Shown here piece after piece: positions 1 to 64,000 of a stretch of 64,000 bases of DNA (positions within the stretch are counted from its first letter, which is position 1; every line of letters starts with the position of its first letter). The stretch covers positions 14,814-78,813 of the forward strand of contig CALVOU010000001.1 of assembly GCA_944350365.1 (NCBI GenBank). Direction: 5' to 3'. The translations under genes were made by a program, and so were the position numbers. The notes under the pieces are model-generated. The model was not told the origin of the DNA, did no database searches, and was given only the letters and a program-made list of their open reading frames with translations. This DNA comes from an uncultured Bacilli bacterium. GTDB taxonomy: Bacteria; Bacillota_I; Bacilli_A; RF39; UBA660.

Positions 1-113
1 TCTTTCGCCTTCGATCAATTGTGTAGAAAACTGTGCACTAGGAAAAATCCAGCTACAAAGCGCAACAACGAATATTGTAATCAACACAACCTTGAAACTA
101 TTATGCTTTTTCA
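1..113 (-). CDS. Partial CDS: N-terminus of a secreted or lipoprotein-like protein. It reads MKKHNSFKVVLITIFVVALCSWIFPSAQ... and the gene continues past the window start.
   Basis: An ATG at 113-111 on the minus strand is preceded by a GGGAGGG RBS. The open frame runs to position 1. A hydrophobic signal-peptide-like segment follows the N-terminus. It is not in the ORF track because it is truncated and under 60 aa. Confidence 0.35.
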
Positions 114-189
114 TATTAACCCTCCCTATTTCATTATACATAATTTGGCACAAAATACAATCATTTTCCCTCAAAAAACTGGTGTTTTC

Positions 190-227
190 TTACAAAAAAA
201 GAAGATGTTGGTCTCTTCAACATCTAT
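190..227 (-). terminator. Rho-independent terminator downstream of lysS
   Basis: On the minus strand, immediately after the lysS stop, a hairpin AGATGTTG-AAGAGACC-CAACATCT is followed by TCTTTTTTTG. Confidence 0.5.
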
Positions 228-1709
228 TTAATCCTTATCTTCATCCAAAGGTCTCATTAATGGGAACATGACAACATCACGGATATTATCAGCCCCAGCT
301 AATAGTTGAACGACACGGTCAACGCCCATACCCCAACCAGAAATTGGTGGCATACCATATTCCATGGCACGAATATAATCGTAATCCATTGGCATAGCTT
401 CCGTATCTCCTGCCGCTTTTAAAGCAGCTTGTTCTAATAATCGTTTTTCTTGCTCAACTGGATCAACTAACTCTGAATATCCATTAACGATCTCTGCTCC
501 ATTAATGACCAATTGGAAACGATCACTAATCTCTTTTCGTTCATCATTACTTCTAGCAAGTGGAGACAAACTTGTTGGATGCTCAGTCAAATAGACTGGC
601 TCAATCATAAATGGACGAGCAACCTTTTTATATAATACATCGACTAAATTACCAAACCCTAAATTTTCTAGAGGCGTCTCGCTCTCTAATTCAATTTTCT
701 TTTCTAAAATTTTCGCTAATAACTTTTCTTTTGTATTATCTATTTCAATATCAATATCAGCATGTTTAAGAATTAACTCGCGGAAAGTTACTCTAGGCCA
801 ATCTCCACTAAAATCAATTTCTCTATCCCCAAAAGGAATAGTCAAAGTACCAAACAATTTCTGGATAATCGTCTGTAACATGTTTTGAATCAACTTCATA
901 TTATCTTCATAATTAAAATAAGCTTGATACCCTTCTACCATCGTAAAGTCCTGTAAATGGGTAGCATCCATTCCCTCATTACGGAAACAACGAGCTACTT
1001 CATATACTTTAGGAATTCCACCAACTACTGCTCTTTTTAAATATGTTTCTGGTGCGATTCTTAAGTAAACATCCATATCTAAAGCATTATGATGAGAAAT
1101 AAATGGTTTAGCGGTCGCCCCACTTGCCTTATTATTTAAAATAGGAGTTTCAATTTCATAATACCCTAAATCGTCTAAGTAATGACGAAGTTCACGAATA
1201 AAACGAATGCGAAGTAAAAAACGATCACGAGTATCCTGATTCATAATTAAATCAACATAACGTTGACGATAACACGCTTCTTGATCCGTTAAACCATGAA
1301 ATTTTTCTGGTAAAGGGCGCAAAGCTTTACCTAGAAATTGAAAAGTATGAACTCGTAGGGTTTTTTCTCCCGTATGGGTCGTAAAAATCTCACCTTCGGC
1401 ACCAATAAAATCTCCAAGATCAATATTACTCTTAAAGAATTCATAAGCTCCTTCACCTACTAAATCGATTTTAATAGAAAGCTGTAAGTCCCCTTCGATA
1501 TCTCGTAATTTAATAAAACTCATCTTACCCATTTTACGTAAGAATACAATACGTCCTGCTACTCGAACTTGGTTAGTACCATCTTCTAAATGAGATGCTT
1601 CTTTTAACGAATGAGTAACCACATAACGCTCTGGATAAGGGTTACAATACTCACGAATACTGTCTAACTTACCACGGCGTACTAATTCCTGTTCTGAAAA
1701 TTCTCTCAT
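228..1709 (-). CDS. lysS: Lysyl-tRNA synthetase, class II
   Basis: 493 aa. It has an N-terminal OB anticodon-binding domain and a class II core with motifs such as FRNEGxDxTH and GGxGxGxDR-like (GMGVDRVVQLL). It is adjacent to dusB as in Bacillus. Confidence 0.9.
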   Translation of the reverse strand: MREFSEQELVRRGKLDSIREYCNPYPERYVVTHSLKEASHLEDGTNQVRVAGRIVFLRKMGKMSFIKLRDIEGDLQLSIKIDLVGEGAYEFFKSNIDLGDFIGAEGEIFTTHTGEKTLRVHTFQFLGKALRPLPEKFHGLTDQEACYRQRYVDLIMNQDTRDRFLLRIRFIRELRHYLDDLGYYEIETPILNNKASGATAKPFISHHNALDMDVYLRIAPETYLKRAVVGGIPKVYEVARCFRNEGMDATHLQDFTMVEGYQAYFNYEDNMKLIQNMLQTIIQKLFGTLTIPFGDREIDFSGDWPRVTFRELILKHADIDIEIDNTKEKLLAKILEKKIELESETPLENLGFGNLVDVLYKKVARPFMIEPVYLTEHPTSLSPLARSNDERKEISDRFQLVINGAEIVNGYSELVDPVEQEKRLLEQAALKAAGDTEAMPMDYDYIRAMEYGMPPISGWGMGVDRVVQLLAGADNIRDVVMFPLMRPLDEDKD

Positions 1710-1720
1710 AAATATTCCTC

Positions 1721-2452
1721 CTAATCAACCATTACTACTCTAGTTGCAGCCATTTTATCATGAAGTCCACGACCACTAGCTGAATAAATTACCATAAAGG
1801 CAGATACAATAATTAACAGTGTTTGAATACCTTCAATAATAAACTTTCCATAATAATATACTTCTCTATTCATAAACAAAACCATACCAATGAGCAATAT
1901 ATTACATACTAACGAATTAACTAACAAAGATCTAAGAACATATTGGTTCATCGATACTTTTTCTTCCCCAGTTATGGAAACTACTCGAACGCCCATCAAC
2001 TTTTTACCAAGAGTCTGTCCATTATTATAAAACTGGAAGACAACAAAGTAAAGAATAAATACTAAAACCCCAACAACTGATGTCATAACATTACTATAAT
2101 CTAAGTCATGGACTACATCTACAGACTGATTAATATATTCATCTGCCGAAGTTTTTCCCTCTAAATAATTTATCTGAATTTGTTCATATTCTTCTAAATA
2201 AGCAGAATAATTCTCATTAGTTGGTAAGAACATTAAAATAAAACTTAACAACAAAGTAACTATCGCAAAATCAATAATATAAGCCATCAGTCTAGGGAAA
2301 AAATAGGCCTTACGATATTCTTTTTTTTCTGAGTCTTTAACTTTAGAAACTTTTATTTTCTCTTCTTTTGACGTAGTATTATCTACTTTTTTCTTAGTAA
2401 CTTTTTTTTCTTTAAGTACTTCTCCTTCTACAGTTTCTTTTTTCTTTGGCAT
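1721..2452 (-). CDS. RDD-family membrane protein with a Lys/Glu-rich N-terminal tail
   Basis: 243 aa. A charged low-complexity N-terminus is followed by a YFFPRLMAYIIDFAIV RDD-like motif and several TM helices. Confidence 0.45.
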   Translation of the reverse strand: MPKKKETVEGEVLKEKKVTKKKVDNTTSKEEKIKVSKVKDSEKKEYRKAYFFPRLMAYIIDFAIVTLLLSFILMFLPTNENYSAYLEEYEQIQINYLEGKTSADEYINQSVDVVHDLDYSNVMTSVVGVLVFILYFVVFQFYNNGQTLGKKLMGVRVVSITGEEKVSMNQYVLRSLLVNSLVCNILLIGMVLFMNREVYYYGKFIIEGIQTLLIIVSAFMVIYSASGRGLHDKMAATRVVMVD

Positions 2453-3439
2453 TTAATCCACGCTTCTTTCTATATATTTTTTATAATCATTTAATATGTT
2501 AATTATATCAGAAATATGGTGGCAGAGAAATATTTTATTCTTAATTTCATTAGAATTTTTAAGTCCTTTCAAATACCAAGCAACATGATTTCTAATTTCT
2601 AAAACCGCCAATTTTTCATTCTTTAATTCGTATAAATTTTCTAAATGGTGTAAACACATATCAATACGCATAAGTGGGGTCGGAGGTGGAATTATTTTTC
2701 CTTCTTCCAAATAAGCATTGATTTCTTTAATTAACCACGGATTACCTAATACCCCACGACCAATCATGATTGCATCACAACCAGTCTTATCGAGCATTCT
2801 TTTCGCGCTATAAATATCGGTAATATCGCCATTTCCAATAACCGGAATGGAAACGGCTTCTTTCACTTGTTTAATGATTTGCCAATCGGCTTTACCACTA
2901 TATCCTTGACTTCTAGTTCTAGGATGAACACAAATCGCACTAGCTCCTGCTTCTTCGCAAATTTTCGCTACTTCTACCGCATTAATATGTTCGTGATCCC
3001 AACCACTTCTAATTTTCACAGTGACTGGTACTTGAACGGCTTGAACTACAGCACTAACAATCTCTCTAATCTTCTCGGGATTCTTTAAAAGCGCACTTCC
3101 TGCTTGAGCCCGAACTGCCACTTTAGGAACCGGACACCCCATATTAATATCGATAATATCTGGATGCATATTTTGTTCAATAAACTGAGCAGCAACAACA
3201 AAAGAGTCCTTATCACTCCCAAAGATTTGTTGAACAATAGGTCGCTCTTCTTCTTCCATGTAAAGCATATCTACTGTTTTTTGATTTTTATAAAAAAGAG
3301 CTTTGTCTGAAACCATCTCCGCATAGATCAAACCGCATCCCATTTCTTTAATAATCTTTCGAAAACTAGAGTTCCCAATTCCAGCCATAGGGGCCAAAAC
3401 CGTTTGATGTTTAATTTCTACATTTCCAATTTTCCACAT
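2453..3439 (-). CDS. dusB: tRNA-dihydrouridine synthase B
   Basis: 328 aa. It has a TIM-barrel Dus family fold with the catalytic Cys motif (MGCPVPKV) and the FMN-binding pattern. It sits next to lysS as in the B. subtilis yacF-lysS arrangement. Confidence 0.85.
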   Translation of the reverse strand: MWKIGNVEIKHQTVLAPMAGIGNSSFRKIIKEMGCGLIYAEMVSDKALFYKNQKTVDMLYMEEEERPIVQQIFGSDKDSFVVAAQFIEQNMHPDIIDINMGCPVPKVAVRAQAGSALLKNPEKIREIVSAVVQAVQVPVTVKIRSGWDHEHINAVEVAKICEEAGASAICVHPRTRSQGYSGKADWQIIKQVKEAVSIPVIGNGDITDIYSAKRMLDKTGCDAIMIGRGVLGNPWLIKEINAYLEEGKIIPPPTPLMRIDMCLHHLENLYELKNEKLAVLEIRNHVAWYLKGLKNSNEIKNKIFLCHHISDIINILNDYKKYIERSVD

Positions 3440-3499
3440 ACTTATCCCTCAAATTCATAATAATAGATAATACCACAAAAAAAAGAAAAAGAAAATGTT

Positions 3500-4996
3500 T
3501 TACCGCTTCTTAAAAATAATATAACGACGCAAATTTTCTTTTTTCATACTGTGACTAGTTTTAGATTCAAGTCCTGAAAAGAAGACTTCATAATCAGAAT
3601 CATGTAACAATAATTGATATAAATAATCATCTTCTGTAACTAATAAATGAGTAAACTGATACTTTTCTAAAAAATCACGATAATCTAAAGCATGATTTTG
3701 TAGATAGAACATCTCGTCTAAAATATCCGCTTGTTGATTATTTTCTTTAATAAACACTTCAGCTCGACTATCTATATAAACCGCTAAATCTTTATATTCT
3801 GCATAACTACATTCTCCATAAGCACAATATAATCGCACCTGATCAGGATCTTCATTTTTTAATAAATAATCAATTCCTTCTTGATTAGCACTATTCATAA
3901 AAATCCCATCAGACGATAAAATTAAAGTGAAAGGAATTATTCCTAAAAAAATAGTAGCTACAACTAAAGGAATACATTGTCGAAGAGAAAAAGGTAAATC
4001 ACGTACTCGATAAAAATGAGAACGGAAATAATAAGCTAATGGATAAATAGCAGCAATTAAGAAAAAAGCCAAACCACGCCAAGAAGAAATCGCCAAATAA
4101 GTCGTACCAATCAATAATAGAAAATGACGAAGTTGGAGTTTGCCAGAAGTAAAAATAAAATAGCCAAGCCATACAAGAAATAAACAGAAATAAGAAACTA
4201 TTCCCGCAAGGGTATGAATATCTGGAATTCGCATTTCAGTAACTACATGATAAAGACTACTATTACTAATAGAACGAAATAAATAGAATAAAGAATCTAT
4301 TCCATAGGGATTAAGAAAAGCAACCAAAATCATAAAAAGAAAGGCAATGAATAATGGTTTCTTTGGTTTAGACTCAGAAGAAATTCTACCAATAGAAATA
4401 GAAAAAGTATTAAGAAAAAAAGGTAACCAAAAACAAAATAACATTGGCCATAAAGAGGCATGTAGTTGAATCATCAACCAAGATAAAAGTGGAAGAAAAT
4501 ACAAAATTTTAGTATTTTTCTTCTTTATATAATGTTCTAAAACATATAATTCAGTCAGTAAAATAGCGAAGGAAAAAATTTGTGGCCTTGGCGATAAGAA
4601 AAAGAAAGCAAGAATGGAAACAATTACACAAGTAAATAAAATGGATAAATTTCTTTTTTTATCGGTCACTAACATCAATAACTGATAGGTAATAAAAACA
4701 AGATAGACATTTACTAAAAGAGTAAGAAAATAAATCCCAATTTTACCCCCATAATCATAAACAAAAAAGAATAAAACATCGACTAGCCATTGTTGAACAA
4801 CCAGAGTTAAATTTTCATGAAAGGTTAAAAAATCAACATGAGGAAACCCGTTTGTAATAATTTCTTCTCCAGTACGTATCAAAAACCATATATCATTACC
4901 AAAACAAGTAGCAGATAAAATACCAACTAAAATAGGAATTAGTAAAAAGGAAAAGGCTTCCCATTTAGCCGGATGATAAGAACAAAATCGCTTCAT
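3500..4996 (-). CDS. Polytopic integral membrane protein of unknown function
   Basis: 498 aa with at least 10 predicted TM helices and a C-terminal soluble domain. No recognisable catalytic motif. Confidence 0.45.
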   Translation of the reverse strand: MKRFCSYHPAKWEAFSFLLIPILVGILSATCFGNDIWFLIRTGEEIITNGFPHVDFLTFHENLTLVVQQWLVDVLFFFVYDYGGKIGIYFLTLLVNVYLVFITYQLLMLVTDKKRNLSILFTCVIVSILAFFFLSPRPQIFSFAILLTELYVLEHYIKKKNTKILYFLPLLSWLMIQLHASLWPMLFCFWLPFFLNTFSISIGRISSESKPKKPLFIAFLFMILVAFLNPYGIDSLFYLFRSISNSSLYHVVTEMRIPDIHTLAGIVSYFCLFLVWLGYFIFTSGKLQLRHFLLLIGTTYLAISSWRGLAFFLIAAIYPLAYYFRSHFYRVRDLPFSLRQCIPLVVATIFLGIIPFTLILSSDGIFMNSANQEGIDYLLKNEDPDQVRLYCAYGECSYAEYKDLAVYIDSRAEVFIKENNQQADILDEMFYLQNHALDYRDFLEKYQFTHLLVTEDDYLYQLLLHDSDYEVFFSGLESKTSHSMKKENLRRYIIFKKR

Positions 4997-5155
4997 ATTA
5001 ACACCAATTAAAGTATAACACCACTTAATAAAAACACCAAGTTTTTCTATTGCTAATTAGTTATAAGTTCTATTCTTAAATTTATTGTTCTAATCTCAAT
5101 TTCAATAACTAAAAAAAATAATACAAATAACGAAAATTCTTATACAAAAAAGAAA

Positions 5156-7186
5156 CTATTCCTTAGAATCAGTTTCTTTTTTTTCATCAGCATTATCATC
5201 AACATCTTCAAGTGCTTTTTCAAGCTCTTCTTTATTCATTTTTGTATATCCTTTAATGCCTTTTTCTTTAGCTAAATTTTTAAGTTCAGAAAACGTCATA
5301 TCATCATCGGTTTTCTCTTCTGTCTTCTCTTCAGGCATGCGCCCAGTTTCAACTAAAGAATCAATCTGTTCTTTAGTTAATGTTTCGTACTCTAATAAAG
5401 AGTCAGCAAGTAATTTTACCAAGTCACGATTCTCAAGTAAAATTTTCTTTGCCTCTTGATAACATTCATCGATAATCTTACGAACTTCTTTATCGATCTC
5501 ATGAGCAATTTCGTTCGAGAAATTACGTGTCTTATTATAATCACGACCAAGGAAAACTCCGCCTTCTTGTTGTTCCAACTGAACAGGACCTAAATCACTC
5601 ATTCCATACTCGGTTACCATAGCACGAGCAATCTTCGTCGCTTTTTCAAAATCGTTATGCGCTCCTGTAGTAACTTCATGAAATTGAATTTCTTCAGAAA
5701 CACGGCCACCTAACAAACCTGTTATACGTTGTAATAATTCCGTTTTTGTAGATAAATAAGTCTCTTCGCTTGGCATCATCAAGGTATAACCGCCTGCTTG
5801 CCCACGAGGAATAATCGTAATTTTTTGAACATCATCTGCGTTTGGTAATTTAATACCTAAAACAGCATGACCGGCCTCATGATAAGCAACCACTTCTTTT
5901 TCATGATCGTTATATTTACGACTAAGTTTAGCAGGTCCACCAATAACACGATCCGTTGCTTCATCAATCTCGCTCATTGTAATGGCATCTTTATTTCGTC
6001 TAACTGCAAGTAATGCCGCTTCGTTCAATAAGTTTTCAAGAGCAGCACCACTAAATCCTGGAGTACGTTTAGCTAAAAACTCTAAACGAACAGATGGATC
6101 TAAAATCTTATCTTTAGCATGAACTTTTAAGATTTCTTCACGTTCTCTAACATCTGGTAAATCAACGGTAACTTGACGATCAAATCTACCAGGACGAAGT
6201 AAAGCAGGATCCAAAACGTCGGCACGGTTAGTGGCAGCAATGATAATAATTCCCTCATTAGCACCAAAGCCATCCATCTCTGTAAGTAATTGGTTAAGGG
6301 TTTGTTCACGTTCATCATGCCCGCCACCTAAACCAGTACCACGTTGACGACCAACTGCATCGATCTCATCGATAAAAATCAAACAAGGAGCTGAATGCTT
6401 TGCCTGTTTAAACATATCACGTACACGACTGGCACCTACACCAACAAACAACTCTACGAAATCAGAGCCACTAATATAATAGAATGGAACATTAGCTTCT
6501 CCAGCCACTGCCTTAGCAAGTAAAGTTTTACCGGTACCTGGAGGGCCAACCAATAAAACACCTTTAGGAATTCTAGCTCCCAATTTTTGAAATTTCTTTG
6601 GATTTTTCAAGAAGTCAATCAATTCAGAAACTTCTTCTTTTTCTTCTTTTAATCCCGCTACATCCTTAAAAGTAACCTTGTTGGTATCATTACTTAAACG
6701 AGCACGACTCTTGCCGAAATCCATCGACTTATTAGCTCCACCCATCTGTCTAGTGAATAAAAAGATAGCTACACCGACAAGTAAAACGAGTGGTAACACA
6801 TTAACCAAAATCAACAATAACGTACTAGACTCTGGATCTGGATTCGTCACTAATTCAAAATCTGCTTTTTCCTCAGAAGTAAAAATAGTCCTAATAATTT
6901 GATCACTCAAAGGAACCCGAATAAAGAAAGATTCATTTTCTTCATAATCTTTAGCCTTACCAGTAATTTCATAGACAACCGCTCTTTGTTTGGGAGTAAT
7001 AGATAGTTCAGTTACTTTTTCTTCTTCTAACAAAGAAACAAATTCATCGTACGTCAAAACATTTACTTTTTGATTAAGTACATTAAATAAATAATAAACA
7101 CTAAATACGATCAAAACTAAAAATAAATAAGGTAATAGACCTCTTCTGATACTGTTTTTATTCATTATTATTTCTCTCTCCTTCAA
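5156..7186 (-). CDS. ftsH: ATP-dependent zinc metalloprotease FtsH
   Basis: 676 aa. It has N-terminal TM helices, an AAA module with Walker A (GPPGTGKT) and SRH, and the zinc-binding HEAGH motif. An acidic C-terminal tail follows. Confidence 0.95.
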
Positions 7187-8523
7187 TAATATTTAATTAT
7201 TATATCATAACTTTCGTTTTTTTGTTTATTTATTTTACTTTTCTTAATACCAGGCACCCATACAATTTTACCAGTCGCATCGGCGACAACAGGCCATAAT
7301 TCACGTTCTTCCATCGGTACTTTAGAATTAATAAAAATATCTTTTAATTTCTTAGTACCAGATAATCCTTTTACTGCCATTTTATCCCCATATCTTCTCG
7401 TTCTAACATAAAGAGGTAACACAACATCACAACTGTTTAAACGACAAACATCATTCCCATTTTCAGGAATATCATGACGCATAACTTCTAAATGCTTGCC
7501 ATTAGGAAGAACCGCATAATCAATTAATTCCATTTCATAATGATTAATTTCTTCTCCATCCAAAACTACTTTTACTTGGTTGTACACTTTTACTATTTTA
7601 ATATGATTAGGCAACATAATATAAGCATTTTTCTTATGAGAAAAAATTAGTTGATTAAACAATTGAATATGTCTATCATTGACAGAATTTATATCATCCT
7701 GGTAAACTTCCTCTAAAATACGATAAAGTACTCTCGATTGTAGAAGAAAATCTAAAGTTAAAAAAACAGGTATATCTAAGTATCCATCATGATAAACAGA
7801 AGTAAATACTCTATCCACTTGTCTATCGATAAAATCTGCATACTCCTCTAACATTAAACTAAATTTTAAAAACTTCTCATTCACATTAGGATTTTCCTGT
7901 TTTAAAAATGGTAATACATACTTACGATAACGATTTCTTGTATATTTATCTTTATGATTAGAAGAATCAATAACATAAGGAATCCCCATCTTCACATCAT
8001 AATCTAAAAGTTCCTGTTTAGAAACCGAAATAAGCGGACGAACAAGGAAATAAGAACCTTTATCTACCTCACGTTTAAATCCTGCATAACCACGCAAAGT
8101 AGACCCCCGTACAAGTCTCATTAAAATGGTTTCCATTAAATCATCACCATGATGAGCAGTCATCAAATAGTTTGCCTGATATTTGGTTACTATTTCTTCG
8201 AAATAGCGATAGCGAATATTTCTTGCTTCATTATGAAAATTATCATCGCTATAATGTTCAATCTTCATGGATTCGAACAAAACCCCGTGTTCGTTACACC
8301 AATTCTCTAAAAAAACTTTCTCTTTCTCACTCTCTTTACGCACATTGTGGTTAACATGACAACAAATCAAAGAAAAAGACTTTTTCTTAGCCAAAGTAAC
8401 CAAAATATAAAGTAGTGCCATAGAATCAGGTCCTCCTGATACCCCAACGACTACAGTACTAGAAGGATCTAATAGAGTTGTCAAATAATCATATACTTTT
8501 TCCACACTATTCACCCATTTCAC
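7183..8523 (-). CDS. tilS: tRNA(Ile)-lysidine synthetase
   Basis: 446 aa. The N-terminal PP-loop SGGPDS motif (VGVSGGPDSMAL) is present. Its end overlaps the ftsH start by 4 nt. Unlike Bacillus, no hprT lies between tilS and ftsH. Confidence 0.85.
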   Translation of the reverse strand: MKWVNSVEKVYDYLTTLLDPSSTVVVGVSGGPDSMALLYILVTLAKKKSFSLICCHVNHNVRKESEKEKVFLENWCNEHGVLFESMKIEHYSDDNFHNEARNIRYRYFEEIVTKYQANYLMTAHHGDDLMETILMRLVRGSTLRGYAGFKREVDKGSYFLVRPLISVSKQELLDYDVKMGIPYVIDSSNHKDKYTRNRYRKYVLPFLKQENPNVNEKFLKFSLMLEEYADFIDRQVDRVFTSVYHDGYLDIPVFLTLDFLLQSRVLYRILEEVYQDDINSVNDRHIQLFNQLIFSHKKNAYIMLPNHIKIVKVYNQVKVVLDGEEINHYEMELIDYAVLPNGKHLEVMRHDIPENGNDVCRLNSCDVVLPLYVRTRRYGDKMAVKGLSGTKKLKDIFINSKVPMEERELWPVVADATGKIVWVPGIKKSKINKQKNESYDIIIKYY

Positions 8524-8574
8524 TACAAATAGTATTGTACCATACTTATCAATAAAAACAAAAGAAAAAGAAGA

Positions 8575-8877
8575 TTATTCTTCATCTTCTTCTGGCAATC
8601 TTAGAATAATCTCCCCATCTTTAGAATACATATACTTCTCCCGTGCATAACGAGCAATATAATCTGGATCTTCTAATTTTTCAACATCCACTTTTAATTC
8701 TGCTTCCTTTTCTCGTAAAGTGAGCATCTTTTCTTCTAAGATACCCTTTTCTTGATACTTTTCGAATATTTGAACCCAATAGTTACCAACAGCAGTAAAT
8801 ATAGCGACGATCGCTACCGCACAGATAGGCACGAAAAGACAAACACGTGCACGGGACTTTGTTTTTTTCTTTCTCAT
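8575..8877 (-). CDS. divIC: Septum formation initiator, DivIC/FtsB family
   Basis: 100 aa. A single N-terminal TM segment is followed by a coiled-coil (LREKEAELKVDVEKLE). Its position after yabP-yabQ matches the Bacillus yabQ-divIC arrangement. Confidence 0.55.
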   Translation of the reverse strand: MRKKKTKSRARVCLFVPICAVAIVAIFTAVGNYWVQIFEKYQEKGILEEKMLTLREKEAELKVDVEKLEDPDYIARYAREKYMYSKDGEIILRLPEEDEE

Positions 8878-8981
8878 ACCTATGCAAACCTCCCTATTCT
8901 TCTTATTATTATAAGTAGAAATAAAAGAAATGACAACCGTTTAAAAATAGAAAGTTTTGTCACTTGACAAAGAAATGTAAA

Positions 8982-9257
8982 CTAATGATAACGAACTTTT
9001 TGACTAAATAAATTACCAACTAAATAACCAATTAAAGTCATCATTAAAAAATAAATGTGAATACGAGCAGAATTAATCGCAAACATCATCACAAAATATA
9101 ATAAACAAAAAAATAATACAAAAAGAAAAGTAAAAATATAACGAAAAATTCCCTTAGAAAGAAACAACCACTTATAACACCAATTAACCAAATAAGATAA
9201 TAAAAAGCCAAATACAAAAGAAGCAACAAGGCTTTGAATCTGTAGCTCTAATATCAT
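8982..9257 (-). CDS. yabQ: Spore cortex biosynthesis membrane protein, YabQ-like
   Basis: 91 aa small polytopic membrane protein. Its start overlaps the yabP stop, the conserved yabP-yabQ arrangement. Confidence 0.4.
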   Translation of the reverse strand: MILELQIQSLVASFVFGFLLSYLVNWCYKWLFLSKGIFRYIFTFLFVLFFCLLYFVMMFAINSARIHIYFLMMTLIGYLVGNLFSQKVRYH

Positions 9258-9547
9258 TATTTGAACAACCTACTAATAATATTCGATTCCTTTTCTTTTT
9301 TTGTCGCATCATCAACATAGGCAAAAGACTTTAAAAATCCTTTAATCGATACATTTCCTTGTAAAGTATCTAATTTTAACAACTCTAAATCGTCCCCTTT
9401 TAATACTAAAAATCCCATTACTGTCTCCATTAAAAATTCTTCGTTATCGAAACTCTCAATCTTTTTTACCCCAGTTACTAAAATATTCTTTCTTTCTACA
9501 ATATTAACACTATGATTATAATTTGTAATATTAGTATCCTTGTCCAT
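9257..9547 (-). CDS. yabP: Sporulation protein YabP
   Basis: 96 aa. The YabP family signature is visible (NIVERKNILVTGVKKIESFDNEEF...LKGDDLEL). Confidence 0.65.
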   Translation of the reverse strand: MDKDTNITNYNHSVNIVERKNILVTGVKKIESFDNEEFLMETVMGFLVLKGDDLELLKLDTLQGNVSIKGFLKSFAYVDDATKKEKESNIISRLFK

Positions 9548-9664
9548 ATATATTCCTCCTAGTTAAAAATATGAAATACAAAAAAAAATATACCAAAAGA
9601 AAAGAAGACACTTAGTACCTCTATTTTAAAACTGATAATTATAACAAAATTTTACCAGAACAAA

Positions 9665-9811
9665 ATGAAAAATAAATTTTTCATGTCCCAGTCGTTGCCT
9701 CCTGGGTTTTCTGCTTCATCGATAAAGTTACCTTTATTCTCCACAGACTTAACATCCGATAGTCGCTACCGTAGTTTTTTGTTCTTACTTTTATCTGTAT
9801 TTTTTTCTCGA
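9665..9811 (-). ncRNA. Candidate omega-RNA (reRNA) guide scaffold of TnpB
   Basis: This segment is immediately 3' of tnpB on the same strand. It is GC-richer than the flanks and has stem-loops (for example CCCAGgaggcaacgaCTGGG). This is the position where TnpB omega-RNAs are encoded. The call rests on inference only. Confidence 0.3.
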
Positions 9812-10948
9812 CTATATTAGCTCTTTTACATATTTCTTTATTCCCTCAAATAATATATTTTGACTAGCATTGATATCTCTATCATGGTAACTTCCACATT
9901 CTGGACATATCCAGTTTCTAACTGATAATTCTTTTACTTTCTCATTTTTATATCCACATTTACTACATTCCTGACTACTTGGATAATAGGTATCTATCTG
10001 TATATATCGTTTTCCATAATACTTAGCTTTATATTCTAATACACGACATATCTCAGATAAACAAACATCAGTTAGAGATTTAGAGAACTTCTTTTCTTCA
10101 ATCATCTCTTTTACCTTTAATGTTTCACTTACCACAATATCATTTTCTAATACTAGTTTTTTTGTTATTTGATGAATAAAGTGTTTTCTCGCATTCTTTA
10201 ACTTCTGAAATAGAACGGCTAACTTTCTCTTCGTTTTATAATAATTATTACTTCCTTTTTCTCGCCTAGCTAATTCCCTTTGTTTCCTTTTGATTCTTTT
10301 TTCATATTTCTCAATAATTTTCTCATTCTTTATCTTTTCTCCATCACTTGTAATTACAACATCTTTTATCCCTAAATCTATTCCTACTATTCTTTTTGGA
10401 ATAATCTTTGCCACAAGATGATTCACTTCTACTAATACACTAACATAGTATTTACCACTTGAATACTCACTAATAGTTGCGTTGATAATTCTTCCAGGTA
10501 AAGATTCTAAATTTCTATATCCTCTAATCTTTACTTCTTTTAATTTAGGAAGAGTAATTACTTTTCTTTTTAAATCTACTTTAATATTCTCATATTTTCT
10601 TTCTTTATAAGTACTCGTAATATAATTCGTTCGATAACTTCTTTTTGAACTATATTTTCCTTTAAACTTAGGATAATTGTTTTGATGTTTGATAAATCGT
10701 TTAAATGCGTCCTCTAAATCAAATAAACTACATCTCAAACTACAAGAATCTACTTCTTTCAAGAATGGATATTCTGAATATAAATTAGGCAAATCTTTAA
10801 TCATATCAAAACAAGTTAAATGTTCTTTCTTTCTTTTTTCAAGATAATGATTATAAACAAATCTTGTGCAACCAAACGTTTTTTGAATCATAATGATTTG
10901 ACTATCATTTGGATAAAGACGAAACTGATAACTTTTATACATATTCAT
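9812..10948 (-). CDS. tnpB: TnpB (OrfB) RNA-guided endonuclease / IS605-family accessory protein
   Basis: 378 aa. It has the N-terminal YQFRLYP..Q motif, RuvC-I (VGIDLGIKD), a zinc finger (CSKCG...CPECG) and RuvC-III (HDRDINASQNI). Confidence 0.85.
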   Translation of the reverse strand: MNMYKSYQFRLYPNDSQIIMIQKTFGCTRFVYNHYLEKRKKEHLTCFDMIKDLPNLYSEYPFLKEVDSCSLRCSLFDLEDAFKRFIKHQNNYPKFKGKYSSKRSYRTNYITSTYKERKYENIKVDLKRKVITLPKLKEVKIRGYRNLESLPGRIINATISEYSSGKYYVSVLVEVNHLVAKIIPKRIVGIDLGIKDVVITSDGEKIKNEKIIEKYEKRIKRKQRELARREKGSNNYYKTKRKLAVLFQKLKNARKHFIHQITKKLVLENDIVVSETLKVKEMIEEKKFSKSLTDVCLSEICRVLEYKAKYYGKRYIQIDTYYPSSQECSKCGYKNEKVKELSVRNWICPECGSYHDRDINASQNILFEGIKKYVKELI

Positions 10949-11075
10949 GATGTCATTCCCCCTTTGGTGTTAATAGTTAACAAGACTATACCAAACAAAT
11001 GTATGCAAATCAAGTAAATTACAAAATTTTCTATTTTTTATTTTATTCTTCTATACCAAGCAAATTCCTAGTATA

Positions 11076-11100
11076 TAAAAAAAGCCCATAGGGCTTTAAA
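11076..11100 (-). terminator. Rho-independent terminator of spoVG
   Basis: On the minus strand a hairpin AAAGCCCTATGGGCTTT is followed by a T-run. It lies directly after the spoVG stop. Confidence 0.5.
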
Positions 11101-11107
11101 ACACATT

Positions 11108-11386
11108 TTATTCTTCGCTTGCAACAGGATCTTCTGCTTCTTCGTAAGCTTTAAGAATTGCCTCTTCAAACATAGAACGTACCTCTGGATTGATTGGATG
11201 AGCGATGTCACGGTACCCTCCATTTGGAGTTTTTTTACTAGGCATAGCGATAAATAATCCTTTTTCACCTTCGATGATACGAATATCATGTACAGCGAAA
11301 CTATCGTCTAGCAATACTGATGCGATACCTTTCATCCTAGAGCCTTCTTTTTCAATCTTACGAACATTTACAGATGTAATCTTCAT
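11108..11386 (-). CDS. spoVG: Septation/sporulation regulator SpoVG
   Basis: 92 aa. It is near-canonical SpoVG ([12 protein letters not shown]...[30 protein letters not shown]...). Confidence 0.9.
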
Positions 11387-11489
11387 ATGTTATCCTCCTT
11401 CTAAAGCATCTAACTTTATATTACCATCATATAATAAAAATAACAAAAATGCAAGAAAAAGAAAGAGGAAAAGACTATTTTTTCGACAT

Positions 11490-12224
11490 TTAAGAATAAA
11501 AATAATTTCCAGAATATGGTAATTCTTGGTAAAATTGATTTAACATTTCCATATCGATAAATTCTGGATCAAATAACTGAATATTACAAAAGGAATATAG
11601 AAGCTGTATCGAAGAATCGTTCAAGGCGAATTTTCGTTTAAAAAAGTGATATAATTGTTCAATTTTTCTATCATTATAATTAGAATTAGGATCTCTAATA
11701 CGCTTAGATAATAAAATAGGTATCCACCAATCATAATCTTCCTTACTAACATGAAGCAGATGTTTCCCATAAGTCAAATATTCTAATGAACTAAGATATA
11801 AATAACGATTAGATTCCGATAACGAAATCGCATTTTCTAACCGACACCCTACCGCAAATATTCTAGCGATAATAAATGACTTTTGGAAAACATTTTGATC
11901 AGTTGTCTCTAAACATAATATTGCCTGTTCTATACTATAAAAATTATGGTAAAAAGCGTGATGATATAGACGATTAGAACCTTCACGATGTGTCTTTTCT
12001 AATATAGAATTAGCTTCTTGAATAATCGCATGAGCATTATCCAACTTTAAAGCAAGCTCCTCGTCATTTGATAAAACCGCTACTTCCCTCATCTTCTGAT
12101 ACAAGATAAGTAATTCATCATACAACGATATCGAATGGACAGTAGAGTTCTGTAGCCAATCGATAAAACCTTGATATACTTCAGTAACTGTCATTATCCT
12201 CACCTCAAGATAACCGTACCACAT
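11490..12224 (-). CDS. Hypothetical protein. The likely true start is at MTVTEVY, around 12194.
   Basis: 244 aa ORF between veg and spoVG. No recognisable motifs. Confidence 0.35.
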   Translation of the reverse strand: MWYGYLEVRIMTVTEVYQGFIDWLQNSTVHSISLYDELLILYQKMREVAVLSNDEELALKLDNAHAIIQEANSILEKTHREGSNRLYHHAFYHNFYSIEQAILCLETTDQNVFQKSFIIARIFAVGCRLENAISLSESNRYLYLSSLEYLTYGKHLLHVSKEDYDWWIPILLSKRIRDPNSNYNDRKIEQLYHFFKRKFALNDSSIQLLYSFCNIQLFDPEFIDMEMLNQFYQELPYSGNYFYS

Positions 12225-12252
12225 CCATCAAGGAGAATGCCACAAAAAACGT

Positions 12253-12468
12253 TCAACTTAATACGACCAATTTTTTAATTAACATATCACTATAACTAAA
12301 TGATTTTATCCTCTGATTATCCTGTAAACGAATAATAAAAACCGCATCATAAGTATTAATAATTGTTCCTTCAAATTCTTCTATTTGATTACGACTACCA
12401 TTAAAACGAAATTTTAAATTTTTCCCTTTATAAGAATTCACTTTATCTCTTACTTTTTCTATCGTCAT
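12253..12468 (-). CDS. veg: Veg (biofilm/sporulation-associated small protein)
   Basis: It aligns with B. subtilis Veg (LKFRFNGSRNQIEEFEGTIINTYDAVFIIRL...FSYSDML). The likely start is MTIEKV at 12468. That ATG overlaps the yabG TGA stop as ATGA. Confidence 0.75.
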   Translation of the reverse strand: MTIEKVRDKVNSYKGKNLKFRFNGSRNQIEEFEGTIINTYDAVFIIRLQDNQRIKSFSYSDMLIKKLVVLS

Positions 12469-13304
12469 CTCGGATACCCCACAAACATACATCCTTTTGT
12501 GGCAACCCCACCGATACCTTCTGAACCATATTTAGTTTTTTCTAAAAGATGAATTAAATCCACCGTTTTATTTCGATCAAACAAAGCAATACCAGATGCG
12601 ATAATAGCAGGATCTAAAGCATGAATATTAATTCTTTTTGGACTAGACGCAAAAGTAGCCCCTGATTTAATTAATTCTTCATAATTACTCTGACAAGCAC
12701 CCGCTATAATAATCAATTTATCTTGATCTTTTTCGTACTTTCTAGCCATCTTAACTGCTTCGATAAAACTCGCCGTATTTTTATAACTAGTTAACTCTTT
12801 AATCGAACCCTTTCTCTTATAATAAGCATCATGCCCAGTTATTACCAAAATATCTGGATTTAGTTTCGTTAAATAACTGATAATTTCTGATTGAATATCC
12901 GCTTCCTGTAAACACACACCATACGCCATAATATTTAATTTCTTATATAAATTCATACAACGTCTTAAATAATCTTCATCACCATCTATATGTAGTACTT
13001 TACCAGGTAGATAGAAATATTCACTTCTATCTAGTTTAATTCCTTTATCTACCCGCTCAAAAATTAAATCATCATCTTCTATTTTTTGATTCTCCACCTT
13101 GTTTAAATCCTCAAGCTCACTATCTGCGTATAATCTCAAGTTAATTCCCTTCAAGTAAGCAGTATTTCCCACAATATCGATAATCTTAAAAAACATATCA
13201 TTCTGATAAGACTCTCTAGTCACAATATCTCCTATATGAAAAAGCATATTCTTCACCCATAAAATTATATGTAAAATAGGAAATAAATTATGCGTATTAT
13301 TCAA
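12465..13304 (-). CDS. yabG: Sporulation-specific protease YabG (peptidase U57)
   Basis: 279 aa. It shows the YabG family pattern (ITGHDAY...IIAGACQSNYEEL...) and is adjacent to veg as in Bacillus. Confidence 0.75.
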   Translation of the reverse strand: MNNTHNLFPILHIILWVKNMLFHIGDIVTRESYQNDMFFKIIDIVGNTAYLKGINLRLYADSELEDLNKVENQKIEDDDLIFERVDKGIKLDRSEYFYLPGKVLHIDGDEDYLRRCMNLYKKLNIMAYGVCLQEADIQSEIISYLTKLNPDILVITGHDAYYKRKGSIKELTSYKNTASFIEAVKMARKYEKDQDKLIIIAGACQSNYEELIKSGATFASSPKRINIHALDPAIIASGIALFDRNKTVDLIHLLEKTKYGSEGIGGVATKGCMFVGYPR

Positions 13305-13324
13305 AGAAAAAGATTAATCAATAA

Positions 13325-13829
13325 CTAAGAAATAGAAGAATACGTATACTCCCCACACATCAAGTAATGATTCTTTATATGATAAACGCATGTAGATACC
13401 TGATAATCACCTAATTCAGTAGGTAAAGTATTGTATAGATTCTCTTTATCAAAATAAGTTAAACAATAAGTATCTTCTGATAAACTTAGTTCACTAGCTA
13501 AAGGAATAGGAAGTGAATCTCTCATAGAAAAAGAGTAATCCCTACTTAATATCCAATTTTTATTTTGAATTAACTGTTGTTCAAATTCTTTAGTTTGTTT
13601 ATCATCTTTAAATTTGGCAACATAAATACCCCCATCTTTTGTATCAACCGTATCAAAAGGTAGCTGACGATATTTTCCAGAGGAAGGGATATCTATCCCT
13701 ATAATATCCCGAAAATGAGCGATATCTTGATAGGTAGCTTTACAGTTTAAATGAAAATCTAAAGATAAACGTCCAAAAAGTAAAAATAATATAATGAAAA
13801 TACACCCAACAACGATATTTTTCTGACAT
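13325..13829 (-). pseudogene. Exported or lipoprotein-like protein gene interrupted by a +1 frameshift in an A5 tract near its 5' end
   Basis: An ATG at 13829 with an RBS gives MSEK and then runs into an early stop. The -1 frame is open for about 165 codons down to 13325. It encodes a signal peptide (NIVVGCIFIILFLLFG) and includes the listed 66-aa ORF. The frames switch at the AAAAA run at 13818-13822. Confidence 0.3.
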
Positions 13830-14283
13830 TTTATTCCTTATTTTTTATATTTAATTCCTAAAATAAAAGATAAAAGAGGAACAGGTAAAAATAAGTAAAA
13901 ATACCAATAGTATTCCGGCGCCATAAAAAAGGAAATTCCCATAATATTAGGAACAGCTACCATAAATACAAAAACAATAATGTAAAAACAAATAACACAA
14001 TCATCCTAATCCGAATTTTATCTTTTCTATCTTTTATCCCCCTTTTTCTTGATATCTGTTCAGTTACTGCCGTTTCTTCTGATTCTAATATAGCTTCTTT
14101 TTTCATAGTAAACTCCTCGATCATATAAGAATATTTTGTAAGTCAAAACACTAGTTGTTCGATGTAAGATTTATTTTTAAGTTTCTTTTTCATATAATAT
14201 TTTCTATGTCTTTTCTATATTTAAACATTTAAAAACTATTTAAAGTTATCTTGTCTGTCTGGTAATAAAACTTTTTTATATTA

Positions 14284-14538
14284 TTACTTAAAGCACATTC
14301 CGAACGACTGTATGCATTTTTTGATCTCCTTCACTTTGCCTATAGCAAATATTAGTAAAAAAACATCAGAATAACTAACAATTGTATCAGAATAGGGAAA
14401 AAAAAGAAGAAAGTATATTACTAAAATGTAATATGATCCTATCACTAATACTTTGCCGATATCATTAACTAATTTTTTTAACCATGCCATTATACTTCTC
14501 CCCAAAAAATAATTTAATTGATATATTAATATAGTCAA
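14284..14538 (-). CDS. Small membrane protein with 2 TM helices. The likely start is at MAWLKK.
   Basis: 84 aa ORF with two hydrophobic helices. No homology recognised. Confidence 0.25.
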   Translation of the reverse strand: MTILIYQLNYFLGRSIMAWLKKLVNDIGKVLVIGSYYILVIYFLLFFPYSDTIVSYSDVFLLIFAIGKVKEIKKCIQSFGMCFK

Positions 14539-15111
14539 ACTATCTTGAACGATAATATAATTCTAATATTCTGACAGTTTTTCTAGCAGAAACAAAAAAC
14601 AAATCATCATATAACTATATTTTAGTTTTCTCTTTAAATTTTCTAAATAATTTATTTTTTCTTTCTGAATCTCATAGTCTTTTATACTTCCTACAAATAA
14701 ACCAAGTTTTTTCTTAAGTACCTTTAAAAAGATAAGAATTTTTTAATAAGTTTGTCTTTATTACATTTTTTTCCATTTTTTAAATATAATAGTTTTCTTT
14801 TTTCTAATGTAAATCCAATCTTAACATCTATAGTTATCAATACTGATAATGTAAGACAAACAAATTCATCAAGCTCTTTCATAGTATATTTCTTTAAAAA
14901 GTTGAATAACAAACAATAGTGAAAACAATGTAATAATCAACAAATATATCATAAGTATCTTTATTTTATATTTCTTAAAAGTAAAACCAATTATTCTATT
15001 CCTGCTATAACATACTATTATCTATTTACTTCATCATATTATATTCTTTATAAAAATTCAATAATTTTATCTAGCAAATAAAAAATTAGGAATTATTTTA
15101 CATAATAATCC

Positions 15112-15927
15112 CTATATTCTAGCTAACGCATTACTCAACTCTACAAAAATCTCTAAAGGAAGAGCTTCAGCACGTACAGATAAATCTAAAGAATGACGAG
15201 AAAGTACCTGTTCAATAATAGATAAATCATATTTTTTTAAATTATTTTTTAATGTTTTTCTCTTATATTGAAAAGCATCACGTACTAGTTGAAAGAAAAG
15301 TTCTTGATCTTTAAGAGGTAACAGTTCTTCTTTCTTCGTAAACGATAAAATTACACTATCAACATTAGGTTTAGGAACAAAACAGTTCCTACTAACATCA
15401 AAAAGTTTCTTTAAATAAAAATAATAATTAAAAAATACTGTAATTGAACTATAATCACGATTTCCAGGTTCTGCACTGAATCTTATTCCGACCTCTTTTT
15501 GTACCATAACGACAATTTTATCGACTGAAATATGCTCTTCAATCAACTTTAATAAAATAGGCGTCGTAATATAATAAGGAAGATTAGCAATCACATAAAG
15601 ATGAGAAAAAGAATATTGTTTCAAGTCTTCTTTCACATTTCGAGTTAAAAAATCCCCATAAATAATATCAATATTAGAGTAATCCTTTAAGTTATCAGCC
15701 AAAATAGTAGATAAAGAATCATCAATCTCATAAGCCAGTACTTGTTTACAACAAGGAGCTAATTCCTTCGTCAGTGCCCCTGCACCAGGTCCTATTTCTA
15801 TAACTAAAGTATCTTCAGGAATCTCACTATAAGCAACAATTTTTTTAGGAATAGAATCATCTTTTAAAAAATTTTGCCCATATTTTTTCTTAAATTGGAT
15901 CTCCTTCATCTTTTCACTCCTCATCAA
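15112..15927 (-). CDS. rsmA: 16S rRNA (adenine1518/1519-N6)-dimethyltransferase
   Basis: 271 aa. It has a SAM-binding motif (VIEIGPGAGALT) and the KsgA family fold. Its position relative to tatD/metS matches Bacillus. Confidence 0.85.
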   Translation of the reverse strand: MMRSEKMKEIQFKKKYGQNFLKDDSIPKKIVAYSEIPEDTLVIEIGPGAGALTKELAPCCKQVLAYEIDDSLSTILADNLKDYSNIDIIYGDFLTRNVKEDLKQYSFSHLYVIANLPYYITTPILLKLIEEHISVDKIVVMVQKEVGIRFSAEPGNRDYSSITVFFNYYFYLKKLFDVSRNCFVPKPNVDSVILSFTKKEELLPLKDQELFFQLVRDAFQYKRKTLKNNLKKYDLSIIEQVLSRHSLDLSVRAEALPLEIFVELSNALARI

Positions 15928-15972
15928 AAGTATTCAATATTATATCACAAATCACTTATCAAAAAAGAGAAA

Positions 15973-16593
15973 TTAAATTATATTTTCTTTCTCCTCATTC
16001 TTATCATCTTCATTATCTGACTTAGCTTTAGAATTCTTAATTAAACCAACCAATTTTCCGATATCATAAATAATCACACCAACACAAGGTAAAACAACGA
16101 TCAGCAACCAACCAAGCTTACTAGTAATAAAATTACGCACATACCCAATCATAGGAATACGAAATAGAACTTTACCGATTACTTCATCTTCCATAATCAA
16201 TGCATTATCTTCAGTATTATTATTATCACCTTTAGTACGATAACCAATTTTACCGTCTTCCGTTTCAACAATTCCCACTACACGATGAGTAATTGGTGTC
16301 CCATGCGTATCAATATCCTTTGATAGAAAAGTAATTACATCATACATTTCAATCTTTTCAGTCGGAACACGCATAGTTACAACTGCATCGTAAACATTGA
16401 TATTCGGTACCATACTAGGGCTAATAATAACATAAACTCCAAATAAAGGAGAGCGGTCCTCATGATTTTTCATTCCAATCATCTGATCAATAACGTAGGC
16501 ACCAAAAAAAACAGTAATGATTAAAACAATAATCAAAAGTGAATACAAAAGTACAGTAGATAAAAAATGTAAGACCTTACGAACCGTATCCAT
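15973..16593 (-). CDS. Signal peptidase I (S26, SipW/ER-type)
   Basis: 206 aa. It has an N-terminal TM helix, the catalytic Ser motif ISPSMVP, and a second TM near the C-terminus. Confidence 0.6.
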   Translation of the reverse strand: MDTVRKVLHFLSTVLLYSLLIIVLIITVFFGAYVIDQMIGMKNHEDRSPLFGVYVIISPSMVPNINVYDAVVTMRVPTEKIEMYDVITFLSKDIDTHGTPITHRVVGIVETEDGKIGYRTKGDNNNTEDNALIMEDEVIGKVLFRIPMIGYVRNFITSKLGWLLIVVLPCVGVIIYDIGKLVGLIKNSKAKSDNEDDKNEEKENII

Positions 16594-16710
16594 ATAATCA
16601 CCGCGCCATTCTAATATACTTTAATCATACCACAGGAAAACTAGACAAACAATAAAAATGGTATAATCTTTTTAATCCTTGACAAAGAAAAAGAAGTAGC
16701 TTTCTACTCC

Positions 16711-17298
16711 TTACCAACCCCAACGTAAAATTTCATATTGAACATTCTTTTGTCTACCTACTACATTAGGATCGTCAGTTTCCGCAATAAGAAAATCCAT
16801 AATATTTCCTTTGATTGCGCCACCTCTATCTAATACTATTCCTATAATAGGTTCAGTTGAAAAACTAACATTACTAAACCTTACAATACTACCACATGGA
16901 ATAGCCATATCAGCAGCTAAAATACGAACAGTACCATAAGTAACATCTTCAAAATAAATATTATTATTTCGTACATCTTGACGTGGTGGGCAACCAACTT
17001 TTCCTGAACAACCTACACAGTTAGCTTGGTAAGCAGTCATTTCTCCAACAAAAGAAATAGGATTAGTAGGACCATATTGAACTGCTTCGCTCATATTAGA
17101 AACAGGAATAACTTCTAATTGATTATTTCGATTATCGTATTTACTAACAATGTGAATTGCTTCAATTGAACGAACACCATTAATATTATTGACAAAATTA
17201 TTCGTTTTATGATTACCACTCGCAACAACAATTAACAAAAGCAAAAAGAATAAAACGAAAAACGCCCGATTTAAAATTACTTTATAAAATTTTTTCAT
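16711..17298 (-). CDS. Secreted 3D-domain protein (YabE / cell-wall-binding 3D family)
   Basis: 195 aa. It has a signal peptide and a C-terminal 3D domain with conserved Asp residues (ILAADMAI...GIVLDRGGAIKGNIMDF). Confidence 0.5.
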   Translation of the reverse strand: MKKFYKVILNRAFFVLFFLLLLIVVASGNHKTNNFVNNINGVRSIEAIHIVSKYDNRNNQLEVIPVSNMSEAVQYGPTNPISFVGEMTAYQANCVGCSGKVGCPPRQDVRNNNIYFEDVTYGTVRILAADMAIPCGSIVRFSNVSFSTEPIIGIVLDRGGAIKGNIMDFLIAETDDPNVVGRQKNVQYEILRWGW

Positions 17299-17350
17299 AA
17301 CCCACCTATTACGCTTTCGACTTTTCTATTCTGCTTTTACTATAACACAA

Positions 17351-18109
17351 TTAAATAGGTAAGTCAAATACCCTTTTCGCATTATCTGTCGTTATTTTTT
17401 CAACTTCTGAAAGAGAAATTCCCTTAATCTGAGCAATTTTTTCCGCAATTAAAGGAATATACTTTGATTCATTCATCTCTCCTCGATGAGGTTCCGGTGT
17501 AAGATAAGGACTATCTGTTTCTAAAACAATACTAGAAAGGGGAAGTTTTTCAACGACTTGATATAACTTACTATTCTTAAAAGTAAGTACACCGCCAATT
17601 CCTAGCACAAAACCAAGTTCAATAAAAGCACGAGCCATCTCATAACTACCACTAAAACAATGAATTACCCCTTTTACTTTACCTTTATACTGAGACAAAA
17701 TATCATAAAGGTCTTGAATCGCATCACGACAGTGAATGACAACAGGCATTTGATGTTTAACCGCCAAGTCTAATTGTTTTTGAAACAAATCACGTTGTTT
17801 CTCTTTATTATCCTTCCGCCAATAATAATCCAGTCCTATTTCTCCAATCGCAACAATCCTAGAAGAAGAAACAAGCACCTCATCTAAACAATGTAAATCT
17901 TTATCTGTAATGTTATCTGCATCTTCTGGATGAAAGCCAAGAGATACAAATACATCTGGATACTTATCTAAAAACTTTATTCCTGCCTGGTAACAATCTT
18001 GATTACAAAAAGAAAAAATAAGACCTTTAACATTAGCTGAATAGGCATTTTTTATATATACATCGCCTGATACAGACGAATCAATATGACAATGTGTATC
18101 AATAAACAT
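17351..18109 (-). CDS. tatD: TatD-family metal-dependent DNase/hydrolase
   Basis: 252 aa. It has the N-terminal HCH motif (FIDTHCHID) and the conserved His/Asp/Glu pattern. It is adjacent to metS as in Bacillus. Confidence 0.85.
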   Translation of the reverse strand: MFIDTHCHIDSSVSGDVYIKNAYSANVKGLIFSFCNQDCYQAGIKFLDKYPDVFVSLGFHPEDADNITDKDLHCLDEVLVSSSRIVAIGEIGLDYYWRKDNKEKQRDLFQKQLDLAVKHQMPVVIHCRDAIQDLYDILSQYKGKVKGVIHCFSGSYEMARAFIELGFVLGIGGVLTFKNSKLYQVVEKLPLSSIVLETDSPYLTPEPHRGEMNESKYIPLIAEKIAQIKGISLSEVEKITTDNAKRVFDLPI

Positions 18110-18169
18110 TTTCTCACCTCTTAGCTACTATTCTATCATAGAAAAAAATCCTACAAAATAGGATTTTTA

Positions 18170-19720
18170 TTAAGAATTACTAGACTGTCCAAGTTCTTGT
18201 AACTTCTTTTCTTTATCGATTCTTAAAAATAATGGTTCTGGTTTAGAAACCGTATAAACTAAATCAGCAACAAATTTTCTAGAATCACACGTTGTATTTA
18301 ATTGTTTTTGAATATTTAATGCCGTATCTGGTAAGAATGGCGCTAAGAATAAACTAGAAACACGAATTGATTCTAATAAATGATATAAAACCGTAGCTAA
18401 TCGAGTCTTTTTCGTTTCATCTTTGGCTAAAGTCCAAGGTAAGGTCTCATCAATATATTTATTACTACGACGAAGTAAATTAAATATTTCATCAAGAGCT
18501 GACCCAATCTCTAACTTCGCCATCTTTTCTTCTACTCTGTCTTCTAATTGATCAATCATCGTTAATAGTTCCTGATCAATTTCTTCGGTAACTTGTTGAT
18601 TACTTACTTTTCCATCAAAATATTTCTGTACCATTGAAATTGTTCGATTAACCAAATTACCTAAGATATTCGCCAAATCACTATTTGTTCTTTCAATCAA
18701 TAAATCATAAGTAAATACACCATCACTACTAAAAGGAATCTCATGTAGTAGATAATAACGAACAGCATCTACACCAAAATGCTCAACTAAATCATCGGCA
18801 TAGACAACATTTCCTTTTGATTTACTCATCTTTCCGTCTCCCACAATTAACCATGGATGACCAAATACTTGTTTAGGAAGTGGTAAATCTAAACTCATCA
18901 AAAAGCAAGGCCAATAAATCGTATGAAAACGAATAATATCTTTACCAATCAAATGTAAGTCAGCTGGCCAATATTTATTGAATTCCTCTGTACTTCCATC
19001 AGGGTCATAGCCAATATTCGTAATATAATTCGTAAGTGCATCTAACCATACATAAACAACATGTTTAGGGTCAAAATCTACTGGAATTCCCCAATCAAAA
19101 GAAGTTCTAGATACACATAAGTCCTGTAAACCTGGCTTCAAAAAGTTATTCAACATCTCATTTTTTCTAGCCTCTGGTTGAATAAAGTCAGGATGAGTTT
19201 CAATATACTCAATTAGACGATCCTGGTATTTAGAAAGTCTAAAGAAATAAGCTTCCTCGCTTTTCCTATTTACCTCTCTACCACAATCAGGACATTTTCC
19301 ATCTACTAATTGACTTTCCGTAAAGAAAGACTCACAAGGTGTACAATACCATCCTTCGTATTTTCCAAGATAAATATCTCCTTGATCCGTCATTTTCTTA
19401 AATATCTTTTGAACGATTCTTTCATGATGTGGATCCGTAGTTCGTACAAAACGATCATAACTAGTATTCATAACATCCCAGATTCGTTTGATTTCTGTTG
19501 CCACTTCATCAACGAACTGTTTCGGCGTAGTACCAGCTAATTCTGCTTTCTGTTGAATTTTCTCCCCATGTTCATCAGTACCAGTTTGAAAGTAAACTTC
19601 ACACCCTTTAAATCTTTTATAGCGCGCAATCGCATCAGCTAAAACAATCTCATAAGTATTTCCAATATGAGGTTTCCCAGAAGTATACGCAATTGCGGTC
19701 GAAATATAATATTTTTCCAT
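18170..19720 (-). CDS. metS: Methionyl-tRNA synthetase, short form without the C-terminal EMAP domain
   Basis: HIGN (HIGH) and KMSKS motifs are present, plus a CxxC...CxxC zinc knuckle. The likely start is MEKYYIST at 19720. The listed ORF begins earlier at 19759. Confidence 0.9.
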   Translation of the reverse strand: MEKYYISTAIAYTSGKPHIGNTYEIVLADAIARYKRFKGCEVYFQTGTDEHGEKIQQKAELAGTTPKQFVDEVATEIKRIWDVMNTSYDRFVRTTDPHHERIVQKIFKKMTDQGDIYLGKYEGWYCTPCESFFTESQLVDGKCPDCGREVNRKSEEAYFFRLSKYQDRLIEYIETHPDFIQPEARKNEMLNNFLKPGLQDLCVSRTSFDWGIPVDFDPKHVVYVWLDALTNYITNIGYDPDGSTEEFNKYWPADLHLIGKDIIRFHTIYWPCFLMSLDLPLPKQVFGHPWLIVGDGKMSKSKGNVVYADDLVEHFGVDAVRYYLLHEIPFSSDGVFTYDLLIERTNSDLANILGNLVNRTISMVQKYFDGKVSNQQVTEEIDQELLTMIDQLEDRVEEKMAKLEIGSALDEIFNLLRRSNKYIDETLPWTLAKDETKKTRLATVLYHLLESIRVSSLFLAPFLPDTALNIQKQLNTTCDSRKFVADLVYTVSKPEPLFLRIDKEKKLQELGQSSNS

Positions 19721-19724
19721 TTTT

Positions 19725-20213
19725 TTACCCTTCTTTCCTATCGGTAGAGCCAAAACCATTCACTCTTTCCCGAGTAATTTCTTCTTCATCATCTACCGTT
19801 AAATATTTAATAAACATCATTTGACAGATTTTATCCCCTCGATGTACTACATAGCCAGTATCTCCACAGTTCTGTAAACATATCCATATATGCCCTTCAT
19901 TCTCTATATTATTATAATAATCAGAATCAATGACACCAACTTGATTACACATTCGCACCATCGATTTAATTCCCTGACTACTGCGAATCATCAACAATAA
20001 TACTTCATCAAGATTCATACAGACCTTAATACCTAACGGAATTTTCTTCACTTCTCCTGGAGCTAAAACAAAATCGATTATTGATTCTCCGTCATAACCA
20101 GCACTTCTTTTGGTCGCTCTTTGTGGTAAAGAGTACTCTTGATATAAAGAAACATCATCACTAATATCTCGTTTAAATTGTTCAAAACTAATCTTTTCAA
20201 AAAATCGCGCCAT
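19725..20213 (-). CDS. dut: dUTP diphosphatase (dUTPase)
   Basis: 162 aa. All five dUTPase motifs are recognisable: AGYD, RSS, GVIDSDY, GDKICQ and RERVNGFGST. Confidence 0.85.
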   Translation of the reverse strand: MARFFEKISFEQFKRDISDDVSLYQEYSLPQRATKRSAGYDGESIIDFVLAPGEVKKIPLGIKVCMNLDEVLLLMIRSSQGIKSMVRMCNQVGVIDSDYYNNIENEGHIWICLQNCGDTGYVVHRGDKICQMMFIKYLTVDDEEEITRERVNGFGSTDRKEG

Positions 20214-20480
20214 TACTCAACACCACCTCATAAAAAAACGACTTTCTCGCCTATAAGGACGAAAAAATCGCGGTACCACCTTACTTTATGAATAAATATC
20301 CATACTCTCAACTTCTTAACGCGAATAACGGATAAACCTACCTATCGATCTATCAGTTCCAGAACCATCTATCATACTTCCTTTATATCCCATTTCACCA
20401 ACCGAGACTCTCTTCTCATAAAATCCATATGACTCTTTCTTTCAAAACTTTTATATCTAGAGATTATATCATAAAGATTT

Positions 20481-21029
20481 CTACTCTTCAATATTTTTTG
20501 TCAAAAATGCATTAAACATCTTTACTGTCAACATTTCTTGTTCCGATAACGGATTATCATCAAATAAAATTACAGAACCTAAAACATCACTATCCACAAT
20601 AACTGGACTAATCATATAATAGCCATTCTCTTCCACTTCATCGACAAAAGAAAACGAAGACTCCTGATTCTCTAAATAATCCATACGATCCATACACTTA
20701 TCTTGAATCAAAGAAGTAATCTCCTTATTTAAATAACGTTTTTCTAACTCCTTAGAACAAGCAATTACCTTATCATGATCAGTAATTAATAACTTCTTCT
20801 TTAATAAACGATCACTAATTCCCACTAATTTAATTGCCATATCACTAAATTCATTAATTAAAGAAAATTTCTTTAAAATAATTTCACTACCACTAATATA
20901 GAACTCTAACGTATCTCCTTCCCTAATCTTCAAATTCTTTCTTATTTCTTTAGGAATAACAATACGTCCTAAATCATCAATCCTACGAATAACACCAGTA
21001 GATTTCATATATAACCTTCTTTCTATCAT
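20481..21029 (-). CDS. spoVT: Stage V sporulation protein T (AbrB-family regulator with a GAF-like C-terminal domain)
   Basis: 182 aa. It has the N-terminal AbrB/MazE swapped-hairpin motif (VIRRIDDLGRIVIPKEIRKNLKIREGD). Size and architecture match SpoVT. Confidence 0.75.
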   Translation of the reverse strand: MIERRLYMKSTGVIRRIDDLGRIVIPKEIRKNLKIREGDTLEFYISGSEIILKKFSLINEFSDMAIKLVGISDRLLKKKLLITDHDKVIACSKELEKRYLNKEITSLIQDKCMDRMDYLENQESSFSFVDEVEENGYYMISPVIVDSDVLGSVILFDDNPLSEQEMLTVKMFNAFLTKNIEE

Positions 21030-21074
21030 TAGTCTTACTAAGATTAAAAAAGATTATACAAAAATAAATAAAAT

Positions 21075-21707
21075 TTATAATTTTTCTTCAGTCTTGGCAC
21101 AAATCTCTTGATAACGTAAATAACCTTCTTTGGCTTTATTAATTAAATTATTATCACGAAGCATAATTTCCATATGAAGTTTGGTTTCTAATTTACCATA
21201 AAGACGATTTTGTAAATAGTCTTGAATACGTTTCAGTGTAATTTCTTGCTTTTCAGGTACTATATTTTTTTTCACATTACGTTCAAATAAACGCATAGCC
21301 TCTTCTCTGACTGAGCGAAATGCTTTCTCTATAAATGGATCTTTTAACTGTTTCGTTGTCTCTAACACAAAATCATAATATTCTCTCATCATATCTTCAG
21401 TAAACTCTAAATGACTAATTTTTTCTTCTAAAGAAAGTTTTTTCTTCTCTAATTGAACTTCTATTTCACGATAACTATCCATCTTCATTTGATTAATGGT
21501 ATCGGTAACAAAACGATAACGTCCCGTATATTCTCCATCTTCATAAATAGATCGAATATTTTTTATTCCAACATCAAATTCATGATTAAAAATATTAATT
21601 ATCGTTTCTAAAAGAGAAGTAATATTCTTTTCAATATCATATTTTAAACTATTAATGAGGATGTTTCGATTTTTTTCTTTAAACATATTTAAAATATCAT
21701 GATCCAT
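21075..21707 (-). CDS. Hypothetical coiled-coil protein
   Basis: 210 aa with a charged helical composition. It is lineage-specific between spoVT and mfd. Confidence 0.35.
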   Translation of the reverse strand: MDHDILNMFKEKNRNILINSLKYDIEKNITSLLETIINIFNHEFDVGIKNIRSIYEDGEYTGRYRFVTDTINQMKMDSYREIEVQLEKKKLSLEEKISHLEFTEDMMREYYDFVLETTKQLKDPFIEKAFRSVREEAMRLFERNVKKNIVPEKQEITLKRIQDYLQNRLYGKLETKLHMEIMLRDNNLINKAKEGYLRYQEICAKTEEKL

Positions 21708-21795
21708 TTTTCTTCACCCTTATTGTATTCATCATAACAGGTTCTAAAAAAATAGTCAATTCATGACAAAAGAAAAATCGAACAAAAAAATACCC

Positions 21796-22203
21796 TTATA
21801 CTAAAGGATATTTGTTTGCATACATATATAAGCGTTTCTTTTTTTGATAATCGCAAGCTGAATTTTCTGGTAAATGATACATAGAAGCAAAAGTCATCGG
21901 ATAAGCAAGTAAATCCTCGTCTACTAAAGTATCAAAAATAGTTGGATCGATATATATACTAGAAACCATATTAGCTCTAGTTAAATCTTCTTGATTTCTA
22001 AAATGAACTACTTGTTCAGTATCTTTTAATTGTAATAAACAATCTGGTTGTAGAAATATTTTCTTAACATCTAAATGAAGAGATTCAGAATATAAGTAAA
22101 ATTCATCGTTCTCTTGATCTTTCTTTAATTCAAAAATATAAGGAACCATATTAAAATCAAATAAAATCAACAGCGAAGTATCTTTTAAACTATTATTTAA
22201 CAA
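21796..22203 (-). CDS. Hypothetical protein with a TTG start
   Basis: 135 aa. An AAGGAG RBS lies 8 nt upstream of the TTG. No recognised homology. Confidence 0.35.
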   Translation of the reverse strand: MLNNSLKDTSLLILFDFNMVPYIFELKKDQENDEFYLYSESLHLDVKKIFLQPDCLLQLKDTEQVVHFRNQEDLTRANMVSSIYIDPTIFDTLVDEDLLAYPMTFASMYHLPENSACDYQKKKRLYMYANKYPLV

Positions 22204-22414
22204 TGTACTTCTCCTTTCTTTATTATTTTGTGGCTTCCTGCAAATAAAAACACAGAAACCACCGCTAGTGACTCCGTGTTATAAACGTGTAGGTTTCCCC
22301 TGTGCAGCTTTTCATACTTTCCATACTTTTTTCTGAATATGCACACTCACTTGGTAATTAATAATACTACCACAAAGAATCAATTATGTCAACTACCATC
22401 TTAGAAGAAGACAC

Positions 22415-25400
22415 CTACACCATTTTTTTCAATAAATCAATTAAATAATAGATATAATGTTTCTCTAGTTTAATAATATCTAAAATAACAATTAAATGAC
22501 CAGATAATAATTTGAATCGGAACATTGGACTAATCTTGAAACTCTCACGAAAGAGCTTTTCACCGTCAATTTTCTTCGTCATCTCAGCGCTAAATACCAA
22601 TTCAATAGAGTTCCGTGTCTTATTTACTTTCTCTATTTCTAATTTTTTAGCTAATTTTTCAAACCATTCTTCATACATGTAAATTAATACATCTTCATTT
22701 ACTTTACCAAAACGGTCTTCAAGTTCAGTCTTAATTTCTTCTAACTTTTCATAAGAATCTATCTGATTAATCTTACGATGGATTTCAATTTTCAAATTAT
22801 CATCATCCGTATACTGATCAGAAATATGAGTAGAAACATCTAATAATGGTTTATCATTCTTCTCACTAGAAGAATCCTCATCAGCCTCTTCTTCTACTAC
22901 ATTTCCTTTTAAGCGAGCTACCTCTTCATTTAAAATTTTCAAATAAAGATCAATACCTACACTATCAATAAAGCCAGCCTGTTCACTACCTAGAATATCT
23001 CCAGCTCCTCGGATAGAAAGATCTCTCGTTGCGATTGAAAAACCACTACCTAATTCCGTGAAGTCTTGAATAGCATGTAACCTTTTAACCGCAGATTCAG
23101 TTAAAACTTTACTAGGTTGATACATAAGATAAGCATAAGCTATTTTATTACTTCTACCAACTCTACCTCTAATCTGATACAATTGGCTAAGTCCAAATCG
23201 ATCAGCATCTAAAATGATTAGAGTATTGACATTAGGAATATCAATTCCCGTTTCAATAATTGTGGTGCATAAAAGAATATCATACTCTTGGTTAATAAAA
23301 TCAAGCATTCTAGACTCCAACTCTTCTTTAGAAAGTTGGCCATGAGCACAAACAATTCGTGCTTCAGGAACTAGTTTTTGAATTTCATAAGCCTTTTCTT
23401 CGATGGATTCTACGCGATTATAAAGAAGAAAAATCTGACCATCACGAGATAATTCTTTATAAATCGCATCCTGAATAATCTGCTTACTCTCTTCAATCAC
23501 ATAAGTTTGAATAGGATAGCGGTCAACAGGAGGAGTTTCAATCAAAGAAAGACTTCTAATCCCTATCATCGACATTTGTAATGTTCTAGGAATAGGTGTT
23601 GCAGTAAGCGTTAATACATCAATATTACTTTTATATTCCTTTATTTTTTCCTTATGAGTAACCCCAAAACGTTGTTCCTCATCAATAATCAATAAACCTA
23701 AATCTTTAGGTTGAATATCATGACTAAGTAATCGATGAGTACCAAATACAACATCTATCGTACCATTTTTTAACCCAGCTAATATTTCACTTCTCTCTTT
23801 AGTCGTCGTAAAACGATTAAGTAAAGCAATATTAACTGGAAAACCATGAAATCTTTTTAATGCATTCTGATATTGTTGATTAGAAAGAATCGTTGTCGGG
23901 CAAAGATATAAAACTTGTTTTGAATCCATTACTGCTTTAAAAATAGCACGAAAAGCCACTTCTGTTTTTCCATATCCAACATCTCCACATAGCAAACGGT
24001 CCATTGGATGATTAGATTCCATATCCTGTTTGATCTGTTCTATAGCGAGTAACTGATCCTTAGTTTCTACATATTCAAAAGCTTCTTCAAATTTTACTTG
24101 TAGATCAGTATCGGGATGAAAAGCATATCCTTGCTTCATTTCCCGAAGAGCATATAACTTAATTAATTGATCTGCGATATCATGAACTTTATTTCTAACT
24201 CGATTTTTAATTCGATTCCAATCTGAACCGCCTAATTTATTAACCTTAGGAGCAACGCCTTCTTTTCCAGAATACTTACTAATCAAGTCAATTTTCTCAA
24301 CTGGAATATAAAGCTTATCACTACCGGCATATAATACCTCAATATAATCTTTCATTAAATCGCCCATTTTTAAGGTACGAATCCCATGATAAATACCAAT
24401 ACCATGCGTATGATGAACGACATAATCACCAATCGATAACTTATTAATATCTTTAATCTTAGAGGCATACTTGAAATGTGTCTTATATTTTTTCTTTGAA
24501 GTGGTAGCTATAAATAAATCTTGATCAGATAAGACAACATAACTAGCGTAAGTAAACCCTTTACCAATCGTTTTAACAATAATATTAACCTTATCTGGAA
24601 AAATATTCTCTTCATCTGTTAGCACATAAGGAACAGTCAACTCTTTAACAAAGTTTTTAATTTGAAAATCTTTTAAACAAAGAACAACAGTTTTATTCAA
24701 ATACAACTGTTCTTTAAGAAAAGCATTGATTGCCTCAATATTTTCACGGAAAGGAGTCACTTCTTTACTATCAAAATAATGAATCTTAATCGAATGATCC
24801 TCTAAAAGATTATCGACTGTTAGATAATGAATCAAATGTTTAGGCGCTAGGGAATCAAGAGAAAACATATATTCATCATGAAAAGATTGATCTTTTTCTG
24901 TTCGGTATTGAAAACACTCTCTTTCAATCATCTCATAACTTTTTCTAAGTTGTGGATAATCCTTATAAATAGTAATCGGTTGATGAAGATAAGAAAGAAT
25001 AGAAACTACTTTACTTGAATACTGTTTTAAATACTTCTGTTTAAAGATAGTATCTTCAGAATAAGATTCTAATAAAAAATCCGTATAAGGATAAAGCTGA
25101 CAAGAAGAGATGGATTCAATCGACTTTTGAGTTTCTTCATCAAAGTAACGAATAGAATCAATCATATCACCAAAGAATTCTAAACGAATAGGATGATTCT
25201 CTCCCAAAGGAAAAACATCGATAACAAAACCACGAACAGCAAATTCCCCAGTTCTAGTTACAATTGACTCACGATGATATCCCATATTGGCTAATCGACT
25301 AGCTAACTCACGAGGTTCAATCTCTAAATTTGGTTTTAAAGATAAAATATGTGACTGATAAACTTCTACAGTTGGTAAATAGCGTAGATATCCCATTAAA

Positions 25401-25735
25401 TTGGTAACAACAACACTTGGTTTAGCGTCTTCAAGTAAACTATTTATTGTCTCTAATCTAGTAACCATCAAATCAGGACTAACAGCAATAGCCTCACTCG
25501 TTAAGAAATCATCCATTGGGAAAAGAAAAGTTCGCTCATAATAATTACTAATTACATTATACAATTGATTAGCCTCATACAAAGAGGAAGCAACTACTAA
25601 AATAGAATTTTCTTTTTTCTGATAAATCAAATCATTAACATAAACACCAAAAAGCTCATCTGTTAATCCAGATAAGCCAATCCGATCGATCTCTGACAAA
25701 TTGATGATAGAATCAAAAAAGCGCAAAGTAATCAC
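22415..25735 (-). CDS. mfd: Transcription-repair coupling factor
   Basis: 1106 aa. It has a UvrB-homology N-terminus, an RNAP-interacting domain, a superfamily-2 helicase core with GYGKT Walker A and DEEQRFG, and the TRG motif. It is adjacent to pth as in Bacillus. Confidence 0.95.
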   Translation of the reverse strand: MITLRFFDSIINLSEIDRIGLSGLTDELFGVYVNDLIYQKKENSILVVASSLYEANQLYNVISNYYERTFLFPMDDFLTSEAIAVSPDLMVTRLETINSLLEDAKPSVVVTNLMGYLRYLPTVEVYQSHILSLKPNLEIEPRELASRLANMGYHRESIVTRTGEFAVRGFVIDVFPLGENHPIRLEFFGDMIDSIRYFDEETQKSIESISSCQLYPYTDFLLESYSEDTIFKQKYLKQYSSKVVSILSYLHQPITIYKDYPQLRKSYEMIERECFQYRTEKDQSFHDEYMFSLDSLAPKHLIHYLTVDNLLEDHSIKIHYFDSKEVTPFRENIEAINAFLKEQLYLNKTVVLCLKDFQIKNFVKELTVPYVLTDEENIFPDKVNIIVKTIGKGFTYASYVVLSDQDLFIATTSKKKYKTHFKYASKIKDINKLSIGDYVVHHTHGIGIYHGIRTLKMGDLMKDYIEVLYAGSDKLYIPVEKIDLISKYSGKEGVAPKVNKLGGSDWNRIKNRVRNKVHDIADQLIKLYALREMKQGYAFHPDTDLQVKFEEAFEYVETKDQLLAIEQIKQDMESNHPMDRLLCGDVGYGKTEVAFRAIFKAVMDSKQVLYLCPTTILSNQQYQNALKRFHGFPVNIALLNRFTTTKERSEILAGLKNGTIDVVFGTHRLLSHDIQPKDLGLLIIDEEQRFGVTHKEKIKEYKSNIDVLTLTATPIPRTLQMSMIGIRSLSLIETPPVDRYPIQTYVIEESKQIIQDAIYKELSRDGQIFLLYNRVESIEEKAYEIQKLVPEARIVCAHGQLSKEELESRMLDFINQEYDILLCTTIIETGIDIPNVNTLIILDADRFGLSQLYQIRGRVGRSNKIAYAYLMYQPSKVLTESAVKRLHAIQDFTELGSGFSIATRDLSIRGAGDILGSEQAGFIDSVGIDLYLKILNEEVARLKGNVVEEEADEDSSSEKNDKPLLDVSTHISDQYTDDDNLKIEIHRKINQIDSYEKLEEIKTELEDRFGKVNEDVLIYMYEEWFEKLAKKLEIEKVNKTRNSIELVFSAEMTKKIDGEKLFRESFKISPMFRFKLLSGHLIVILDIIKLEKHYIYYLIDLLKKMV

Positions 25736-26305
25736 CTATTTCTTATTTTTCACATTATATTTAGACATTAACGAATCAAATGGTAAAACAAAGTAATCAT
25801 CTAAAACCAACATAACAGTATCAATCACGGATTCCAAAGTCTGATTATCTTCCTTTGATAATCGTCCTAAAACATAGTCTTTAGTATCTATAGATTTATC
25901 ATTAGAAATACCAATTTTAATTCGTTTGTATTCTTGCGTTTTTAAATGTAACTCAATATTTTTTAAACCATTATGACCAGCTGATGAACCTTTTTTCTTA
26001 ATTCGAAAATTCCCTAGTGGTAAATCTAAATCATCATGAATAATTAAAATATCGTCGATAGAAATATCAAAAAAATCCACGTAACGTCGAATAACTTCTC
26101 CACTTAAATTAATATAAGATTGAGGTTTCAGTAAAATTACTTTCTCCCCATGAATAAAACATTCACCATATAAACCAGAAAATTTCGATTTACTAACGGA
26201 ACAACCAACCTTTTTTGCGAAAGTATCTAAAGTCATAAATCCAACATTATGACGAGTATGTTCATACTCTTTACCAGGATTACCTAATCCAACAATTAGT
26301 TTCAT
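25736..26305 (-). CDS. pth: Peptidyl-tRNA hydrolase
   Basis: 189 aa with the N-terminal GLGNPG motif and a catalytic His (HNVGF). Confidence 0.9.
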   Translation of the reverse strand: MKLIVGLGNPGKEYEHTRHNVGFMTLDTFAKKVGCSVSKSKFSGLYGECFIHGEKVILLKPQSYINLSGEVIRRYVDFFDISIDDILIIHDDLDLPLGNFRIKKKGSSAGHNGLKNIELHLKTQEYKRIKIGISNDKSIDTKDYVLGRLSKEDNQTLESVIDTVMLVLDDYFVLPFDSLMSKYNVKNKK

Positions 26306-26354
26306 CTTGAATCACCCCTACCTACTTCTTTTTTCGTAAAAACAAGCAAAAATT

Positions 26355-26368
26355 ATTTCCCGGGAAAT
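26355..26368. promoter_or_regulatory. Isolated Noc-binding-site palindrome ATTTCCCGGGAAAT, about 50 bp upstream of the pth start
   Basis: A perfect 14-bp NBS consensus, extended to an 18-bp palindrome TTATTTCCCGGGAAATAA. It sits in the rsmI-pth intergenic region. Confidence 0.5.
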
Positions 26369-26385
26369 AATTTTCAAACATAAAT

Positions 26386-27228
26386 CTACTTTTGAATATG
26401 ATATTCTCGGTAAACAACAGATTTAGGTAAATCACGTTCAAGTGCAACTTTTTTTATTGCTTCTTTCTCTGTAAGTCCATCTTCTATATATAGATTCACA
26501 TGTTCTAATATAGATAACATCGAAAAATCCTCTTGTTCATGATTACCGTCTACCACTAGAACCATCTCACCTTTTAAATCAGAAACAATAGTTGAAACTT
26601 CTGTAATCGAACCACGAATAATCTCTTCATATTTTTTACTAATCTCACGACACAAAGCCACTTTTCTATCTCCTAATATTTCAAGTAAAGACTGAAGAGT
26701 ATCTTCTATCCGATGAGGAGATTCATAAAAAATCATCGTACAAGGATAACTCTTTAAAGCATTTAATTCTTGATCTCTTTTTCCTTTTTTACTATTTAAA
26801 AAGCCATAAAATAAGAACGGAGCCGGAGATAATCCAGACATCGTAAGAGCTGGAACAAAAGCCGTCGCACCAGGCAAACTAACAACAGGAAAATCCGATT
26901 CAATCACATAACGACTAACACGATAACCAGGATCACTAATAATAGGAGTTCCCCTATCAGTAACTAAGCCAATTACCGCCTTATCTTTTAGACGTTCTAC
27001 CACCATCTGTTTCACTTGTTCTTCATTATGATCATCACAGTGAATTAGTTTTTTCTTTATATGTAAATAATTTAATAACTCCCTAGTTACTCTAGTATCT
27101 TCACAAAGAATGAAATCAACTTGTTCTAATAAGTGAACTGCTCGTAAAGTAATATCTTCCATATTTCCAATTGGAGTAGGAATTAAATACAAAATAGATT
27201 CTTCTTGAGCATAACTTTTCTGTCTCAT
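26386..27228 (-). CDS. rsmI: 16S rRNA (cytidine1402-2'-O)-methyltransferase
   Basis: 280 aa tetrapyrrole-methylase-fold protein with the N-terminal LYLIPTPIGN motif. Confidence 0.85.
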   Translation of the reverse strand: MRQKSYAQEESILYLIPTPIGNMEDITLRAVHLLEQVDFILCEDTRVTRELLNYLHIKKKLIHCDDHNEEQVKQMVVERLKDKAVIGLVTDRGTPIISDPGYRVSRYVIESDFPVVSLPGATAFVPALTMSGLSPAPFLFYGFLNSKKGKRDQELNALKSYPCTMIFYESPHRIEDTLQSLLEILGDRKVALCREISKKYEEIIRGSITEVSTIVSDLKGEMVLVVDGNHEQEDFSMLSILEHVNLYIEDGLTEKEAIKKVALERDLPKSVVYREYHIQK

Positions 27229-27238
27229 TATATTCCTC

Positions 27239-27568
27239 TTATTTTAGGCATTTTAATTCCTTAACTAACCCACGTTTACGAGCATAAGGATATAAATTAA
27301 AATCAAATAAATGAGAATTTTTTCTTTGTTCGCTAGTTAAATTACCATGATAAGCATTTCGTAATTGTTTAAGATATTCATCATGTAGGCCATCATATAC
27401 AATATGATGCTCAGATGGTAATGTCTTTTTTAAATGGTACAGAACTGACACAGTATCCTTAGAACTTAATCCAAAAAAAGCTTCTGTCACTTGTACTTTA
27501 CCAGCCATACATGGAAAAGCATACTCCCTAATTAATTGTTTTTCTTCATTTCGATTCATTATTTTCAC
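27239..27568 (-). CDS. Hypothetical protein. It occupies the yazA position but has no GIY-YIG motif.
   Basis: 109 aa ORF between yabB-like and rsmI. No recognised motifs. Confidence 0.3.
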   Translation of the reverse strand: MKIMNRNEEKQLIREYAFPCMAGKVQVTEAFFGLSSKDTVSVLYHLKKTLPSEHHIVYDGLHDEYLKQLRNAYHGNLTSEQRKNSHLFDFNLYPYARKRGLVKELKCLK

Positions 27569-28289
27569 TCTCCTTAAACATATTTAATACTTCATCAGTA
27601 TAACTTCCATCTGAATGATGTACATATAATGGCGGTAATATTTTTAATCCTGTTCTTCCATTTTTACGAAACTCAATTAATACCAAATTAGAATCCGTAT
27701 TTTCTTTTGGATAGACCAAACGAAGTCTCTTAACTTCTAAATGATACTGATTAGCTAAATGAATAATTTCGATTAAACGATCAGTTCTGTGAACCATTCC
27801 TAGTACACCCTGATTCTTTAAAAGATAAAAACATAAAGAAAAAATATCTTCCAACGTAATACACTTTTCATGACGAGCAATTACTTTATGTTCATCATCA
27901 TTCAAATGACTACTTTCCTGATACTTAAAATATGGTGGATTACAAGTAATGACATCAAAAGTATCAGGACCATAGATTTCTCTTAATTTTTTCATGTCTA
28001 AATGAAGTAACTCTATTCTATCACGTAAATGATTATAATCAATATTTTTCTTCGCTAATTGATATAAATCTTCTTGAATTTCAACCGCAACAATTTTAGC
28101 CTTTGTTTTTAAAGATAGAATCATCGGAATAGGCGCATTACCTGTCCCTAAATCTAAAACTCGTTCGATATTATGATTCAAAGTAACAAAATTAGGTAAC
28201 AATACAGAATCTAAGGAAAAGGAAAACCAATCCGTATTTTGAAAAATTTTTAAATTCTGAAATCCAACTAAGTCGTGTAATACTTCCAT
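27546..28289 (-). CDS. tRNA (adenine37-N6)-methyltransferase-like, YabB/TrmN6 family
   Basis: 247 aa. It has SAM motif I (LDLGTGNA) and the N6-adenine MTase NPPY motif (TCNPPYF). Confidence 0.6.
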   Translation of the reverse strand: MEVLHDLVGFQNLKIFQNTDWFSFSLDSVLLPNFVTLNHNIERVLDLGTGNAPIPMILSLKTKAKIVAVEIQEDLYQLAKKNIDYNHLRDRIELLHLDMKKLREIYGPDTFDVITCNPPYFKYQESSHLNDDEHKVIARHEKCITLEDIFSLCFYLLKNQGVLGMVHRTDRLIEIIHLANQYHLEVKRLRLVYPKENTDSNLVLIEFRKNGRTGLKILPPLYVHHSDGSYTDEVLNMFKESENNESK

Positions 28290-28290
28290 G

Positions 28291-29085
28291 TTATTTTACC
28301 TCTACCTCTACTTGACTATGATTCTTTTGTTCAACAGTAATCGTCCGTTTCCAAACATTAACGCCAACAACTTTACCTTTTACTTCTTCATTTTCGTAGG
28401 ATTCACCAATTTTAGGCAATCCTTCTTTCATTTCTGAATAAAGTTGATCTTCATAATTTAAACAACACATCAACCGGCCACAAACTCCATTTATTTTACT
28501 AGGATTTAGGGCTAACATCTGATTTTTCGCCATATTAATTGATACACTGTTAAAATCTGTTAGAAAAGTACTACAACACAAAAAGCGCCCACAAGGTCCT
28601 AAACCACCAATTTCTTTAGCCTTATCACGAACGCCAATTTGTCTTAATTCAATTCTAGTTTTATAAATTTGGGCTAACTTCTTAGCTAATTCACGAAAAT
28701 CAACACGATCATCAGCCAAAAAGTTAAATAATAATTGATTCCGATCAAATGTAAAATTAGCATCAATTATGCGCATCGGTAATTGAAGACGACTAACTAA
28801 TCTCTTGGCGTCCTCTAAAGCCTTCTCAGCATCTTTAATATTCTTGGCATGCTTCTTCTTGTCTTCTTCCGTTGCTATTCTAAGGATTTTTTTCAAAGAA
28901 AACCCTAGATCCTGTTCTTCAACTTCCCTAAAATACGAAATCATCCCATATTGTAAGCCCTTCTCAGTCTCGACAATTACCTCATCTCCAACTAAAGGCT
29001 CAATATCTTCAACTAAAAATAAATAAACTTTACTATTCTTTTTAAAAGATACACCTGCTACTTTATACATGACTATATTCACCAC
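28291..29085 (-). CDS. ricT: PSP1-domain protein RicT/YaaT
   Basis: 264 aa. It has the N-terminal YaaT pattern and a Cys-rich PSP1 C-terminal domain (GPCGRFLCC...GVCGRLMCC). It sits between holB and yabB as in Bacillus. Confidence 0.7.
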   Translation of the reverse strand: MVNIVMYKVAGVSFKKNSKVYLFLVEDIEPLVGDEVIVETEKGLQYGMISYFREVEEQDLGFSLKKILRIATEEDKKKHAKNIKDAEKALEDAKRLVSRLQLPMRIIDANFTFDRNQLLFNFLADDRVDFRELAKKLAQIYKTRIELRQIGVRDKAKEIGGLGPCGRFLCCSTFLTDFNSVSINMAKNQMLALNPSKINGVCGRLMCCLNYEDQLYSEMKEGLPKIGESYENEEVKGKVVGVNVWKRTITVEQKNHSQVEVEVK

Positions 29086-29950
29086 CAGAAAAATCTATAA
29101 TAAACGAATCAAGCATCAGAGAAACATTTAAATTAAACGTTAACTTTTGAATATAAGAATGAATCACTTCTAGCTTTCGTAAACAATCTTTAGTCGTATT
29201 ATACTTTAATACTTGATCTACTAACTTAGAAAAAGGACTAGAAAAATCGGTTAATACACTTTTTCTTAATGCCTGCTCATAAATTACCGCCAATTGCTCA
29301 AAAATAGCACTCCATTCATCTTTTGACCAATATTCATTAGCAAGAAGACTAGGAATAAAAGCAATTGCTGCCTCTTTCTTTGTTTCAATTACGTTGATAA
29401 ACTCAGAAAGAAAATCTTCATTTTCCATATTTACAGGAACAAGTTGTTCTCCTGATAAAGAAAGTAACTGACAACGACTTTGCAATGTTTCTAGAACCTG
29501 ATAACGGTTACGACAAACTAAAATTCCAATTAATTGATTATCTGGTTCCTCTAAAAATTTTAGTAAGGCATTAGCCGCCTGTTTATTCAGCTTGTCCGCT
29601 TCTTTAATTATATATATTCTAACATTATTTTCTAATGATGTCGTCATAAATTTATCCTTAATCTCTTGAACTTGCTCTTTCTTTATCCAAGAGCCATCAG
29701 GAGAAATAACCATAATATCACTATTCGTAGATAAATCGATTAAATGACAGCGGTTACAATCTCCACAATTTGAGGAATTAGTATAATGGTAAGGACAATA
29801 CAAAAATTTAGCAAAAGCTAAAACAAGATTATCGGAATCCAAATAATCTTTTGTTTCAATTAAATAGGCATGACTAAATTTCTGATGAAGACCAAACTGA
29901 ATAACTTCATGATAAAAATTTTCTTGAGAAAGTTTAAAATCTTCTAACAT
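29063..29950 (-). CDS. holB: DNA polymerase III delta-prime subunit
   Basis: 295 aa. It has an AAA+-like fold, a Cys cluster (CGDCNRCHLID) and a conserved position downstream of recR/bofA. The sequence itself is divergent. Confidence 0.6.
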   Translation of the reverse strand: MLEDFKLSQENFYHEVIQFGLHQKFSHAYLIETKDYLDSDNLVLAFAKFLYCPYHYTNSSNCGDCNRCHLIDLSTNSDIMVISPDGSWIKKEQVQEIKDKFMTTSLENNVRIYIIKEADKLNKQAANALLKFLEEPDNQLIGILVCRNRYQVLETLQSRCQLLSLSGEQLVPVNMENEDFLSEFINVIETKKEAAIAFIPSLLANEYWSKDEWSAIFEQLAVIYEQALRKSVLTDFSSPFSKLVDQVLKYNTTKDCLRKLEVIHSYIQKLTFNLNVSLMLDSFIIDFSGGEYSHV

Positions 29951-29963
29951 AAGTCCCCTCCTC

Positions 29964-30149
29964 TCAATAAACTAATACAAATAATAAAACTAAAGAAAAA
30001 AGAGCAGGAAAGCCAAGAAAAGAAACTAAAGAAATCGTAATTACATTAATAGGAATAATAATGTTAAAATCACTCGCTATCATATTAAAACCATATAAAA
30101 TAAAGAAACTAAAGATTACCTTACGCAATAAAGATAATAATTTTTTCAT
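29964..30149 (-). CDS. bofA: BofA-like inhibitor of pro-sigma-K processing
   Basis: 61 aa, 2-TM protein. Its C-terminal half aligns with B. subtilis BofA (NM..S...I.IPINV.T...S..LG.P). It sits between recR and holB as in Bacillus. Confidence 0.5.
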   Translation of the reverse strand: MKKLLSLLRKVIFSFFILYGFNMIASDFNIIIPINVITISLVSFLGFPALFSLVLLFVLVY

Positions 30150-30188
30150 ATTCTATCACCTAATAAAAATTATGGTGCTAGAAAAAAT

Positions 30189-30785
30189 TTATTCTACATT
30201 TTTACGATCTCTAAGTGCCCTCTCTAAGGTCATAGCATCTATATATTCCATGTCTGCCCCAATTGGAACTCCACTAGCAATTTTTGATATTCTAATATCT
30301 AAATCACCCAATATTCTCTTAATATATAAAGCCGTAGTTTCCCCCTCTATACTCGGACGAAATGCCAAAATAATTTCTTTTGGTTGAACTTCTCTAACCC
30401 TGTCGACTAATTTCTCTAATTCTATATCTTCTGGGTTAATTCCCATAGCGGGAGAAATTAAACCTTTTAATACGTGATATTTACCTTTAAATAATCCTAA
30501 ACTTTCAAATAGAAAAACAGAACGTGGATCTTCTACTACACATAATATCGTATTATCACGCAGTTCATTCGAACATATGTTACATACTTCGGAATCTGTA
30601 AATGAATTACAAATTGAACAAAGATGAATATTTTTTTTCACATTTTCAATACTAGAAGACAATAATTCAACTCGTTCATCTGACATATTCATAACAGAAA
30701 AAGCCATTCTCTCGGCTGTTTTCCTACCAATTCCCGGAAAGAATTGTAAAGATTCGATCAGATTTTCTAAATCCGCAGGATACAT
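30189..30785 (-). CDS. recR: Recombination protein RecR
   Basis: 198 aa with the HhH motif (FPGIGRKTAERMAF), a C4 zinc finger and a Toprim domain. Confidence 0.9.
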   Translation of the reverse strand: MYPADLENLIESLQFFPGIGRKTAERMAFSVMNMSDERVELLSSSIENVKKNIHLCSICNSFTDSEVCNICSNELRDNTILCVVEDPRSVFLFESLGLFKGKYHVLKGLISPAMGINPEDIELEKLVDRVREVQPKEIILAFRPSIEGETTALYIKRILGDLDIRISKIASGVPIGADMEYIDAMTLERALRDRKNVE

Positions 30786-30787
30786 GA

Positions 30788-31090
30788 CTAAAATACACCC
30801 GGTAATGCGTTAGCATAACGTCCAAGTTTCTGTTCCATCATCTTATCTACTTTTTTAAATGCATCGTTAATTGCGATCATCACCATATCAGCAAGCATCT
30901 CTTTATCAATATCAGATAACTCTTCTTCAATAGTAATCTTTATAATTTCTTTTGTTCCTTTTACCTCTACTTTAACAAAAGAACTTTCACCAGTAAAAGT
31001 AGTTTTATCTACCTCATCCTTTGCTTTCATCATATCTTTTTGCATTGCTTGTGCTTGTTTCATAATTGCTTGTAAATTCATATAACTCAT
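30788..31090 (-). CDS. ebfC: Nucleoid-associated protein YbaB/EbfC
   Basis: 100 aa. It has the YbaB family pattern and lies between dnaX and recR. Confidence 0.85.
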   Translation of the reverse strand: MSYMNLQAIMKQAQAMQKDMMKAKDEVDKTTFTGESSFVKVEVKGTKEIIKITIEEELSDIDKEMLADMVMIAINDAFKKVDKMMEQKLGRYANALPGVF

Positions 31091-31095
31091 CCTTT

Positions 31096-32865
31096 CTAAT
31101 CTATACTCACCATATTTTCGCCAAACAACTTAATGGCTTCTTCTACACTACTTGCATTCTCAACGGTATTATCTATTATTGGAGAATGTTGAGATAGCTG
31201 TTCATTTAATAAGGGTACTTCTTGATACTGATAAGAAATCCCATTATTCTTTTTATCAATATATTCTTTCTTTTCTTTTTCCCAATCGGCACTCGTGAGT
31301 AGAGCAACTCGAATTTTATGCCCAAAAATAATTTCAAATAACTCCTCAATCTTTGGTAATAATCGATAACCTCGATTAACCATTGATTCATAATCAAAAG
31401 TAATAATAATAGAATCTGAACTAGCCGCTCTTACTGTACCATCAAAAATATAACAGGCAACTGCACCATAATGATTATCTAAAGCATAATCATTTAGTTT
31501 ACTCCAATTATTCTTGAGGTCAAGAAGTTCACGTTTACTAGCTCCCGCAAAACAATTATTAATAATAATCGTATTAATTTTAAGGTACTCTGTAATATCG
31601 TTACTTACTCTATCAATATTGTCCACTTTATGTTCTTGAGTAGTAAAACTATGAACAGGCTCTTGCTCAACCTTATCTAATTCAATCGCTTTCTTTTGTT
31701 TAATAGAACGATCAAGTAATTCGTTAGAATCTTTATCACTAGACATTATAGCTCTAACTTCTTTTCTTTCATCAACTATTTTTTTACCTTCATTCTTAAC
31801 GACTTCTGAAATAGAAGCAGAACGAGAACCATGATGATAGATAAAAGAAAGAATTTTCATCTCAAAAATCGTCTTCATATTACTAGATTGTTTTACTTCA
31901 TTTAATGTTTCATTCAATGATTCTGCAAAATCAAGTAAAAAGTCAATATCAAATTCTATTTCTTTTGATGAATAATAGTCGACAACTAAGTCTCTACATA
32001 AAGTAAGTAAATCTTGATTAAAGATAACTAAATCTTTACCCGCATCGTATATAGTATCAATAAATGAAATAATCTCAGAAATGTTTTGTTCGAAAATCAT
32101 AGATATAAACTTTTTCTTCTCACTTTTAGAAACGATTCCATTTAACATTTCAAAATCAGTCAAGGAAACTTTAGAATCTGAAGAATAAGAAATTGCTTTA
32201 TCTAACATTCCAATAGCATCTCTCATACCACCATCAACAAGTTCCGCAATCCGCTTTAAAACCTCATCGTCAACTTGCACATTTTCCTGATCAGCAATAT
32301 ATCGAAGTCTTGAACTAATCTCTTTCTCTGTCAATCTCTGAAATTCAAAACATTGACATCTAGAAATTACTGTAGTAGGAACTTTATGCAAATCAGTAGT
32401 AGCAAGAATGAAAATAATATGCTCAGGAGGTTCTTCTAACGTTTTTAACAACGCATTAAAAGCCCCAATCGATAACATATGCACCTCATCTATAATATAG
32501 ACTTTATACTTTAACTCCGAAGGAACCAAATTTATCTTATTTTTTATCTCACGGATCTCATCTACCCCATTATTAGAAGCAGCATCAATTTCAATGATAT
32601 CTGAACACTCATTATTAATAATGGAAAGACAATTCTTACAAGTACCACATGCTTCCCCATTTACTGGGTTTAAACAATTAACATCCTTGGCAAAAATTTT
32701 TGCCATCGTCGTCTTCCCAGTACCACGTGGACCGGAGAAAAGATAAGCATGATTAATTTTATTATACTGAATGGCATTACGGACAATTTTTACAACTGAA
32801 CTTTGTCCAACAACATCTTCTAATTTAGAAGGTCTATATTTTCTATATAATGCTTGATACGACAT
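31096..32865 (-). CDS. dnaX: DNA polymerase III subunits gamma/tau
   Basis: 589 aa. It has an AAA+ Walker A (GPRGTGKTT), a zinc module (CGTCKNC) and the SRC sensor. Confidence 0.9.
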   Translation of the reverse strand: MSYQALYRKYRPSKLEDVVGQSSVVKIVRNAIQYNKINHAYLFSGPRGTGKTTMAKIFAKDVNCLNPVNGEACGTCKNCLSIINNECSDIIEIDAASNNGVDEIREIKNKINLVPSELKYKVYIIDEVHMLSIGAFNALLKTLEEPPEHIIFILATTDLHKVPTTVISRCQCFEFQRLTEKEISSRLRYIADQENVQVDDEVLKRIAELVDGGMRDAIGMLDKAISYSSDSKVSLTDFEMLNGIVSKSEKKKFISMIFEQNISEIISFIDTIYDAGKDLVIFNQDLLTLCRDLVVDYYSSKEIEFDIDFLLDFAESLNETLNEVKQSSNMKTIFEMKILSFIYHHGSRSASISEVVKNEGKKIVDERKEVRAIMSSDKDSNELLDRSIKQKKAIELDKVEQEPVHSFTTQEHKVDNIDRVSNDITEYLKINTIIINNCFAGASKRELLDLKNNWSKLNDYALDNHYGAVACYIFDGTVRAASSDSIIITFDYESMVNRGYRLLPKIEELFEIIFGHKIRVALLTSADWEKEKKEYIDKKNNGISYQYQEVPLLNEQLSQHSPIIDNTVENASSVEEAIKLFGENMVSID

Positions 32866-32921
32866 AACTCACCTCCTATAACCACTTTAATTATACCATA
32901 AAATAAGTTAGAAAGATGTAA

Positions 32922-33368
32922 TTAAGAACGTTTTTCACGAAAAAAATCTTTTACTAAATTCGAAGTTTCTTCCTCTAGAATACCACCAATAAGTTCAACT
33001 GTATTTCCATACGACCGCGTCGAAAATATTTTTTCAACTAATTCAACATCATTTGTATTAGCAACTGTTCCATAAACGACTTTTGCTATTCTAGATTGGG
33101 CAATAGCACTAGCACACATTGGACATGGCATCATAGTTACATACAAAATACAATCAATTAACCGCCAATTTTCTAATTTTTCAGAAGCTTCCATAATACA
33201 ACCTATCTCAGCATGAAAAATTGCACAATTTTTTGAATCTTTCTGATTATGTGAAGAAGCGATCACTTGATTATTCTTAACTAAAACCGCTCCTACCGGA
33301 ACTTCACCATTTTGATAAGCTATTTTGGCTTCTTCTAAAGCTAAACCCATAAATTCTATATCATTCAT
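32922..33368 (-). CDS. tadA: tRNA-specific adenosine deaminase
   Basis: The CDA motifs HAEIGCI and PCPMCASA are present. The start is set at MNDIEFMG (33368) with a GGGAGAA RBS. The listed 175-aa ORF begins earlier at 33449, and that N-terminal extension overlaps the ffs RNA gene. Confidence 0.85.
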   Translation of the reverse strand: MNDIEFMGLALEEAKIAYQNGEVPVGAVLVKNNQVIASSHNQKDSKNCAIFHAEIGCIMEASEKLENWRLIDCILYVTMMPCPMCASAIAQSRIAKVVYGTVANTNDVELVEKIFSTRSYGNTVELIGGILEEETSNLVKDFFREKRS

Positions 33369-33384
33369 ATATATTCTCCCAAAA

Positions 33385-33465
33385 AAAAGTGCACATAAAT
33401 ATGAAATGTTAAGGCTGCTATCTTCCGATCCTGACCTGGTTCCACCCATATTTATTGCACATCAA
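33385..33465 (-). ncRNA. ffs: Signal recognition particle RNA (small 4.5S-type SRP RNA)
   Basis: The minus strand reads ...GGGUGGAACCAGGUCAGGAUCGGAAGAUAGCAGCC... This matches the universally conserved SRP RNA domain IV (ACCAGGUCAGG..GGAAG..AGCAGCC). Closing helix: GUGCAAUAAAUAUG pairs with CAUAUUUAUGUGCAC. A U-tract follows. Confidence 0.7.
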
Positions 33466-33479
33466 TATTCTAATATATT

Positions 33480-33532
33480 TTATCCACAATTTCAACAAAA
33501 ATGCAAAATTTTCTATTATTTTTTTATCCACA
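33480..33532 (+). promoter_or_regulatory. Two perfect DnaA boxes (TTATCCACA at 33480-33488 and 33524-33532) between ffs and the parS array
   Basis: Exact 9-mer consensus, same orientation. Further boxes lie at 34130-34138 (TTATCCACC, one mismatch) and 35275-35283 (perfect). Confidence 0.5.
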
Positions 33533-33543
33533 ATTAAATTTAA

Positions 33544-33559
33544 TGTTTCACGTGAAACA
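33544..33559. promoter_or_regulatory. parS site 1 (TGTTTCACGTGAAACA)
   Basis: Exact 16-bp parS consensus palindrome. Confidence 0.8.
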
Positions 33560-33662
33560 TCGAACAGAAATTTTATGCTAAAACACTACTTTTAAATGTT
33601 AAAAATAATAATATATTTGTCACTCTACATAAAATTACAACTAAAAGTTAATTAGCCGACAA

Positions 33663-33678
33663 TGTTTCACGTGAAACA
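33663..33678. promoter_or_regulatory. parS site 2, paired with NBS at 33692-33705
   Basis: Exact parS. It is followed by TGTGTATAA and then the perfect NBS ATTTCCCGGGAAAT. Confidence 0.8.
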
Positions 33679-33928
33679 TTGTGTATAAATTATTTCCCGG
33701 GAAATAATTTTTTATTCATTTCGACAAAATGGCAAGAATTAATATATATCAAAAAAAAATATCTTAGATCTTAGTATCGATTATATTCTTTAAATAACAA
33801 TACAATGGCTTTTCCCAAAAAAAAATAATAATTACCCGCTAAATAAACAATAACTATGTCTTAATGTACTCCCTTTCACAGAGAAACTTCAGAAAATTCA
33901 ATAGAGAAAGAGAGAACTAAAAAATCAA

Positions 33929-33944
33929 TGTTTCACGTGAAACA
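33929..33944. promoter_or_regulatory. parS site 3, paired with a variant NBS ATTTCCCAGGAAAT at 33958-33971
   Basis: Exact parS. The adjacent NBS has one mismatch. Confidence 0.75.
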
Positions 33945-34192
33945 TTGTGCATATTTTATTTCCCAGGAAATAATTTTTCGACTAATTTAACAAACAACAA
34001 TATAAAATCCTCATGCGTTAAATTAATTTAAAACTAAATACATGACTTTGGCACACATACAACCAAACATTTTTATAAAAAAGCATCGACAACTACTTAA
34101 TCAATCAATATCAAAGGAATTATCCACCGTATAAAATTATTAACGGGTACAATAAATAAACTTACACATATAATATAAAGTTAACAATTCAA

Positions 34193-34208
34193 TGTTCCAC
34201 GTGAAACA
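34193..34208. promoter_or_regulatory. parS site 4 (TGTTCCACGTGAAACA, the B. subtilis-type variant), with no adjacent NBS
   Basis: A 15/16 match to the palindrome. It is identical to the classic B. subtilis parS. Confidence 0.75.
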
Positions 34209-34362
34209 TTGAGGAAAAAACATTTCAAAAAAAGCAGCAAATATAGGCTAATAATATGATATTTCTTAAAAAAAATCATAATCCTATAAAACATACATCT
34301 ATAAATCGTTTAAATGACACTCTCGTTAAGAATTTTACAAATAAATAAAACTATTTGATGAA

Positions 34363-34378
34363 TGTTTCACGTGAAACA
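34363..34378. promoter_or_regulatory. parS site 5, paired with NBS at 34392-34405
   Basis: Exact parS plus a perfect NBS. This is the duplicate of the site 2 unit. Confidence 0.8.
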
Positions 34379-34609
34379 TTGTGTATAAATTATTTCCCGG
34401 GAAATAATTTTTTATTCGTTTCAACAAAATGGCAAGAATTACATCTTAGAACATAGTAACGATTATATTCCTTAAATAACATTATAATAGTTTTTCGCAA
34501 AAAAAATAATAATTACCTGCCAAATAAACAATAACTACATCTCAATGTACTCCCTTTCACAAAGAAATTTTAGAAAATTCAATAGAAAAAGAGAAAACTA
34601 ATAGATCAA

Positions 34610-34625
34610 TGTTTCACGTGAAACA
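34610..34625. promoter_or_regulatory. parS site 6, paired with NBS at 34638-34651
   Basis: Exact parS plus a perfect NBS. Confidence 0.8.
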
Positions 34626-34893
34626 TTGTGTATATTTATTTCCCGGGAAATAATTTTAAAGCATTTTATTTTTACTAATAATAACTTCCTTATCTGAGCA
34701 TAACTAAAAAACATATTACCGTTTTAAGAAAAAATATTTATTTACAACAAACACAATATAAATTTTTATTTGAAATTTCCTACAATAAAAATATTTTCTT
34801 AATATGATCTTATCTTCTATGCAAAAGCTAAATCCTACTGATAAAGCTTTCAAGATTATAATTTAATCTTCTATTAGAACTTTCACTATCTAA

Positions 34894-34909
34894 TGTTTCA
34901 CGTGAAACA
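34894..34909. promoter_or_regulatory. parS site 7, paired with NBS at 34923-34936
   Basis: Exact parS plus a perfect NBS. Confidence 0.8.
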
Positions 34910-35153
34910 TTGTGCATAAATTATTTCCCGGGAAATAATTTCCTAACTACTATAAGTACAAAAAATTTTAATAATAATTCATCACCATATCCAATATAGA
35001 CCAACTCAAATAAATTATAACGGATAATTTCAATTTAAAATAAATAAGAAAATTCTATAAATAAAATAATAGAACGAGCATTAATAATTAAAAATCCAAA
35101 ACTTCTAACAATAATAATCATAATCTATATTCTATATAAAGAATAATTAACAA

Positions 35154-35169
35154 TGTTTCACGTGAAACA
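35154..35169. promoter_or_regulatory. parS site 8, with no adjacent NBS
   Basis: Exact parS. Confidence 0.8.
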
Positions 35170-35333
35170 TTGTGTATAAAATATATATTTAAGAAATAAA
35201 TCTTTATTCATAATTTTAGATTCCTATAAAATCGATAAGTAATTACTATACTAAATACACAATGCTAATTTATTTTATCCACAAAGCGGTGGAATCAATA
35301 TGGCACAAAAAAACATAGACCTTAAAAGATCTA

Positions 35334-35349
35334 TGTTTCACGTGAAACA
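35334..35349. promoter_or_regulatory. parS site 9, lying 9 bp downstream of the gyrA stop
   Basis: Exact parS. It lies between the gyrA stop codon and the putative gyrA terminator hairpin at 35305-35332. Confidence 0.8.
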
Positions 35350-35357
35350 TGCGAATT

Positions 35358-37802
35358 CTATTCCACTGTTTCCTCTTCTGCTTCATCCGTTTCTGAAGTA
35401 CTATCAATTACAGATACAGTAGCAACACGTTGATCATCCTTCAAATGGATTAATCTCACCCCTTGCGTAGCTCGTTTAAGTGTAGAAATCTGATCCATTG
35501 GCATTCTCATGATTATACCATTATCAGTAATAATAATTAAATCATCAGCATCTGTAACAGCTTTCAATGAAACCATACTTCCATTCTTTTCTGTAATATG
35601 TAGCGCCATAACTCCCTTACTACCACGGTGAGTTAATCGATACTCATCAACTTCAGTTTTCTTACCATAACCATTAACAGTAACAACTAAAATTTTCTGA
35701 GAGTTATCCACAACTTCGCCACCAACGGTTATCGCACCATCTAATTCCATTCCTTTAACACCAGAAGCAGTTCTTCCCATTACACGAATTTCTTTTTCAC
35801 TAAATCTAACCATACGTCCGTTCGATGCGCCTATCAATACTTCATTCTCACCTGTCGTTTTACGAACAGAAATTAATTCGTCATCTTCTTTTAACGTTAT
35901 AGCCAACTTACCACTTGATCTAATATTATCAAATTCAGATAAATTCGTCCGTTTTACTAATCCATTCTTAGTAATAAATAACAAATAATTGAACGAATGT
36001 TCGCTAGCTTCTAGAGTAACAACAGAACTTATATATTCTTCTTTCTCAAGAGGAAGTAAATTAATGATAGGTAGTCCCTTACTCTGACGACTGTATTCAG
36101 GAATTTCATACCCTTTCATCCGATATACCTTACCCTTATTCGTAAAGAATAAAATATAATCATGAGTACTCATATTAAGCATTTTCTCCACAAAATCCTC
36201 TTCGTTAGTCGTCATACCTTTTATACCTACACCACCACGATTTTGTGTACGATAAGCATCAACAGGCATACGTTTAATGTACCCTTTATTCGTTAGTGTG
36301 ATCAAAGTCTGTTCTACTGGAATTAAAGACTCATCTTCGATATATTCAATAGCTGTCATATCAATTGTTGTTCTACGTTCATCACCATATTTATCTTTAA
36401 TTTCTAATAATTCATTTTTAATAACTTCCAAAATCTTTTCATCACTACTCAAAATTAACCTTAGCTCCCCTATTAACTTCAATAAATCGGCTAATTCATT
36501 TTCTATTTTCTCGCGCTCTAATCCAGTTAATCTTCTTAACTTCATCTCTAGAATCGCATTAGCTTGAACCTCAGATAAGCCAAATTTCGACATTAAACCA
36601 GATCGAGCCTCGTCATCAGAATTAGCTGCTTTGATTAATTGAATAATTTCATCAATATTATCAAGAGCTATCTTTAATCCCTCTAAAATATGAACACGTT
36701 TTTCAGCATTCTCCAAATCAAAACGAGTTCTACGAATAATTACTTCACGTTGGAAATCAATATATTTTGCGATAATATCCTTTAATCCTAATGTTTTAGG
36801 AACACCTTGATCAAGCATAAGGAAAATAATACCGTAACTAACCTGAAGACTTGTATGCTTATATAATTTATTCAAAACAACCTGAGCATTAGCATCTTTC
36901 TTCAACGTAATCGTAATCTTAATTCCATCTTTTAAATCAGAATGGTAGTCTGAAATTCCTTCAATTGTCTTGTTATGAACAAGCTCAGCAACCTTGTTTT
37001 TTAAATCCAAAGTATTAATTCCATAAGGTACTTCTTCAATAATAATATATTGTTTACCATTCTTTTCCTCAATATGAGCCTTACTACGTATAGTAATAGA
37101 CCCCCTACCTGTTTCATAAGCTTTTCTAATACCACTATTTCCTAAAATAGTAGCACCAGTAGGAAAATCAGGTCCTTTTACATACTGCATTAACTCATTT
37201 AACTCAATATCCGGGTTATCAATATAAGCCACACAACCATCAATAACTTCACCCAAATTATGAGGTGGGATGTTTGTAGCCATACCAACGGCAATACCTG
37301 TAGTACCATTTACTAAAATATTCGGGAATCTAGAAGGTAAAACAACTGGCTCCTTTGTAGATTCATCGAAGTTTGGAATAAAATCAACAGTATTTTTATT
37401 AATATTTCTAAGTAATTCCAAAGAAATCTTCGAAAGTCTAGATTCCGTATATCGCATGGCAGCTGCGCCATAACCTTCAATATTTCCAAAGTTACCATGA
37501 CCATCTATCAACATGTAGCGATAAGAAAAATCTTGAGCCATTCTTACCATTGCTTCATAAATAGAAGAATCTCCATGAGGGTGATAATTACCCATAACCT
37601 CACCGACAGTTTTCGCACTTTTTTTATGAGGCTTATCAGGAGTATAACCAGACTCATACATAGAATATAAAATTCGACGATGAACAGGTTTTAATCCATC
37701 ACGAAGATCAGGAATAGCACGAGCAGTTATAACACTCATCGAATAATCCAAAAAGGAATCTTGTACTTCTTTTACAATATTATTGTGTTCTAATCTATCC
37801 AT
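35358..37802 (-). CDS. gyrA: DNA gyrase subunit A
   Basis: 814 aa. It has an active-site Tyr region, a QRDR-like segment ([17 protein letters not shown]), C-terminal beta-pinwheel repeats and an acidic tail. Confidence 0.95.
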
Positions 37803-37814
37803 TTAATAAACCTC

Positions 37815-40869
<3,055 letters not shown>

Positions 40870-40984
40870 AAATTACACCCTAAAATCATCGATAATCACC
40901 TTTTTTCAAAACTAGTACTCCCATACTTGCACATATATTATACCACGAGTAATCGGCTAAAACTACAAAAAAAAGGAAAAAGCC

Positions 40985-41437
40985 TTAACTTTTTTCCACT
41001 TTTCTGGAGTCTAATAGACACTGTAGACGACTCGCTCTTAAAATCTGATTTTCTAACGAAAGTTTAGAAACAGGAATAACAAGTTCTTTGCCATTTTTAA
41101 AAATAACTTTTGTTCCCTTAGAATCCCCAAGTATTCGATCAATAGAATGTAACGAAAGCCAAATACAATCATATGAACTAGGCGATGTAGTTGGAAAAAA
41201 GATAATCCCTCTTGTTTCTTCAACAATAATGGGTAACTTATAATTAAAACCTAACATCTTTTTGCTTCCTTCTGCTCGTCCTTGATAACTACTTCCAAAA
41301 TAACAACAACTATAATCCATCACTTCATAGGCATTTTCTTCTAGAATACTATCTGTTTGATACTCCATAATTTTCGTTTTATTTGGCTCTATCCCAATAA
41401 CTGCCATTGTTTCATTATTTACCTCATATTTATTCAT
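40985..41437 (-). CDS. comK: ComK-family competence transcription factor homolog (short form)
   Basis: 150 aa. It aligns with B. subtilis ComK (YEVNNETMAVIGIEP..., SCCYFGSSYQGRAEGSKK, IIFFPTTSPSSYDCIWLSLHSI). It sits between dnaN and recF where Bacillus has yaaA. Confidence 0.6.
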   Translation of the reverse strand: MNKYEVNNETMAVIGIEPNKTKIMEYQTDSILEENAYEVMDYSCCYFGSSYQGRAEGSKKMLGFNYKLPIIVEETRGIIFFPTTSPSSYDCIWLSLHSIDRILGDSKGTKVIFKNGKELVIPVSKLSLENQILRASRLQCLLDSRKVEKS

Positions 41438-41551
41438 ATAATATTCCCCCTATACTTGTCCATAAATAGACGAATGTCCCCTACTCTAACAGCTTTGATG
41501 GGCGAAAAAAGTCGAAAAAAAAGAAAATAGTTAAAAAAACTAATTTTCTTT

Positions 41552-42673
41552 TTAATAAGTACGAATTGGTAATACTAATTGTACTAATCCTTCATCTTTT
41601 TGAGATTTTAAAATAATTGGTTTAATTTCTCCTACAAAAGAAATTTCTACTTCCTCATCCTCAAATGATTTTAAAGCATCCATCATATATTTTGCCACAA
41701 AAGAAATTTTCAAATTTTCTTCATTATTTTTCTCAATAAGCATTTTCTCTTCTACTCTACCAATCTCAGCACTACTACTTTTAACCAAAAGCTTATTTCC
41801 ATCAATTTCGAATGTAACAATATTTTTTTCTTTATCACTAGTCAAAATACTAGCACGATCGATAACATTATATAATTCGTTTATCTTAGTTTTTATAGAT
41901 AATAAGAATTCATCAGGTAGTAAATTAGCTGTATTAGGATAAGTACCACTAATTAAACGAGACTGAAATAATAAATTCTGATATTGAATCAAAACTTTGT
42001 TACTAAATACATGTAATTCAATATTATCATCACTATCATCCATAATTTTAATGAATTCTAATAGATTTTTACTAGGAATTACAATATTGTAGTTTTCTTC
42101 AACTACTTCATTTAACGGGATTACTTTTCTCGCTAATCGGTAAGAATCCGTGGAATTACATTCTAGTAAATTTCCAATAATTTTAAAGTTAATACCTGTT
42201 AAAATTGGTCTAGATTCATCATTACTAGAAGCGAATGATGTTTGATTAATTATACTAGCAAATACTCTAGAAGAAATAAGAATTGGATTCTTACTCTTTT
42301 CTAAGTTTATATTAGGATATTCATTTTTACTAATACCATTTAAATTAAATTCGCTATTTTCAGTATAAATAATAATCTTTAATTCATCCAATACTTCTAT
42401 ATTAATATATTCATCAGGTAATTTTCTAACAATATCCAATATATATTTACCTTGAATAATAATACTTCCTGTAGATTCAATTAACATATCATCGTTTTTC
42501 TCTAGAAATACTTGAATAGTAATATCATTATCACTAGCTGTTAATGTTAATCCTTTGTCTTCTAACTCAAATTTTATTCCTGCTAAAACAGGAACCAAAT
42601 TCTTTGTGGATATCGCTTTAGACACTTTACTTAGTCCATCTAATAATAGTTCTTTTTTGATTTTTAATTTCAT
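41552..42673 (-). CDS. dnaN: DNA polymerase III beta sliding clamp
   Basis: 373 aa with a three-domain clamp pattern. It is immediately downstream of dnaA. Confidence 0.9.
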   Translation of the reverse strand: MKLKIKKELLLDGLSKVSKAISTKNLVPVLAGIKFELEDKGLTLTASDNDITIQVFLEKNDDMLIESTGSIIIQGKYILDIVRKLPDEYINIEVLDELKIIIYTENSEFNLNGISKNEYPNINLEKSKNPILISSRVFASIINQTSFASSNDESRPILTGINFKIIGNLLECNSTDSYRLARKVIPLNEVVEENYNIVIPSKNLLEFIKIMDDSDDNIELHVFSNKVLIQYQNLLFQSRLISGTYPNTANLLPDEFLLSIKTKINELYNVIDRASILTSDKEKNIVTFEIDGNKLLVKSSSAEIGRVEEKMLIEKNNEENLKISFVAKYMMDALKSFEDEEVEISFVGEIKPIILKSQKDEGLVQLVLPIRTY

Positions 42674-42814
42674 GTATATTCCTTCTTTCTTATATAATTA
42701 TTATTATTATTACTGTGGAAATTGTGGATAACTTGTTTTTTTCTATATTATATCATGTTTTTTTTATTTTTCCACCTGTGGATAATCATGTTGATAAAAA
42801 ATAGTTTTCAACAG
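42674..42814. promoter_or_regulatory. oriC segment in the dnaA-dnaN intergenic region (DnaA boxes plus AT-rich unwinding region)
   Basis: TGTGGATAA (the reverse complement of TTATCCACA) is perfect at 42724-42732 and 42777-42785. A variant lies at 42714-42722. Very AT-rich runs (TATATAATTATTATTATTATTAC, TTTTTTTTATTTTTCC) are present. Confidence 0.6.
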
Positions 42815-44188
42815 TTATACGATTTCTTTCTTCAATTTTTCGATAATATTCGCAAGCTCTTGGTTAGTTTGCATCTCCTTCTCTACTTTTTCGACAGAAT
42901 GCATTACTGTGGAATGATCTTTTCCACCAAATTCTATACCAATCTTAGGAAAAGATTCGTTGGTGAGTTTTCTACAGAGATACATCGCAACTTGTCGTGG
43001 AAATGCTAGATTTGCACTTCTCTTTTTACTTTTCATGTCGTCGACCGATATCTGGAAGTGTTCTGCAACAATTCTTTGAATCCGATTGATATTATTTTTC
43101 TCACTATATCCTTTATTTACATAGTCTTTTAATACCTCTATTGCTAGATCTAAGGTAATGTCAGCTCCTCCCATAATCGTAGAATAAGCAAGTAGTCTGG
43201 TAATAGACCCCTCTAGATGTCTAACGTCACTACCCACATTAGAAGCTATATAGTCTATTACATCATCTGGAATATTCTTATCGATAGAGTCCCCAATGAT
43301 TTTCTTTTTTATTATTGCTACCCTAAGTTCAAAGTCTGGTGGATAAATATCTGCTGTTAAGCCCCAACAAAACCTAGTTCTAAGTCTATCTTCTAATAAT
43401 TTTAAATCATCCGGAGATCGATCTGAGGAAATAATAATCTGTTTATTTTCATTATATAAGGTAGTAAAAGTGTGGAAAAATTCATTTTGTGTTTGCGTAG
43501 CTCCCTGAAAAAACTGAATATCATCGATAATTAGTACATCAATATTTCTATATTTATCTTTAAAATAACTGACATAATCGAAGTTTTGCCCAAATTCATC
43601 TTTCTTATTAATCCCTAAAAAATCATTAATAAATTGATCACTTGGTACATATAATACTTTTTTATTAGAATGTTGCTCGATATAATTGCCAATAGCATGC
43701 ATCAGATGGGTTTTCCCTAACCCACTATTTCCGTAGATAAATAAAGGATTATATATATTCCCAGGATTCTCTGCGACATCCATTGCCGCTGCTTGTGCGA
43801 ACTTATTACTATTTCCCACAATAAAATTGTCGAATGTATAATTAGGATTTAAATTAGACTGGTGTCGTCTTTCTGGCTTCTCTCCAAGAGTTACTTCCCT
43901 ATTTTCTATTGGTTTTTGTTCTGGAGGTTTTCCTTCTTCTAGTTCTTCTTTTAGATAAAACTGAATATCTACATTATCTCCAATAATTTCACTCAATGTA
44001 TTTACAATCAAGTCGTAGTATTTAGTTGCTAGATGCCTTTTAAACATCCCCATCGGCACAATGATTTTAGCTACTCCATCTTTATATTCATATAGCTCAG
44101 TATCTTTAAACCAAGTATTATAAGAAAGAGGAGTCATTTCGTTTTGAATACTATTTAAAAAGTTTGACCAAATCATTTTAACATTCAT
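42815..44188 (-). CDS. dnaA: Chromosomal replication initiator DnaA
   Basis: It has an AAA+ Walker A (GNSGLGKTHL), a DnaA-box-binding C-terminal domain and a GGAGGAG RBS. The likely start is MNVKMIWSNF at 44188. The listed ORF extends to 44281 across the DnaA-box region. Confidence 0.95.
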   Translation of the reverse strand: MNVKMIWSNFLNSIQNEMTPLSYNTWFKDTELYEYKDGVAKIIVPMGMFKRHLATKYYDLIVNTLSEIIGDNVDIQFYLKEELEEGKPPEQKPIENREVTLGEKPERRHQSNLNPNYTFDNFIVGNSNKFAQAAAMDVAENPGNIYNPLFIYGNSGLGKTHLMHAIGNYIEQHSNKKVLYVPSDQFINDFLGINKKDEFGQNFDYVSYFKDKYRNIDVLIIDDIQFFQGATQTQNEFFHTFTTLYNENKQIIISSDRSPDDLKLLEDRLRTRFCWGLTADIYPPDFELRVAIIKKKIIGDSIDKNIPDDVIDYIASNVGSDVRHLEGSITRLLAYSTIMGGADITLDLAIEVLKDYVNKGYSEKNNINRIQRIVAEHFQISVDDMKSKKRSANLAFPRQVAMYLCRKLTNESFPKIGIEFGGKDHSTVMHSVEKVEKEMQTNQELANIIEKLKKEIV

Positions 44189-44229
44189 ACTACTCCTCCT
44201 ACTTCTAACAAATTGCAAGAAATATTGTA

Positions 44230-44430
44230 ACGTAAAACTGTGGAAAAATAAACTACCAATTTTAAAAAAATTTAAATCCACAGCTAATCCACAAGTAATT
44301 CACAGATTTATCCACAATATTTTCTTAGAAAATAAAAAAGGAATCGCGATTTATCCACAATTTAGAAAAAACACAATTCACATAGTGGAAAAAGTTATCA
44401 ACACCCTGTGGAAACTGTGGAAAAATGGAA
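44230..44430. promoter_or_regulatory. oriC DnaA-box cluster upstream of dnaA
   Basis: Perfect boxes lie at 44308-44316 and 44351-44359. Several 1-2 mismatch boxes are present in both orientations (44239, 44276, 44286, 44385, 44407, 44416). Confidence 0.7.
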
Positions 44431-44454
44431 AAACAAATTAATTTTAGATATCGG

Positions 44455-44483
44455 TTGACAAACTAGGTTAATTTTATTATACT
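44455..44483 (+). promoter_or_regulatory. Sigma-A-type promoter of rpmH
   Basis: TTGACA (44455-44460), a 17-bp spacer, then TATACT (44478-44483). A GGAGGTGG RBS lies before the rpmH ATG. Confidence 0.45.
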
Positions 44484-44513
44484 AATGTAGATTTTATGTC
44501 TGGAGGTGGAATT

Positions 44514-44636
44514 ATGAAGAGAACTTATCAACCTAATAATAGAAAAATGAAAAAGAAACATGGATTTTTTGCTCGTGTGAAATCTAAAGTTTTAAATAAT
44601 CGTAGAGCGAAAGGTCGTAAAAGATTATCAAAGTAA
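44514..44636 (+). CDS. rpmH: 50S ribosomal protein L34
   Basis: 40 aa: [40 protein letters not shown]. It is not in the ORF track because it is under 60 aa. Its position between dnaA and rnpA is canonical. Confidence 0.9.
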
Positions 44637-44638
44637 AT

Positions 44639-44662
44639 GCCACTGCTTACAGTGGTTTTTTG
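44639..44662 (+). terminator. Rho-independent terminator after rpmH
   Basis: A CCACTG-cttaca-CAGTGG hairpin is followed by TTTTTTG. Confidence 0.5.
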
Positions 44663-44694
44663 TTCTTATTCTTATATAGTGAGTAGGGTTAAAA

Positions 44695-45033
44695 ATGAAA
44701 AAATACGAAGTTGTAAAAGAAAATAGAGATTTTCAAAAAATAATCGAGCAGGGGAACTGTCAGAAAAATCGTCACTTAATCATATATTATATAGAAAATT
44801 CTGTTGAAAATAACCGCTTTGGCATCTCGGTGGGAAAAAAGATCGGTAACGCAGTAACCAGGAATAAATGGAAGAGAAGATTAAGAAGTATTATTGATAA
44901 ATATAAAAAACTATACCAAAATCATCGAGATTATATTATAATATTAAGAAAGAACTGTCATAACTTAGATTTTCAAGAATTAGAAGATAGTTTCTTGCAA
45001 TTATTTGAAAAAGTAAATAAAGAACCCAGATAA
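44695..45033 (+). CDS. rnpA: RNase P protein component
   Basis: 112 aa basic protein with the RNR-motif region (FGISVGKKIGNAVTRNKWKRRLR). Confidence 0.85.
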   Translation: MKKYEVVKENRDFQKIIEQGNCQKNRHLIIYYIENSVENNRFGISVGKKIGNAVTRNKWKRRLRSIIDKYKKLYQNHRDYIIILRKNCHNLDFQELEDSFLQLFEKVNKEPR

Positions 45034-45036
45034 GGA

Positions 45037-45963
45037 GTGTCTATGAAATATAAAAATAAATTAATCATCTTACTTGTAGCTGTTCTTTTGTTTACAGGAT
45101 GTACAACTACTTTGAAAACAGAAGATAAAAAAGTAGTAAAGAATCCTGAAACTGGTCAAAGTTTAACGGCAAACATATTATGTAAACCAAGTAATGAAGA
45201 AACAATAAAAGCTTATGAAGAGAACGGTGTAGATCTTGCAGCATTACCAAAATGTACAGAATTTAGTGTGACGAGTGGGGGATACGAGGGTTTATGGACA
45301 TCATTATTTGTAAAACCACTAGCATTTATTATCCTGTTCATTATGAAGTTTGTAAAAAGTGCGGGACTTGCTTTGATTTTAACTAGCTTAGCTTTGAGAT
45401 TGATTCTATATCCTGTTACGAAAAAAACAGCTATGCAATCAGAACTAATCAAAAAAGCGAAACCGGATCTTGATCGTTTAGAAAAAAAATATAAAGATAA
45501 AACAGATCAGGACTCTCTGATGAGAAAGAGTCAAGAGATGACAATGATCTATAAAAAATATAATATTAATCCAATTTCTGGATGCCTATATTCTTTTATT
45601 CAACTTCCATTGTTCATCGCCTTCTTAGAAGCAATAAATCGTGTGCCAGCTTTATTTGAAGAGACTTTCTTAACTCTACAATTAGGAACAACACCATCAG
45701 TTGGATTGTTTACGAATGGGAATATTGCTTATATAATCTTAATTATTCTTGTAGGAGTAACTACTTATTTCTCCTTTAACTTAAATAAAACAACCGCTCA
45801 AACACAAGATGATCCAATGAAAAATATGACTAATATTATGACAGGTATGATCGTCGTAATGGCATTCTTTATGCCAGCAGCCCTATGTGTCTACTGGATT
45901 ACGACAAATGCCTTTACTATAGCGCAGAATTTAATTGTAAAAAGGAGTAAAGAAGTATGCTAG
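45037..45963 (+). CDS. yidC: Membrane protein insertase YidC/SpoIIIJ/OxaA (lipoprotein type)
   Basis: 308 aa. It has a lipobox (LFTGCTT) and a 5-TM YidC core. It follows rnpA. Confidence 0.85.
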   Translation: MSMKYKNKLIILLVAVLLFTGCTTTLKTEDKKVVKNPETGQSLTANILCKPSNEETIKAYEENGVDLAALPKCTEFSVTSGGYEGLWTSLFVKPLAFIILFIMKFVKSAGLALILTSLALRLILYPVTKKTAMQSELIKKAKPDLDRLEKKYKDKTDQDSLMRKSQEMTMIYKKYNINPISGCLYSFIQLPLFIAFLEAINRVPALFEETFLTLQLGTTPSVGLFTNGNIAYIILIILVGVTTYFSFNLNKTTAQTQDDPMKNMTNIMTGMIVVMAFFMPAALCVYWITTNAFTIAQNLIVKRSKEVC

Positions 45964-46577
45964 AAATGATCGTAAAAAGTAAATATACTGGAAAAACCAA
46001 GGAAGAGGCTATTAATCAAGCTAAGTTGTCTCTTCAGGAAACAGAAAATAATCTTTATATTCGAGAACTAGAAACAAAAACGGGGCTTTTTGGAAAAAAA
46101 GTAGAAATAGAAGTCATTTGTCGTGATGATTTAATCACATATGTAAAAAATTTCTTAAAACAATTAATCGAGAATATAGGATTAAGTGCTAATCTCGAAG
46201 TAAAAAAAAGAGAGGATACAGTATTATTTACGATTTACTCCGATCATAATTCGATTCTAATAGGAAAAAATGGTAGAACGTTAGACGCAATAACCACAAT
46301 TACTAAACAAATGATTCAAAACCTACTCAATCGTCCATTCCATTTTACGATTGATATTGGGGAATATAAAAAACAACATGAAGAACGCCTAATTCGTTTA
46401 GCAAAAAGAATAGCCAAAGAGGTAGCTTCGTCCAAAATCGAAGCCAAATTAGATCCAATGAACTCTTATGAACGAAGAATTATTCATACTACCTTAGCGG
46501 AAGATAATAGGGTGAGAACAGAAAGTGAAGGGGAAGAACCTAATCGTTATGTTGTCATCAAACCTAAAGAAGACTAA
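45957..46577 (+). CDS. jag: Jag/KhpB RNA-binding protein (KH plus R3H)
   Basis: 206 aa. It has a C-terminal R3H motif (YERRIIHTTLA) and overlaps the yidC stop. Confidence 0.8.
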   Translation: MLEMIVKSKYTGKTKEEAINQAKLSLQETENNLYIRELETKTGLFGKKVEIEVICRDDLITYVKNFLKQLIENIGLSANLEVKKREDTVLFTIYSDHNSILIGKNGRTLDAITTITKQMIQNLLNRPFHFTIDIGEYKKQHEERLIRLAKRIAKEVASSKIEAKLDPMNSYERRIIHTTLAEDNRVRTESEGEEPNRYVVIKPKED

Positions 46578-46651
46578 ACTAGTTTAGACTAGTTTTTTCA
46601 TTTGAAAAAATGTATGCAAAAATCATAAATTAGTTTTTAATAGCCCAAATT

Positions 46652-46665
46652 ATTACCTGGGAAAT
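46652..46665. promoter_or_regulatory. Degenerate NBS-like palindrome ATTACCTGGGAAAT upstream of mnmE
   Basis: A 12/14 match to ATTTCCCGGGAAAT in the jag-mnmE intergenic region. Confidence 0.25.
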
Positions 46666-46765
46666 AATTTCTATCTCAAAATTAGGAATTTTAATTAGGA
46701 AATAAGGGGTAAAATTTCTGTGATATAATAGATACACAAGAAACGAAAGAAAAGAGGAGTAGAAT

Positions 46766-48121
46766 ATGAATGATACGATAGCTGCTATTTCCACCGCTCA
46801 AGGAGTAGGGGCAATATCGATTATTAGAGTAAGTGGATCAGACGCTTTTTCGATAGTCAATAAAGTGTTTACCGGAAAAGATTTGACTAATGTACCTAGT
46901 CATACTATTCACTATGGAAAAATCGTTGATCAAACCGAAGTGATCGATGAAGTATTAGTTAGCGTAATGAAGGCACCCAAAACGTTTACTCGTGAAGATA
47001 TTGTCGAAATTAACTGTCACGGTGGGATAGCTTCTACTAATAAAGTACTAGAGTTAATATTAAGAAACGGGGCAAGATTGGCAGAAGCGGGAGAATTTAC
47101 TAAACGTGCCTTTCTAAATGGAAGAATTGATTTAACTGAAGCAGAATCCATTATGGATTTAATCTCATCCAAAACGGAAGCGAGTCGAAAAGTAGCAATT
47201 AAAGGTCTAACTGGACATATTAGCCATTTAATTCGCTCTTTAAGGCAGGAAATATTAGAACTGTTAGCTTCTATTGAAGTGAACATTGATTATCCTGAAT
47301 ATGAAGATGCAGTTGAGATGACGAATGATAAAGTAGCTCCAGCTATCCAATCAATCAAAACTAAGTTACACCATATCATTGAAGAATCGGAGAATGGCAG
47401 AATTTTAACTAGCGGAATAAAAACAGTAATTATTGGAAAACCTAATGTCGGAAAAAGTAGTATTCTAAATCGACTATTAGATGAAGATAAAGCTATAGTT
47501 ACCGCAATTGAAGGAACTACTAGAGATACTGTAGAAGGACAAATTACGATTAAAGGGGTAGCCTTAAATTTAATCGATACAGCGGGTATTCATGAAACCG
47601 AAGATTTAGTAGAAAAAATTGGCGTAGATAAAAGCTTACGATTAATCGAAGAAGCTGATTTAGTGATATTAGTGCTTAATCAAAATGAAAAATTAAGTGC
47701 TGAAGATAGGAAAATATTATCTGTTTGTCAAAACAAGAAGACAATTGTAGTATTGAATAAAAGTGATTTAGAAAAAAGAATCGAAGAGGAAGAAATTCCC
47801 TATTCAGAAATCATTCATACGAATACACTTGATGAAAATGGAGTTGAACCATTAAAAGAAAAGATTAGCGAACTTTTTCATCTTGAACAACTCCAAAGTC
47901 AAGATGATTCTTATTTAAGTAATATTCGACAAATTTCTCTTACCAAAGAAGCACTTTCGATTTTAGAAGAAGTTACAGTCGGGGTTCAACAAGAAGTACC
48001 CGTTGATATGATCGAAATCGATATCAAACGCGCATGGGAAAAATTAGGCGAAATTATCGGAGAGACGTATACCGAAGAATTAATTGATCAGTTATTTAGT
48101 CAATTTTGCTTAGGAAAATAG
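46766..48121 (+). CDS. mnmE: tRNA modification GTPase MnmE
   Basis: 451 aa. It has a G-domain (GKPNVGKSS) and ends with the C-terminal CxGK-type motif (CLGK). Confidence 0.9.
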   Translation: MNDTIAAISTAQGVGAISIIRVSGSDAFSIVNKVFTGKDLTNVPSHTIHYGKIVDQTEVIDEVLVSVMKAPKTFTREDIVEINCHGGIASTNKVLELILRNGARLAEAGEFTKRAFLNGRIDLTEAESIMDLISSKTEASRKVAIKGLTGHISHLIRSLRQEILELLASIEVNIDYPEYEDAVEMTNDKVAPAIQSIKTKLHHIIEESENGRILTSGIKTVIIGKPNVGKSSILNRLLDEDKAIVTAIEGTTRDTVEGQITIKGVALNLIDTAGIHETEDLVEKIGVDKSLRLIEEADLVILVLNQNEKLSAEDRKILSVCQNKKTIVVLNKSDLEKRIEEEEIPYSEIIHTNTLDENGVEPLKEKISELFHLEQLQSQDDSYLSNIRQISLTKEALSILEEVTVGVQQEVPVDMIEIDIKRAWEKLGEIIGETYTEELIDQLFSQFCLGK

Positions 48122-48181
48122 AAATATTCATAGCAAAAATTGATTTCATATAACATTTTTTCTTATTTAAACGCAGAAATT

Positions 48182-48195
48182 ATTTCCCGGGAAAT
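48182..48195. promoter_or_regulatory. Isolated perfect NBS palindrome ATTTCCCGGGAAAT in the mnmG promoter region
   Basis: It lies about 30-45 bp upstream of TATAAT-like elements (48213-48230) that precede mnmG. Confidence 0.5.
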
Positions 48196-48250
48196 AATTT
48201 TCTTCTTTCTATAATAAAAATATAGTATAATATGAAACGGTAAAAAGGAA

Positions 48251-50119
48251 GTGATTTTGGTGAACTACGAAATTATTGTCGTTGGTGGTGGACATGCTGG
48301 ATGTGAAGCAGCCTTGGCTTCGGCACGTCTTGGTCATGAAACCTTGCTAATCACCGGAAATAAAAAAAATATAGCGGACATGCCTTGTAATCCATCAATT
48401 GGAGGACCAGCTAAAGGAATTATTGTAAGAGAAATTGATGCTTTAGGTGGCGAAATGGCCAATACAATTGATCATTCTTGCTTACAAGTTAAAATGTTAA
48501 ATACGAAAAAAGGCCCAGCTGTTAGAGCTTTAAGAGCCCAAGCAGATAAAATAACATATCCTAAAGTAATGTTAGCTACTCTAGAAAATCAAGAAAATTT
48601 AACAATCTTAGAGGCTATGGTAGAAGATTTAATGGTTGAAGAAGAAAAAATAAGAGGGGTAATTCTTTCAAATGGTGAAAAGATTGCCTCCCAAGCAGTT
48701 ATTTTAACAACCGGTACCTATCTAAAAGCAACGGTTCTAAGAGGCTCGTCAAAAACGACAAGTGGTCCTCATGGGGAAAAACCATCTCAGCATTTAAGTG
48801 ATAATTTAAAAAAAATAGGTTTTACAATTCAACGGTTAAAAACAGGAACACCTCCTAGAATCGAGAAAAGTACAATTGATTATTCAAAGGCTAGCCTAGA
48901 ACCAGGCGACAATATTGGTTATACCTTTTCTTTTGATAATGAGCCATTATACAAAGTAGATGACCAAATTCCTTGTCATTTGATTTATACAACCCCAGAA
49001 ACCCATAAAATTATTTTAGATAACTTAGAAAAATCTAGTATGTATGGGGGATATGTAGAAGGAATTGGTCCAAGATACTGTCCGTCTATCGAAGATAAAA
49101 TTGTTCGTTTTAAAGATAAAGAACGCCATCAATTATTCTTAGAACCAGAAAGTATTTACTACGACGATATTTATATTCAAGGTTTTTCGACAAGTATGCC
49201 TGAAGATATCCAAGAACAAATGGTACATAGCTTACCAGGCATGGAACATGCGAAAATATTAAAATATGCTTATGCTATTGAATATGATGCGATTGACCCT
49301 CTTCAATTGAAGCAATCTCTAGAAACTAAGTTAATTGATAATTTATATACTGCCGGTCAGATTAATGGAACAAGTGGTTATGAAGAAGCGGCAGGCCAAG
49401 GTTTAATGGCAGGAATTAATGCTTCCTTAAAACTAGAAGGAAGGGAACCTTTAATTCTAAAAAGAAATGAAGCTTATATTGGCGTTCTAATCGATGATTT
49501 AGTAACCAAAGGGACAAAAGAACCATACCGTATGTTAACGTCTCGTGCCGAATATCGATTACTTCTACGTCATGATAATGCTGATTTAAGACTTCGTGAT
49601 TATGGAAGAGAAGTTGGTTTAATTACCGATGAAAAATATAAAAAGTTTGTGGCTAAAAAAGAAGCTATCCAACAACTAAAATCAACGCTTCAACAAATCA
49701 AATTAACACCAACTGAAGAAGTAAATCGCGAGCTTATCGCTTTAAATTCTGCGCCATTATCTGACGGAATTACTTTATATGATTTACTAAAAAGAACAGA
49801 AATTACCCTCGATAAACTCCAAAAGTATCTTCCAGAATCCTATTCGAAAGAAGTAGAAGAGCAGGTAGAAATACAAATAAAATATGAGGGATATATAAAA
49901 AAGGCCAATCGTGAAGCAGAAAAAATGTTAGATTTAGAGAAGTTAAAAATACCAGAAGATATCGATTATCAACAAGTACATAACTTAGCTAGCGAAGCCT
50001 TACAAAAATTATCAGCTGTTCGTCCTTCAACAATTGCTCAAGCATCACGAATCAGTGGGGTAAATCCGGCCGATATCTCAATTTTAATGATCTATTTAAA
50101 AAAGGAACATAAGTTATGA
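48251..50119 (+). CDS. mnmG: tRNA uridine 5-carboxymethylaminomethyl modification enzyme MnmG
   Basis: It has an FAD-binding [10 protein letters not shown] motif. The real start is probably the GTG at 48260 (AGGAAG RBS). Confidence 0.9.
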
Positions 50120-50802
50120 ATATAGAAGTATTTAAAGAAGAAGTAAAAAAGCTAGGAATTTCTTTGACTCATGATCAACTGGATCAGTTAGCATTATTTT
50201 ATCAATTACTATTATCATGGAATGAAAAGATGAATTTAACGAGAATAACTAACCAAGAAGAAGTATATCTCAAGCATTTTTATGACAGTTTAACCATATA
50301 TAAAGAAGTAAAATTAGAAACCGTTGATACATTATGTGATATAGGAAGTGGAGCTGGATTTCCTGGGATTGTCTTAAAAATCGCATTTCCTAATCTTAAT
50401 ATCACTCTAATTGATTCTCTTCAAAAGAGAGTGAATTACTTGAATGAAATAATTAACGAACTAAAACTATCTAATATTAGAGCAATTCATACGAGAGCTG
50501 AAGATTATGCACGAGTAAACAGGGAAAAATATCAGATTGTTACCGCAAGAGCAGTGGCTAACTTAAAAGTATTATCTGAATTATGTCTTCCTCTTGTCAA
50601 AGAAAATGGCTATTTTATTGCAATGAAGGGAAATATCGACGAAGAATTAGCTGAAGCAAGAGCGATGATTGGTACATTAGGTGGAAAAATTGAAGATATT
50701 TATGAGTTCAATTTACCAATAGAAGAAAGCCATCGTACATTGATAAAAATAAAAAAGGAAAAGAAAACAGATAAGATGTATCCTAGAAAAAAAATAAAAT
50801 AG
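50116..50802 (+). CDS. rsmG: 16S rRNA (guanine527-N7)-methyltransferase
   Basis: 228 aa with a SAM motif ([11 protein letters not shown]). It overlaps the mnmG stop (ATGA). Confidence 0.85.
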
Positions 50803-50820
50803 GGGAGTAAAAGAAATAAA

Positions 50821-52260
50821 ATGTTAAAGTATTATAAAAATGTCGTAAAATACAATGAAGATGTTTGTTATGGCGTTGGAATCATAACCGGTTGGAAATC
50901 TACCGATATGATTTTGGATAGTTTAAGTGAAGAAGTAAAGCGCAAAATAGTAACTTGTGGGAACTTATATACAAAAAACGGAATCAATTATATTATTGCC
51001 AATTTATTTTTAAATCCCCAGATTACAGAATTAATCGTTTTAGAAGATTCTTCTTTACAAAATGAAATGGCGGAAGGAATAACTGCTCTTTTAGAATTCT
51101 TAACCACTAACGAATTAACATTTGAATCAAAATTTCAATTCACTGAAGAAAATTTAACGCAATTTACGAAATATTTTAAAGATCATATTAGAGTAGTAAA
51201 AAGGCAAGATCTAGAGCAACAACTTAAACAAATTGATATTCCAGAAAAAGATTGGTGTAAAATTACCGAAATAAAAGAAAATCCATTAGAACTCCAGCAT
51301 CAGATTCCAAGTGAAAAGGTAGGCTTTACGGTAAGAGCCAATACCGCTTATGAAGCATGGAATCGAGCGTTAAAATTAATCCATACTTATGGCTATTTAA
51401 AACCATCTGATTATGATGAGAATCAATTAGAATTAATCAACTTATCGATTATTGTTAGAAACGAGGATTTAGCTAACCCCAGTATGGCCGGAGTAATTGA
51501 TATCACTCGGGAAGAATTAGAAGAATATGAGAAAAATATTCTTTCTAAAGAAAGACCAGACGGAGTAAAGTATACATATGGAAGTCGTTATCGAGATCAA
51601 AATGGGAAAGACCAATTTCAATATATGGTAGATACCTTAAAAGATAAGCCATTTTCTAGAAGGGCGGTTGCTACTCTTTGGGTTCCTACTATCGACATCG
51701 AGGAAGACGAAGTTCCCTGCCTTGACTTATATCAAGCGATTATTGAAGGAGAATATCTCCATCTTCTTACTTATATTCGAGCAAACGATGTCTATAATGG
51801 TTGGCCGAGAAATATCTATGGCATTTTAAAAATTCAAGAAGAATTATGCCAACGTCTTGGCTATCAAAAAGGATACGTAAATACCATTGCCGGAAGTGCT
51901 CATGTTTATGGGAGAAATTTTGATGATTTAGAAAAAAAATTCAATGAGAAAGAGGTATCCTTTTGTGACGAAGACGAAAGAGGATATTTTACGGTAACGA
52001 TAGAAAACAACCTAATTCAAGTTACTTTCTATAGTATAACAGGACAAGAACTCCGCAGATTTACAGGCACGAGTGCTACAGAATTAAGAAATAAATGTAC
52101 TCTTTATATAAGTAACATCGATCATGCTTTCTATTTAGGACAAGAGTTAATGAAAGCTGAGTTGGCACTTAAAAATCAACTATTCTATGTACAAGATCAA
52201 TCATTAGATTTAAAATCAAAACAGAAAACATTAAGTAATCCACTAAAATTTAATGATTAA
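50821..52260 (+). CDS. Thymidylate-synthase-fold protein with a roughly 160-aa N-terminal extension
   Basis: Residues from about 165 to 430 align with the ThyA core. The Cys-loop is PCLDLYQ (PCH in canonical ThyA). IRANDVYNGWPRNIYG matches QRSCDVFLGLPFNIAS, with Arg, Asp and Asn conserved. GSAHVYG matches GDTHLY. Confidence 0.55.
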   Translation: MLKYYKNVVKYNEDVCYGVGIITGWKSTDMILDSLSEEVKRKIVTCGNLYTKNGINYIIANLFLNPQITELIVLEDSSLQNEMAEGITALLEFLTTNELTFESKFQFTEENLTQFTKYFKDHIRVVKRQDLEQQLKQIDIPEKDWCKITEIKENPLELQHQIPSEKVGFTVRANTAYEAWNRALKLIHTYGYLKPSDYDENQLELINLSIIVRNEDLANPSMAGVIDITREELEEYEKNILSKERPDGVKYTYGSRYRDQNGKDQFQYMVDTLKDKPFSRRAVATLWVPTIDIEEDEVPCLDLYQAIIEGEYLHLLTYIRANDVYNGWPRNIYGILKIQEELCQRLGYQKGYVNTIAGSAHVYGRNFDDLEKKFNEKEVSFCDEDERGYFTVTIENNLIQVTFYSITGQELRRFTGTSATELRNKCTLYISNIDHAFYLGQELMKAELALKNQLFYVQDQSLDLKSKQKTLSNPLKFND

Positions 52261-52368
52261 ATTACCTAGTAGTCAAAGGAAAATTTGCCTTTATTCTTGT
52301 TTAGTTAAAAAAATATGGTATAATGAATATGATGAAGAATAATACAAGAATGAAAAGAGGGTTAATTT

Positions 52369-53502
52369 ATGGATAGAGAAGTAGTGGATTTATATTTGGA
52401 TGACATTATCCCTAACCGTTTTCAACCACGTGAAGTATTTAATGAACAAGCTTTGCGAGAATTAGCTGACTCTATTAGAGCACATGGAGTAATACAGCCA
52501 ATTATCGTTAGAAAAATAGGAGATAAATACGAAATTATTGCCGGAGAAAGAAGATATAAAGCATCTGCGATGGCTGGTCTAACTAAAATTCCGGCAATTA
52601 TTAGAAATTTAGATGATAAAGAGACTTCAAAGGTGGCACTACTCGAAAACTTACAAAGAAAGGATTTAACACCGATCGAAGAAGCTAGAACGTATCAAAA
52701 AATACTAGAACTTGATTCGATGACACAAGAAGAGCTCGGACGTACTATGGGAAAATCCCAAGCGGCAATTGCCAATAAGATGCGTTTATTATCTTTACCT
52801 GATGAAGTTCAAGAAGCACTACTTCATGATCAAATATCAGAAAGACATGCTAGGAGTTTATTGAATCTAGATTCAAGAGAAGATCAAATAAATATGCTTC
52901 ATGCTATCATTGAAAAAAGAATGACGGTTAGAGAATTAGATAATGAAATTAGAAAATTAAAAGGCATTGAAGAACCAACTTCAAGCGAGGGTAATTTAGA
53001 AAGTACTGATCAAGGAGGAACTTCCATTTCCACTACTCCAGAACCAATTGAGATTCCAAGTCCAGTTACTCCTTCTAATCCAATGACAAGTACTAATCCT
53101 AATATTTCACGACCTCCGATAGATTTACTTGCTTCATCTAATCAAACAAGTTCTAAAGTAGAAGTATCTTCACCAAATTCAACTGTAGTTAGCACTCCTA
53201 AACCAGTTGTTAGAAATATTCTTACTCTATCAGATGACGATGAAGAAGATTTTACTCAGTTAACTCCAGAGCAAGTTTCATCAACTCTAGCTAATACTGA
53301 AGAGGGAGAACCCGAGGTAAAATACAATGATCCAGTCGAAGAATTATTAGATGATGAAGAATTATACTCATTGAAAGATGCCGTAAAAGAGTTAAGAAGA
53401 ACGGTAACTAATCTCGAAAATAGGGGCTTTGTTATTAAAGTCGAAGAATTAGATTTCGAAAATACTTACCAAGTAGTAGTAAAAATCAATAAAGATATTT
53501 AA
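52369..53502 (+). CDS. noc: Noc-like ParB paralog (nucleoid occlusion protein-like)
   Basis: It has the ParB N-domain (IQPIIVRK...IAGERRYKA) and the Noc-type recognition helix GKSQAAIANKMRLL (Noc GKGQSTIANKLRLL). A 120-aa Ser/Thr/Pro-rich linker precedes the C-terminal domain. There is no N-terminal amphipathic helix. Confidence 0.65.
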   Translation: MDREVVDLYLDDIIPNRFQPREVFNEQALRELADSIRAHGVIQPIIVRKIGDKYEIIAGERRYKASAMAGLTKIPAIIRNLDDKETSKVALLENLQRKDLTPIEEARTYQKILELDSMTQEELGRTMGKSQAAIANKMRLLSLPDEVQEALLHDQISERHARSLLNLDSREDQINMLHAIIEKRMTVRELDNEIRKLKGIEEPTSSEGNLESTDQGGTSISTTPEPIEIPSPVTPSNPMTSTNPNISRPPIDLLASSNQTSSKVEVSSPNSTVVSTPKPVVRNILTLSDDDEEDFTQLTPEQVSSTLANTEEGEPEVKYNDPVEELLDDEELYSLKDAVKELRRTVTNLENRGFVIKVEELDFENTYQVVVKINKDI

Positions 53503-53598
53503 AAGTAGAGAGTTCTACTTTTTTTTAACAAGAGGTTTCCTAATTTAACGTTTTCTGTTAAAATAGAATAGTATAAAAACAAAAAAGGTGGTAAGAGC

Positions 53599-54402
53599 AT
53601 GGGAAAGATAATATCATTAGTAAATCAAAAAGGTGGAGTAGGAAAAACGACAACGAGTATCAATCTTTCTGCATCTTTAGCTTACTTAGGAAAAAGAGTA
53701 TTATTAATTGATTTAGATCCCCAAGGAAATGCGACAACAGGTGTCGGAATTAATAAAGGAGATATCAGTAAAAGTGTTCACGATGTAATAACAGAGAAAT
53801 GTAATGTAATAGAGGCAATTATTAAAACAAAATATAAAAATCTTTATCTTTTGCCAGCAACAATTAATTTAGCAGGTATCGATATTGAACTTATGGAAAA
53901 GAGCAAGACAGATCAAAATTTCTCCAAAAACATTCAATTAAAGAAAGCGTTGGATCCGATTAGAGATTCTTTTGACTACATCATCATTGACTGTCCACCT
54001 TCTTTAGGGTTAATTACAACCAACGCATTAACAGCATCTAATTCTGTAATCATTCCTGTTCAATGTGAATTCTTCGCCCTCGAGGGAATTACTCAACTTC
54101 TTAATACAATTATGTTAGCGCAAAAAAATTTAAATCCTAATCTAGATATTGAGGGCGTTCTGCTGACCATGCTTGATTCACGAGCAATTCTTTGTCTAGA
54201 AGTGGTAGAAGATATTAGAAGATTTTTCAAAGAACGGGTATATAATACAATTATCCCAAGACTCGTTAGAATCGCGGAAGCTCCATCACATGGCACACCG
54301 ATCATCGCCTATGATTCCAAACATCGTGGATCGATTGCTTATTTAAATTTAGCAAAGGAAGTGATTGAAAGAAATGGAAACGCAAACACAAGCACAAAGT
54401 AG
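53599..54402 (+). CDS. soj: ParA-type chromosome partitioning ATPase Soj
   Basis: 267 aa with a deviant Walker A (KGGVGKTTT). Confidence 0.9.
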   Translation: MGKIISLVNQKGGVGKTTTSINLSASLAYLGKRVLLIDLDPQGNATTGVGINKGDISKSVHDVITEKCNVIEAIIKTKYKNLYLLPATINLAGIDIELMEKSKTDQNFSKNIQLKKALDPIRDSFDYIIIDCPPSLGLITTNALTASNSVIIPVQCEFFALEGITQLLNTIMLAQKNLNPNLDIEGVLLTMLDSRAILCLEVVEDIRRFFKERVYNTIIPRLVRIAEAPSHGTPIIAYDSKHRGSIAYLNLAKEVIERNGNANTSTK

Positions 54403-55279
54403 AAGAAAAGCTCTAGGAAGAGGCTTAGAAGAATTATTTAATAATGAACCAATGAACTATGAAACGATAGAAGAAAAAATTATTACGTCAACTCCAAAAG
54501 AAGAAATTGTAGAATTAAATTTATCTGAGTTACGTAGTAATCCTTATCAGCCACGGAAAAATTTTGACGAAAAGGCACTTCAAGAATTGGCTAATTCTAT
54601 TAAAGAATATGGGGTTTTTCAACCAATTATTGCCAAAAAAAGCATCAAAGGTTACGAGATTATCGCTGGAGAAAGAAGAGTAAAAGCATCTATTTTAGCC
54701 GGAAGAGAAACCATACCAGCTATTCTTCGTGACTTCAGTGATCAGGAAATGATGGAGATTGCGCTTTTAGAAAATCTTCAACGGGAAAATTTAAATGCCT
54801 TAGAAGAAGCCCTTGCTTATAAAAAATTGATAGAAGAGTTATCTTTAACGCAAGAAGCATTAGCTGAAAGAATTGGGAAAAGCCGGAGTCATATTACCAA
54901 TATGTTAGGTCTTTTGACTTTACCAGAAGAAGTCAAAGATTTAATCATGGAAAATAAATTGACAATGGGCCATGCTCGAGCACTAAGTAAATTAGAAAAT
55001 CCGAATAAAATCAAAGATCTTGCTCAAAAAGTTGTGATGGAAAATTTAAGTGTTCGTCAAGTAGAAAATTTAGCTTTTGAACCAACTGCTGAAAAAAAAC
55101 ATAAGACTAAGAAAGCACCCAATTCCCTAGAATATCGAAATATAGAAGAAAACTTATCTGAAAAATTAGGAACTAAAGTAAAAATTAATCATAATAAACT
55201 AGAAATTTCTTTCGTCAATCGTAATGATCTAAACCGTCTATTAGAAATAATAGGCATCGAACAAGAAAATGACATCTGA
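54365..55279 (+). CDS. spo0J: Chromosome partitioning protein Spo0J/ParB
   Basis: It has the N-terminal Soj-interacting peptide (KALGRGLEELF) and a ParB box (IIAGERRVKAS). The recognition helix GKSRSHITNMLGLL is Spo0J-type (GKSRSHVTN). Confidence 0.85.
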   Translation: MKEMETQTQAQSRRKALGRGLEELFNNEPMNYETIEEKIITSTPKEEIVELNLSELRSNPYQPRKNFDEKALQELANSIKEYGVFQPIIAKKSIKGYEIIAGERRVKASILAGRETIPAILRDFSDQEMMEIALLENLQRENLNALEEALAYKKLIEELSLTQEALAERIGKSRSHITNMLGLLTLPEEVKDLIMENKLTMGHARALSKLENPNKIKDLAQKVVMENLSVRQVENLAFEPTAEKKHKTKKAPNSLEYRNIEENLSEKLGTKVKINHNKLEISFVNRNDLNRLLEIIGIEQENDI

Positions 55280-55294
55280 TGAGGAAGTGAAGAA

Positions 55295-56104
55295 ATGTTA
55301 GAGAAAATAATGATACCAGAAGTTTATTTACCAATCATCTATATTTGCTTTGCTATTCTTTTAAATGGTATTTGTAAAAGGGTAATTGGAACCATTATTA
55401 AGAGTAAACAAAAAAGTTTAAATAAAAATAGCTATAATTATAAGAAAATGGAAACTTTTCGAGTATTAATGAATAATATTATCAAATATGTAATTATTTT
55501 ATTCTTAGTTTTAGCCATATTAACTGTTTATGGAGTAAATGTAACTTCTATTTTAGCTGGATTAGGAATTGCCGGTGTAGTTGCTAGTTTAGCTCTTCAA
55601 GACTTAGCAAAAGATATCATCGCTGGAATGGGAATTATCCTAGAAAATCAATATGCGATGGGGGATACTATCTCTATTAATGGATTTAAGGGTGAAGTTG
55701 TTTTCTTAGGATTAAAAACCACTAGAATTAGAAGTTGGGAAGGTGAGGTAAAAATTCTTGCTAACCGCAATATCACTGAAGTAATCAATTATAGTATTTC
55801 TAGTTCTCTTGCGATTGTCGATATTAGCGTAAACTATAATGAAGACTTAGATAAAGTGGAACGAGTTTTAAATGAACTAGCTAGCGATTTAACGAAAAAA
55901 TTACCGAAATTAAAAGGTGAAGTAGAAGTACTAGGAATAGAAAAATTCTCTGATTCTGCCCTGGTTTATCGTTTAACGGTCCCAACAGTAAGTATGGAAC
56001 AATATGGAATAGCCCGTCAGATAAGAAAAGAAATTATTCTCTGCTTCAAAAAGAATAATATTAATATTCCATATAATCAAATCGAGGTGCATCATGGAAA
56101 ATAA
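55295..56104 (+). CDS. Small-conductance mechanosensitive channel (MscS family)
   Basis: 269 aa. It has 2-3 TM helices followed by the MscS beta-domain pattern (IAGMGIILENQYAMGDTISINGFKGEVVFLGLKTTRIR). Confidence 0.65.
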   Translation: MLEKIMIPEVYLPIIYICFAILLNGICKRVIGTIIKSKQKSLNKNSYNYKKMETFRVLMNNIIKYVIILFLVLAILTVYGVNVTSILAGLGIAGVVASLALQDLAKDIIAGMGIILENQYAMGDTISINGFKGEVVFLGLKTTRIRSWEGEVKILANRNITEVINYSISSSLAIVDISVNYNEDLDKVERVLNELASDLTKKLPKLKGEVEVLGIEKFSDSALVYRLTVPTVSMEQYGIARQIRKEIILCFKKNNINIPYNQIEVHHGK

Positions 56105-56294
56105 ACAATATGGTTTGAATAGTAAAGTAGTAATGAAAAAACAACATCCCTGTGGCAGTAACGAATGGGAAATTATAAGACTAGGTGCTGATATCAAGAT
56201 TAAGTGTTGTAATTGTGGGAGAACAATTATGTTGCCTAGAGTAGAATTCAATAAAAAATTAAAAAAAGTGCTTGCTAACGAGGAGTGTAAATGA
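56094..56294 (+). CDS. DUF951-family small zinc-ribbon protein
   Basis: 66 aa with PCGSNEWEIIRLGADIKIKCCNCGR. Confidence 0.45.
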   Translation: MENKQYGLNSKVVMKKQHPCGSNEWEIIRLGADIKIKCCNCGRTIMLPRVEFNKKLKKVLANEECK

Positions 56295-57886
56295 TGAAAA
56301 ATAAGAAAAAATTAAAACTGAAACGATACCATTTTCACCCAGTTACGACTTTCATTTTATTGACAGTAGCTGTCATTGTATTAAGTGGGATATTTTCTGT
56401 TTTAGAAATACAAGCCACCTATAGTAATTTAAATTTAACGACTTACGAACTTGAAAATACTTTAGTAACAGTAAATAATTTATTTAATTATGATGGATTA
56501 AAATATGTAATTAGTAATGCTGCAAGAAACTTTATTAGTTTTACGACTTTAAGTACTTTGTTGATTTCTCTAATTGGTTTATCTGTTGCCCAAGCAACTG
56601 GATTCTTAGATACATTTATCAAACGTGTATTAGTAAAAATAGATAACAAAAAAATCACTTTTATATTGATTTTTATCTCTATTATTTCTAGTTTAATTAA
56701 TGAAATTGGTTACGTTATTTTAATTCCATTATCAGCAATTATTTTCTTAAAAAATAAACGAAACCCTTTAGCAGGAATTATCACAGCTTTCTGTGGTGTA
56801 GCTTTTGGGTATGGTGTTACTTTGTTTGTTGGATCGATGGAAGTAAATCTCAATCCGATTACTGAAGCCGCAGCTAGAATGATTGATCCTAATTATCATG
56901 TTGCTTTGAGTTCAAATTTAATCATCATCATATTATCCTCAGTAATCTTATCGGTTGTGGGAACGATTATTATCGAAAAATTAGTCATTCCTAAACTAGG
57001 AAAATATAAAGATCCAAACGAAGTAACTGTAGAATTAGAAGTGATAGAAGATGTCGAAGAAGCAGAACAACGTAAGTTAGAAGAAGAGTCACGTGAAAAG
57101 AAAGGGTTAAATAATGCTTTTTTTGCCACTATTTTCTTTCTAATTTTCTTCGTTTATTCACTTCTACCAAATTTACCTTTTTCAGGAATGTTACTAGATA
57201 TGGAAGAAACAACCTATCTAGGTCAAGTATTTGGTAGTAATTCCTATTTCCAAGATGGCTTTACTTTCTTAATTGCTTTATATTTCTTGGTTGTTGGAAT
57301 TGCCTATGGAATTGGCGCTAAAACAATAAAAAACGACAAACAATTAATTACTGATTCTGGAAAATATATTGCCGATATTGGTAGCTTAGTCATCTTAATT
57401 TTCTTTGCTTCTCAGTTCATTGCCGTATTTAAAGAAACGAATATTGGAACGGTAATTACTGCCTGGGGAGCCAATATCATCAACAGTTTAAACTTTACAG
57501 GAATACCATTAATTATATTAGTCGTTCTTGTAATAGCCATCGTGAATCTTTTTACGACAACACCAATTGCTAAATGGACAATATTAGCTCCGGTTGTCGT
57601 TCCAAAATTGATGCAAGCTAATATTACTCCAGAGTTCGCTCAATTTATGTTGCGTGCCGCTGATTCAATGACAAAAGGTATTACCCCGTTACTTGCTTAC
57701 TTTGTTATTTTCGTTGGTTATCTAAATATGTATAATCCAAATAAAAAGAAACCAATTACCATATCTCATGCTTTAAAATTAGTAACACCTTTTTGCTTAA
57801 TCATCAGTTTGGCATGGCTTGCTATTATCTTATTATGGTATATATCTGGTCTTCCAATTGGTCCGGATGTCTATCCAACTTTATAA
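56291..57886 (+). CDS. AbgT-family (MtrF-like) transporter
   Basis: 531 aa polytopic membrane protein. Its N-terminal topology and motifs resemble AbgT/MtrF. Confidence 0.4.
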   Translation: MMKNKKKLKLKRYHFHPVTTFILLTVAVIVLSGIFSVLEIQATYSNLNLTTYELENTLVTVNNLFNYDGLKYVISNAARNFISFTTLSTLLISLIGLSVAQATGFLDTFIKRVLVKIDNKKITFILIFISIISSLINEIGYVILIPLSAIIFLKNKRNPLAGIITAFCGVAFGYGVTLFVGSMEVNLNPITEAAARMIDPNYHVALSSNLIIIILSSVILSVVGTIIIEKLVIPKLGKYKDPNEVTVELEVIEDVEEAEQRKLEEESREKKGLNNAFFATIFFLIFFVYSLLPNLPFSGMLLDMEETTYLGQVFGSNSYFQDGFTFLIALYFLVVGIAYGIGAKTIKNDKQLITDSGKYIADIGSLVILIFFASQFIAVFKETNIGTVITAWGANIINSLNFTGIPLIILVVLVIAIVNLFTTTPIAKWTILAPVVVPKLMQANITPEFAQFMLRAADSMTKGITPLLAYFVIFVGYLNMYNPNKKKPITISHALKLVTPFCLIISLAWLAIILLWYISGLPIGPDVYPTL

Positions 57887-57888
57887 AC

Positions 57889-57925
57889 AACTTAACCTCT
57901 GTTAAAGTTGTTTTCTTTTTATTCC
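57889..57925 (+). terminator. Rho-independent terminator
   Basis: AACAACTT-aacctctgtta-AAGTTGTT followed by TTCTTTTT. Confidence 0.5.
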
Positions 57926-57964
57926 AAGTTATGTTATACTAATACTGGAAATGAGGTAATGTTT

Positions 57965-59065
57965 ATGGGTTTAACAGCAGGAATAGTAGGTCTTCCCAAC
58001 GTTGGAAAGAGTACTTTATTCAATGCAATTACTAAAAATAGTATTTTAGCAGCAAATTATCCATTTGCAACCATCGATCCTAATGTCGGTGTAGTTACTG
58101 TACCTGATGAAAGGTTAGACAAATTAAATGAAATGTATGAGCCAAAACAAAAGATCCCAACCGCTTTTGAATTTACGGACATAGCTGGTTTAGTAAAGGG
58201 AGCAAGTCAAGGAGAAGGTTTAGGGAACAAATTTCTATCTCATATTCGTGAAACTGATGCAATTGTTGAAGTCGTCAGATGCTTTGAAAATAAAGATATC
58301 ATTCATGTCGAAGGAACAATTGATCCGATTCGAGATATTGAAATTATCAGTTTAGAATTAATTCTAGCGGATCTAGAAAGTATTGGCAATCGTATAGAAA
58401 AAATGGGAAAGAAAGCGAGAACTTCTAAAGTAAAAGAAGACTTGATAGAACTAGAAGCTTTAGAAAAAGCCAAAAAAGCCTTAGAAGAAAATCATCCATT
58501 ACGAATGGTTGACTTTACTACTGAAGAAAAGAAAGCACTAAAATCCTATAATTTCTTAACGATGAAACCAATTATCTATTTAGCAAACATCGATGAAGAA
58601 GAATTAACCGAAGTAGATAATCCATACGTAAAAAAAGTAGAGGAGTATGCTAGTCGTGAAAATTCCAAAGTCATTAAAGTTTGTGCTAAAATAGAAGAAG
58701 AGTTAAGTCAACTAGATGAATCCGATAAAAAGGAAATGCTTCAAGCTTTAGGAATTCCGATGAGTGGTTTGGATCAATTAATAAAGGCAACTTATGATCT
58801 ATTAGGACTCGCCACTTATTTTACCGTCGGTAAAGACGAAGTGAGAGCTTGGACATTTAGAAAAGGAATGAACGCTAAAGAATGTGCCGGAATTATCCAT
58901 ACTGATTTTGAAAAAGGATTCATTCGTGCTGAGGTAATTTCTTATACCGATTTAATTGAACTTGGAAGTGAACAGAAAGTAAAAGAAGCCGGAAAAGCTA
59001 GACTAGAAGGTAAAGATTATTTAATGCAAGATGGCGATATTTGTCATTTTAGATTCAATGTATAG
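57965..59065 (+). CDS. ychF: Ribosome-binding ATPase YchF
   Basis: G1 motif GIVGLPNVGKST and a TGS C-terminal domain. The start is set at MGLTAGIVG (57965) with a GAGGT RBS. The listed ORF begins at 57908. Confidence 0.9.
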   Translation: MGLTAGIVGLPNVGKSTLFNAITKNSILAANYPFATIDPNVGVVTVPDERLDKLNEMYEPKQKIPTAFEFTDIAGLVKGASQGEGLGNKFLSHIRETDAIVEVVRCFENKDIIHVEGTIDPIRDIEIISLELILADLESIGNRIEKMGKKARTSKVKEDLIELEALEKAKKALEENHPLRMVDFTTEEKKALKSYNFLTMKPIIYLANIDEEELTEVDNPYVKKVEEYASRENSKVIKVCAKIEEELSQLDESDKKEMLQALGIPMSGLDQLIKATYDLLGLATYFTVGKDEVRAWTFRKGMNAKECAGIIHTDFEKGFIRAEVISYTDLIELGSEQKVKEAGKARLEGKDYLMQDGDICHFRFNV

Positions 59066-59070
59066 GAATA

Positions 59071-59529
59071 ATGATGAGTAAAATTGATGATGATGCTTTA
59101 AAACTAATTAATGAAGATAGAAAAAAGTACAGTTATGAATCCATGTATAGTAGAAGGAAAACTGAAAATAGCCCATTCATTTATATTTTTCTTCTCCTTC
59201 TTCTTGGGCTTGGAGTATACACCCTCGTTCAAACAATTCTTGGTGACCATGAATCTCCTAGCGAAGAGTTAAGTGATCAAGAAATACTTAGCGCAACTAC
59301 AGAATATTTAAAGGATAAGACGATTTATATTGAAGTCGTCTGTGATCACATTGAACAACAAACTTGTACAGAGGATAGTTGTAATTCTAAAAAATATCTA
59401 GTAACTTGTCATACTCAAGATATTGAATTTAATATAACAGCAGAACTAATTAATCAAAGTTCAAATCCTAATAACGAATTTAATTTTACTGTATTAACAG
59501 ATACCATTCATAGTTATAGTAATAAATAA
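59071..59529 (+). CDS. Hypothetical single-pass membrane protein with a Cys-containing ectodomain
   Basis: 152 aa. One TM helix (FIYIFLLLLLGLGVYTLV) and 5 Cys in the C-terminal part. Confidence 0.35.
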   Translation: MMSKIDDDALKLINEDRKKYSYESMYSRRKTENSPFIYIFLLLLLGLGVYTLVQTILGDHESPSEELSDQEILSATTEYLKDKTIYIEVVCDHIEQQTCTEDSCNSKKYLVTCHTQDIEFNITAELINQSSNPNNEFNFTVLTDTIHSYSNK

Positions 59530-59575
59530 TATGATAAAAAAAACATAAAATAAAAATAAGAAAGAAGGTTTTAAA

Positions 59576-60217
59576 TTGAATAATAACATATTTCCTAAAG
59601 TATTCATGTGGATGTTTATAGGATTATTAGTAACATTCTTAACCGGTATTTATACCTCGACTAATGTTGATGCACTCGAAGTTATTTTTAACAAAAGTGG
59701 CTATTGGATTTTATTGATTATCGAGCTTGGTTTAGCGATTTTCCTATCGGCTAGAATTCATAAAATGAGCCCCACAACCGCAAAGATTTGTTATCTATTA
59801 TATACATTCTTTACTGGTCTAACATTTTCCTCTATTTTTATCGTTTACAAAATAGAATCGATTATGTTAATCTTCTTAGTTACCGCAATCCTATTCTTAA
59901 TTTTTGCGATTATCGGCAAAACAACTAAAGTAGATTTAACCAAAATCAGTACCATATTATTGATGGCACTACTCGGTGTAATCATATGTACAATTATTAA
60001 TATTTTCTTACAAAATAGCACTTTTGATATGATTCTATCAGGAATTAGTGTCTTAATCTTCCTAGGCTTTATCGCTTACGATATTCAAAAGATTAAACGA
60101 TTAGAAGGTTGGATAAATCAAGATAATTTGGCGGTAATCGGTGCCTTTGAATTATACTTAGATTTCATTAATATCTTCCTTGATTTATTAAATCTCTTTG
60201 GTAATAGTAAAGATTAA
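59576..60217 (+). CDS. BAX inhibitor-1/YccA (TMBIM) family membrane protein
   Basis: 213 aa, 7 TM helices, with a C-terminal charged motif (KIKRLEGW...YLDFINIFL). Confidence 0.5.
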   Translation: MNNNIFPKVFMWMFIGLLVTFLTGIYTSTNVDALEVIFNKSGYWILLIIELGLAIFLSARIHKMSPTTAKICYLLYTFFTGLTFSSIFIVYKIESIMLIFLVTAILFLIFAIIGKTTKVDLTKISTILLMALLGVIICTIINIFLQNSTFDMILSGISVLIFLGFIAYDIQKIKRLEGWINQDNLAVIGAFELYLDFINIFLDLLNLFGNSKD

Positions 60218-60345
60218 TCGAAATAAAATTTAGTCTAAATCAAAAAAAGCATTTACAAAAGTGCTTTTTTTTGGTATATTACTACCGAGTATTTAATACT
60301 CCTTGCCAATTGATTGGCCTTAAGTCCAGAAGGAGGTGTAACGAA

Positions 60346-60636
60346 ATGAAAAAATATGAGATTATGTTTATTGTAAAGCCTGATTTAGAGGAAGAAAACA
60401 TCAAGAAAGTAGCTAATTCCATGAAAGAAACTTTAGAAACAAACGGAGCTAAAGTATTAGAAGTAAAAGAAATGGGACAAAGAGAGCTAGCTTATGAAAT
60501 AAAAAAATATAAGACAGGTTATTACTTCTTATTTGTGATCGAAACAGAGAATGCAAGCGCAACAAAAGAATTTGATCGTTTGGCTCTAATCAACGAAAAT
60601 ATTATTCGTCATTTAATCGTTAGAGTAGAAGACTAA
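60346..60636 (+). CDS. rpsF: 30S ribosomal protein S6
   Basis: MKKYEIMFIVKPDLEEE... The RBS is AGGAGGTG. The listed ORF begins earlier at 60271. Confidence 0.9.
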   Translation: MKKYEIMFIVKPDLEEENIKKVANSMKETLETNGAKVLEVKEMGQRELAYEIKKYKTGYYFLFVIETENASATKEFDRLALINENIIRHLIVRVED

Positions 60637-60648
60637 GAGAGGTATAAA

Positions 60649-61137
60649 ATGAATAAAGTTTTTTTAATCGGAAGATTAACTAAAGATCCAGAATTACGTT
60701 ATACAAGTACGAATACTGCAGCTGCTTCCTTTACGATTGCTGTAAATAGAAATTTTACGAATCAAAATGGGGAACGCGAAGCAGACTTTATTAACATTGT
60801 TGTATGGCGTAAGCAAGCAGAAAACGTAAAACAATACTTAACCAAGGGAAGTCAAGTAGCAATCGATGGAAGAATCCAAACAAGAAGTTATGATGCTCAA
60901 GATGGCAGTAAACGTTATGTAACAGAAGTTGTTGCTGATAACGTTCAATTTTTAGATAGTAGATCATCTTCATCAACTGCTCAAGCACCTATGTCATCTA
61001 CTAATAATAATCCATCTCCATACGATTTTGCATCTCCTGCCGTAACTCCATCAGCGAATACGACAGATGTTTCTTCAGATCCTTTTGCGGATTTTGGTTC
61101 TAGTATTGAAATTAGTGATGATGAATTACCATTCTAA
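60649..61137 (+). CDS. ssb: Single-stranded DNA-binding protein
   Basis: OB fold with a C-terminal acidic tip DDELPF. Confidence 0.9.
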   Translation: MNKVFLIGRLTKDPELRYTSTNTAAASFTIAVNRNFTNQNGEREADFINIVVWRKQAENVKQYLTKGSQVAIDGRIQTRSYDAQDGSKRYVTEVVADNVQFLDSRSSSSTAQAPMSSTNNNPSPYDFASPAVTPSANTTDVSSDPFADFGSSIEISDDELPF

Positions 61138-61152
61138 AGAAGGAGGGAAAGT

Positions 61153-61368
61153 ATGGCAGAATTTTATAGAAAAAAGAAAAAAGTATGTTACATGTGTACA
61201 GGTAAAAATGTTGACTATAAAGATGTAGATACTTTAAAAAGATATATTAATGATCGTGGTAAAATCTTACCAAGAAGAATTACAGGAAATTGTGCTAAAC
61301 ATCAAAGATACATCGCAGAACAAATTAAACGTGCACGTGCAATTGCCCTATTACCATATACAAAATAA
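61153..61368 (+). CDS. rpsR: 30S ribosomal protein S18
   Basis: 71 aa in the canonical rpsF-ssb-rpsR operon. Confidence 0.9.
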
Positions 61369-61468
61369 AAAAGGCTACCAACTACTTCGTTGATAGTCTT
61401 TTTCACTAAAATAGACAACAGGTTAAAAATTGTAGTATAATAAAATTGGGGTTTTCTAAGGAGGCAGG

Positions 61469-62434
61469 ATGAATATATTAAACTATGCCAGAGAAATAAA
61501 AAGAAAGATTAAGACCCATCAGACGATTTTTATCGTTGGTCATCAGAATTTAGACTTAGATGCCATTGGAAGTGCTTTAGGCCTACATTATATTATCCAA
61601 AAATATCGAAAAGAATCTTATATTGTTATCGATGATCAAGTCCATGAATTAGGTGTTGAAAAAATAATTAGTGAACAACCTAAAGAAATATTTATCTCTA
61701 GTCAAGATATTGAAGAAAAGAAAACCAAGAAAAATTTGTTAATCATTGTCGATACGAATAAGATTAATTTATTATCTAATCCTAAAATATTAGATGATTT
61801 TGAAGATATTATTGTAATTGACCACCATCAAACGAATGAATATACGATTAATCGTGGCTTATTGATCGTCGATAAAGAATCATCCTCGACCTGCGAGATG
61901 ATCACGCAAATACTTAGTCATTACCGAATAAAAGTTCCACCAGAAATAGCGACAATTATTTTATCTGGAATCGTATTAGATACGAATAATTTTGTTCTAA
62001 AAACGCAAGCAAAAACATACTTTACGGCCTATTATTTAGCTTCTTTTGGTGCCGATCCGAAAAAAGTTCAATATTATTTAAAACAAAATATCAAAGAGTA
62101 TATTGCTAGACAAAAAGTAATTACTAATATTGAAATAGTTAAAGAAAAATATGCAGTCGCAACCGGAGTAGAGAAAATTAAATATAAGCGTGAGGAACTT
62201 GCTAAAATCGCATCAACACTCATTCAATTTAACGATATTGAAGCAAGTTTTGTAATCGGATGGAATCAAGACAATAAAATAGGAATAAGTGCTCGTAGTG
62301 AAGGAAGATTGAATGTGGGAAAAGTGATGGAAAAACTAGGTGGTGGTGGTGATGATCACGATGCCGCAACCCAAATAGAAGAAGATTCACTTCAAACTGT
62401 AAAAGACAAATTATTAGCCATCTTAAATAAGTAG
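61469..62434 (+). CDS. nrnA: DHH/DHHA1 phosphoesterase (NrnA-like nanoRNase / pAp phosphatase)
   Basis: 321 aa with DHH motifs (HQNLDLDAIGS, DTN, IDHH) and a GGGH-type DHHA1 motif (GGGGDDHDAA). Confidence 0.6.
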   Translation: MNILNYAREIKRKIKTHQTIFIVGHQNLDLDAIGSALGLHYIIQKYRKESYIVIDDQVHELGVEKIISEQPKEIFISSQDIEEKKTKKNLLIIVDTNKINLLSNPKILDDFEDIIVIDHHQTNEYTINRGLLIVDKESSSTCEMITQILSHYRIKVPPEIATIILSGIVLDTNNFVLKTQAKTYFTAYYLASFGADPKKVQYYLKQNIKEYIARQKVITNIEIVKEKYAVATGVEKIKYKREELAKIASTLIQFNDIEASFVIGWNQDNKIGISARSEGRLNVGKVMEKLGGGGDDHDAATQIEEDSLQTVKDKLLAILNK

Positions 62435-62447
62435 GGGGAGATAATCT

Positions 62448-62888
62448 ATGAAAGTTATATTTGTTAAAGATTTAAAAAAGCAAGCCAAAAAAGGCGATAT
62501 CAAAGAAGTAAAAGATGGGTATGCAAAAAACTATTTAATCAAAAATGGTTATGCTATCCAAATGACAGAAAAAAACTTAGAAGTCTACGAAGAAGAAAAA
62601 CAAAAACACCAACAAGAACAAGACACTAAACGTCAAGAAGCGCTAAAACAAAAAGAAGAATTGGAAAAATTAACCTTATTATTTAAAGTTAAAACTGGAG
62701 AACAAGATAAAGTCTTCGGCAGTGTAAGTCCTAAACAAATCAAAGACGAATTACATAAAAAAGGGTACAAAATCGAAAAAAGACAGATTGAACTAATCAG
62801 TAATTTAACTACTTTAGGATATCATCAAGTAAAGATCAATCTCTTTAAAGAAGTTGTTGCCACAATAAAAGTACAATTAGTCAAATAA
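62448..62888 (+). CDS. rplI: 50S ribosomal protein L9
   Basis: 146 aa. MKVIFVKDLKK... Confidence 0.9.
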   Translation: MKVIFVKDLKKQAKKGDIKEVKDGYAKNYLIKNGYAIQMTEKNLEVYEEEKQKHQQEQDTKRQEALKQKEELEKLTLLFKVKTGEQDKVFGSVSPKQIKDELHKKGYKIEKRQIELISNLTTLGYHQVKINLFKEVVATIKVQLVK

Positions 62889-62906
62889 CACCCGGAGGTG
62901 AAGAAT

Positions 62907-64000
62907 ATGGCAACTAAAACTATACCTAATGATCTGGTTGCGGAACAGTCTGTTTTAGGAGCAATGTTTTTATCGAAGTTAGCAATAGAAAAAGCAACAG
63001 AGAAACTAACCAAAAGAAGTTTTTATAGTGAAAAAAATGGTATTATTTTTTCTGTTCTTGCCGACTTATATGATAAAAAAGTGCCTATTGATTTAACGAC
63101 AGTAACCGCAGAATTAAATCAAACGAGTAAATTAAATGAAGTTGGTGGCGTTGAATATTTAACAGAGATTATTGATACCGTGCCAACCGCAGCGAATATT
63201 GATTACTATATTAAAATTGTCGAAGATAACGCGATGCTTAGAGATGTTATTGATACTTCGACAGAAATAGCTACTCTTGCTTACGAACATGAAGGCGAAG
63301 TGACAGAAGTATTAGATCAAGTAGAGCGTAAAATTGTTGGTATCATTAAAAACAGACGTAGTAGTGAATTTAGAAAAATTCAAGAAGTACTAAATGATGT
63401 GCAATCAAATTTAGAGAAGTTAGCTCAATCTAAAGGAGAAATAACTGGTATCCCAACAGGATGGTATGAACTAGATAAATTAACCTCAGGTCTTCAAGAA
63501 AACCAATTAATTATTCTAGCTGCTCGTCCTGCGATGGGAAAAACGGCTTTTGCCCTAAATCTAGCCACTAATGTTGCTATCAATACCGATAAAAGCGTTG
63601 CTATTTTTTCATTAGAAATGGGTGCAGAACAGTTAGCCAGTCGTATTATCTCCTCTTTAGGACAAATAGAAGGACAAAAACTAACGAATGGTAATTTATT
63701 AAATAATGATTGGAAGCGAATTACTGAAGCAAAAAGTCAGCTAGCTGGTGCCAAACTTTATATCTCTGATGATGCTGGAGTTACTGTCGGAGAACTAAAA
63801 ACAAAGTGTCGTCGTCTAGCGACAAGTGAAGATGGTCTAGATCTAGTCATTATCGATCACTTACAGCTTCTAACGATGGGCGGAAACTATGGAAACAATC
63901 GTCAGGCAGAAATTACCGATATTTCTAGAAGTTTGAAGAAAATGGCTATGGAACTAAATATCCCAGTCATTGCGCTAGCTCAGCTATCCCGTGGTGTAGA
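62907..64000 (+). CDS. dnaB: Replicative DNA helicase (DnaB family; dnaC in Bacillus nomenclature), partial at the window end
   Basis: It has the N-terminal AEQSVLGAMF motif and Walker A (AARPAMGKTAF). It runs off the window end. Confidence 0.85.
   Translation, partial: MATKTIPNDLVAEQSVLGAMFLSKLAIEKATEKLTKRSFYSEKNGIIFSVLADLYDKKVPIDLTTVTAELNQTSKLNEVGGVEYLTEIIDTVPTAANIDYYIKIVEDNAMLRDVIDTSTEIATLAYEHEGEVTEVLDQVERKIVGIIKNRRSSEFRKIQEVLNDVQSNLEKLAQSKGEITGIPTGWYELDKLTSGLQENQLIILAARPAMGKTAFALNLATNVAINTDKSVAIFSLEMGAEQLASRIISSLGQIEGQKLTNGNLLNNDWKRITEAKSQLAGAKLYISDDAGVTVGELKTKCRRLATSEDGLDLVIIDHLQLLTMGGNYGNNRQAEITDISRSLKKMAMELNIPVIALAQLSRGV

Follow-up and report, generated by a model that had tools for sequence, protein, structure and literature searches.

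Between spoVG and yabP, the 64-kb stretch of DNA analysed here (the window) carries an intact, recently mobile, non-autonomous TnpB insertion sequence with a conserved structured RNA module. The arrangement is very probably that of a non-autonomous IS200/IS605 insertion sequence with tnpB only, in an IS1341-like layout and with a guide RNA at its right end. The class is well understood, and the element adds no new concept to it.

Ends of the element and its empty site

All features described here lie on the minus strand, on which the gene order is yabG, veg, an unassigned 244-aa ORF, spoVG (11108..11386), tnpB (9812..10948), yabP (9257..9547), yabQ, divIC, tilS and ftsH. A preliminary description of this DNA, whose observation we confirm and whose interpretation we consider essentially right, had placed a solo TnpB behind the spoVG terminator and ahead of yabP, in agreement with the intrinsic terminator hairpin that a terminator scan locates at 11097..11081; the range it gave, 9548–11107, is the entire 1,560-bp intergenic gap, and the element proper is shorter.

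The ends were fixed by comparing occupied and empty alleles. A look-up of the exact YabP protein returned contigs that are 99.3–99.9% identical to the window flanks, and four of them (L091, L092, L096 and L098) have the site empty and read ...AAAGCCCTATGGGCTTTTTTTA|TGGTAAAATTTTGTTATAATTATC..., or in shorter form ...GGGCTTTTTTTA|TGGTAAAATTTTG...; the spoVG terminator hairpin is present in all four and is host DNA. In the occupied allele, TATACTAGGAATTTGC...CATTTTGTTC is inserted at the bar, with the left junction reading ...GGGCTTTTTTTA|TGG.... Because the flanks are so nearly identical, the insertion can be called precise and free of a target duplication, in a register that is ambiguous by one T, and the comparison defines the element as 11075..9658, 1,418 bp in length. 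Precise insertion 3' of a short motif, with neither target-site duplication nor terminal inverted repeats, is a feature of the IS200/IS605 group that this element shows. Four further contigs (L094, L095, L097 and L099) share the window's right-end junction, and their sequence begins within the element, which is what an assembler is expected to produce on meeting a repeat.

Copies elsewhere define the same two ends. DNA homology with three close relatives (L001–L003) runs from ~11082 to ~9655–9657 and then ends, the three copies lying in surroundings that bear no relation to spoVG or yabP. The search for further copies and the comparison with strains lacking the insertion, both proposed in the preliminary description, were therefore each successful. 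The window was also searched by self-BLAST, for repeats and with a covariance model run without filters, and yielded neither another copy of the element nor a solo RNA module.

The left end comprises 127 nt (10949..11075), delimited by the point at which homology with L001 and L002 stops, and begins with the conserved TATACTAGGAATTTGC, a 30-nt block of it being common to relatives of only ~52% identity. It contains a ribosome-binding site and, according to a promoter scan, a promoter-like TTGATT-17-TATAGT preceded by TG (11013..10985). Directly 5' of it lies TTTTTTTA (11076..11083), the terminator T-tract plus A, which is the predicted TAM. The right end has a clear subterminal hairpin that covaries among relatives. 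Some relatives also have a clear hairpin ~20 nt into the left end (e.g. L016, z = -2.2); in the window copy it is weak (z = +0.57), no better than shuffles, and was dropped.

In the empty allele, spoVG and yabP are 142 bp apart. Strains related at 90–95% carry a gene for a 1101-aa S8 peptidase in the same gap, so the synteny at this point was already variable, and the earlier statement that the insertion breaks a conserved spoVG/yab synteny applies only to the window's own lineage, in whose empty allele alone the two genes are direct neighbours. Replacement of the S8 peptidase gene by the TnpB element was considered and rejected, as strains of 99% identity carry the genuine empty allele, which indicates simple insertion. 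In another contig, L093, the right end of a different element lies at exactly the same junction; no further copy of that end was found among the loci and contigs compared.

The TnpB protein

The intact 378-aa ORF matches the Pfam families HTH_OrfB_IS605, OrfB_IS605 and Cas12f1-like_TNB with 62, 76.7 and 76.8 bits, each above cutoff, and the NCBIfam model guided_TnpB with 317 bits against a cutoff of 100; with the narrower NCBIfam model IS200_TnpB it scores 406.9 bits, slightly below the cutoff of 425. In a comparison with solved structures, it aligned end to end with ISDra2 TnpB (E = 2e-70). ISDra2 residues D191, E278 and D361 align to D191, E275 and D358 of the window protein, and the zinc-finger cysteines C331/C334/C351/C354 to C328/C331/C348/C351, with both CxxC pairs kept. 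The last of the acidic residues, D361, we take to be catalytic in ISDra2. The D191A and E278A variants of ISDra2 TnpB are catalytically dead (PMC8612924). The complete RuvC and zinc-finger architecture claimed for this protein is thus upheld by the ORF call, by both profile collections and by the ISDra2 alignment, including the RuvC residues that it had been proposed to check. By analogy, the window TnpB would be an RNA-guided nuclease whose DNA cleavage depends on a TAM.

A look-up of the exact protein in the contig index returned nothing. Species-representative genomes, when scanned, yielded 80 loci, of which L001–L003 encode proteins 93–94% identical to it and the others proteins of 50–71% identity. 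Plasmid-borne annotated relatives are at most 44% identical, and the annotated proteins among the matches listed are all IS200/IS605 TnpB.

Insertion sites and intrinsic terminators

At the 71 family insertions with a placeable left end, T stands at each of positions -8 to -2 in 51–70 loci, and position -1 is taken by A (56 loci) or G (14 loci), giving the left-flank consensus T6-7[A/G]. At the window's empty site, this T-tract belongs to the host. The predicted TAM is TTTTTTA, or a shorter TTTA or TTTTA, as read from one empty site and from a logo that mixes target and element.

A hairpin, counted where the 36 nt upstream fold with an energy of -5 kcal/mol or better, abuts the T-tract at 72% of the 71 sites, some of which are possibly orthologous and therefore not independent. 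By the same criterion, a hairpin is found at 17% of control sites when every TTTTTT[A/G] in these loci is taken (Mann-Whitney p = 9e-19). Judged by this enrichment over controls in the flanking sequence, members of the family stand at the foot of intrinsic terminators and read in the direction of the gene upstream.

This association could be one of survivorship only, with TnpA hitting any T-rich motif and the non-disruptive copies persisting, an explanation to which we give a little less than an even chance. It would suit a genome of 31% GC, where T-runs are common and insertions into genes would be purged, and control sites outside long ORFs are indeed already richer in hairpins (29%) than all sites taken together. 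The enrichment persists, however, against these intergenic sites as well (72% versus 29%, Fisher p = 3e-11), and in most cases the hairpin adjoins the T-tract directly. The other possibility, which we put forward tentatively, is that this TnpB lineage, carried by uncultured gut Bacilli, picks its integration sites by structure as well as sequence, the target being a single-stranded hairpin followed by T6-7[A/G]. If so, the family would follow a safe-harbour strategy convergent with that of group IIC introns, and the TAM of its TnpB would be a long T-tract. The insertion sites of group IIC introns lie directly behind rho-independent terminator stem-loops (PMC7923331); the likeness is in target choice only, these introns being unrelated retroelements with a different mobility mechanism. 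A full-text literature search of incomplete coverage returned no report of terminator-foot targeting by IS200/IS605 elements, and the preference may already be known. Were it mechanistic, it would add a structural component to target choice in single-strand transposition and would explain how such elements multiply harmlessly in small, gene-dense genomes.

Mobility and selection

Copies 92–96% identical to the window element occupy unrelated sites in other genomes. Metagenomes were searched with the left-end 18-mer, which retrieved a contig, L111, with two copies at different sites, each 96% identical to the window protein, along with decayed copies. The four close copies (window, L001 and the two on L111) all have full-length ORFs, and their pairwise dN/dS values of 0.08–0.15 indicate that TnpB is under purifying selection. 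There are also 300-bp units without tnpB, consisting of the left end joined to the right end with its entire RNA module, at two sites (L107 versus L128/L130).

No gene for a Y1 TnpA was detected in the 64-kb window by tblastn with two Y1 transposase queries, as the preliminary description had stated, and the element is therefore classed as non-autonomous and tnpB-only rather than domesticated. That description had left room for a domesticated or a solo TnpB; solo it is, and domestication is contradicted by its polymorphism, its multiple copies elsewhere and its tnpB-less derivatives. The ~1.5 Mb of related loci that were fetched contain two Y1 genes, one intact (L027, Pfam Y1_Tnp, 140 bits) and one frameshifted (L110). 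The IS200-type TnpA of L027 was rejected as the cognate partner because the hairpins and ends that flank it are unrelated to those of the element.

The scarcity of transposase genes would also fit an immobile relic, stranded in a host with no compatible TnpA, where TnpB guards the remaining copy or does nothing and the polymorphism is old or recombinational; the single copy in the window points the same way. We consider this unlikely. Among near-identical strains, the flanks of the occupied and the empty allele are less than 1% apart; contigs from other samples end within the element, as those of a multi-copy repeat would; two 96%-identical copies share the contig L111; and dN/dS is ~0.1. The evidence thus favours an element that has moved recently.

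A covarying RNA module at the right end

From the tnpB stop codon to the right end there are 154 nt, which include a GC-richer patch (36–37%, against ~25% in neighbouring intergenic DNA). An omega-RNA-like scaffold of five helices and 119 nt (9658..9776) reaches the last base of the right end. Its helix 4, read directly from the sequence, is the right-end hairpin ATGAAAAA/TTTA/TTTTTCAT (9665..9684), which is followed by the 7-nt tail TTTGTTC (9664..9658). The preliminary description had recognised this as a perfect hairpin at the element boundary; the hairpin is there, and the boundary lies 7 nt further on, at 9658.

The same description had called the 150 nt behind the stop GC-richer and strongly structured. 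The composition agrees, and the structure is real as well, on the strength of covariation across relatives and not of folding energy: single-sequence folding beats shuffles only modestly (z = -1.99 for the 119-nt core and -1.06 for 353 nt). The regions downstream of tnpB at 74 loci have a common layout that ends in ...TTTGTTC, and helix 4 is kept in relatives through compensatory changes, e.g. GAATTAAG/CTTAATTC in L004. From relatives we built an alignment of 41 sequences, which was used for RNAalifold, for the helix counts and for a covariance model. RNAalifold gave 19 pairs, 16 of them with compensatory changes. When the five-helix structure was laid on the alignment, 92.0% of pair cells were paired, as against 71.7% in shuffles, and both sides change in 26 of the 33 pairs, so that the structured RNA is conserved across copies, as had been anticipated for a genuine element. 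The covariation score was 0.531; shuffles reached 0.186, and slid partners no more than 0.108.

The covariance model has a sole significant match in the window, at 9658..9776 (103 bits, E = 1e-20), and also matches metagenome copies of the element. A closing helix GAACAAAA...TTTTGTTC is perfect in the window, but family-wide this pairing of A-rich leader and tail does no better than shuffles (mean 7.2 nt versus 6.7 nt) and was discarded.

The RNA bound by ISDra2 TnpB ends in ~16 nt of flanking DNA (PMC8612924). By analogy with it, the predicted 16-nt guide is TGGTAAAATTTTGTTA (9657..9642), the host DNA that adjoins the right end and the first sequence past the insertion point in both alleles; it occurs once in the window. 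The identity of the module as omega-RNA, the ends of the RNA and the length of the guide are inferred from the same analogy.

Alternatively, the structured region might be only the single-stranded right end on which TnpA acts, perhaps serving as tnpB terminator too, and contain no guide RNA. The final hairpin, which stops 7 nt short of the end and is followed by a T-rich tail, is laid out as an IS200/IS605 subterminal palindrome, and Rfam has no match at E ≤ 1 within 8500–12500, its only hits at gathering score across the window being a T-box and an SRP RNA, both away from the element. A restriction to this role is nevertheless very unlikely. The four upstream helices covary over ~90 nt, far beyond what a TnpA site needs, and two of the base pairs are G-U in 37–39 of the 41 sequences, as would suit an RNA transcribed from the tnpB strand better than one from the opposite strand. 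In addition, the entire module is retained in the 300-bp derivatives, and the counterpart region of ISDra2 yields a TnpB-bound RNA (PMC8612924). The two roles are compatible, and the right end may serve both as guide RNA and as TnpA site.

The predicted guide overlaps an extended -10-like motif, TGTTATAAT (9646..9638), 90 nt upstream of yabP, and tnpB stands alone, both as might be expected of a domesticated TnpB fixed at the locus in a host role such as RNA-guided regulation of yabP/yabQ, yet this is highly improbable given intact catalytic residues, near-identical strains that are empty at the locus, the same element at unrelated sites elsewhere and a different element at the same junction in L093.

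A model for retention and movement

We propose the following model for the tnpB-only insertion sequence, its steps modelled on parts of the published ISDra2 and Geobacillus TnpB work. The element has inserted, as the alleles show, between the T-tract plus A of the spoVG terminator and TGGTAAAATTTTG. Transcription of tnpB would start at the left-end promoter, possibly helped by read-through from spoVG, and the transcript would be processed to an omega-RNA that is bound by TnpB and carries at its 3' end, as guide, the ~16 nt of flanking DNA. The complex would cut a vacant allele, in which TTTTTTTA directly precedes TGGTAAAATTTTGTTA, whether that allele had arisen by excision or was present on a sister or incoming chromosome, and the element would return through recombination with an occupied copy. 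Such a copy should itself escape cutting, because in it the tail TTTGTTC stands in the position of the TAM.

Movement to a new site would need a Y1 (HuH) TnpA supplied in trans and acting on single-stranded DNA. For the family as a whole, insertion may be directed to, or survive best at, T6-7[A/G] behind a hairpin, in the same direction as the upstream gene. The IS200/IS605 family has a bias for the lagging-strand template. The top strand of the window element is the G-rich strand and carries the sense sequence of every neighbouring gene, an orientation that would fit this bias.

Relation to known elements

One point of comparison is ISDra2 of Deinococcus radiodurans. Its TnpB is homologous over the full length, with the same catalytic and zinc-finger positions; its RNA module likewise extends from the 3' end of tnpB up to the right end, the guide being supplied by flanking DNA, and it too inserts 3' of a short motif without duplication (PMC8612924). 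ISDra2, however, has tnpA and uses TTGAT, whereas the window element lacks tnpA and follows TTTTTTTA, and the conserved scaffold of the latter lies almost entirely 3' of the stop codon.

Another is provided by the tnpB-only insertion sequences and PATEs of Geobacillus stearothermophilus, in which tnpB stands alone between conserved ends, and both these ends and the RNA persist in miniature derivatives (Meers et al., bioRxiv 10.1101/2023.03.14.532601). The tnpB-only elements are presumed to be mobilised in trans, and a model is proposed in which the vacant donor site is cut (bioRxiv 10.1101/2023.03.14.532601). In contrast to the window element, a cognate TnpA is known for the G. stearothermophilus elements, and the parts of that study considered here make no mention of a terminator-foot preference. 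For IS1341-type elements, RNAs that overlap the 3' end of the gene in sense have been described (PMC4615843).

A further relative is the IS605 element on plasmid EAL2_808p of Peptoclostridium acidaminophilum (NZ_CP007453.1), with a TnpB 43% identical to the window protein. The covariance model matches directly after its tnpB (44 bits, E = 1e-8). Unlike the window element, it is autonomous, with a Y1 TnpA gene just upstream, and its left flank has no T-tract.

The practical value of the window element would lie in a compact TnpB of 378 aa that keeps every catalytic residue, paired with a scaffold of ~120 nt that covariation supports. Its natural empty site fixes the ends, a candidate T-rich TAM and a candidate guide, so that the system is ready for a cleavage assay. 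Additionally, occupied and empty alleles co-exist in gut metagenomes and offer a natural test of the homing or retention model.

Alternative alleles of the spoVG-yabP gap

In related loci L081–L090, from strains in which the SpoVG protein is identical and the DNA 90–95% identical, we found that the gap between spoVG and yabP holds a gene for a 1101-aa protein with Peptidase_S8 and CarboxypepD_reg domains (for example, L084 5312–8650), the start of which lies directly 3' of the same TTTTTTTA. When this peptidase allele is compared with the empty allele, the gap lacking the TnpB element, only the 16 nt TGGTAAAATTTTGTTA are found to be replaced. These 16 nt resemble both ends of the 3.3-kb peptidase segment, fused to one another, a resemblance that would fit an old deletion.

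In L093, a locus from a strain with 99.9% identity to the window, an element other than the TnpB element has its right end (positions 1–117, ending ...CCACCCTTTTTAAGGGTGGATTTTTACTC) directly against the very TGGTAAAATTTTG flank that the TnpB element adjoins; a second copy of this right end was absent among the loci compared. On the yabP side of the insertion, an extended -10-like motif recognised from sequence, TGTTATAAT (window 9638–9646, minus strand), lies ~90 nt upstream of yabP and within the predicted guide region, 12 nt off the insertion point, and the DNA formerly upstream of this motif has been replaced by the TnpB insertion.

Derivatives and relatives of the TnpB element

Derivatives of 300 bp that lack tnpB, retaining the left end, the promoter and the full RNA/right end, were observed in three loci (L107 3158–3457, L128 and L130) at two distinct sites. 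In L113, a full RNA/right-end module (82–196) precedes the left end (493) of a second, decayed copy by ~300 nt, and this spacing suggests that insertions are grouped near one another.

IS200-type transposase genes were also seen in two loci. In L027 (OZ007038.1), an intact IS200-type Y1 transposase of 145 aa (2385–2822) is encoded 1.1 kb upstream of a TnpB-family member, and the hairpin ends of this transposase element are unrelated to the TnpB element; in L110, an IS200 tnpA (1460–1905) is frameshifted.

Within the ~52%-identical subfamily (L018–L078), the first 20 nt past the tnpB stop carry, immediately 3' of the stop codon, a AAATTTTGACA-like sequence that by eye matches the 3' arm of helix 4, the right-end hairpin, as a second occurrence of that arm and co-varies with the 5' arm of the helix (GACA/TGTC, GGTA/TACC, TACA/GGTA). 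This sequence could provide an alternative or pseudoknot pairing; the repeat is missing in the window's own subfamily.

Other features of the window

Between veg and spoVG, a 244-aa ORF (11490–12224, minus strand) had no Pfam or NCBIfam match, and all related contigs have a gene of 234–238 aa called at its position. A 1.9-kb stretch adjoining the SRP RNA gene (33450–35360) contains no ORF of at least 70 aa, and in it the perfect palindrome AATGTTTCACGTGAAACATT occurs at least seven times. In most cases a second palindrome, TTATTTCCCGGGAAATAA, follows after ~10 nt; this second palindrome is also present alone at three further places in the window (26346, 46643 and 48173). A T-box leader was detected at 20252–20454 (minus strand, 98 bits).

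Follow-up and report, generated by a model that had tools for sequence, protein, structure and literature searches.

The window analyzed herein, a single stretch of 64 kb, carries a chromosomal array of parS sites and Noc-binding sites (NBS), which fills the ORF-free spacer between gyrA and ffs/tadA (33467-35357, approximately 1.9 kb; GC content of 24-29%). As summarized in Table 1, the array is flanked by gyrA and tadA, and lies 7.5 kb from dnaA, approximately 9-11 kb from the GC-skew switch (at approximately 44 kb in the window) and the DnaA-box clusters, and 17 kb from soj-spo0J. The source organism, which an earlier note on this DNA had affiliated with Erysipelotrichia or sporeformers, belongs instead, so far as can be told, to an uncultured "Bacilli incertae sedis" lineage near Ca. 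Alloscybalousia.

Table 1. Coordinates of the array sites, flanking genes, and cognate protein genes in the window
Feature	Position	Strand	Remarks
NBS outside array	26354-26369	.	Exact (14-mer at 26355); intergenic
tadA			Array flank, ffs side
ffs (small SRP RNA)	33380-33466	-	Array border; Rfam
parS 1	33544-33559	.	Exact; unpaired with NBS; 78 bp upstream of ffs
parS 2	33663-33678	.	Exact; partner NBS 33691-33706
NBS 1	33691-33706	.	TATTTCCCGGGAAATA, 16/16; core of a 24-bp palindrome; 14-mer at 33692
parS 3	33929-33944	.	Exact; partner NBS 33957-33972
NBS 2	33957-33972	.	Variant TATTTCCCAGGAAATA, 15/16; 14-mer at 33958
parS 4	34193-34208	.	Variant TGTTCCACGTGAAACA; no partner NBS
parS 5	34363-34378	.	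Exact; partner NBS 34391-34406
NBS 3	34391-34406	.	16/16; 14-mer at 34392
parS 6	34610-34625	.	Exact; partner NBS 34637-34652, offset 27
NBS 4	34637-34652	.	16/16; 14-mer at 34638
parS 7	34894-34909	.	Exact; partner NBS 34922-34937
NBS 5	34922-34937	.	16/16; 14-mer at 34923
parS 8	35154-35169	.	Exact; no partner NBS
parS 9	35334-35349	.	Exact; no partner NBS; 9 bp past the gyrA stop codon
gyrA	35358-37802	-	Other array flank
dnaA	42815-44281
NBS outside array	48181-48196	.	Exact (14-mer at 48182); mnmE-mnmG spacer
Noc-type ParB paralog	52369-53502	+	377 aa
soj	53599-54402	+	ParA-type ATPase
spo0J/parB	54365-55279	+	304 aa

Composition of the array

When the window was scanned for parS (TGTTTCACGTGAAACA) with up to two mismatches allowed, nine matches were obtained, all of them at 33544-35349, against 0.03 expected by chance. 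These sites are 16-bp palindromes matching TGTTNCACGTGAAACA, eight exactly and one, at 34193, as a variant, in agreement with the count given in the earlier note. They are spaced at 119-284 bp, approximately one per 200 bp, and no tandem array was detected in the window by TRF; the unit containing parS 5, located within a segmental duplication of approximately 681 bp, is 98% identical to that containing parS 2. The NBS sequence ATTTCCCGGGAAAT occurs in the array four times exactly and once with a single mismatch, every copy matching TATTTCCCGGGAAATA at 16 or 15 of the 16 positions and lying 27-28 bp centre-to-centre from a parS, as had been claimed. Likewise, the assignment of both motifs to the published parS and NBS consensus sequences was borne out by exact matches (PMC7383237). 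Together with the two exact NBS elsewhere in the window, seven were thus found against a chance expectation of 0.30, and five of the seven sit in the array, a proportion that applies to origin-region DNA only. Four of the nine parS are unpaired with NBS, and the outermost site at each end is such a parS. The rarity of the two core hexamers outside these sites was also evident, with all six copies of CCCGGG in the window falling inside NBS and 9 of the 14 copies of CACGTG inside parS.

The region was reproduced without gaps in three contigs from other samples (99.8-99.9% identical), which were independent metagenome assemblies and one of which covers eight of the nine parS with identical spacing, indicating that the array is no assembly artefact. 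Short-read contigs end within the array.

The possibility that the spacer conceals a gene or an RNA was rejected, since no ORF longer than 46 aa was present within 33467-35357 (a 70-aa ORF at 33325-33537 overlaps only the tadA/ffs edge) and Rfam detected no RNA family in the array, with ffs alone at its edge; the earlier description of the block as ORF-free and about 7.5 kb from dnaA thus stands. Promoter-like sites were not enriched in the spacer (15 versus 16.9 expected), and its -10-like element TTGTGTATAAATT was dismissed as a conserved element because of its absence from other species. Exact DnaA boxes were found at three positions in the spacer and at 35704 inside gyrA; as a conserved array component, the DnaA-box cluster was rejected, an exact box being present in only 15 of 116 related arrays. 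No third conserved motif was found in the related arrays, where k-mer enrichment returned the ffs sequence only. Helical phasing of parS and NBS was not supported either, as the periodogram was broad with a peak at approximately 12 bp and the periods of alternating arrays were not multiples of the helical turn.

Two ParB-family proteins encoded in the window

Both Noc and ParB act as spreading CTP clamps, the former being specific for NBS and the latter for parS (PMC8429893, PMC7053999). Genes for both protein types had been correctly placed in the window by the earlier note, and their specificity residues match the two kinds of site. Spo0J possesses the parS-type residues R173/G201 (GKSR...G), the CTP motifs GERR and ENLQR, an N-terminal LGRGL peptide, and a ParB_C domain, and its best match among solved structures is B. 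subtilis Spo0J (6SDK). The paralog possesses the NBS-type residues Q173/K179/R201, read as GKSQAAIANK...SERHAR, and the same two CTP motifs, and is best matched by Noc structures (7NG0, 7NFU, 7OL9), with KorB as a weak match. A single Lys at position 179 or 184 is enough for Q173 and R201 to read NBS (PMC7383237).

The designation "Noc-like" nevertheless needs to be narrowed, in that the paralog is no canonical Noc. It is devoid of helix alpha1, which is amphipathic and membrane-targeting, and of alpha2, its residue 3 aligning with residue 28 of B. subtilis Noc, and its start codon is served by a dedicated ribosome-binding site and promoter. A low-complexity linker of approximately 130 aa is followed by a short C-terminal domain. 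Against the NCBIfam profile TIGR04285 (nucleoid_noc), the protein scored 287.1 bits, below the cut-off of 315; the match is broken by the linker, and the C-terminal end matches profile positions 215-255 weakly (E = 0.026). The protein is one member of a large family whose linkers are long and disordered and whose total lengths are 335-834 aa, and in which the N-terminal extension is at most nine residues in 147 of 150 representatives and GERR is present in all 150. In a neighbor-joining tree, canonical Noc was sister to this helix-less family (90 of 100 bootstraps), a topology that is silent on helix loss versus gain. The Noc-type gene and the array reside on one contig in the window, and apparently in two related loci (L054 and L069) as well. 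Nucleoid occlusion by Noc needs the membrane-targeting helix (PMC8429893, PMC4331003), and the paralog, being without it, would be unlikely to tether DNA to the membrane by this classical route.

Mixed arrays in related Bacilli

A scan of species-representative genomes for the parS-NBS composite gave at least 120 stretches; the comparison loci were chosen by the presence of at least one parS-NBS pair, and the counts below hence describe loci with pairing by design. Among the matches listed, 117 of the 120 stretches were from low-GC uncultured gut Bacilli (Ca. Alloscybalousia, Ca. Onthousia, and relatives). In nearly all of these 117, mixed parS and NBS clusters occupied the position syntenic to that in the window, so that the comparison at the tadA/ffs-gyrA junction suggested in the earlier note revealed a conserved array, and tblastn with the window proteins located gyrA, tadA, or dnaX adjoining the cluster in all of them. 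The gyrA of the listed relatives was 52-99% identical to that of the window, with the pairing being kept down to 52-60% GyrA identity. The ffs sequence lay in or beside the array zone in approximately half of the related loci.

Over 116 loci (882 kb), parS sites numbered 454 inside versus 3 outside the arrays, and NBS 311 versus 37. Accordingly, 89% of the NBS within approximately 8 kb sit in arrays (approximately 65-fold enrichment per kb), and NBS are scattered through nearby spacers at approximately one per 21 kb, indicating that the Noc-type paralog is not purely centromeric. In offset statistics to which related species do not contribute independently, the parS-NBS distances in relatives ranged over 17-60 bp with modes at 26-27 and 35-36, most pairs being 22-40 bp apart irrespective of the changing spacer sequence. 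The offset of 27-28 bp described as a "fixed register" is therefore peculiar to this genome, and a fixed NBS polarity toward oriC, which is true in the window, was rejected for the relatives, where either polarity occurs (173 versus 144 pairs). Some parS are without NBS and some NBS without parS, and either type may be outermost. Considering these variable offsets, the unfixed polarity, and the four of nine window parS that are without NBS, a strict protein-protein geometry is not required.

Both palindromes are conserved between species and the spacers between paired sites are not. Relative to the closest species among the matches listed, the flanks are 90-93% identical, and inside the array only the parS and NBS units of approximately 50 nt align. 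The retention of both palindromes at the locus in more than 110 related species, against a background of diverging intervening sequence, well supports the previous suggestion that the sites are under selection. True tandem arrays of parS and NBS units, 56-474 bp in length, were present in 24 of the 116 loci, as exemplified by 13.2 copies of an 83-bp unit in L084.

A putative centromere for two CTP clamps

We consider, with a probability of roughly 0.55, that the block is a chromosomal centromere composed of sites for two ParB-family proteins, a lineage-wide arrangement in which CTP clamps would be loaded side by side; occupancy of the sites in vivo and the role of their pairing are what we infer. 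Each of the nine parS would serve as a nucleation site for Spo0J/ParB dimers, which would bind CTP, form closed clamps, and slide outward from there, and the resultant partition complex, approximately 9-11 kb from oriC, would be used by Soj and presumably SMC. The interleaved NBS, 22-40 bp from parS, would nucleate the Noc-type paralog as the second clamp, which, loaded at the centromere, may join or shape the origin-proximal nucleoprotein complex. Either both clamp types might co-occupy the same few kb, or the nucleation complex of each might limit the sliding of the other and thereby yield a compact complex. Super-loading of ParB, SMC recruitment, and competition or co-assembly of Noc and Spo0J, as put forward in the earlier note, are candidate functions. 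The arrays expand and contract through tandem and segmental duplication of parS and NBS units, with selection preserving both palindromes.

In possessing the same 16-bp palindrome at an origin-proximal position, a cognate Spo0J/ParB with CTP motifs, and Soj, the system resembles chromosomal ParABS centromeres such as that of B. subtilis. It differs from them in the confinement of nine parS to one 1.8 kb non-coding spacer (approximately one per 200 bp), in the density of one site per 83 bp reached as a true tandem repeat in relatives, in the interleaved sites of a second ParB paralog, and in a place downstream of gyrA that is kept clade-wide. The sopC locus of plasmid F is a tandem-repeat centromere (12 x 43 bp), with which the array shares dense iterated sites in non-coding DNA and, in 24 relatives, a regular tandem repeat; unlike sopC, it is chromosomal and 17 kb from the par genes, has irregular spacings in the window, and combines in each unit two different sites for two paralogs. 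In the RacA-ram system of B. subtilis, palindromic sites of a second DNA-binding protein are concentrated in the origin region alongside Spo0J-parS, as is the case here; RacA, however, is unrelated to ParB and sporulation-specific, and ram sites, which are not paired with parS, occupy a wide domain near the origin, whereas the second protein here is a ParB paralog whose sites are paired with parS. KorB of RK2, a CTP clamp of the ParB family, likewise behaves on DNA in a manner set by a second protein, KorA, bound at a nearby operator, but the RK2 system serves plasmid gene silencing, its partner is no ParB paralog, and no arrayed centromere is involved. With the Noc-NBS system of B. subtilis and S. 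aureus (PMC8429893, PMC4331003, PMC5540599), the locus shares an identical NBS consensus, the Noc specificity residues and CTP motifs, the gene order noc-soj-spo0J, and some NBS scattered in nearby spacers; it differs in the absence of alpha1/alpha2 from the paralog, the linker of approximately 130 aa, and the local NBS, which are mostly at the centromere beside parS rather than scattered. The NBS of the known system are spread along the chromosome and missing from the vicinity of the terminus. Multiple clustered parS are known as such, with 1 to approximately 23 sites per genome and S. coelicolor and L. innocua as the cases with 20-23 (PMC7333895). A literature search found no paper describing parS-NBS pairing, in line with the earlier remark that its author was not aware of a description of this juxtaposition; new here, as a variation on known systems, are the lineage-wide mixed arrays at gyrA-tadA and the helix-less nature of the Noc-type protein.

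The strongest competitor is co-location without coupling, in which a dense but ordinary parS centromere would happen to contain NBS, both site types being independently favoured near the origin, spacers being scarce in this compact genome, and anything adjoining a parS being multiplied by tandem duplication, and the paralog would do a job unrelated to ParB. The clear role of duplication in array evolution fits this explanation, and so do the variable offsets and polarity, the solitary sites of both types, and the NBS in neighbouring spacers. However, the same loci have many other spacers, and yet the NBS are concentrated in the arrays to the extent described above, at a spacing that stays narrow despite spacer turnover and in a pairing that survives to the most distant GyrA sequences, and thus we regard mere co-location as possible but rather doubtful. 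It seems improbable that the NBS-bound paralog is a boundary keeping ParB clamps out of gyrA, ffs, and tadA, or transcription out of the array: DNA-bound proteins do block ParB sliding in one direction (PMC7053999), and essential, highly expressed genes bracket the array, but the outermost sites in the window (33544, 35334) are parS without NBS, the NBS are interleaved rather than flanking, and in relatives either site type is outermost. The least tenable reading, that no protein-binding array exists and the block is an assembly repeat artefact, a mobile or REP-like repeat, or a set of palindromic terminators, can draw on the breakage of short-read contigs within the array and on four terminator-scan matches with T-rich tails (0.3 expected), but is contradicted by the identity of all four with extended parS palindromes, the three concordant assemblies, the single syntenic site in more than 110 genomes with parS almost confined to it, the conservation of exact published binding sites only, the cognate proteins encoded in the window, and the absence of the composite from 2.9 million viral contigs, the last of which also led us to reject a phage or mobile origin.

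ParB-parS and Noc-NBS are a textbook case of a duplicated DNA-binding protein taking on a different site and function, and the two site sets are usually viewed as separate, parS being the centromere and NBS being scattered division-control marks. Here both sets interleave at one conserved locus of uncultured gut bacteria, a large and medically and agriculturally relevant group, together with a Noc-type partner lacking the element that defines the known mechanism of Noc. The composite centromere would provide a natural system for two ParB-family CTP clamps on one DNA, be it through co-loading, mutual blocking, or mixed condensates, and is relevant to an issue put forward in a review, namely what causes parS sites to multiply and to cluster (PMC7333895). 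In practical terms, the arrays break short-read assemblies beside gyrA, and they could be used as compact orthogonal ParB/Noc tagging cassettes.

More tentatively, the helix-less Noc-type proteins might be second centromere-binding CTP clamps and not nucleoid-occlusion factors, which would define a clade with a "two-clamp centromere" where ParB and its paralog load at alternating sites. This protein family may also represent a step midway in the evolution of Noc, at which the specificity had switched from parS to NBS with the protein still centromeric, and the amphipathic helix may have been grafted on later in the Bacillus/Staphylococcus lineage. The order of the two events, specificity switch versus membrane helix, thereby becomes testable.

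Composition and setting of the array

As recovered by a search allowing up to two mismatches, the Spo0J/ParB site parS (TGTTTCACGTGAAACA) occurred nine times in the 64 kb window, always within 33544-35349 in the spacer between gyrA and ffs/tadA, against 0.03 copies expected from shuffled sequence, and the same search found none in the remainder of this origin-spanning DNA. Eight of the nine were perfect, and the copy at 34193 was the variant TGTTCCACGTGAAACA. The Noc-binding site (NBS; ATTTCCCGGGAAAT) was perfect at 33692, 34392, 34638 and 34923 and carried one mismatch at 33958, with each of these five copies centred 27-28 bp from the centre of a parS; the counts and the offset given in the earlier note were thus exactly reproduced on recount. 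With flanks included, every array NBS matched TATTTCCCGGGAAATA at 16/16 or 15/16 positions and sat at the centre of a longer, 24-bp palindrome, AAATTATTTCCCGGGAAATAATTT, and a two-unit block of the array was repeated approximately 681 bp away. Two further perfect NBS (26355 and 48182) were located outside the array, both in intergenic spacers, and all six copies of CCCGGG in the window fell inside NBS, in agreement with the rarity that had been remarked for this hexamer. The three NBS-type sites beyond the array listed in the table, two exact and one with two mismatches, were all intergenic, and the 24-bp extended palindrome of the array copies recurred at each of them.

The spacer (33467-35357) was 24-29% GC, contained no ORF longer than 46 aa wholly inside it, a 70-aa ORF (33325-33537) merely overlapping the tadA/ffs edge, and gave no Rfam family except ffs at its edge. 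According to the NCBIfam identities, the minus-strand order was dnaA, dnaN, recF, gyrB, gyrA, array, ffs, tadA, dnaX and recR, and the other replichore carried mnmE and mnmG followed by the Noc-type gene, soj and spo0J. Since the sign of the GC skew switched at approximately 44 kb and dnaA was flanked by exact DnaA boxes, the array was placed 7.5 kb from dnaA and approximately 9-11 kb from oriC. The ORF-free, AT-rich setting described from the sequence alone agreed with the ORF scan, GC content and gene positions. The array is bracketed by the two copies of a 23-nt direct repeat (91% identical), which contains the DnaA box TTATCCACA, and exact DnaA boxes were found at 33480, 33524, 35275 and 35704. 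The DnaA box was rejected as a conserved array component, an exact box being present in just 15 of the 116 related arrays among the matches listed.

Features of the window
Feature	Position	Strand	Basis or remark
T-box leader	20252-20454	minus	Rfam RF00230, 98 bits
NBS-type site	26354-26369		intergenic
ffs (small SRP RNA)	33380-33466	minus	Rfam
23-nt repeat, first copy	33467-33489		overlaps predicted ffs promoter (-35 TTGAAA, -10 TAGAAT, minus strand)
23-nt repeat, second copy	35262-35284
gyrA	35358-37802	minus	NCBIfam
150-aa ORF	40985-41437	minus	between dnaN and recF; no NCBIfam match; conserved in at least 22 related loci (tblastn)
dnaA	42815-44281	minus	NCBIfam
NBS-type site	46651-46666		intergenic
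NBS-type site	48181-48196		intergenic
479-aa ORF	50821-52260	plus	between rsmG and Noc-type gene; residues 170-369 archaeal-type thymidylate-synthase-like domain (TIGR03283, below cut-off); C-terminal stretch resembles MtrA or dihydropteroate-synthase-like proteins
Noc-type gene	52369-53502	plus	other replichore, with soj and spo0J, downstream of mnmE and mnmG

An identical GyrA protein was encoded on contigs from three other samples, which aligned with the window gap-free at 99.8-99.9% identity, and one of which covered all five NBS of the array and eight of its nine parS, identically spaced. These alignments contradict a misassembly, which the earlier note had named as a possible source of the array. 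All three contigs, which were short-read assemblies compared with 33663-41011 of the window, ended inside the array or at its edge, indicating that the array fragments such assemblies, and arrays of this kind are likely missing or truncated systematically in MAGs.

Conservation and turnover in related genomes

In 185,579 species-representative genomes, at least 120 stretches had an NBS core 1-31 nt after a parS core. Of the 120 listed, 3 were chance matches in high-GC genomes and 117 came from gut MAGs of uncultured, low-GC (23-37%) organisms that carried the labels Bacilli, Erysipelotrichaceae, Tenericutes, Mycoplasma, Ca. Onthousia, Ca. Scybalousia or Clostridium sp. CAG:710; none of the stretches listed was from Bacillus or Staphylococcus. 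The comparison covered 8 kb per relative, every locus having been chosen for at least one parS-NBS pair. In essentially all of the 117 listed, tblastn with the window's proteins located the cluster at the same position, directly after gyrA and before tadA-dnaX or on both its sides, with GyrA 52-99% identical to that of the window; the comparative check proposed in the earlier note thus found the array kept at the tadA/ffs-gyrA junction. Across 116 loci among the matches listed (882 kb), 454 parS (up to one mismatch) lay inside the array zones vs 3 outside, and 311 NBS inside vs 37 outside, the median array having 6 sites in approximately 0.8 kb and the largest 23. Single NBS were also kept in relatives approximately 1.7 kb and 3.1 kb beyond the array, after dnaX and further on.

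What was conserved was both palindromes with short extensions (parS, ATGTTTCACGTGAAACAT; NBS, AAA-N-TATTTCCCGGGAAATA-N-TTT), and the spacer between paired sites varied freely from species to species. In the closest species among the matches listed (L054; GyrA 99% identical), the flanks were collinear with the window at 93% and 90% nucleotide identity, but inside the array just the parS+NBS units of approximately 50 nt could be aligned, and their number and order differed. True tandem-repeat arrays occurred in 24 of the 116 loci among the matches listed, including one with 13.2 copies of an 83-bp unit at 95% (L084; 10 parS and 13 NBS) and others with units of 62 bp (L005), 56 bp (L108) and 76 bp (L042). 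Taken together with the duplicated block in the window, these comparisons indicate that the arrays turn over fast by duplication and deletion, a turnover through which selection or homogenisation keeps both binding-site types. Apart from ffs itself, no other enriched sequence was found in the arrays.

Adjacent parS-NBS offsets in the related loci ranged from 17 to 60 bp, centre to centre; they peaked at 26-27 and at 35-36, dipped at 30 and were absent at 41, the genome search itself having bounded at least one pair per locus to 14-44 bp. The distribution departed from smooth nulls, but the periodogram was broad and the species are related, and its bimodality could reflect helical phasing, steric packing or shared ancestry. 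In 173 pairs the NBS was the site nearer gyrA, and in 144 it was the one nearer tadA. The fixed register claimed initially therefore held within the window but gave way to varied offsets in either polarity among the relatives, and the constant 27-28 bp and the oriC-proximal NBS are local to the window rather than rules.

The two ParB-family proteins and the Noc-type family

NBS and Noc are well characterised. Four residues set the specificity for parS vs NBS, ParB having R173 and G201, and Noc having Q173, R201 and a permissive K at 179 or 184, one of which is enough (PMC7383237). The 377-aa Noc-type protein (GKSQAAIANKMRLLS...ISERHAR) has Q, K, S and R at these positions, and its best matches among solved structures were Noc proteins (7NG0, 7NFU and 7OL9). 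The 304-aa Spo0J (GKSRSHITNM...TMGHAR) has R...G, best matched B. subtilis Spo0J (6SDK), and has a ParB_C domain as well as the LGRGL peptide at its N-terminus; both proteins retain the motifs GERR and ENLQR. Residue 3 of the Noc-type protein aligned with B. subtilis Noc at residue 28, so that alpha1 and alpha2 are absent. The proposal that both cognate genes reside in the window was thus borne out by the specificity residues, with the reservation that the Noc-like protein is devoid of these helices. The start codon is credible, being closely preceded by AGAGGG, a ribosome-binding site, and by a TGGTATAAT promoter, with no longer reading frame open. Alpha1 is the membrane-targeting helix of Noc, and nucleoid occlusion suffers in a variant that lacks it (PMC8429893; PMC7333895). 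The DNA-binding domain is followed by a low-complexity linker of approximately 130 aa and a short C-terminal domain with a weak match (E = 0.026) to the terminal part of the Noc profile, and the whole protein scored 287 bits vs a cut-off of 315 for the Noc family in NCBIfam.

When residues 1-200 of the Noc-type protein were searched exhaustively with HMMER against 1.84 billion cluster representatives, the best 150 matches were 57-91% identical, bar one two-stretch match at 53%. Among these, Q173 and GERR were present in 150/150, K179 in 146 and R201 in 149, and 147 had at most 9 residues ahead of the start of the window protein. Their lengths were 221-834 aa (median 486); the linker was hypervariable in length and composition (P0121-P0269) and the first 200 residues were steady. 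The nearest named relative (94% identity) was Candidatus Alloscybalousia (formerly Scybalousia) intestinigallinarum, of a lineage filed by NCBI under Bacilli incertae sedis. In a neighbour-joining tree, the canonical and helix-less Noc-type proteins grouped together against ParB, with canonical Noc as sister to the helix-less family in 90/100 bootstraps; this topology is compatible both with the helix having been lost and with its never having been gained. One cut protein of 221 aa (P0194) combined a Spo0J-type N-terminus (RRALGRGLEELF, NPYQPRK) with a Noc-type DNA-binding domain (GKSQ..NK..R), and represents either natural recombination between spo0J and noc or a chimera made during assembly.

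Proposed function and relation to known systems

The array passed the sequence-based tests for a parS centromere. Its Noc-type protein departed from the canonical Noc system in two, the helix and the NCBIfam family cut-off, and we thus describe the array as working with a Noc-family DNA-binding paralog and not as a nucleoid-occlusion system. Multiple origin-proximal parS are ordinary (1 to approximately 23 per genome; PMC7333895). Our literature search found no description of a spacer packed with one parS per 80-200 bp, of systematic parS/NBS interleaving, for which the earlier note likewise knew of none, or of a large Noc-type family lacking the membrane helix.

Exact sites, cognate specificity residues, CTP motifs, the origin-proximal position and the lack of a membrane helix are established by sequence, and both site types are conserved clade-wide at one locus among the matches listed. 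By analogy with ParB and Noc, for which site-specific loading, CTP binding, clamp closure and sliding are described (PMC8429893; PMC7053999), Spo0J would nucleate at parS and the Noc-type paralog at NBS, each binding CTP, closing as a clamp and sliding. With parS and NBS alternating at distances of 22-40 bp, the same few kb must accommodate both proteins, and because ParB sliding is blocked by DNA-bound proteins (PMC7053999), occupied NBS and parS would hinder each other's clamps, which would favour a compact, mixed complex. We put the probability of a functionally coupled composite centromere at roughly 0.55, and read the Noc-type paralog as a putative centromere-associated factor, not a classical nucleoid-occlusion protein. 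Mere co-location of parS and NBS seems rather unlikely. A boundary or roadblock role, which the blocking of ParB sliding by bound proteins might accommodate, is improbable. A repeat bound by neither protein is scarcely credible given the retention of both palindromes and of the cognate specificity residues. The finding extends across the clade and offers direct experimental handles, which makes it of high interest for the ParB/Noc field.

Follow-up and report, generated by a model that had tools for sequence, protein, structure and literature searches.

What kind of locus is a short stretch of non-coding DNA that is crowded with predicted binding sites for two ParB-family proteins, and how did it come to be built from repeats? 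The stretch comes from an uncultured bacterium of the chicken gut and lies close to the origin of replication, within 64 kb of the genome that we analysed as a whole (the window). Coordinates throughout are positions in this window, and its parS and NBS counts cover those 64 kb. The whole composite array (33544..35349) spans ~1.8 kb at a GC content of 0.27-0.30 and holds nine parS sites, five NBS and one decayed NBS, bounded by an SRP RNA gene and by the stop codon of gyrA. The left boundary is the small SRP RNA gene (33380..33466, reverse strand; an Rfam match), followed by tadA (32922-33368). On the right stands gyrA (35358..37802, reverse strand), with gyrB, recF, dnaN and dnaA further out. 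The gene order dnaA-dnaN-recF-gyrB-gyrA, DnaA boxes on both sides of dnaA, a GC-skew switch at ~44 kb and a distance of 7.5-10.7 kb from dnaA to the array all place the parS sites near the origin.

The array holds little else that could be recognized. ORFs contained fully within it reach at most 46 aa, and small ORFs were rejected as candidates, as their would-be coding spacers are not kept in the sister species. The SRP RNA was the sole Rfam match when the whole window was searched at the gathering score and the array at E up to 1; sub-threshold snoRNA-type matches in the array were dismissed as noise, and a tRNA scan found none. The parS-NBS module gave no match to viral_contigs, on which ground a phage or mobile-element source for it was rejected. 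Perfect DnaA boxes lie on either side of the array in the window, as they do in the sister species L060. A cluster of such boxes as a clade-wide third component was also rejected, with a box near the array in just 14 of 116 related loci.

All nine parS sites of the window fall in the array, against a chance expectation of 0.03; eight are perfect copies of the 16-bp palindrome TGTTNCACGTGAAACA and one has a single mismatch. NBS-like matches number eight in the window versus 0.3 expected, and five of these lie 27-28 bp after a parS. For the NBS palindrome ATTTCCCGGGAAAT (16-bp form TATTTCCCGGGAAATA), the array has four perfect sites and one with one mismatch, and two more perfect sites lie elsewhere, such that five of the seven sites found in the 64 kb at no more than one mismatch are clustered with parS and two are isolated. 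In four of the five array NBS the 16-bp palindrome is perfect, and its symmetry extends to 24 bp. Each of the five parS-NBS pairs is separated by 27-28 bp, centre to centre, with the NBS on the gyrA side. The array is a mosaic of ~50-bp modules (parS, a 12-13-bp linker, NBS) with spacers of 100-240 bp between them.

Reading towards gyrA, parS-1 (33544..33559) is a perfect TGTTTCACGTGAAACA without an NBS partner. The perfect parS-2 (33663..33678) opens copy 1 of a duplicated block and is followed by NBS-1 (33691..33706, TATTTCCCGGGAAATA), with 28 bp between the two centres. Next come a perfect parS-3 (33929..33944), NBS-2 (33957..33972) with one mismatch (CCCAGG) and parS-4 (34193..34208), which has one mismatch (TGTTCC) and no NBS. 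The sites orthologous to NBS-2 and parS-4 are perfect in strain x (L131 and L134), whose nucleotide identity to the window is 96-97%. Copy 2 of the block opens with the perfect parS-5 (34363..34378), 28 bp from the perfect NBS-3 (34391..34406). The module of parS-6 (34610..34625, perfect) is the junction of a 521-bp indel relative to strain x, and its perfect NBS-4 (34637..34652) is 27 bp away, the linker being shorter by one base. Then follow parS-7 (34894..34909) and NBS-5 (34922..34937), both perfect and 28 bp apart. The perfect parS-8 (35154..35169) has a relic, ATATATTTAAGAAATAA (35183..35199), at the usual NBS position of the module. This relic gives no NBS match at up to two mismatches and is also present in strain x, and the module that contains it aligns to 33659-33719 at 83.9% over 62 bp. 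An earlier note, made from the letters of this DNA, placed further modules at 34893 and 35152; the one at 34894 is complete, whereas the one at 35154 retains parS and linker with a decayed NBS. The last site, parS-9 (35334..35349), is perfect and lies ~9 bp past the gyrA stop, its right half pairing into a probable gyrA terminator hairpin. The two isolated, perfect NBS cores are intergenic, between pth and rsmI (26355..26368) and between mnmE and mnmG (48182..48195), with no parS near either.

The duplicated block consists of two copies in direct orientation on the forward strand, of 317 and 297 bp. Copy 1 (33661..33977) comprises a module, spacer sA1 and a module, and copy 2 (34361..34657) a module, spacer sA2 and a module; its alignment to copy 1 includes an 18-bp indel region. 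BLAST aligned the copies at 85.5% over 317 columns including gaps (E 2.9e-105). Global alignment gave 272 matches, 25 mismatches and 20 gap columns, or 91.6% identity on aligned bases; with indels left out of account, the earlier description of segments ~90% identical over ~330 bp is fair. The element order described there, parS-linker-NBS, a ~200-bp spacer and a second parS-linker-NBS, is present in both copies. The similarity also reaches past the short palindromes, given the BLAST E value and a z of 55.7 for sA1 against sA2 alone. The proposal of a ~700-bp tandem unit holds in part: ~300-320 bp are repeated, but the rest is without detectable similarity in the window genome. A full 700-bp head-to-tail repeat was rejected there, as the second halves, sB (33973-34192) and sD (34653-34893), are unrelated (z 1.7). 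TRF reported no tandem array at the locus, its longest period being 500. Origin of the array by local duplication is supported.

Comparison with strain x bore out the expectation that copy number would vary between strains. Strain x has 11 parS and seven NBS versus nine and five in the window, and the difference is a clean 521-bp indel with both ends within a parS-NBS module, seen in two assemblies. The second unit in strain x keeps a module and a copy of spacer sB that are absent from the window. Plausibly, then, the ancestral event involved a larger, ~700-bp tandem unit, with a later loss in the lineage of the window; the population once had, or still has, a fuller unit. Identities among the block copies of the window (w1, w2) and strain x (x1, x2) are 96.2% for x1-x2, 95.2% for w1-x1, 91.6% for w1-w2 and 90.5% for w2-x2. 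The two copies within strain x are thus more alike than the positional orthologues w2 and x2, which indicates that gene conversion is ongoing or that duplication has happened repeatedly rather than once only. In the sister species L060, the DNA flanking the array is 90-93% identical to that of the window; the array follows a spacer pattern of its own, A-B-A-A-B-A, built from spacers that have essentially no relation to those of the window (z 3 or less). Spacers change fast, and the palindromes remain perfect or near-perfect. We suggest that the modules, as direct repeats, would undergo unequal crossing-over and gene conversion, and that their recombination would produce both the duplicated block and the copy-number variation. 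Selection would act on the sites and on the close parS-NBS spacing, leaving the spacers free. As a fast-evolving length marker, the array is usable in strain typing.

Related loci were retrieved by a pattern requiring parS beside NBS, which yielded at least 120 species-level genome loci and, by the nature of the retrieval, shows breadth and not prevalence. Mixed parS/NBS clusters occupy the gyrA-dnaX interval in ~117 of 120 loci among the matches listed, and the GyrA proteins of the listed loci are 56-99% identical to that of the window. The clade is one of low-GC uncultured gut Bacilli with more than 100 species-level genomes, and includes Candidatus Alloscybalousia and Clostridium sp. CAG:710. 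Across the related loci listed, close parS-NBS distances peak at 25-27, 35-36 and 45-49 bp. Their phase at a 10.5-bp period gave a Rayleigh R of 0.34, reached by 0 of 20000 uniform nulls, with species treated as independent. The 27-28-bp spacing of the window falls beside the top of the first peak, on its shoulder. In a more tentative reading, close pairs are ~n+0.5 helical turns apart, which would suggest that two dimers sit on opposite DNA faces at once. Many relatives alternate parS and NBS strictly (nine times in L061, ten in L095 and six in L036), and a contig of the sister species carries the array together with the same noc-like/parA/parB trio.

Candidate proteins for both kinds of site are encoded in the window. 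The canonical ParB/Spo0J (54365..55279, forward strand) is the predicted parS binder. It has an N-terminal LGRGL ParA-interaction motif and a ParB_C dimerisation domain, its specificity residues are R, M, T and G, with the R173 and G201 of a cognate ParB, and it is encoded with the partition ATPase ParA/Soj (53599..54402, forward strand). The predicted NBS binder is a Noc-like ParB paralogue of 377 aa (52369..53502, forward strand) with ParB_N and HTH_ParB domains. The published specificity residues are QKKR for Noc and RTAG for ParB (PMC7383237). The paralogue has Q, K, S and R, three of the four expected residues Q173, K179, K184 and R201, with S at a position that is almost invariably K in Noc (PMC7383237). 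Its best structure matches are Noc (7NFU, 2.2e-63; 7OL9, 4.5e-55), with B. subtilis Spo0J at 2.6e-47, and it scores 287 bits on the NCBIfam Noc model, under the cutoff of 315. It also has a long S/T/P-rich and acidic linker, a disordered insert of ~120 aa and a conserved C-terminal domain, and the DNA-binding domain is almost invariant across the clade. The ParA-interaction motif LG(K/R)GL was not found in the paralogue. Its gene stands beside parA-parB and near rsmG, as that of a Noc would, in the order rsmG, thymidylate-synthase-like gene, noc-like, parA, parB, in both the window and the sister species. An N-terminal membrane-targeting amphipathic helix, which Noc needs for nucleoid occlusion (PMC8429893), is absent from the paralogue and from 14 of 14 sampled homologues, which begin alike; the ORF is already at its full length, with residue 4 of the protein lined up against residue 27 of Geobacillus Noc.

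Judging from sequence, we consider it likely that the region serves as a composite centromere close to the origin, with loading sites for two paralogous clamps in 1.8 kb. From the site types and specificity residues we infer that ParB (54365-55279) occupies parS and the Noc-like paralogue (52369-53502) occupies NBS. Each would nucleate on its own sites, close into a clamp, in both cases probably CTP-dependent, and slide along one shared stretch of a few kilobases. The resulting mixed nucleoprotein complex would mark the origin region for ParA-driven segregation. Lacking both the membrane helix and the ParA peptide, the Noc-like protein would have to make its contribution at the centromere through the clamp core, the long disordered linker and the C-terminal domain. 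We put forward more tentatively, and with less than even confidence, that this clade has a two-protein centromere in which ParB and an anchorless, Noc-derived paralogue act on interleaved sites, whether as an ancestral or a new arrangement. The paralogue either never had a membrane anchor or lost it. The arrangement might represent an ancestral stage of Noc, with a new DNA specificity that preceded membrane binding and site dispersal, or else a new centromere-associated function of a Noc-type clamp.

Other explanations of the locus were weighed. That the block is a collapsed or mis-joined metagenome repeat is barely credible. Short-read contigs do break at parS modules (L123 at 33663, L124 at 35151 and L125 at 35333), and the array accounts for the assembly breaks beside gyrA in these genomes. 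However, L123, an independent metagenome contig from a different sample, is collinear with window positions 38000-33663 through both copies, without gaps and at 99.8% identity. The block layout is common to two independent assemblies and is therefore not an assembly artefact. L131 and L134 also concur on the longer allele, and the substitutions and gap columns between the window copies make them distinguishable in reads. When strain variants were sought through exact matches to the TadA and GyrA proteins, only short contigs ending in the array came up, in addition to L123 with its identical layout. The earlier note had also proposed that a TATAAA(T) lies between every parS and its NBS as a -10 box, so that short non-coding or divergent transcripts would open the DNA for ParB loading, a reading that we find very unlikely. 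In its favour, the hexamer stands 5 bp after parS in three modules (33683, 34383 and 35174), and TATAAAA is found in three of the six L060 linkers. Against it, the hexamer occurs in only three of six window linkers, being missing from GCATATTTT (33949), GTATATTT (34630) and GCATAAATT (34914). The L060 linkers also include CATAAAA, TACAAAA and CACAAAA, and across related genomes linkers range from ~20 to 60 bp in length with no element in common. The region is A/T-rich and melts easily, yet such hexamers are expected by chance because the intergenic DNA is 27% GC. A scan of 33300-35500 found 15 promoter-like sites versus 18.9 +/- 4.5 in shuffles, none with a linker TATAAA as its -10. Read directly, the linkers have no usable -35 or TGn upstream: the -35 position falls inside parS (AATGTT) and the TGn extension is missing, so that neither a -35/-10 pair at 16-18 bp nor an extended -10 of the sigma-70 type is found. 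The spacers have no Rfam match and no conservation in the sister species, and spacer sA1 has no fold excess on either strand (z +1.6 and -0.07). A promoter and short-transcript role for the linkers is not supported, and transcription initiation inside the array is likewise unsupported. In vitro, ParB reportedly loads on duplex parS without transcription. The A/T-rich linker would then be a spacer rather than a promoter.

Two further readings accept the sites and question their adjacency. In one, NBS-like palindromes arose by mutation from duplicated parS and were kept by tandem duplication, so that their adjacency is functionless and the NBS-like sites may be unbound. Half-sites of parS and NBS differ at only two positions (PMC7383237), evolution of the array by duplication is clear, and one NBS is decayed and another mismatched. 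We nonetheless hold this to be highly improbable. Mixed clusters persist in the same interval in the ~117 genomes noted above, down to the lowest GyrA identity, while spacers are lost between sister species; the array NBS are mostly perfect, extended palindromes; parS-NBS spacing is non-random; and the paralogue with NBS-type residues is conserved across the clade, as is its DNA-binding domain. The other reading is antagonistic, in that NBS-bound Noc-like dimers would serve mainly as roadblocks to sliding ParB clamps, which they would confine or steer, or vice versa, and would keep the partition complex compact and away from gyrA and from the SRP RNA gene, without a joint complex. Tightly bound proteins block sliding ParB clamps, every paired NBS is nearer to gyrA than its parS, and strict alternation of sites recurs in relatives. 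The Noc-like protein also lacks every known effector motif. Of the three parS nearest gyrA, however, one has a decayed NBS and one has none, which means that the gyrA side is not guarded consistently. The preferred spacings suggest that simultaneous occupancy matters, and cooperation fits them at least equally well. Moreover, the isolated NBS at 26355 and 48182 would be targets of the protein that are unrelated to parS. We regard insulation as unlikely.

The preferred reading, a composite centromere, relates to several known systems. Like the chromosomal ParABS of B. subtilis (Spo0J/parS), it has the same 16-bp parS consensus near the origin, a cognate ParB with LGRGL and a nearby ParA gene, and its multiple sites presumably raise clamp loading. 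B. subtilis has ~10 parS over hundreds of kilobases, and clustered parS regions have been reported in Myxococcus, Corynebacterium and Streptomyces. The window array differs in its extreme density, nine sites in 1.8 kb of a single intergenic region, in the interleaving with predicted sites of a second paralogue, and in that it is visibly recombining. Plasmid arrays offer another parallel: F plasmid sopC consists of 12 tandem 43-bp repeats with one SopB site each. Both are dense tandem palindromic sites for ParB-family proteins whose repeat number shifts by recombination, and relatives such as L061 (75-bp period, nine copies) and L095 (83-bp period, ten copies) look much like sopC. Unlike sopC, the window array is chromosomal, has two site types for two paralogues and has long (100-240 bp), heterogeneous spacers. 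The system shares with Noc/NBS of Bacillus subtilis and Staphylococcus aureus (PMC8429893, PMC7383237) the NBS palindrome (T)ATTTCCCGGGAAAT(A), a paralogue closest to Noc structures with Q173, K179 and R201, isolated NBS elsewhere in the window, and a gene that precedes parA-parB and is itself preceded by rsmG, a thymidylate-synthase-like gene standing between the two. It departs from Noc in the missing membrane helix, the ~120-aa disordered insert and S at position 184, and in that many window NBS cluster with parS at the centromere, whereas those of Noc are only scattered around the chromosome. In B. subtilis, Spo0J and Noc act jointly on Z-ring timing (PMC6852036), and the two ParB paralogues are functionally tied around the origin region there, as they would be in the proposed centromere. 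That tie is genetic, without shared DNA sites, and that Noc binds the membrane (PMC6852036).

The components, parS, NBS, ParB and Noc, are individually well studied. In the literature searched, no natural juxtaposition of parS and NBS within one recombining array was found, and the only papers found with both site sequences were in vitro studies of ParB and Noc. If the Noc-like protein truly loads beside ParB, the array would provide a natural system for two CTP-dependent clamps that share or partition the same DNA. The clade would then show what role a Noc-type protein can have without a membrane anchor, and would inform how Noc diverged from ParB.

The window spans the chromosomal replication origin of a genome of about 30% GC, and the sign of the GC skew changes at about 44 kb. 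Perfect DnaA boxes flank dnaA (42815-44281, minus strand), and gyrA (35358-37802), dnaN, recF and gyrB are also on the minus strand. To the left of gyrA lies a 1.9-kb interval in which an ORF scan found no frame longer than 46 amino acids, bordered on its left by a small SRP RNA gene (33380-33466; Rfam, 55.5 bits), past which come tadA, dnaX, ybaB and recR in turn. All nine matches to the predicted parS, TGTTTCACGTGAAACA, in the 64 kb fall within 33544-35349 (eight perfect, one with a single mismatch), where 0.03 would be expected by chance in the whole window. The predicted Noc-binding site (NBS), ATTTCCCGGGAAAT, has five matches in this stretch, each 27-28 bp past a parS, centre to centre; two further perfect NBS stand alone in intergenic DNA elsewhere, at 26355 and 48182. 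Two kinds of palindrome are packed closely here, near the origin, in an array made up of a repeated parS-linker-NBS module. Elsewhere in the window, a T-box leader lies at 20252-20454 on the minus strand (Rfam RF00230, 98.1 bits).

Comparison of the window with itself returned a single long repeat, 33661-33977 versus 34361-34657 (85.5% over 317 columns, E 2.9e-105), with 272 matches, 25 mismatches and 20 gap columns, or 91.6% identity on aligned bases. The repeat starts at a parS and stops just beyond an NBS, and both copies read module-spacer-module, as the earlier note had described; the duplication is real. Of the proposed tandem unit of roughly 700 bp, the remainder beyond the block is unrepeated in this genome (spacers 33973-34192 and 34653-34893, z 1.7), and the NBS assigned to the module at 35154 is decayed. 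The stretch of about 200 bp between modules, called conserved, was indeed copied within the array. The spacers of a sister species, L060, are unrelated or nearly so to those of the window (z 3.4 or less), which argues that this stretch is unconstrained and alike through recent copying. The flanking DNA of L060 is 90-93% identical and its GyrA 99% identical to the window, and its array has seven parS and five NBS. The L060 module is that of the window save for a linker one base longer, and its spacer order, A-B-A-A-B-A, is a separate duplication history of its own. The sister-species contig carries the array plus a matching noc-like/parA/parB trio.

Copy number differs between strains, as had been suggested. 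Metagenomes scanned for an 18-mer of the duplicated spacer yielded two contigs, L131 and L134, of a strain (x) with flanks 96-97% identical to the window and an array of 11 parS and seven NBS. Strain x has 521 extra bp, and both ends of the difference lie inside modules; its modules at 1913 and 2434 both align with the window module at 34610. Within this additional stretch are a spacer weakly similar to one from L060 (z 5.3) and another copy of the module together with the 33973-34192 spacer, and for this reason the 521-bp stretch was probably lost from the window's lineage by module-to-module recombination. Block copies 1 and 2 of the window (w) and of strain x are 96.2% (x1-x2), 95.2% (w1-x1), 93.6% (w1-x2), 91.6% (w1-w2), 91.5% (w2-x1) and 90.5% (w2-x2) identical. 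The paralogues x1 and x2 are therefore more alike than the positional orthologues w2 and x2, which points to gene conversion or repeated duplication among block copies. Single sites also vary between the strains: x has perfect counterparts of parS-4 and NBS-2, each mismatched in the window, and a mismatch in its own first parS. L123, a contig from a separate sample, aligns collinearly and without a gap to window 38000-33663 (99.8% identity), and therefore spans both block copies. The short-read contigs L123, L124 and L125 end at parS modules (window 33663, 35151 and 35333), a pattern that a repeat would produce; short-read assembly of this species breaks systematically at the array, beside gyrA.

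A single search through 185,579 species-representative genomes for a parS with an NBS 6-36 bp after it found at least 120 loci, a measure of breadth rather than prevalence since the query demanded adjacency; viral contigs gave zero matches. Among the matches listed, all but a few are uncultured gut genomes of 23-31% GC, with records labelled Bacilli, Tenericutes, Mycoplasma, Erysipelotrichaceae, Clostridium sp. CAG:710 or Scybalousia. In about 117 of these 120 loci, several parS and NBS fall within 1-2 kb in the gyrA-dnaX interval, and GyrA is 56-99% identical to that of the window. Array architectures vary widely among them, from strict parS/NBS alternation (nine 75-bp periods in L061, ten of 83 bp in L095, six of 84 bp in L036) to window-like pairs 150-330 bp apart (L046, L060). 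The array changes by inter-module duplication, deletion and conversion, and its position is conserved across a deep clade. Several records (L006, L026, L039, L053, L073 and others) are titled Muribaculaceae, Mycoplasma or Tenericutes; their GC content is 25-37% and their gyrA-tadA-dnaX gene order is that of the other loci, so these titles probably reflect errors of binning or taxonomy.

The spacing of adjacent parS and NBS, with each distinct distance counted once per locus, peaks at 25-27, 35-36 and 45-49 bp within the 19-49 bp range. At a 10.5-bp period the Rayleigh R was 0.34 (n=183), and 0 of 20,000 uniform nulls were as high, although the species are related and p-values are optimistic. 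When each locus contributed one distance, the mean R was 0.35 versus a null maximum of 0.30, and periodicity was not significant for distances of 50-110 bp. The mean phase is about n+0.45 helical turns, which would put the parS and NBS dyads on opposing faces of the DNA. The 27-28 bp seen in the window lies beside the top of the first peak, on its shoulder.

The earlier note also placed a TATAAA element between every parS and its NBS and suggested that these may act as promoters. The hexamer occurs in three of six linkers only. Promoter-like sites in 33300-35500 numbered 15, against 18.9 ± 4.5 in shuffles, and none of those predicted uses a linker TATAAA. Read directly, the linker TATAAA is without a TGn extension, and its −35 position falls in parS (AATGTT). 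Linker sequences are non-uniform in the window and in L060, and the parS-NBS distance ranges from 20 to more than 60 bp across relatives. In an Rfam search over the array the SRP RNA alone reached threshold, and the first inter-module spacer, sA1, folded no better than shuffles on either strand. Because these checks were all negative, the promoter reading is not supported and we treat the A/T-rich linker as a spacer.

Perfect DnaA boxes, TTATCCACA, lie on both sides of the array (33480-33488, 33524-33532 and 35275-35283) and are kept in L060; a DnaA box is near the array in only 14 of 116 related loci. A likely promoter for the SRP RNA (TTGAAA-17-TAGAAT, 33495-33467 on the minus strand) has the box at 33480 in its spacer. 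A low-coverage contig with identical tadA, L121, diverges from the window at 33531, inside the second box; its positions 1-461 are A/T-rich, unrelated to the window and bounded at either end by a copy of one 55-nt direct repeat. The junction marks either a variant with an insertion or a chimeric assembly. At the other edge, directly following the gyrA stop, the right half of the terminal parS and downstream sequence (35306-35349, minus strand) form a 13-bp hairpin and then a U-run (fold z −3.8). The structure probably terminates gyrA transcription, which would then include the last parS.

On the right-hand side of the origin, rsmG precedes a gene for a thymidylate-synthase-like protein, one for a Noc-like paralogue of ParB (52369-53502), and then parA and parB. 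The 479-residue protein between rsmG and the noc-like gene (50821-52260) contains both a thymidylate-synthase-like and a PterinBD-DUF4346 domain, and its gene is also in the sister species (L135). ParB (54365-55279) has an LGRGL ParA-interaction motif, ParB_N, HTH_ParB and ParB_C. The 377-residue Noc-like protein carries ParB_N and HTH_ParB domains, and its top structure matches are Noc (7NFU, 2.2e-63; 7OL9, 4.5e-55), with B. subtilis Spo0J lower (2.6e-47). Specificity is set by four positions, R173, T179, A184 and G201 in ParB and Q, K, K and R in Noc (PMC7383237); the Noc-like protein has Q, K, S and R, and the window ParB R, M, T and G. Unlike Noc, the Noc-like protein is without some 26 N-terminal residues. 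As its ORF cannot be extended upstream and residue 4 aligns with Geobacillus Noc residue 27, it lacks helix α1, the 10-residue membrane-targeting sequence, and α2. An S/T/P-rich, acidic disordered insert of about 120 residues precedes the conserved C-terminal domain. This architecture is common to all 14 homologues sampled (57-94% identity), which begin MD(R/K)EVV in all but one (MNREVV); their N-terminal and DNA-binding domains are nearly invariant, the C-terminal domain is conserved, and the linker is highly variable, acidic or S/T/P-rich. A protein 94% identical to the Noc-like one comes from a genome named Candidatus Scybalousia intestinigallinarum by NCBI; that genus name is a homonym, and the Bacilli lineage is now Candidatus Alloscybalousia (Bacillota, Bacilli incertae sedis). 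In both ParB-family proteins the arginine patch reads GERR(Y/V)K, a conservative change from the GERRxR of characterised ParB and Noc. The altered residue is implicated in spreading.

We propose that ParB would load on parS and the Noc-like paralogue on NBS, and that both would spread over the same DNA. Selection would retain the sites and their close spacing, while the spacers drift. At the array the Noc-like protein could form a joint complex with ParB or could have a roadblock role. In the literature searched, which did not cover all journals, we found no description of natural parS/NBS arrays; searches on Noc, NBS and parS together, on both site sequences, and on Mollicutes or RF39 returned in vitro and B. 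subtilis studies only. The array is a new variation on known centromere and Noc systems and merits experimental follow-up.

Follow-up and report, generated by a model that had tools for sequence, protein, structure and literature searches.

A predicted thymidylate synthase of gut Bacilli belongs to an uncharacterised family in which MtrA-like and DUF4346 domains flank a short archaeal-type core

Results

A truncated ThyA core framed by two further domains

Within a 64,000-nucleotide stretch of DNA from an uncultured Bacilli bacterium (the window), we identified a gene that, judged from its sequence, encodes a thymidylate synthase (TS) of an uncharacterised family, in which an MtrA-like domain and a DUF4346 domain invariably flank a truncated ThyA core. 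This three-domain arrangement is widespread in uncultured microbes. Thymidylate synthesis is among the best-studied of reactions and is a drug target, and to our knowledge ThyA and ThyX are the only recognised types of thymidylate synthase.

The open reading frame of 479 aa reported in the original prediction, together with the motifs quoted from it, is real (Table 1). The protein had been pictured in two parts, an unusual N-terminal extension followed by a ThyA spanning the C-terminal ~270 aa. Both parts are present, and the N-terminal one has an MtrA-like fold, but the TS core covers only ~218 aa (166-383), and the residues that follow it (384-460) form an independent domain matching the full PF14251 profile, so that the protein has three domains and not two. 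In alignments of relatives, S164 and E165 of the linker between the first two domains are nearly invariant. The C-terminal tail has pLDDT below 50 at residues 473-479 and a relaxed dN/dS in the comparison with the related locus L003.

Table 1. Coordinates in the window of the gene, its domains and selected sites
Feature	Coordinates	Strand	Basis or remark
Shine-Dalgarno-like GGGAG	50803..50807	+	13 nt before ATG, directly after rsmG stop (50800-50802)
Three-domain thymidylate synthase gene	50821..52260	+	ORF listing; 479 codons plus stop, complete
N-terminal MtrA-like Rossmann-type domain, aa 1-150	50821..51270	+	
Inter-domain linker, aa 151-165, conserved PSE motif at its end	51271..51315	+	pLDDT 72-76, lower here
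Short archaeal-type thymidylate synthase core, aa 166-383	51316..51969	+	
Glu297 codon, at the ThyA Leu143 position	51709..51711	+	Ungapped alignment W287-C300 (W133-C146)
Catalytic nucleophile Cys300 codon (E. coli C146), predicted	51718..51720	+	HMM alignment to E. coli ThyA
Codons 319-331, IRANDVYNGWPRN	51775..51813	+	R320 = R166, dUMP phosphate; D323 = D169, pterin ligand; N331 = N177, uracil selector
PterinBD-DUF4346 domain, aa 384-460, beta-beta-beta-alpha-alpha fold	51970..52200	+	
Lys-rich C-terminal tail, aa 461-479, weakly conserved	52201..52257	+	Variable in alignments

The TS core retains the dUMP site and lacks the segment that closes over folate

Two checks had been proposed for the TS assignment, and both support it. 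The Pfam profile of the family (PF00303) matches aa 251-379 with 56.5 bits (E = 3e-15), well above its gathering threshold of 24.3, and also matches 21 of 21 sampled relatives; the predicted structure has the TS alpha/beta fold according to its structural matches. The profile of the methanogen-type enzymes, TIGR03283, is matched with 143 bits over positions 2-200 of 201, below the equivalog cut-off of 174.55 bits; by sequence, the core is a relative of the methanogen-type TS and not an equivalog. The PF00303 match extends no further than position 227 of the 266 in the profile, and residue 384 runs straight into DUF4346. The C-terminal segment of ~40 residues (~228-264 in E. coli) with which ThyA closes over folate is absent from the core.

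The active-site residues on which the original prediction relied, namely the nucleophilic Cys, the Arg and Asp of the dUMP-binding loop and the uracil-selecting Asn, are all found (C300, R320, D323 and N331), and they are conserved throughout the family. The equivalent of Cys146 is invariant (68/68 and 125/125 relatives), and among 125 full-length representatives we found R166 in 125, N177 and Y94 in 124 each, D169 in 121, H207 in 120, Y209 in 119 and E58 in 117. The ligands of the dUMP phosphate and sugar (R166, R126', R127', H207 and Y209, corresponding to R320, R280, R281, H361 and Y363) are kept in 96-125 of the 125. The claimed divergence from housekeeping bacterial ThyA also holds, with an identity of ~20%, as does the replacement by Leu of the His next to the Cys (His147). 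At the Leu143 position, a bulky hydrophobic residue, which is thought to exclude water in ThyA, is absent and E297 stands instead. Across the short-TS clade this column holds only polar residues (E, K, N, S, D or H, never Leu): it is K in the CPR clade, whose members are fused to or flanked by Tmk, and N, S, D or H elsewhere, also in the free-standing forms of the methanogen type.

In TS homologs, Asn177 selects uracil over cytosine, N177D brings cytosine specificity, D169N marks the flavin-dependent hydroxylases, and an acidic residue at the Leu143 position correlates with hydroxymethylation in the homologs of phages and antibiotic pathways (PMC13326640). A kinship with cytosine-specific or hydroxylating TS paralogs, suggested earlier, finds no support here, the window protein having the ThyA state at both positions (Asn at 177, Asp at 169). 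We rejected a 5-hydroxy-dCMP synthase on the absence of the D169N and N177D pair, and a cytosine-specific hydroxymethylase on the Asn at position 177.

The N-terminal domain resembles MtrA but has lost its cobalt ligand

Aa 1-150 are related to MtrA both in fold and by sequence profile (PF04208; PDB 5laa and 5l8x). The relationship surfaced with profiles, a single-sequence search of the PDB with aa 1-165 giving only noise; a profile search of a 5.8-billion-protein set with this domain returned mostly fragments from the same three-domain family. Among the corrinoid-binding hallmarks of MtrA is His84, the lower axial ligand of cobalt, which is hydrogen-bonded to Glu54 (PMC4915002). Neither residue is present in the window protein, which has A84 and K52 at these positions; in the family, the His84 column contains S (60), T (17) and A (13) and no His at all. 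Neither the G-x-x-GH loop that carries His84 nor the GAIPF motif occurs in any of 187 fused proteins, and the window protein, like at least 119 of 125 relatives, has a deletion in place of the meander motif (109-GAIPF-Y/F-xEN). With the cobalt ligand lost, a corrinoid would therefore no longer be bound in the manner of MtrA. The nucleotide-loop and phosphate pocket, in contrast, is kept: MtrA Thr53, Gly57 and Asn64 correspond to T51 (S or T in 111/125), G54 (124/125) and N61 (99/125), and the window protein further retains N65-P66.

The C-terminal domain is DUF4346

PF14251 matches the C-terminal domain over its entire length (positions 1-86 of 86) with 58.3 bits, against a cut-off of 29.6. 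The signature (D385..G388.F / DHA.YLG.E..KAE.AL / Y.QD) is independent of the fusion partner: D385, G388, F390, H435, Y438, E442, E447, Y456, Q458 and D459 correspond to positions at which 50 DUF4346 proteins from outside the TS family show 84-100% conservation. The domain occurs with MtrA-like, MtrH, DHPS-like and short ThyA proteins, and, among the partners surveyed, DUF4346 is always found with pterin or one-carbon (C1) proteins. A single-sequence PDB search with aa 379-479 gave only noise, and no paper on DUF4346 or PF14251 was found in the literature searched.

Separately, we observed DUF4346 as a free-standing protein in cyanobacteria and in a red-algal record, as well as on DHPS-like proteins.

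The three-domain family is widespread and is linked to dTMP synthesis

At E <= 1e-10, a search with the TS core returned 809 representatives. Of the 150 closest, most are 450-530 aa long, with the core at ~160-400, and the three-domain architecture predominates among the nearest relatives of the core. It seems to be the form present in many CPR bacteria and in archaea, DPANN included, as well as in a group of Bacilli from animal guts, the closest match to the source lineage being Candidatus Scybalousia. Databases label these proteins as 'thymidylate synthase' or 'hypothetical', and the literature searched yielded neither a description of the MtrA-like-TS-DUF4346 architecture nor papers on TIGR03283 and TIGR00284.

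Some members are extended further. One (P0073) carries the same three domains plus a thymidylate kinase, and another (P0240) joins MtrA, TS and DUF4346 to a dCMP deaminase. Operons of CPR bacteria combine genes for a dCMP deaminase, a kinase-like protein, the three-domain TS, a dUTPase/DCD and Tmk, and in a 9.3-Mb genome a dCMP deaminase and a DCD/dUTPase lie 2.5 kb from the three-domain TS gene. The fusions with Tmk and dCMP deaminase, and the CPR operons, point indirectly to dTMP as the product. It had been allowed that the protein might be simply the thyA of the organism with an inconsequential lineage-specific insertion. A thymidylate synthase it very probably is. The extra domains, however, are of ancient origin, occur widely and evolve under purifying selection (dN/dS of 0.04-0.16 in all three domains of the protein), and so do not amount to a lineage-specific insertion.

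Separate genes for the same parts in archaea

One archaeal contig (L034) contains abutting genes for MtrA, MtrH, TS and DUF4346, with SHMT alongside, in an order that equals that of the domains in the fused protein; a second contig contains abutting MtrH, DUF4346 and TS genes. The MtrA of L034, the only one of the two contigs with readable DNA, is intact and has all the corrinoid hallmarks (KTENLG, STGH and GAIPFIEN). As the unfused parts share operons with MtrH, the accessory domains would belong to a module that handles pterins and C1 units. Free-standing short TS genes, for their part, are usually without an MtrA or DUF4346 neighbour, so that the core may be able to function on its own. An unfused four-gene cluster as the common ancestral state was rejected, since free-standing short TS genes generally lack MtrA, MtrH and DUF4346 neighbours.

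Gene neighbourhood

The gene is probably co-transcribed with rsmG, to judge from the sequence between them: the gap is 18 nt, and a terminator scan detected no terminator-like site in it. Orthologs with 94-64% identity occupy the same slot between rsmG and noc in loci L001-L004. In a Bacilli clade of ~55% identity, the gene adjoins leuS and genes for CYTH-, PHP- and Fic-domain proteins, and a conserved functional operon partner was sought in this clade without success. Of 20 mid-size ORFs scanned in the window, none is a ThyA, ThyX or DHFR, but a dUTPase and a deaminase-family ORF are present; no glycosyltransferase, specialised kinase or phage genes lie near the TS gene, whose context is that of a housekeeping chromosomal region. 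The gene is decayed in one close relative (L019) and split in another (L018), so that some genomes either can do without it or make dTMP in another way.

Discussion

The explanation that we favour, and consider probable, is that the gene encodes the thymidylate synthase of this gut Bacilli lineage, that this enzyme is not the usual bacterial ThyA but a member of a large, uncharacterised three-domain family whose flanking domains would aid the handling of the C1 carrier, and that the location between rsmG and noc is a chance feature of this lineage without a functional tie to tRNA or rRNA modification. As the conserved residues suggest, dUMP would be bound by the short core through R320, R280', R281', S359, H361, Y363 and N331, the two primed arginines being supplied, by analogy with ThyA, by the partner subunit of a dimer. 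Cys300 would add to C6 of the uracil ring, and a reduced pterin carrier, 5,10-methylene-tetrahydrofolate or an analogue, which D323 would help to hold, would donate its one-carbon unit to the activated C5; proton transfers by Y253 and E204 and the release of dTMP would follow. We infer that the flanking domains compensate for the missing folate-closing segment of ~40 residues and for the polar residue at the Leu143 position. The N-terminal domain, with its cobalt ligand lost and its phosphate/nucleotide pocket kept, and DUF4346 would together help the active site of the TS core to bind, position or enclose the C1 carrier or the tail of that carrier.

Several known systems bear a resemblance to this protein. 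Compared with classical ThyA (E. coli, L. casei, B. subtilis; PF00303), the core is shorter (~218 against 264-320 aa), lacks the C-terminal segment that closes over the cofactor, has Leu143 and His147 changed to Glu and Leu, is only ~20% identical and carries two additional flanking domains. The closest sequence family is that of the short methanogen-type ThyA (TIGR03283; M. jannaschii MJ0757-type, 200-225 aa), which shares the truncated core and the polar Leu143 position but whose members stand alone, most of them without MtrA or DUF4346 genes in the neighbourhood. Their presumed cofactor, methylene-tetrahydromethanopterin, would be unexpected in a Bacilli bacterium of the gut. The biochemistry of methanogen ThyA has been little studied (PMC9012536). 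T4 dCMP hydroxymethylase, MilA and the flavin-dependent 5-hydroxy-dCMP synthases (9iqc; PMC13326640) carry N177D, and the hydroxylases D169N, whereas the window family keeps Asn and Asp; TS homologs of phages and antibiotic pathways are also without MtrA-like or DUF4346 domains and lie in phage or biosynthetic-cluster contexts. With respect to the MtrA and MtrH of the methanogen methyl-H4MPT:coenzyme M methyltransferase and to cytoplasmic MtrA homologues (PMC4915002), the fused proteins lack His84, Glu54, the GAIPF meander and the transmembrane helix, and have no MtrH partner nearby. Finally, the bifunctional DHFR-TS of protozoa and plants is similar in having an N-terminal alpha/beta domain fused to TS in a protein of ~470-520 aa, but the N-domain of the window protein is MtrA-like, there is a third, C-terminal domain, and no reductase activity is indicated. 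A bifunctional enzyme of the DHFR-TS kind, raised as a possibility in the original prediction, was rejected, there being no match to a DHFR family at E <= 10.

Other readings give the extra domains or the core a different task. A self-recycling enzyme, a functional analogue of DHFR-TS in which the MtrA-like domain, DUF4346 or both re-reduce dihydropterin or supply hydride, would agree with the Rossmann-type fold and conserved pocket of the N-domain, with the invariant His, Glu, Gln and Asp of DUF4346, which suggest a ligand or catalytic site, and with the prominence of the family in CPR and DPANN organisms of minimal metabolism, no folA having been seen beside any member. We consider it quite unlikely, as the profile search found no DHFR, flavin-reductase or classical dinucleotide-binding motif, reductases are missing among the structural matches, and little weight attaches to the lack of a folA next to the gene. 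A slightly smaller chance still is given to a corrinoid-coupled synthase, in which the MtrA-like domain still carries a corrinoid or docks a separate corrinoid protein. An MtrH-type enzyme would load the corrinoid from methyl-pterin, and the core would use the resulting methyl-Co(III) to methylate Cys-activated dUMP, by analogy with the SAM-dependent m5U/m5C methyltransferases. The chemistry is speculative; it would leave tetrahydro- and not dihydro-pterin and need no DHFR, and no DHFR gene was seen beside family members in the loci examined. The two archaeal contigs with abutting MtrH, short TS and DUF4346 genes speak for it, as do the corrinoid-type MtrA and the domain-like gene order of L034. 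Against it stand the loss of the His84 loop and GAIPF from every fused protein, the absence of an MtrH-like gene from the window and from the vicinity of the fused genes in ~0.9 Mb of loci, and the conservation of D169, the in-site pterin ligand, and E58, as expected of direct methylene-pterin chemistry.

The presence of Glu297 where Asp or Glu correlates with hydroxymethylation, and of MilA and T4 dCMP hydroxymethylase among the top structural matches, would suit a dUMP hydroxymethylase making 5-hydroxymethyl-dUMP, as in phages with hypermodified thymine. However, since the Leu143 column is polar in the whole short-TS clade, Tmk-fused and Tmk-flanked members included, the acidic-residue rule does not discriminate here, and the housekeeping context and the association with Tmk and dCMP deaminase make this a highly improbable reading. 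Least probable of all is an enzyme modifying RNA or another substrate than dUMP, tied to mnmE, mnmG and rsmG. The closeness to rsmG favours it, and the embedding in the mnmE-mnmG-rsmG-noc cluster had been taken earlier as a hint of tRNA or nucleotide modification, but that hint fades as the slot is confined to the closest relatives (at least 64% identity) and the CPR relatives sit in dTMP-pathway operons; the family conserves the arginines that bind a mononucleotide phosphate, as well as H207 and Y209, the ligands of the 3'-OH, and the fusions and operons all concern dUMP and dTMP.

Beyond the favoured explanation of a thymidylate synthase with C1-carrier-handling domains, a wider proposal, which we regard as unlikely, is that the MtrA-like and DUF4346 domains are a fused pterin/corrinoid C1 relay serving the short TS, whose parts are still separate proteins in some archaea (MtrH and DUF4346, with a true corrinoid MtrA in L034). 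It would provide a hitherto unknown route to dTMP, cobalamin-coupled or at least DHFR-independent, and in the fused enzymes of Bacteria and CPR the module, its cobalt ligand gone, would have taken on the new task of holding the C1 carrier or another cofactor. If this were true, dTMP synthesis in these minimal organisms would lie outside the textbook ThyA-FolA cycle.

The family represents an archaeal-type enzyme serving in gut Firmicutes. The role of its two extra domains, once known, would give DUF4346 a function, would explain how short archaeal-type TS enzymes bind their C1 carrier, and would test whether some lineages synthesize dTMP without dihydrofolate reductase or with the help of a corrinoid protein.

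The three-domain gene and its surroundings

The gene lies in the order jag-mnmE-mnmG-rsmG-X-noc-parA-parB, X being the three-domain thymidylate synthase (TS) gene; the original prediction had placed a ThyA-like ORF exactly here, and both its borders and the motifs quoted for it are present. A GGGAG box is found 13 nt upstream of the ATG, a scan of the rsmG/TS-gene gap revealed no terminator-like site, noc has an extended -10-like element of its own, and the G+C content of the gene (~31-36%) is comparable to that of its flanks. At 377 aa, the Noc/ParB-like protein is longer than usual, an extended Ser/Thr/Pro-rich low-complexity linker preceding its C-terminal segment. To the left of jag/mnmE, gene orientation switches from the - to the + strand across a gap bordered on its left by a 488-aa - strand ORF, a putative dnaA. 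The chromosomal replication origin probably lies within this gap, which would make the TS gene origin-proximal. The window also holds sporulation-associated genes, although 'Tenericutes' and uncultured Bacilli are the labels given to the nearest MAGs.

Coordinates of features in the window and in loci fetched from other genomes (L-numbers)
Feature	Source	Positions	Strand	Remarks
Three-domain TS gene	Window	50821-52260	+	479 aa; ORF listing
rsmG	Window	50116-50802	+	Stop codon 18 nt before TS gene
noc	Window	52369-53502	+	Starts 108 nt past TS gene
Orientation switch	Window	44281-45037		
YabG peptidase U57, SpoVT	Window	12465-13301 and 20481-21026	-	
dUTPase	Window	19725-20210	-	
Deaminase-family ORF	Window	32922-33446	-	
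LeuRS with NUDIX domain	L005	6273-9083		937 aa
Split three-domain gene	L018	10001-11385		
Decayed remnant	L019	10003-10380		
DUF4346 gene and ribonucleotide reductase	L025-L027	~2846-6384		
SHMT	L034	484-1725		
MtrA, MtrH, short TS, DUF4346	L034	1810-4131		
Short TS and SHMT	L049	726-1869		
Split short TS	L071	5923-6635		
Truncated ORF and DUF4346 gene	L083	2-687		

Domain composition and spread of the architecture

The profile check that the original prediction called for gave a PF00303 match of 56.5 bits against a threshold of 24.3, and the best solved-structure match by sequence is Bacillus subtilis ThyA (E = 1.6e-12). The protein also spans all 201 positions of TIGR03283, the model of the methanogen-type TS, with 143 bits, below the equivalog cut-off of 174.55. 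Enzymes of this type, to which MJ0757 was assigned as a TS, are thought to use methylene-tetrahydromethanopterin. The TS part is confined to residues ~166-383, and residues 384-460 form a complete PterinBD-DUF4346 domain (PF14251, 58.3 bits against 29.6), making the protein a clear DUF4346 member; the predicted layout of a ~160-aa extension plus ~270 aa of ThyA was thus right as to the presence of a TS and wrong as to its extent. In the initial profile matching, no more than a faint MtrA-subfamily signal came from the first ~150 residues. A profile of twelve such N-domains matches the MtrA structures 5laa and 5l8x (E ~2e-6) through the common motif G-I-(N/E)-x-x-I-x-N-x-x-x-N-P-x-I-R-x-L-V, and distant family members pass the Pfam MtrA threshold of 25 bits (relatives P0183 and P0166, 71 and 51 bits). 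An AlphaFold2 model built from a 68-sequence alignment has a mean pLDDT of 90.4 and a pTM of 0.82.

A word-indexed search retrieved 79 relatives, ~70 of them full length (460-505 aa) and all matching PF00303 and PF14251. The full-length proteins come from gut Bacilli, Parcubacteria, Pacearchaeota, a large-genome bacterium and a true archaeon, assigned as such by the PolD, Cdc6 and proteasome genes near the family gene; in databases the relatives are named 'thymidylate synthase' or 'hypothetical protein'. With the TS core alone as query, 1.84 billion cluster representatives were searched exhaustively by HMMER; 4806 of them match at E <= 1e-3, of which 809 reach E <= 1e-10 and 44 reach E <= 1e-30. 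Of the 150 best-scoring proteins, the majority are 450-530 aa long with the TS core at ~160-400, as in the three-domain layout, and free-standing short TS forms of 202-222 aa appear only from E ~1e-28 on. All three domains are under purifying selection (window versus orthologs, dN/dS 0.04-0.16). Hence the extra domains are ancient, occur widely and have been preserved, and they are no lineage-specific insertion.

The TS core keeps the catalytic residues of ThyA

Residues were mapped by aligning E. coli ThyA, its sequence validated by its length (264) and 23 published residue numbers, to the family HMM. The E. coli residues Y94, R126/R127, L143, C146 and H147 correspond to Y253, R280/R281, E297, C300 and L301 of the window protein, and R166, D169, N177, H207 and Y209 to R320, D323, N331, H361 and Y363; the predicted replacement of the His beside the Cys by Leu is thereby borne out. 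As to whether the TS core is CATALYTICALLY competent, C146 and R166 are present in 125/125 full-length representatives, N177 and Y94 in 124, D169 in 121, H207 in 120, Y209 in 119 and E58 in 117 (counts were also taken in the 68-sequence set). Unlike classical ThyA, the window protein lacks Leu143 and the C-terminal lid. Within the ThyA superfamily, the nearest kin of the core are the short archaeal enzymes, which form a clade distinct from the ThyA of bacteria and eukaryotes and whose biochemistry is scarcely characterised (PMC9931769); little is known, too, of the biochemistry of methanogen ThyA (PMC9012536).

Diagnostic positions have been tested in a 2026 study of phage TS homologs, in which N177D marks cytosine substrates, D169N marks flavin-dependent 5-hydroxy-dCMP synthases and hydroxymethylation goes together with an acidic residue at L143 (PMC13326640). 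The window protein has the ThyA state, Asn and Asp, at the first two and Glu297 at the third. Across the short-TS clade, however, the L143 column is polar: the Bacilli clade has E there, the CPR/DPANN clade K, and the remaining members, free-standing methanogen-type forms included, have N, S, D or H. The hydroxymethylation correlation is therefore not transferable to this clade.

The N-domain has lost the corrinoid ligands of MtrA

In MtrA, corrinoid is bound by His84, the cobalt ligand, hydrogen-bonded to Glu54, by Asn55 and Asn82, and by the meander motif GAIPF-Y/F-xEN, and the nucleotide tail sits in a pocket of Thr53, Gly57, Asn64 and backbone atoms (PMC4915002). With the intact MtrA of locus L034 (see below) as a bridge, His84 maps to A84 of the window protein, in a family column (S60/T17/A13) that never holds His, and Glu54 maps to K52. 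The meander Pro112 and Phe113 are deleted in at least 119/125 relatives, and a G-x-x-GH loop or GAIPF-like motif occurs in 0/187 fused proteins. Lacking these defining features, the fused N-domain, though of MtrA fold, cannot bind corrinoid in the MtrA manner. The pocket residues persist: position T53 is S/T in 111/125 relatives, G57 is still G in 124/125 and N64 still N in 99/125, and N65-P66 are present as well. The domain may thus still bind a phosphate- or nucleotide-bearing ligand.

Gene context of relatives

Two relatives carry a further domain at the C-terminus: P0073 (692 aa) ends in a thymidylate kinase (Tmk) and P0240 (733 aa) in a dCMP deaminase. Two CPR contigs (L029 and L030) have a tight operon of dCMP deaminase, a kinase-like gene, the TS gene with Tmk fused to it or next, and a further Tmk, which in L029 is preceded by dUTPase/DCD. 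In a genome of 9.3 Mb the TS gene is followed, 2.5 kb further on, by dCMP deaminase and DCD/dUTPase. Judged from sequence, these fusions and contexts point to dTMP. One product of the window is a dUTPase, which is a source of dUMP; no ThyA, ThyX or DHFR was detected among the 20 mid-size window ORFs scanned. A cytidine/dCMP-deaminase-family ORF is probably tadA, since it adjoins a 589-aa ORF taken as dnaX (both assignments putative).

Only L001-L004, the closest relatives (94-64% identity), have the gene in the rsmG-noc slot, and a chicken-gut MAG, Candidatus Scybalousia intestinigallinarum, matches best; in a gut Bacilli clade at ~55% identity the gene lies beside leuS and CYTH/PHP/Fic-domain genes. 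The location thus does not tie the gene functionally to the modification of tRNA or rRNA, contrary to the hint seen in the mnmE-mnmG-rsmG-noc placement. The 937-aa leucyl-tRNA synthetase of L005 (likewise in L006, L011 and L015) has a NUDIX domain (aa 377-491) inserted past the editing domain; in the related L007, L013 and L014 the enzyme has 797-800 aa, presumably without it. In L019, a close relative (rsmG 89%, mnmG 93% identical), a decayed remnant lies between rsmG and noc, its first ~38 codons joined to a stop-ridden DUF4346 tail, and L018 has the gene broken up over two frames; the three-domain gene can therefore be lost. The split in L018, like that of a short TS into two reading frames in L071, points to a frameshift pseudogene or else to a faulty assembly.

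DUF4346 and unfused clusters

The DUF4346 signature (D..G.F.I, S.LDHA.YLGRE..KAELAL, Y.QD) is independent of the partner domain and common to 50 DUF4346 proteins outside the TS family, including free-standing ~130-aa cyanobacterial proteins, a red-algal (Pyropia) record and proteins labelled MtrA or dihydropteroate synthase by their sources. In three Symploca assemblies a free-standing DUF4346 gene of 127 aa is divergent from the gene for the large subunit of a class I ribonucleotide reductase, whereas Spirulina (L028) shows an unrelated context.

Locus L034 (GCA_030622515.1, JAUXGB010000035.1) encodes abutting MtrA (197 aa), MtrH (264 aa), short TS (215 aa) and DUF4346 (95 aa), in the domain order of the fused protein, with SHMT divergently encoded upstream. 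Its MtrA is intact (KTENLG, STGH and GAIPFIEN), and the operon of this archaeon-like genome could be a corrinoid/pterin-linked thymidylate system. A second archaeal contig (that of P0106, JGI sample 3300075153, 2540 bp) reads [84-aa partial ORF]-MtrH (274 aa)-DUF4346 (103 aa)-TS (259 aa)-histone. L083 has a separate 105-aa DUF4346 gene preceded by a truncated ORF whose sequence suggests the C-terminal end of a pterin-binding barrel of DHPS-like type; the pair would correspond, in unfused form, to the 'DHPS-like + DUF4346' proteins of TIGR00284. There is thus a recurrent association of DUF4346 with MtrA-like proteins, with short TS and with pterin-binding barrels, namely MtrH and probably a DHPS-like protein, and three of these parts are joined in the fused protein as a Rosetta-stone fusion. 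Such unfused clusters are the exception: at ~35 further loci with a free-standing short TS, no MtrA, MtrH or DUF4346 neighbours occur within 6 kb. In L049 a SHMT gene directly follows, and overlaps, a free-standing short TS.

Mechanism and alternatives

We consider it likely that the window protein is a ThyA-type TS, its truncated core performing the classical chemistry and its flanking domains replacing the folate-closing elements. The Cys would add at C6, a reduced methylene-pterin, held in part by the conserved Asp, would supply the one-carbon unit, and Tyr and Glu would shuffle protons before dTMP leaves. The family, the fold, the conserved residues, the pathway linkage and the loss of the corrinoid ligands are shown. 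We infer the identity of the carrier and a dimeric state, and also that the MtrA-like and DUF4346 domains would stand in for the missing elements by helping to bind or enclose the one-carbon carrier.

A TS that recycles its own dihydropterin by reducing it is improbable, there being no positive evidence for it. Slightly less probable is a corrinoid-coupled methyl relay, which is attractive for L034-type clusters but is contradicted in the fused proteins by the lost ligands, the conserved pterin-binding Asp and the missing MtrH: the window has no MtrH-like gene, and in the ~0.9 Mb of DNA fetched none lies close to a fused gene. Glu297 is the sole point in favour of a dUMP hydroxymethylase, which is very improbable, and an RNA-modification role is scarcely credible. 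In a literature set with few papers from subscription journals, we found no mention of DUF4346, its identifiers or an MtrA-TS fusion, an absence of evidence only. While the reaction itself is almost certainly the known one, the architecture of the enzyme and its handling of the cofactor are so far uncharacterised, and the unfused archaeal systems may hide new chemistry.
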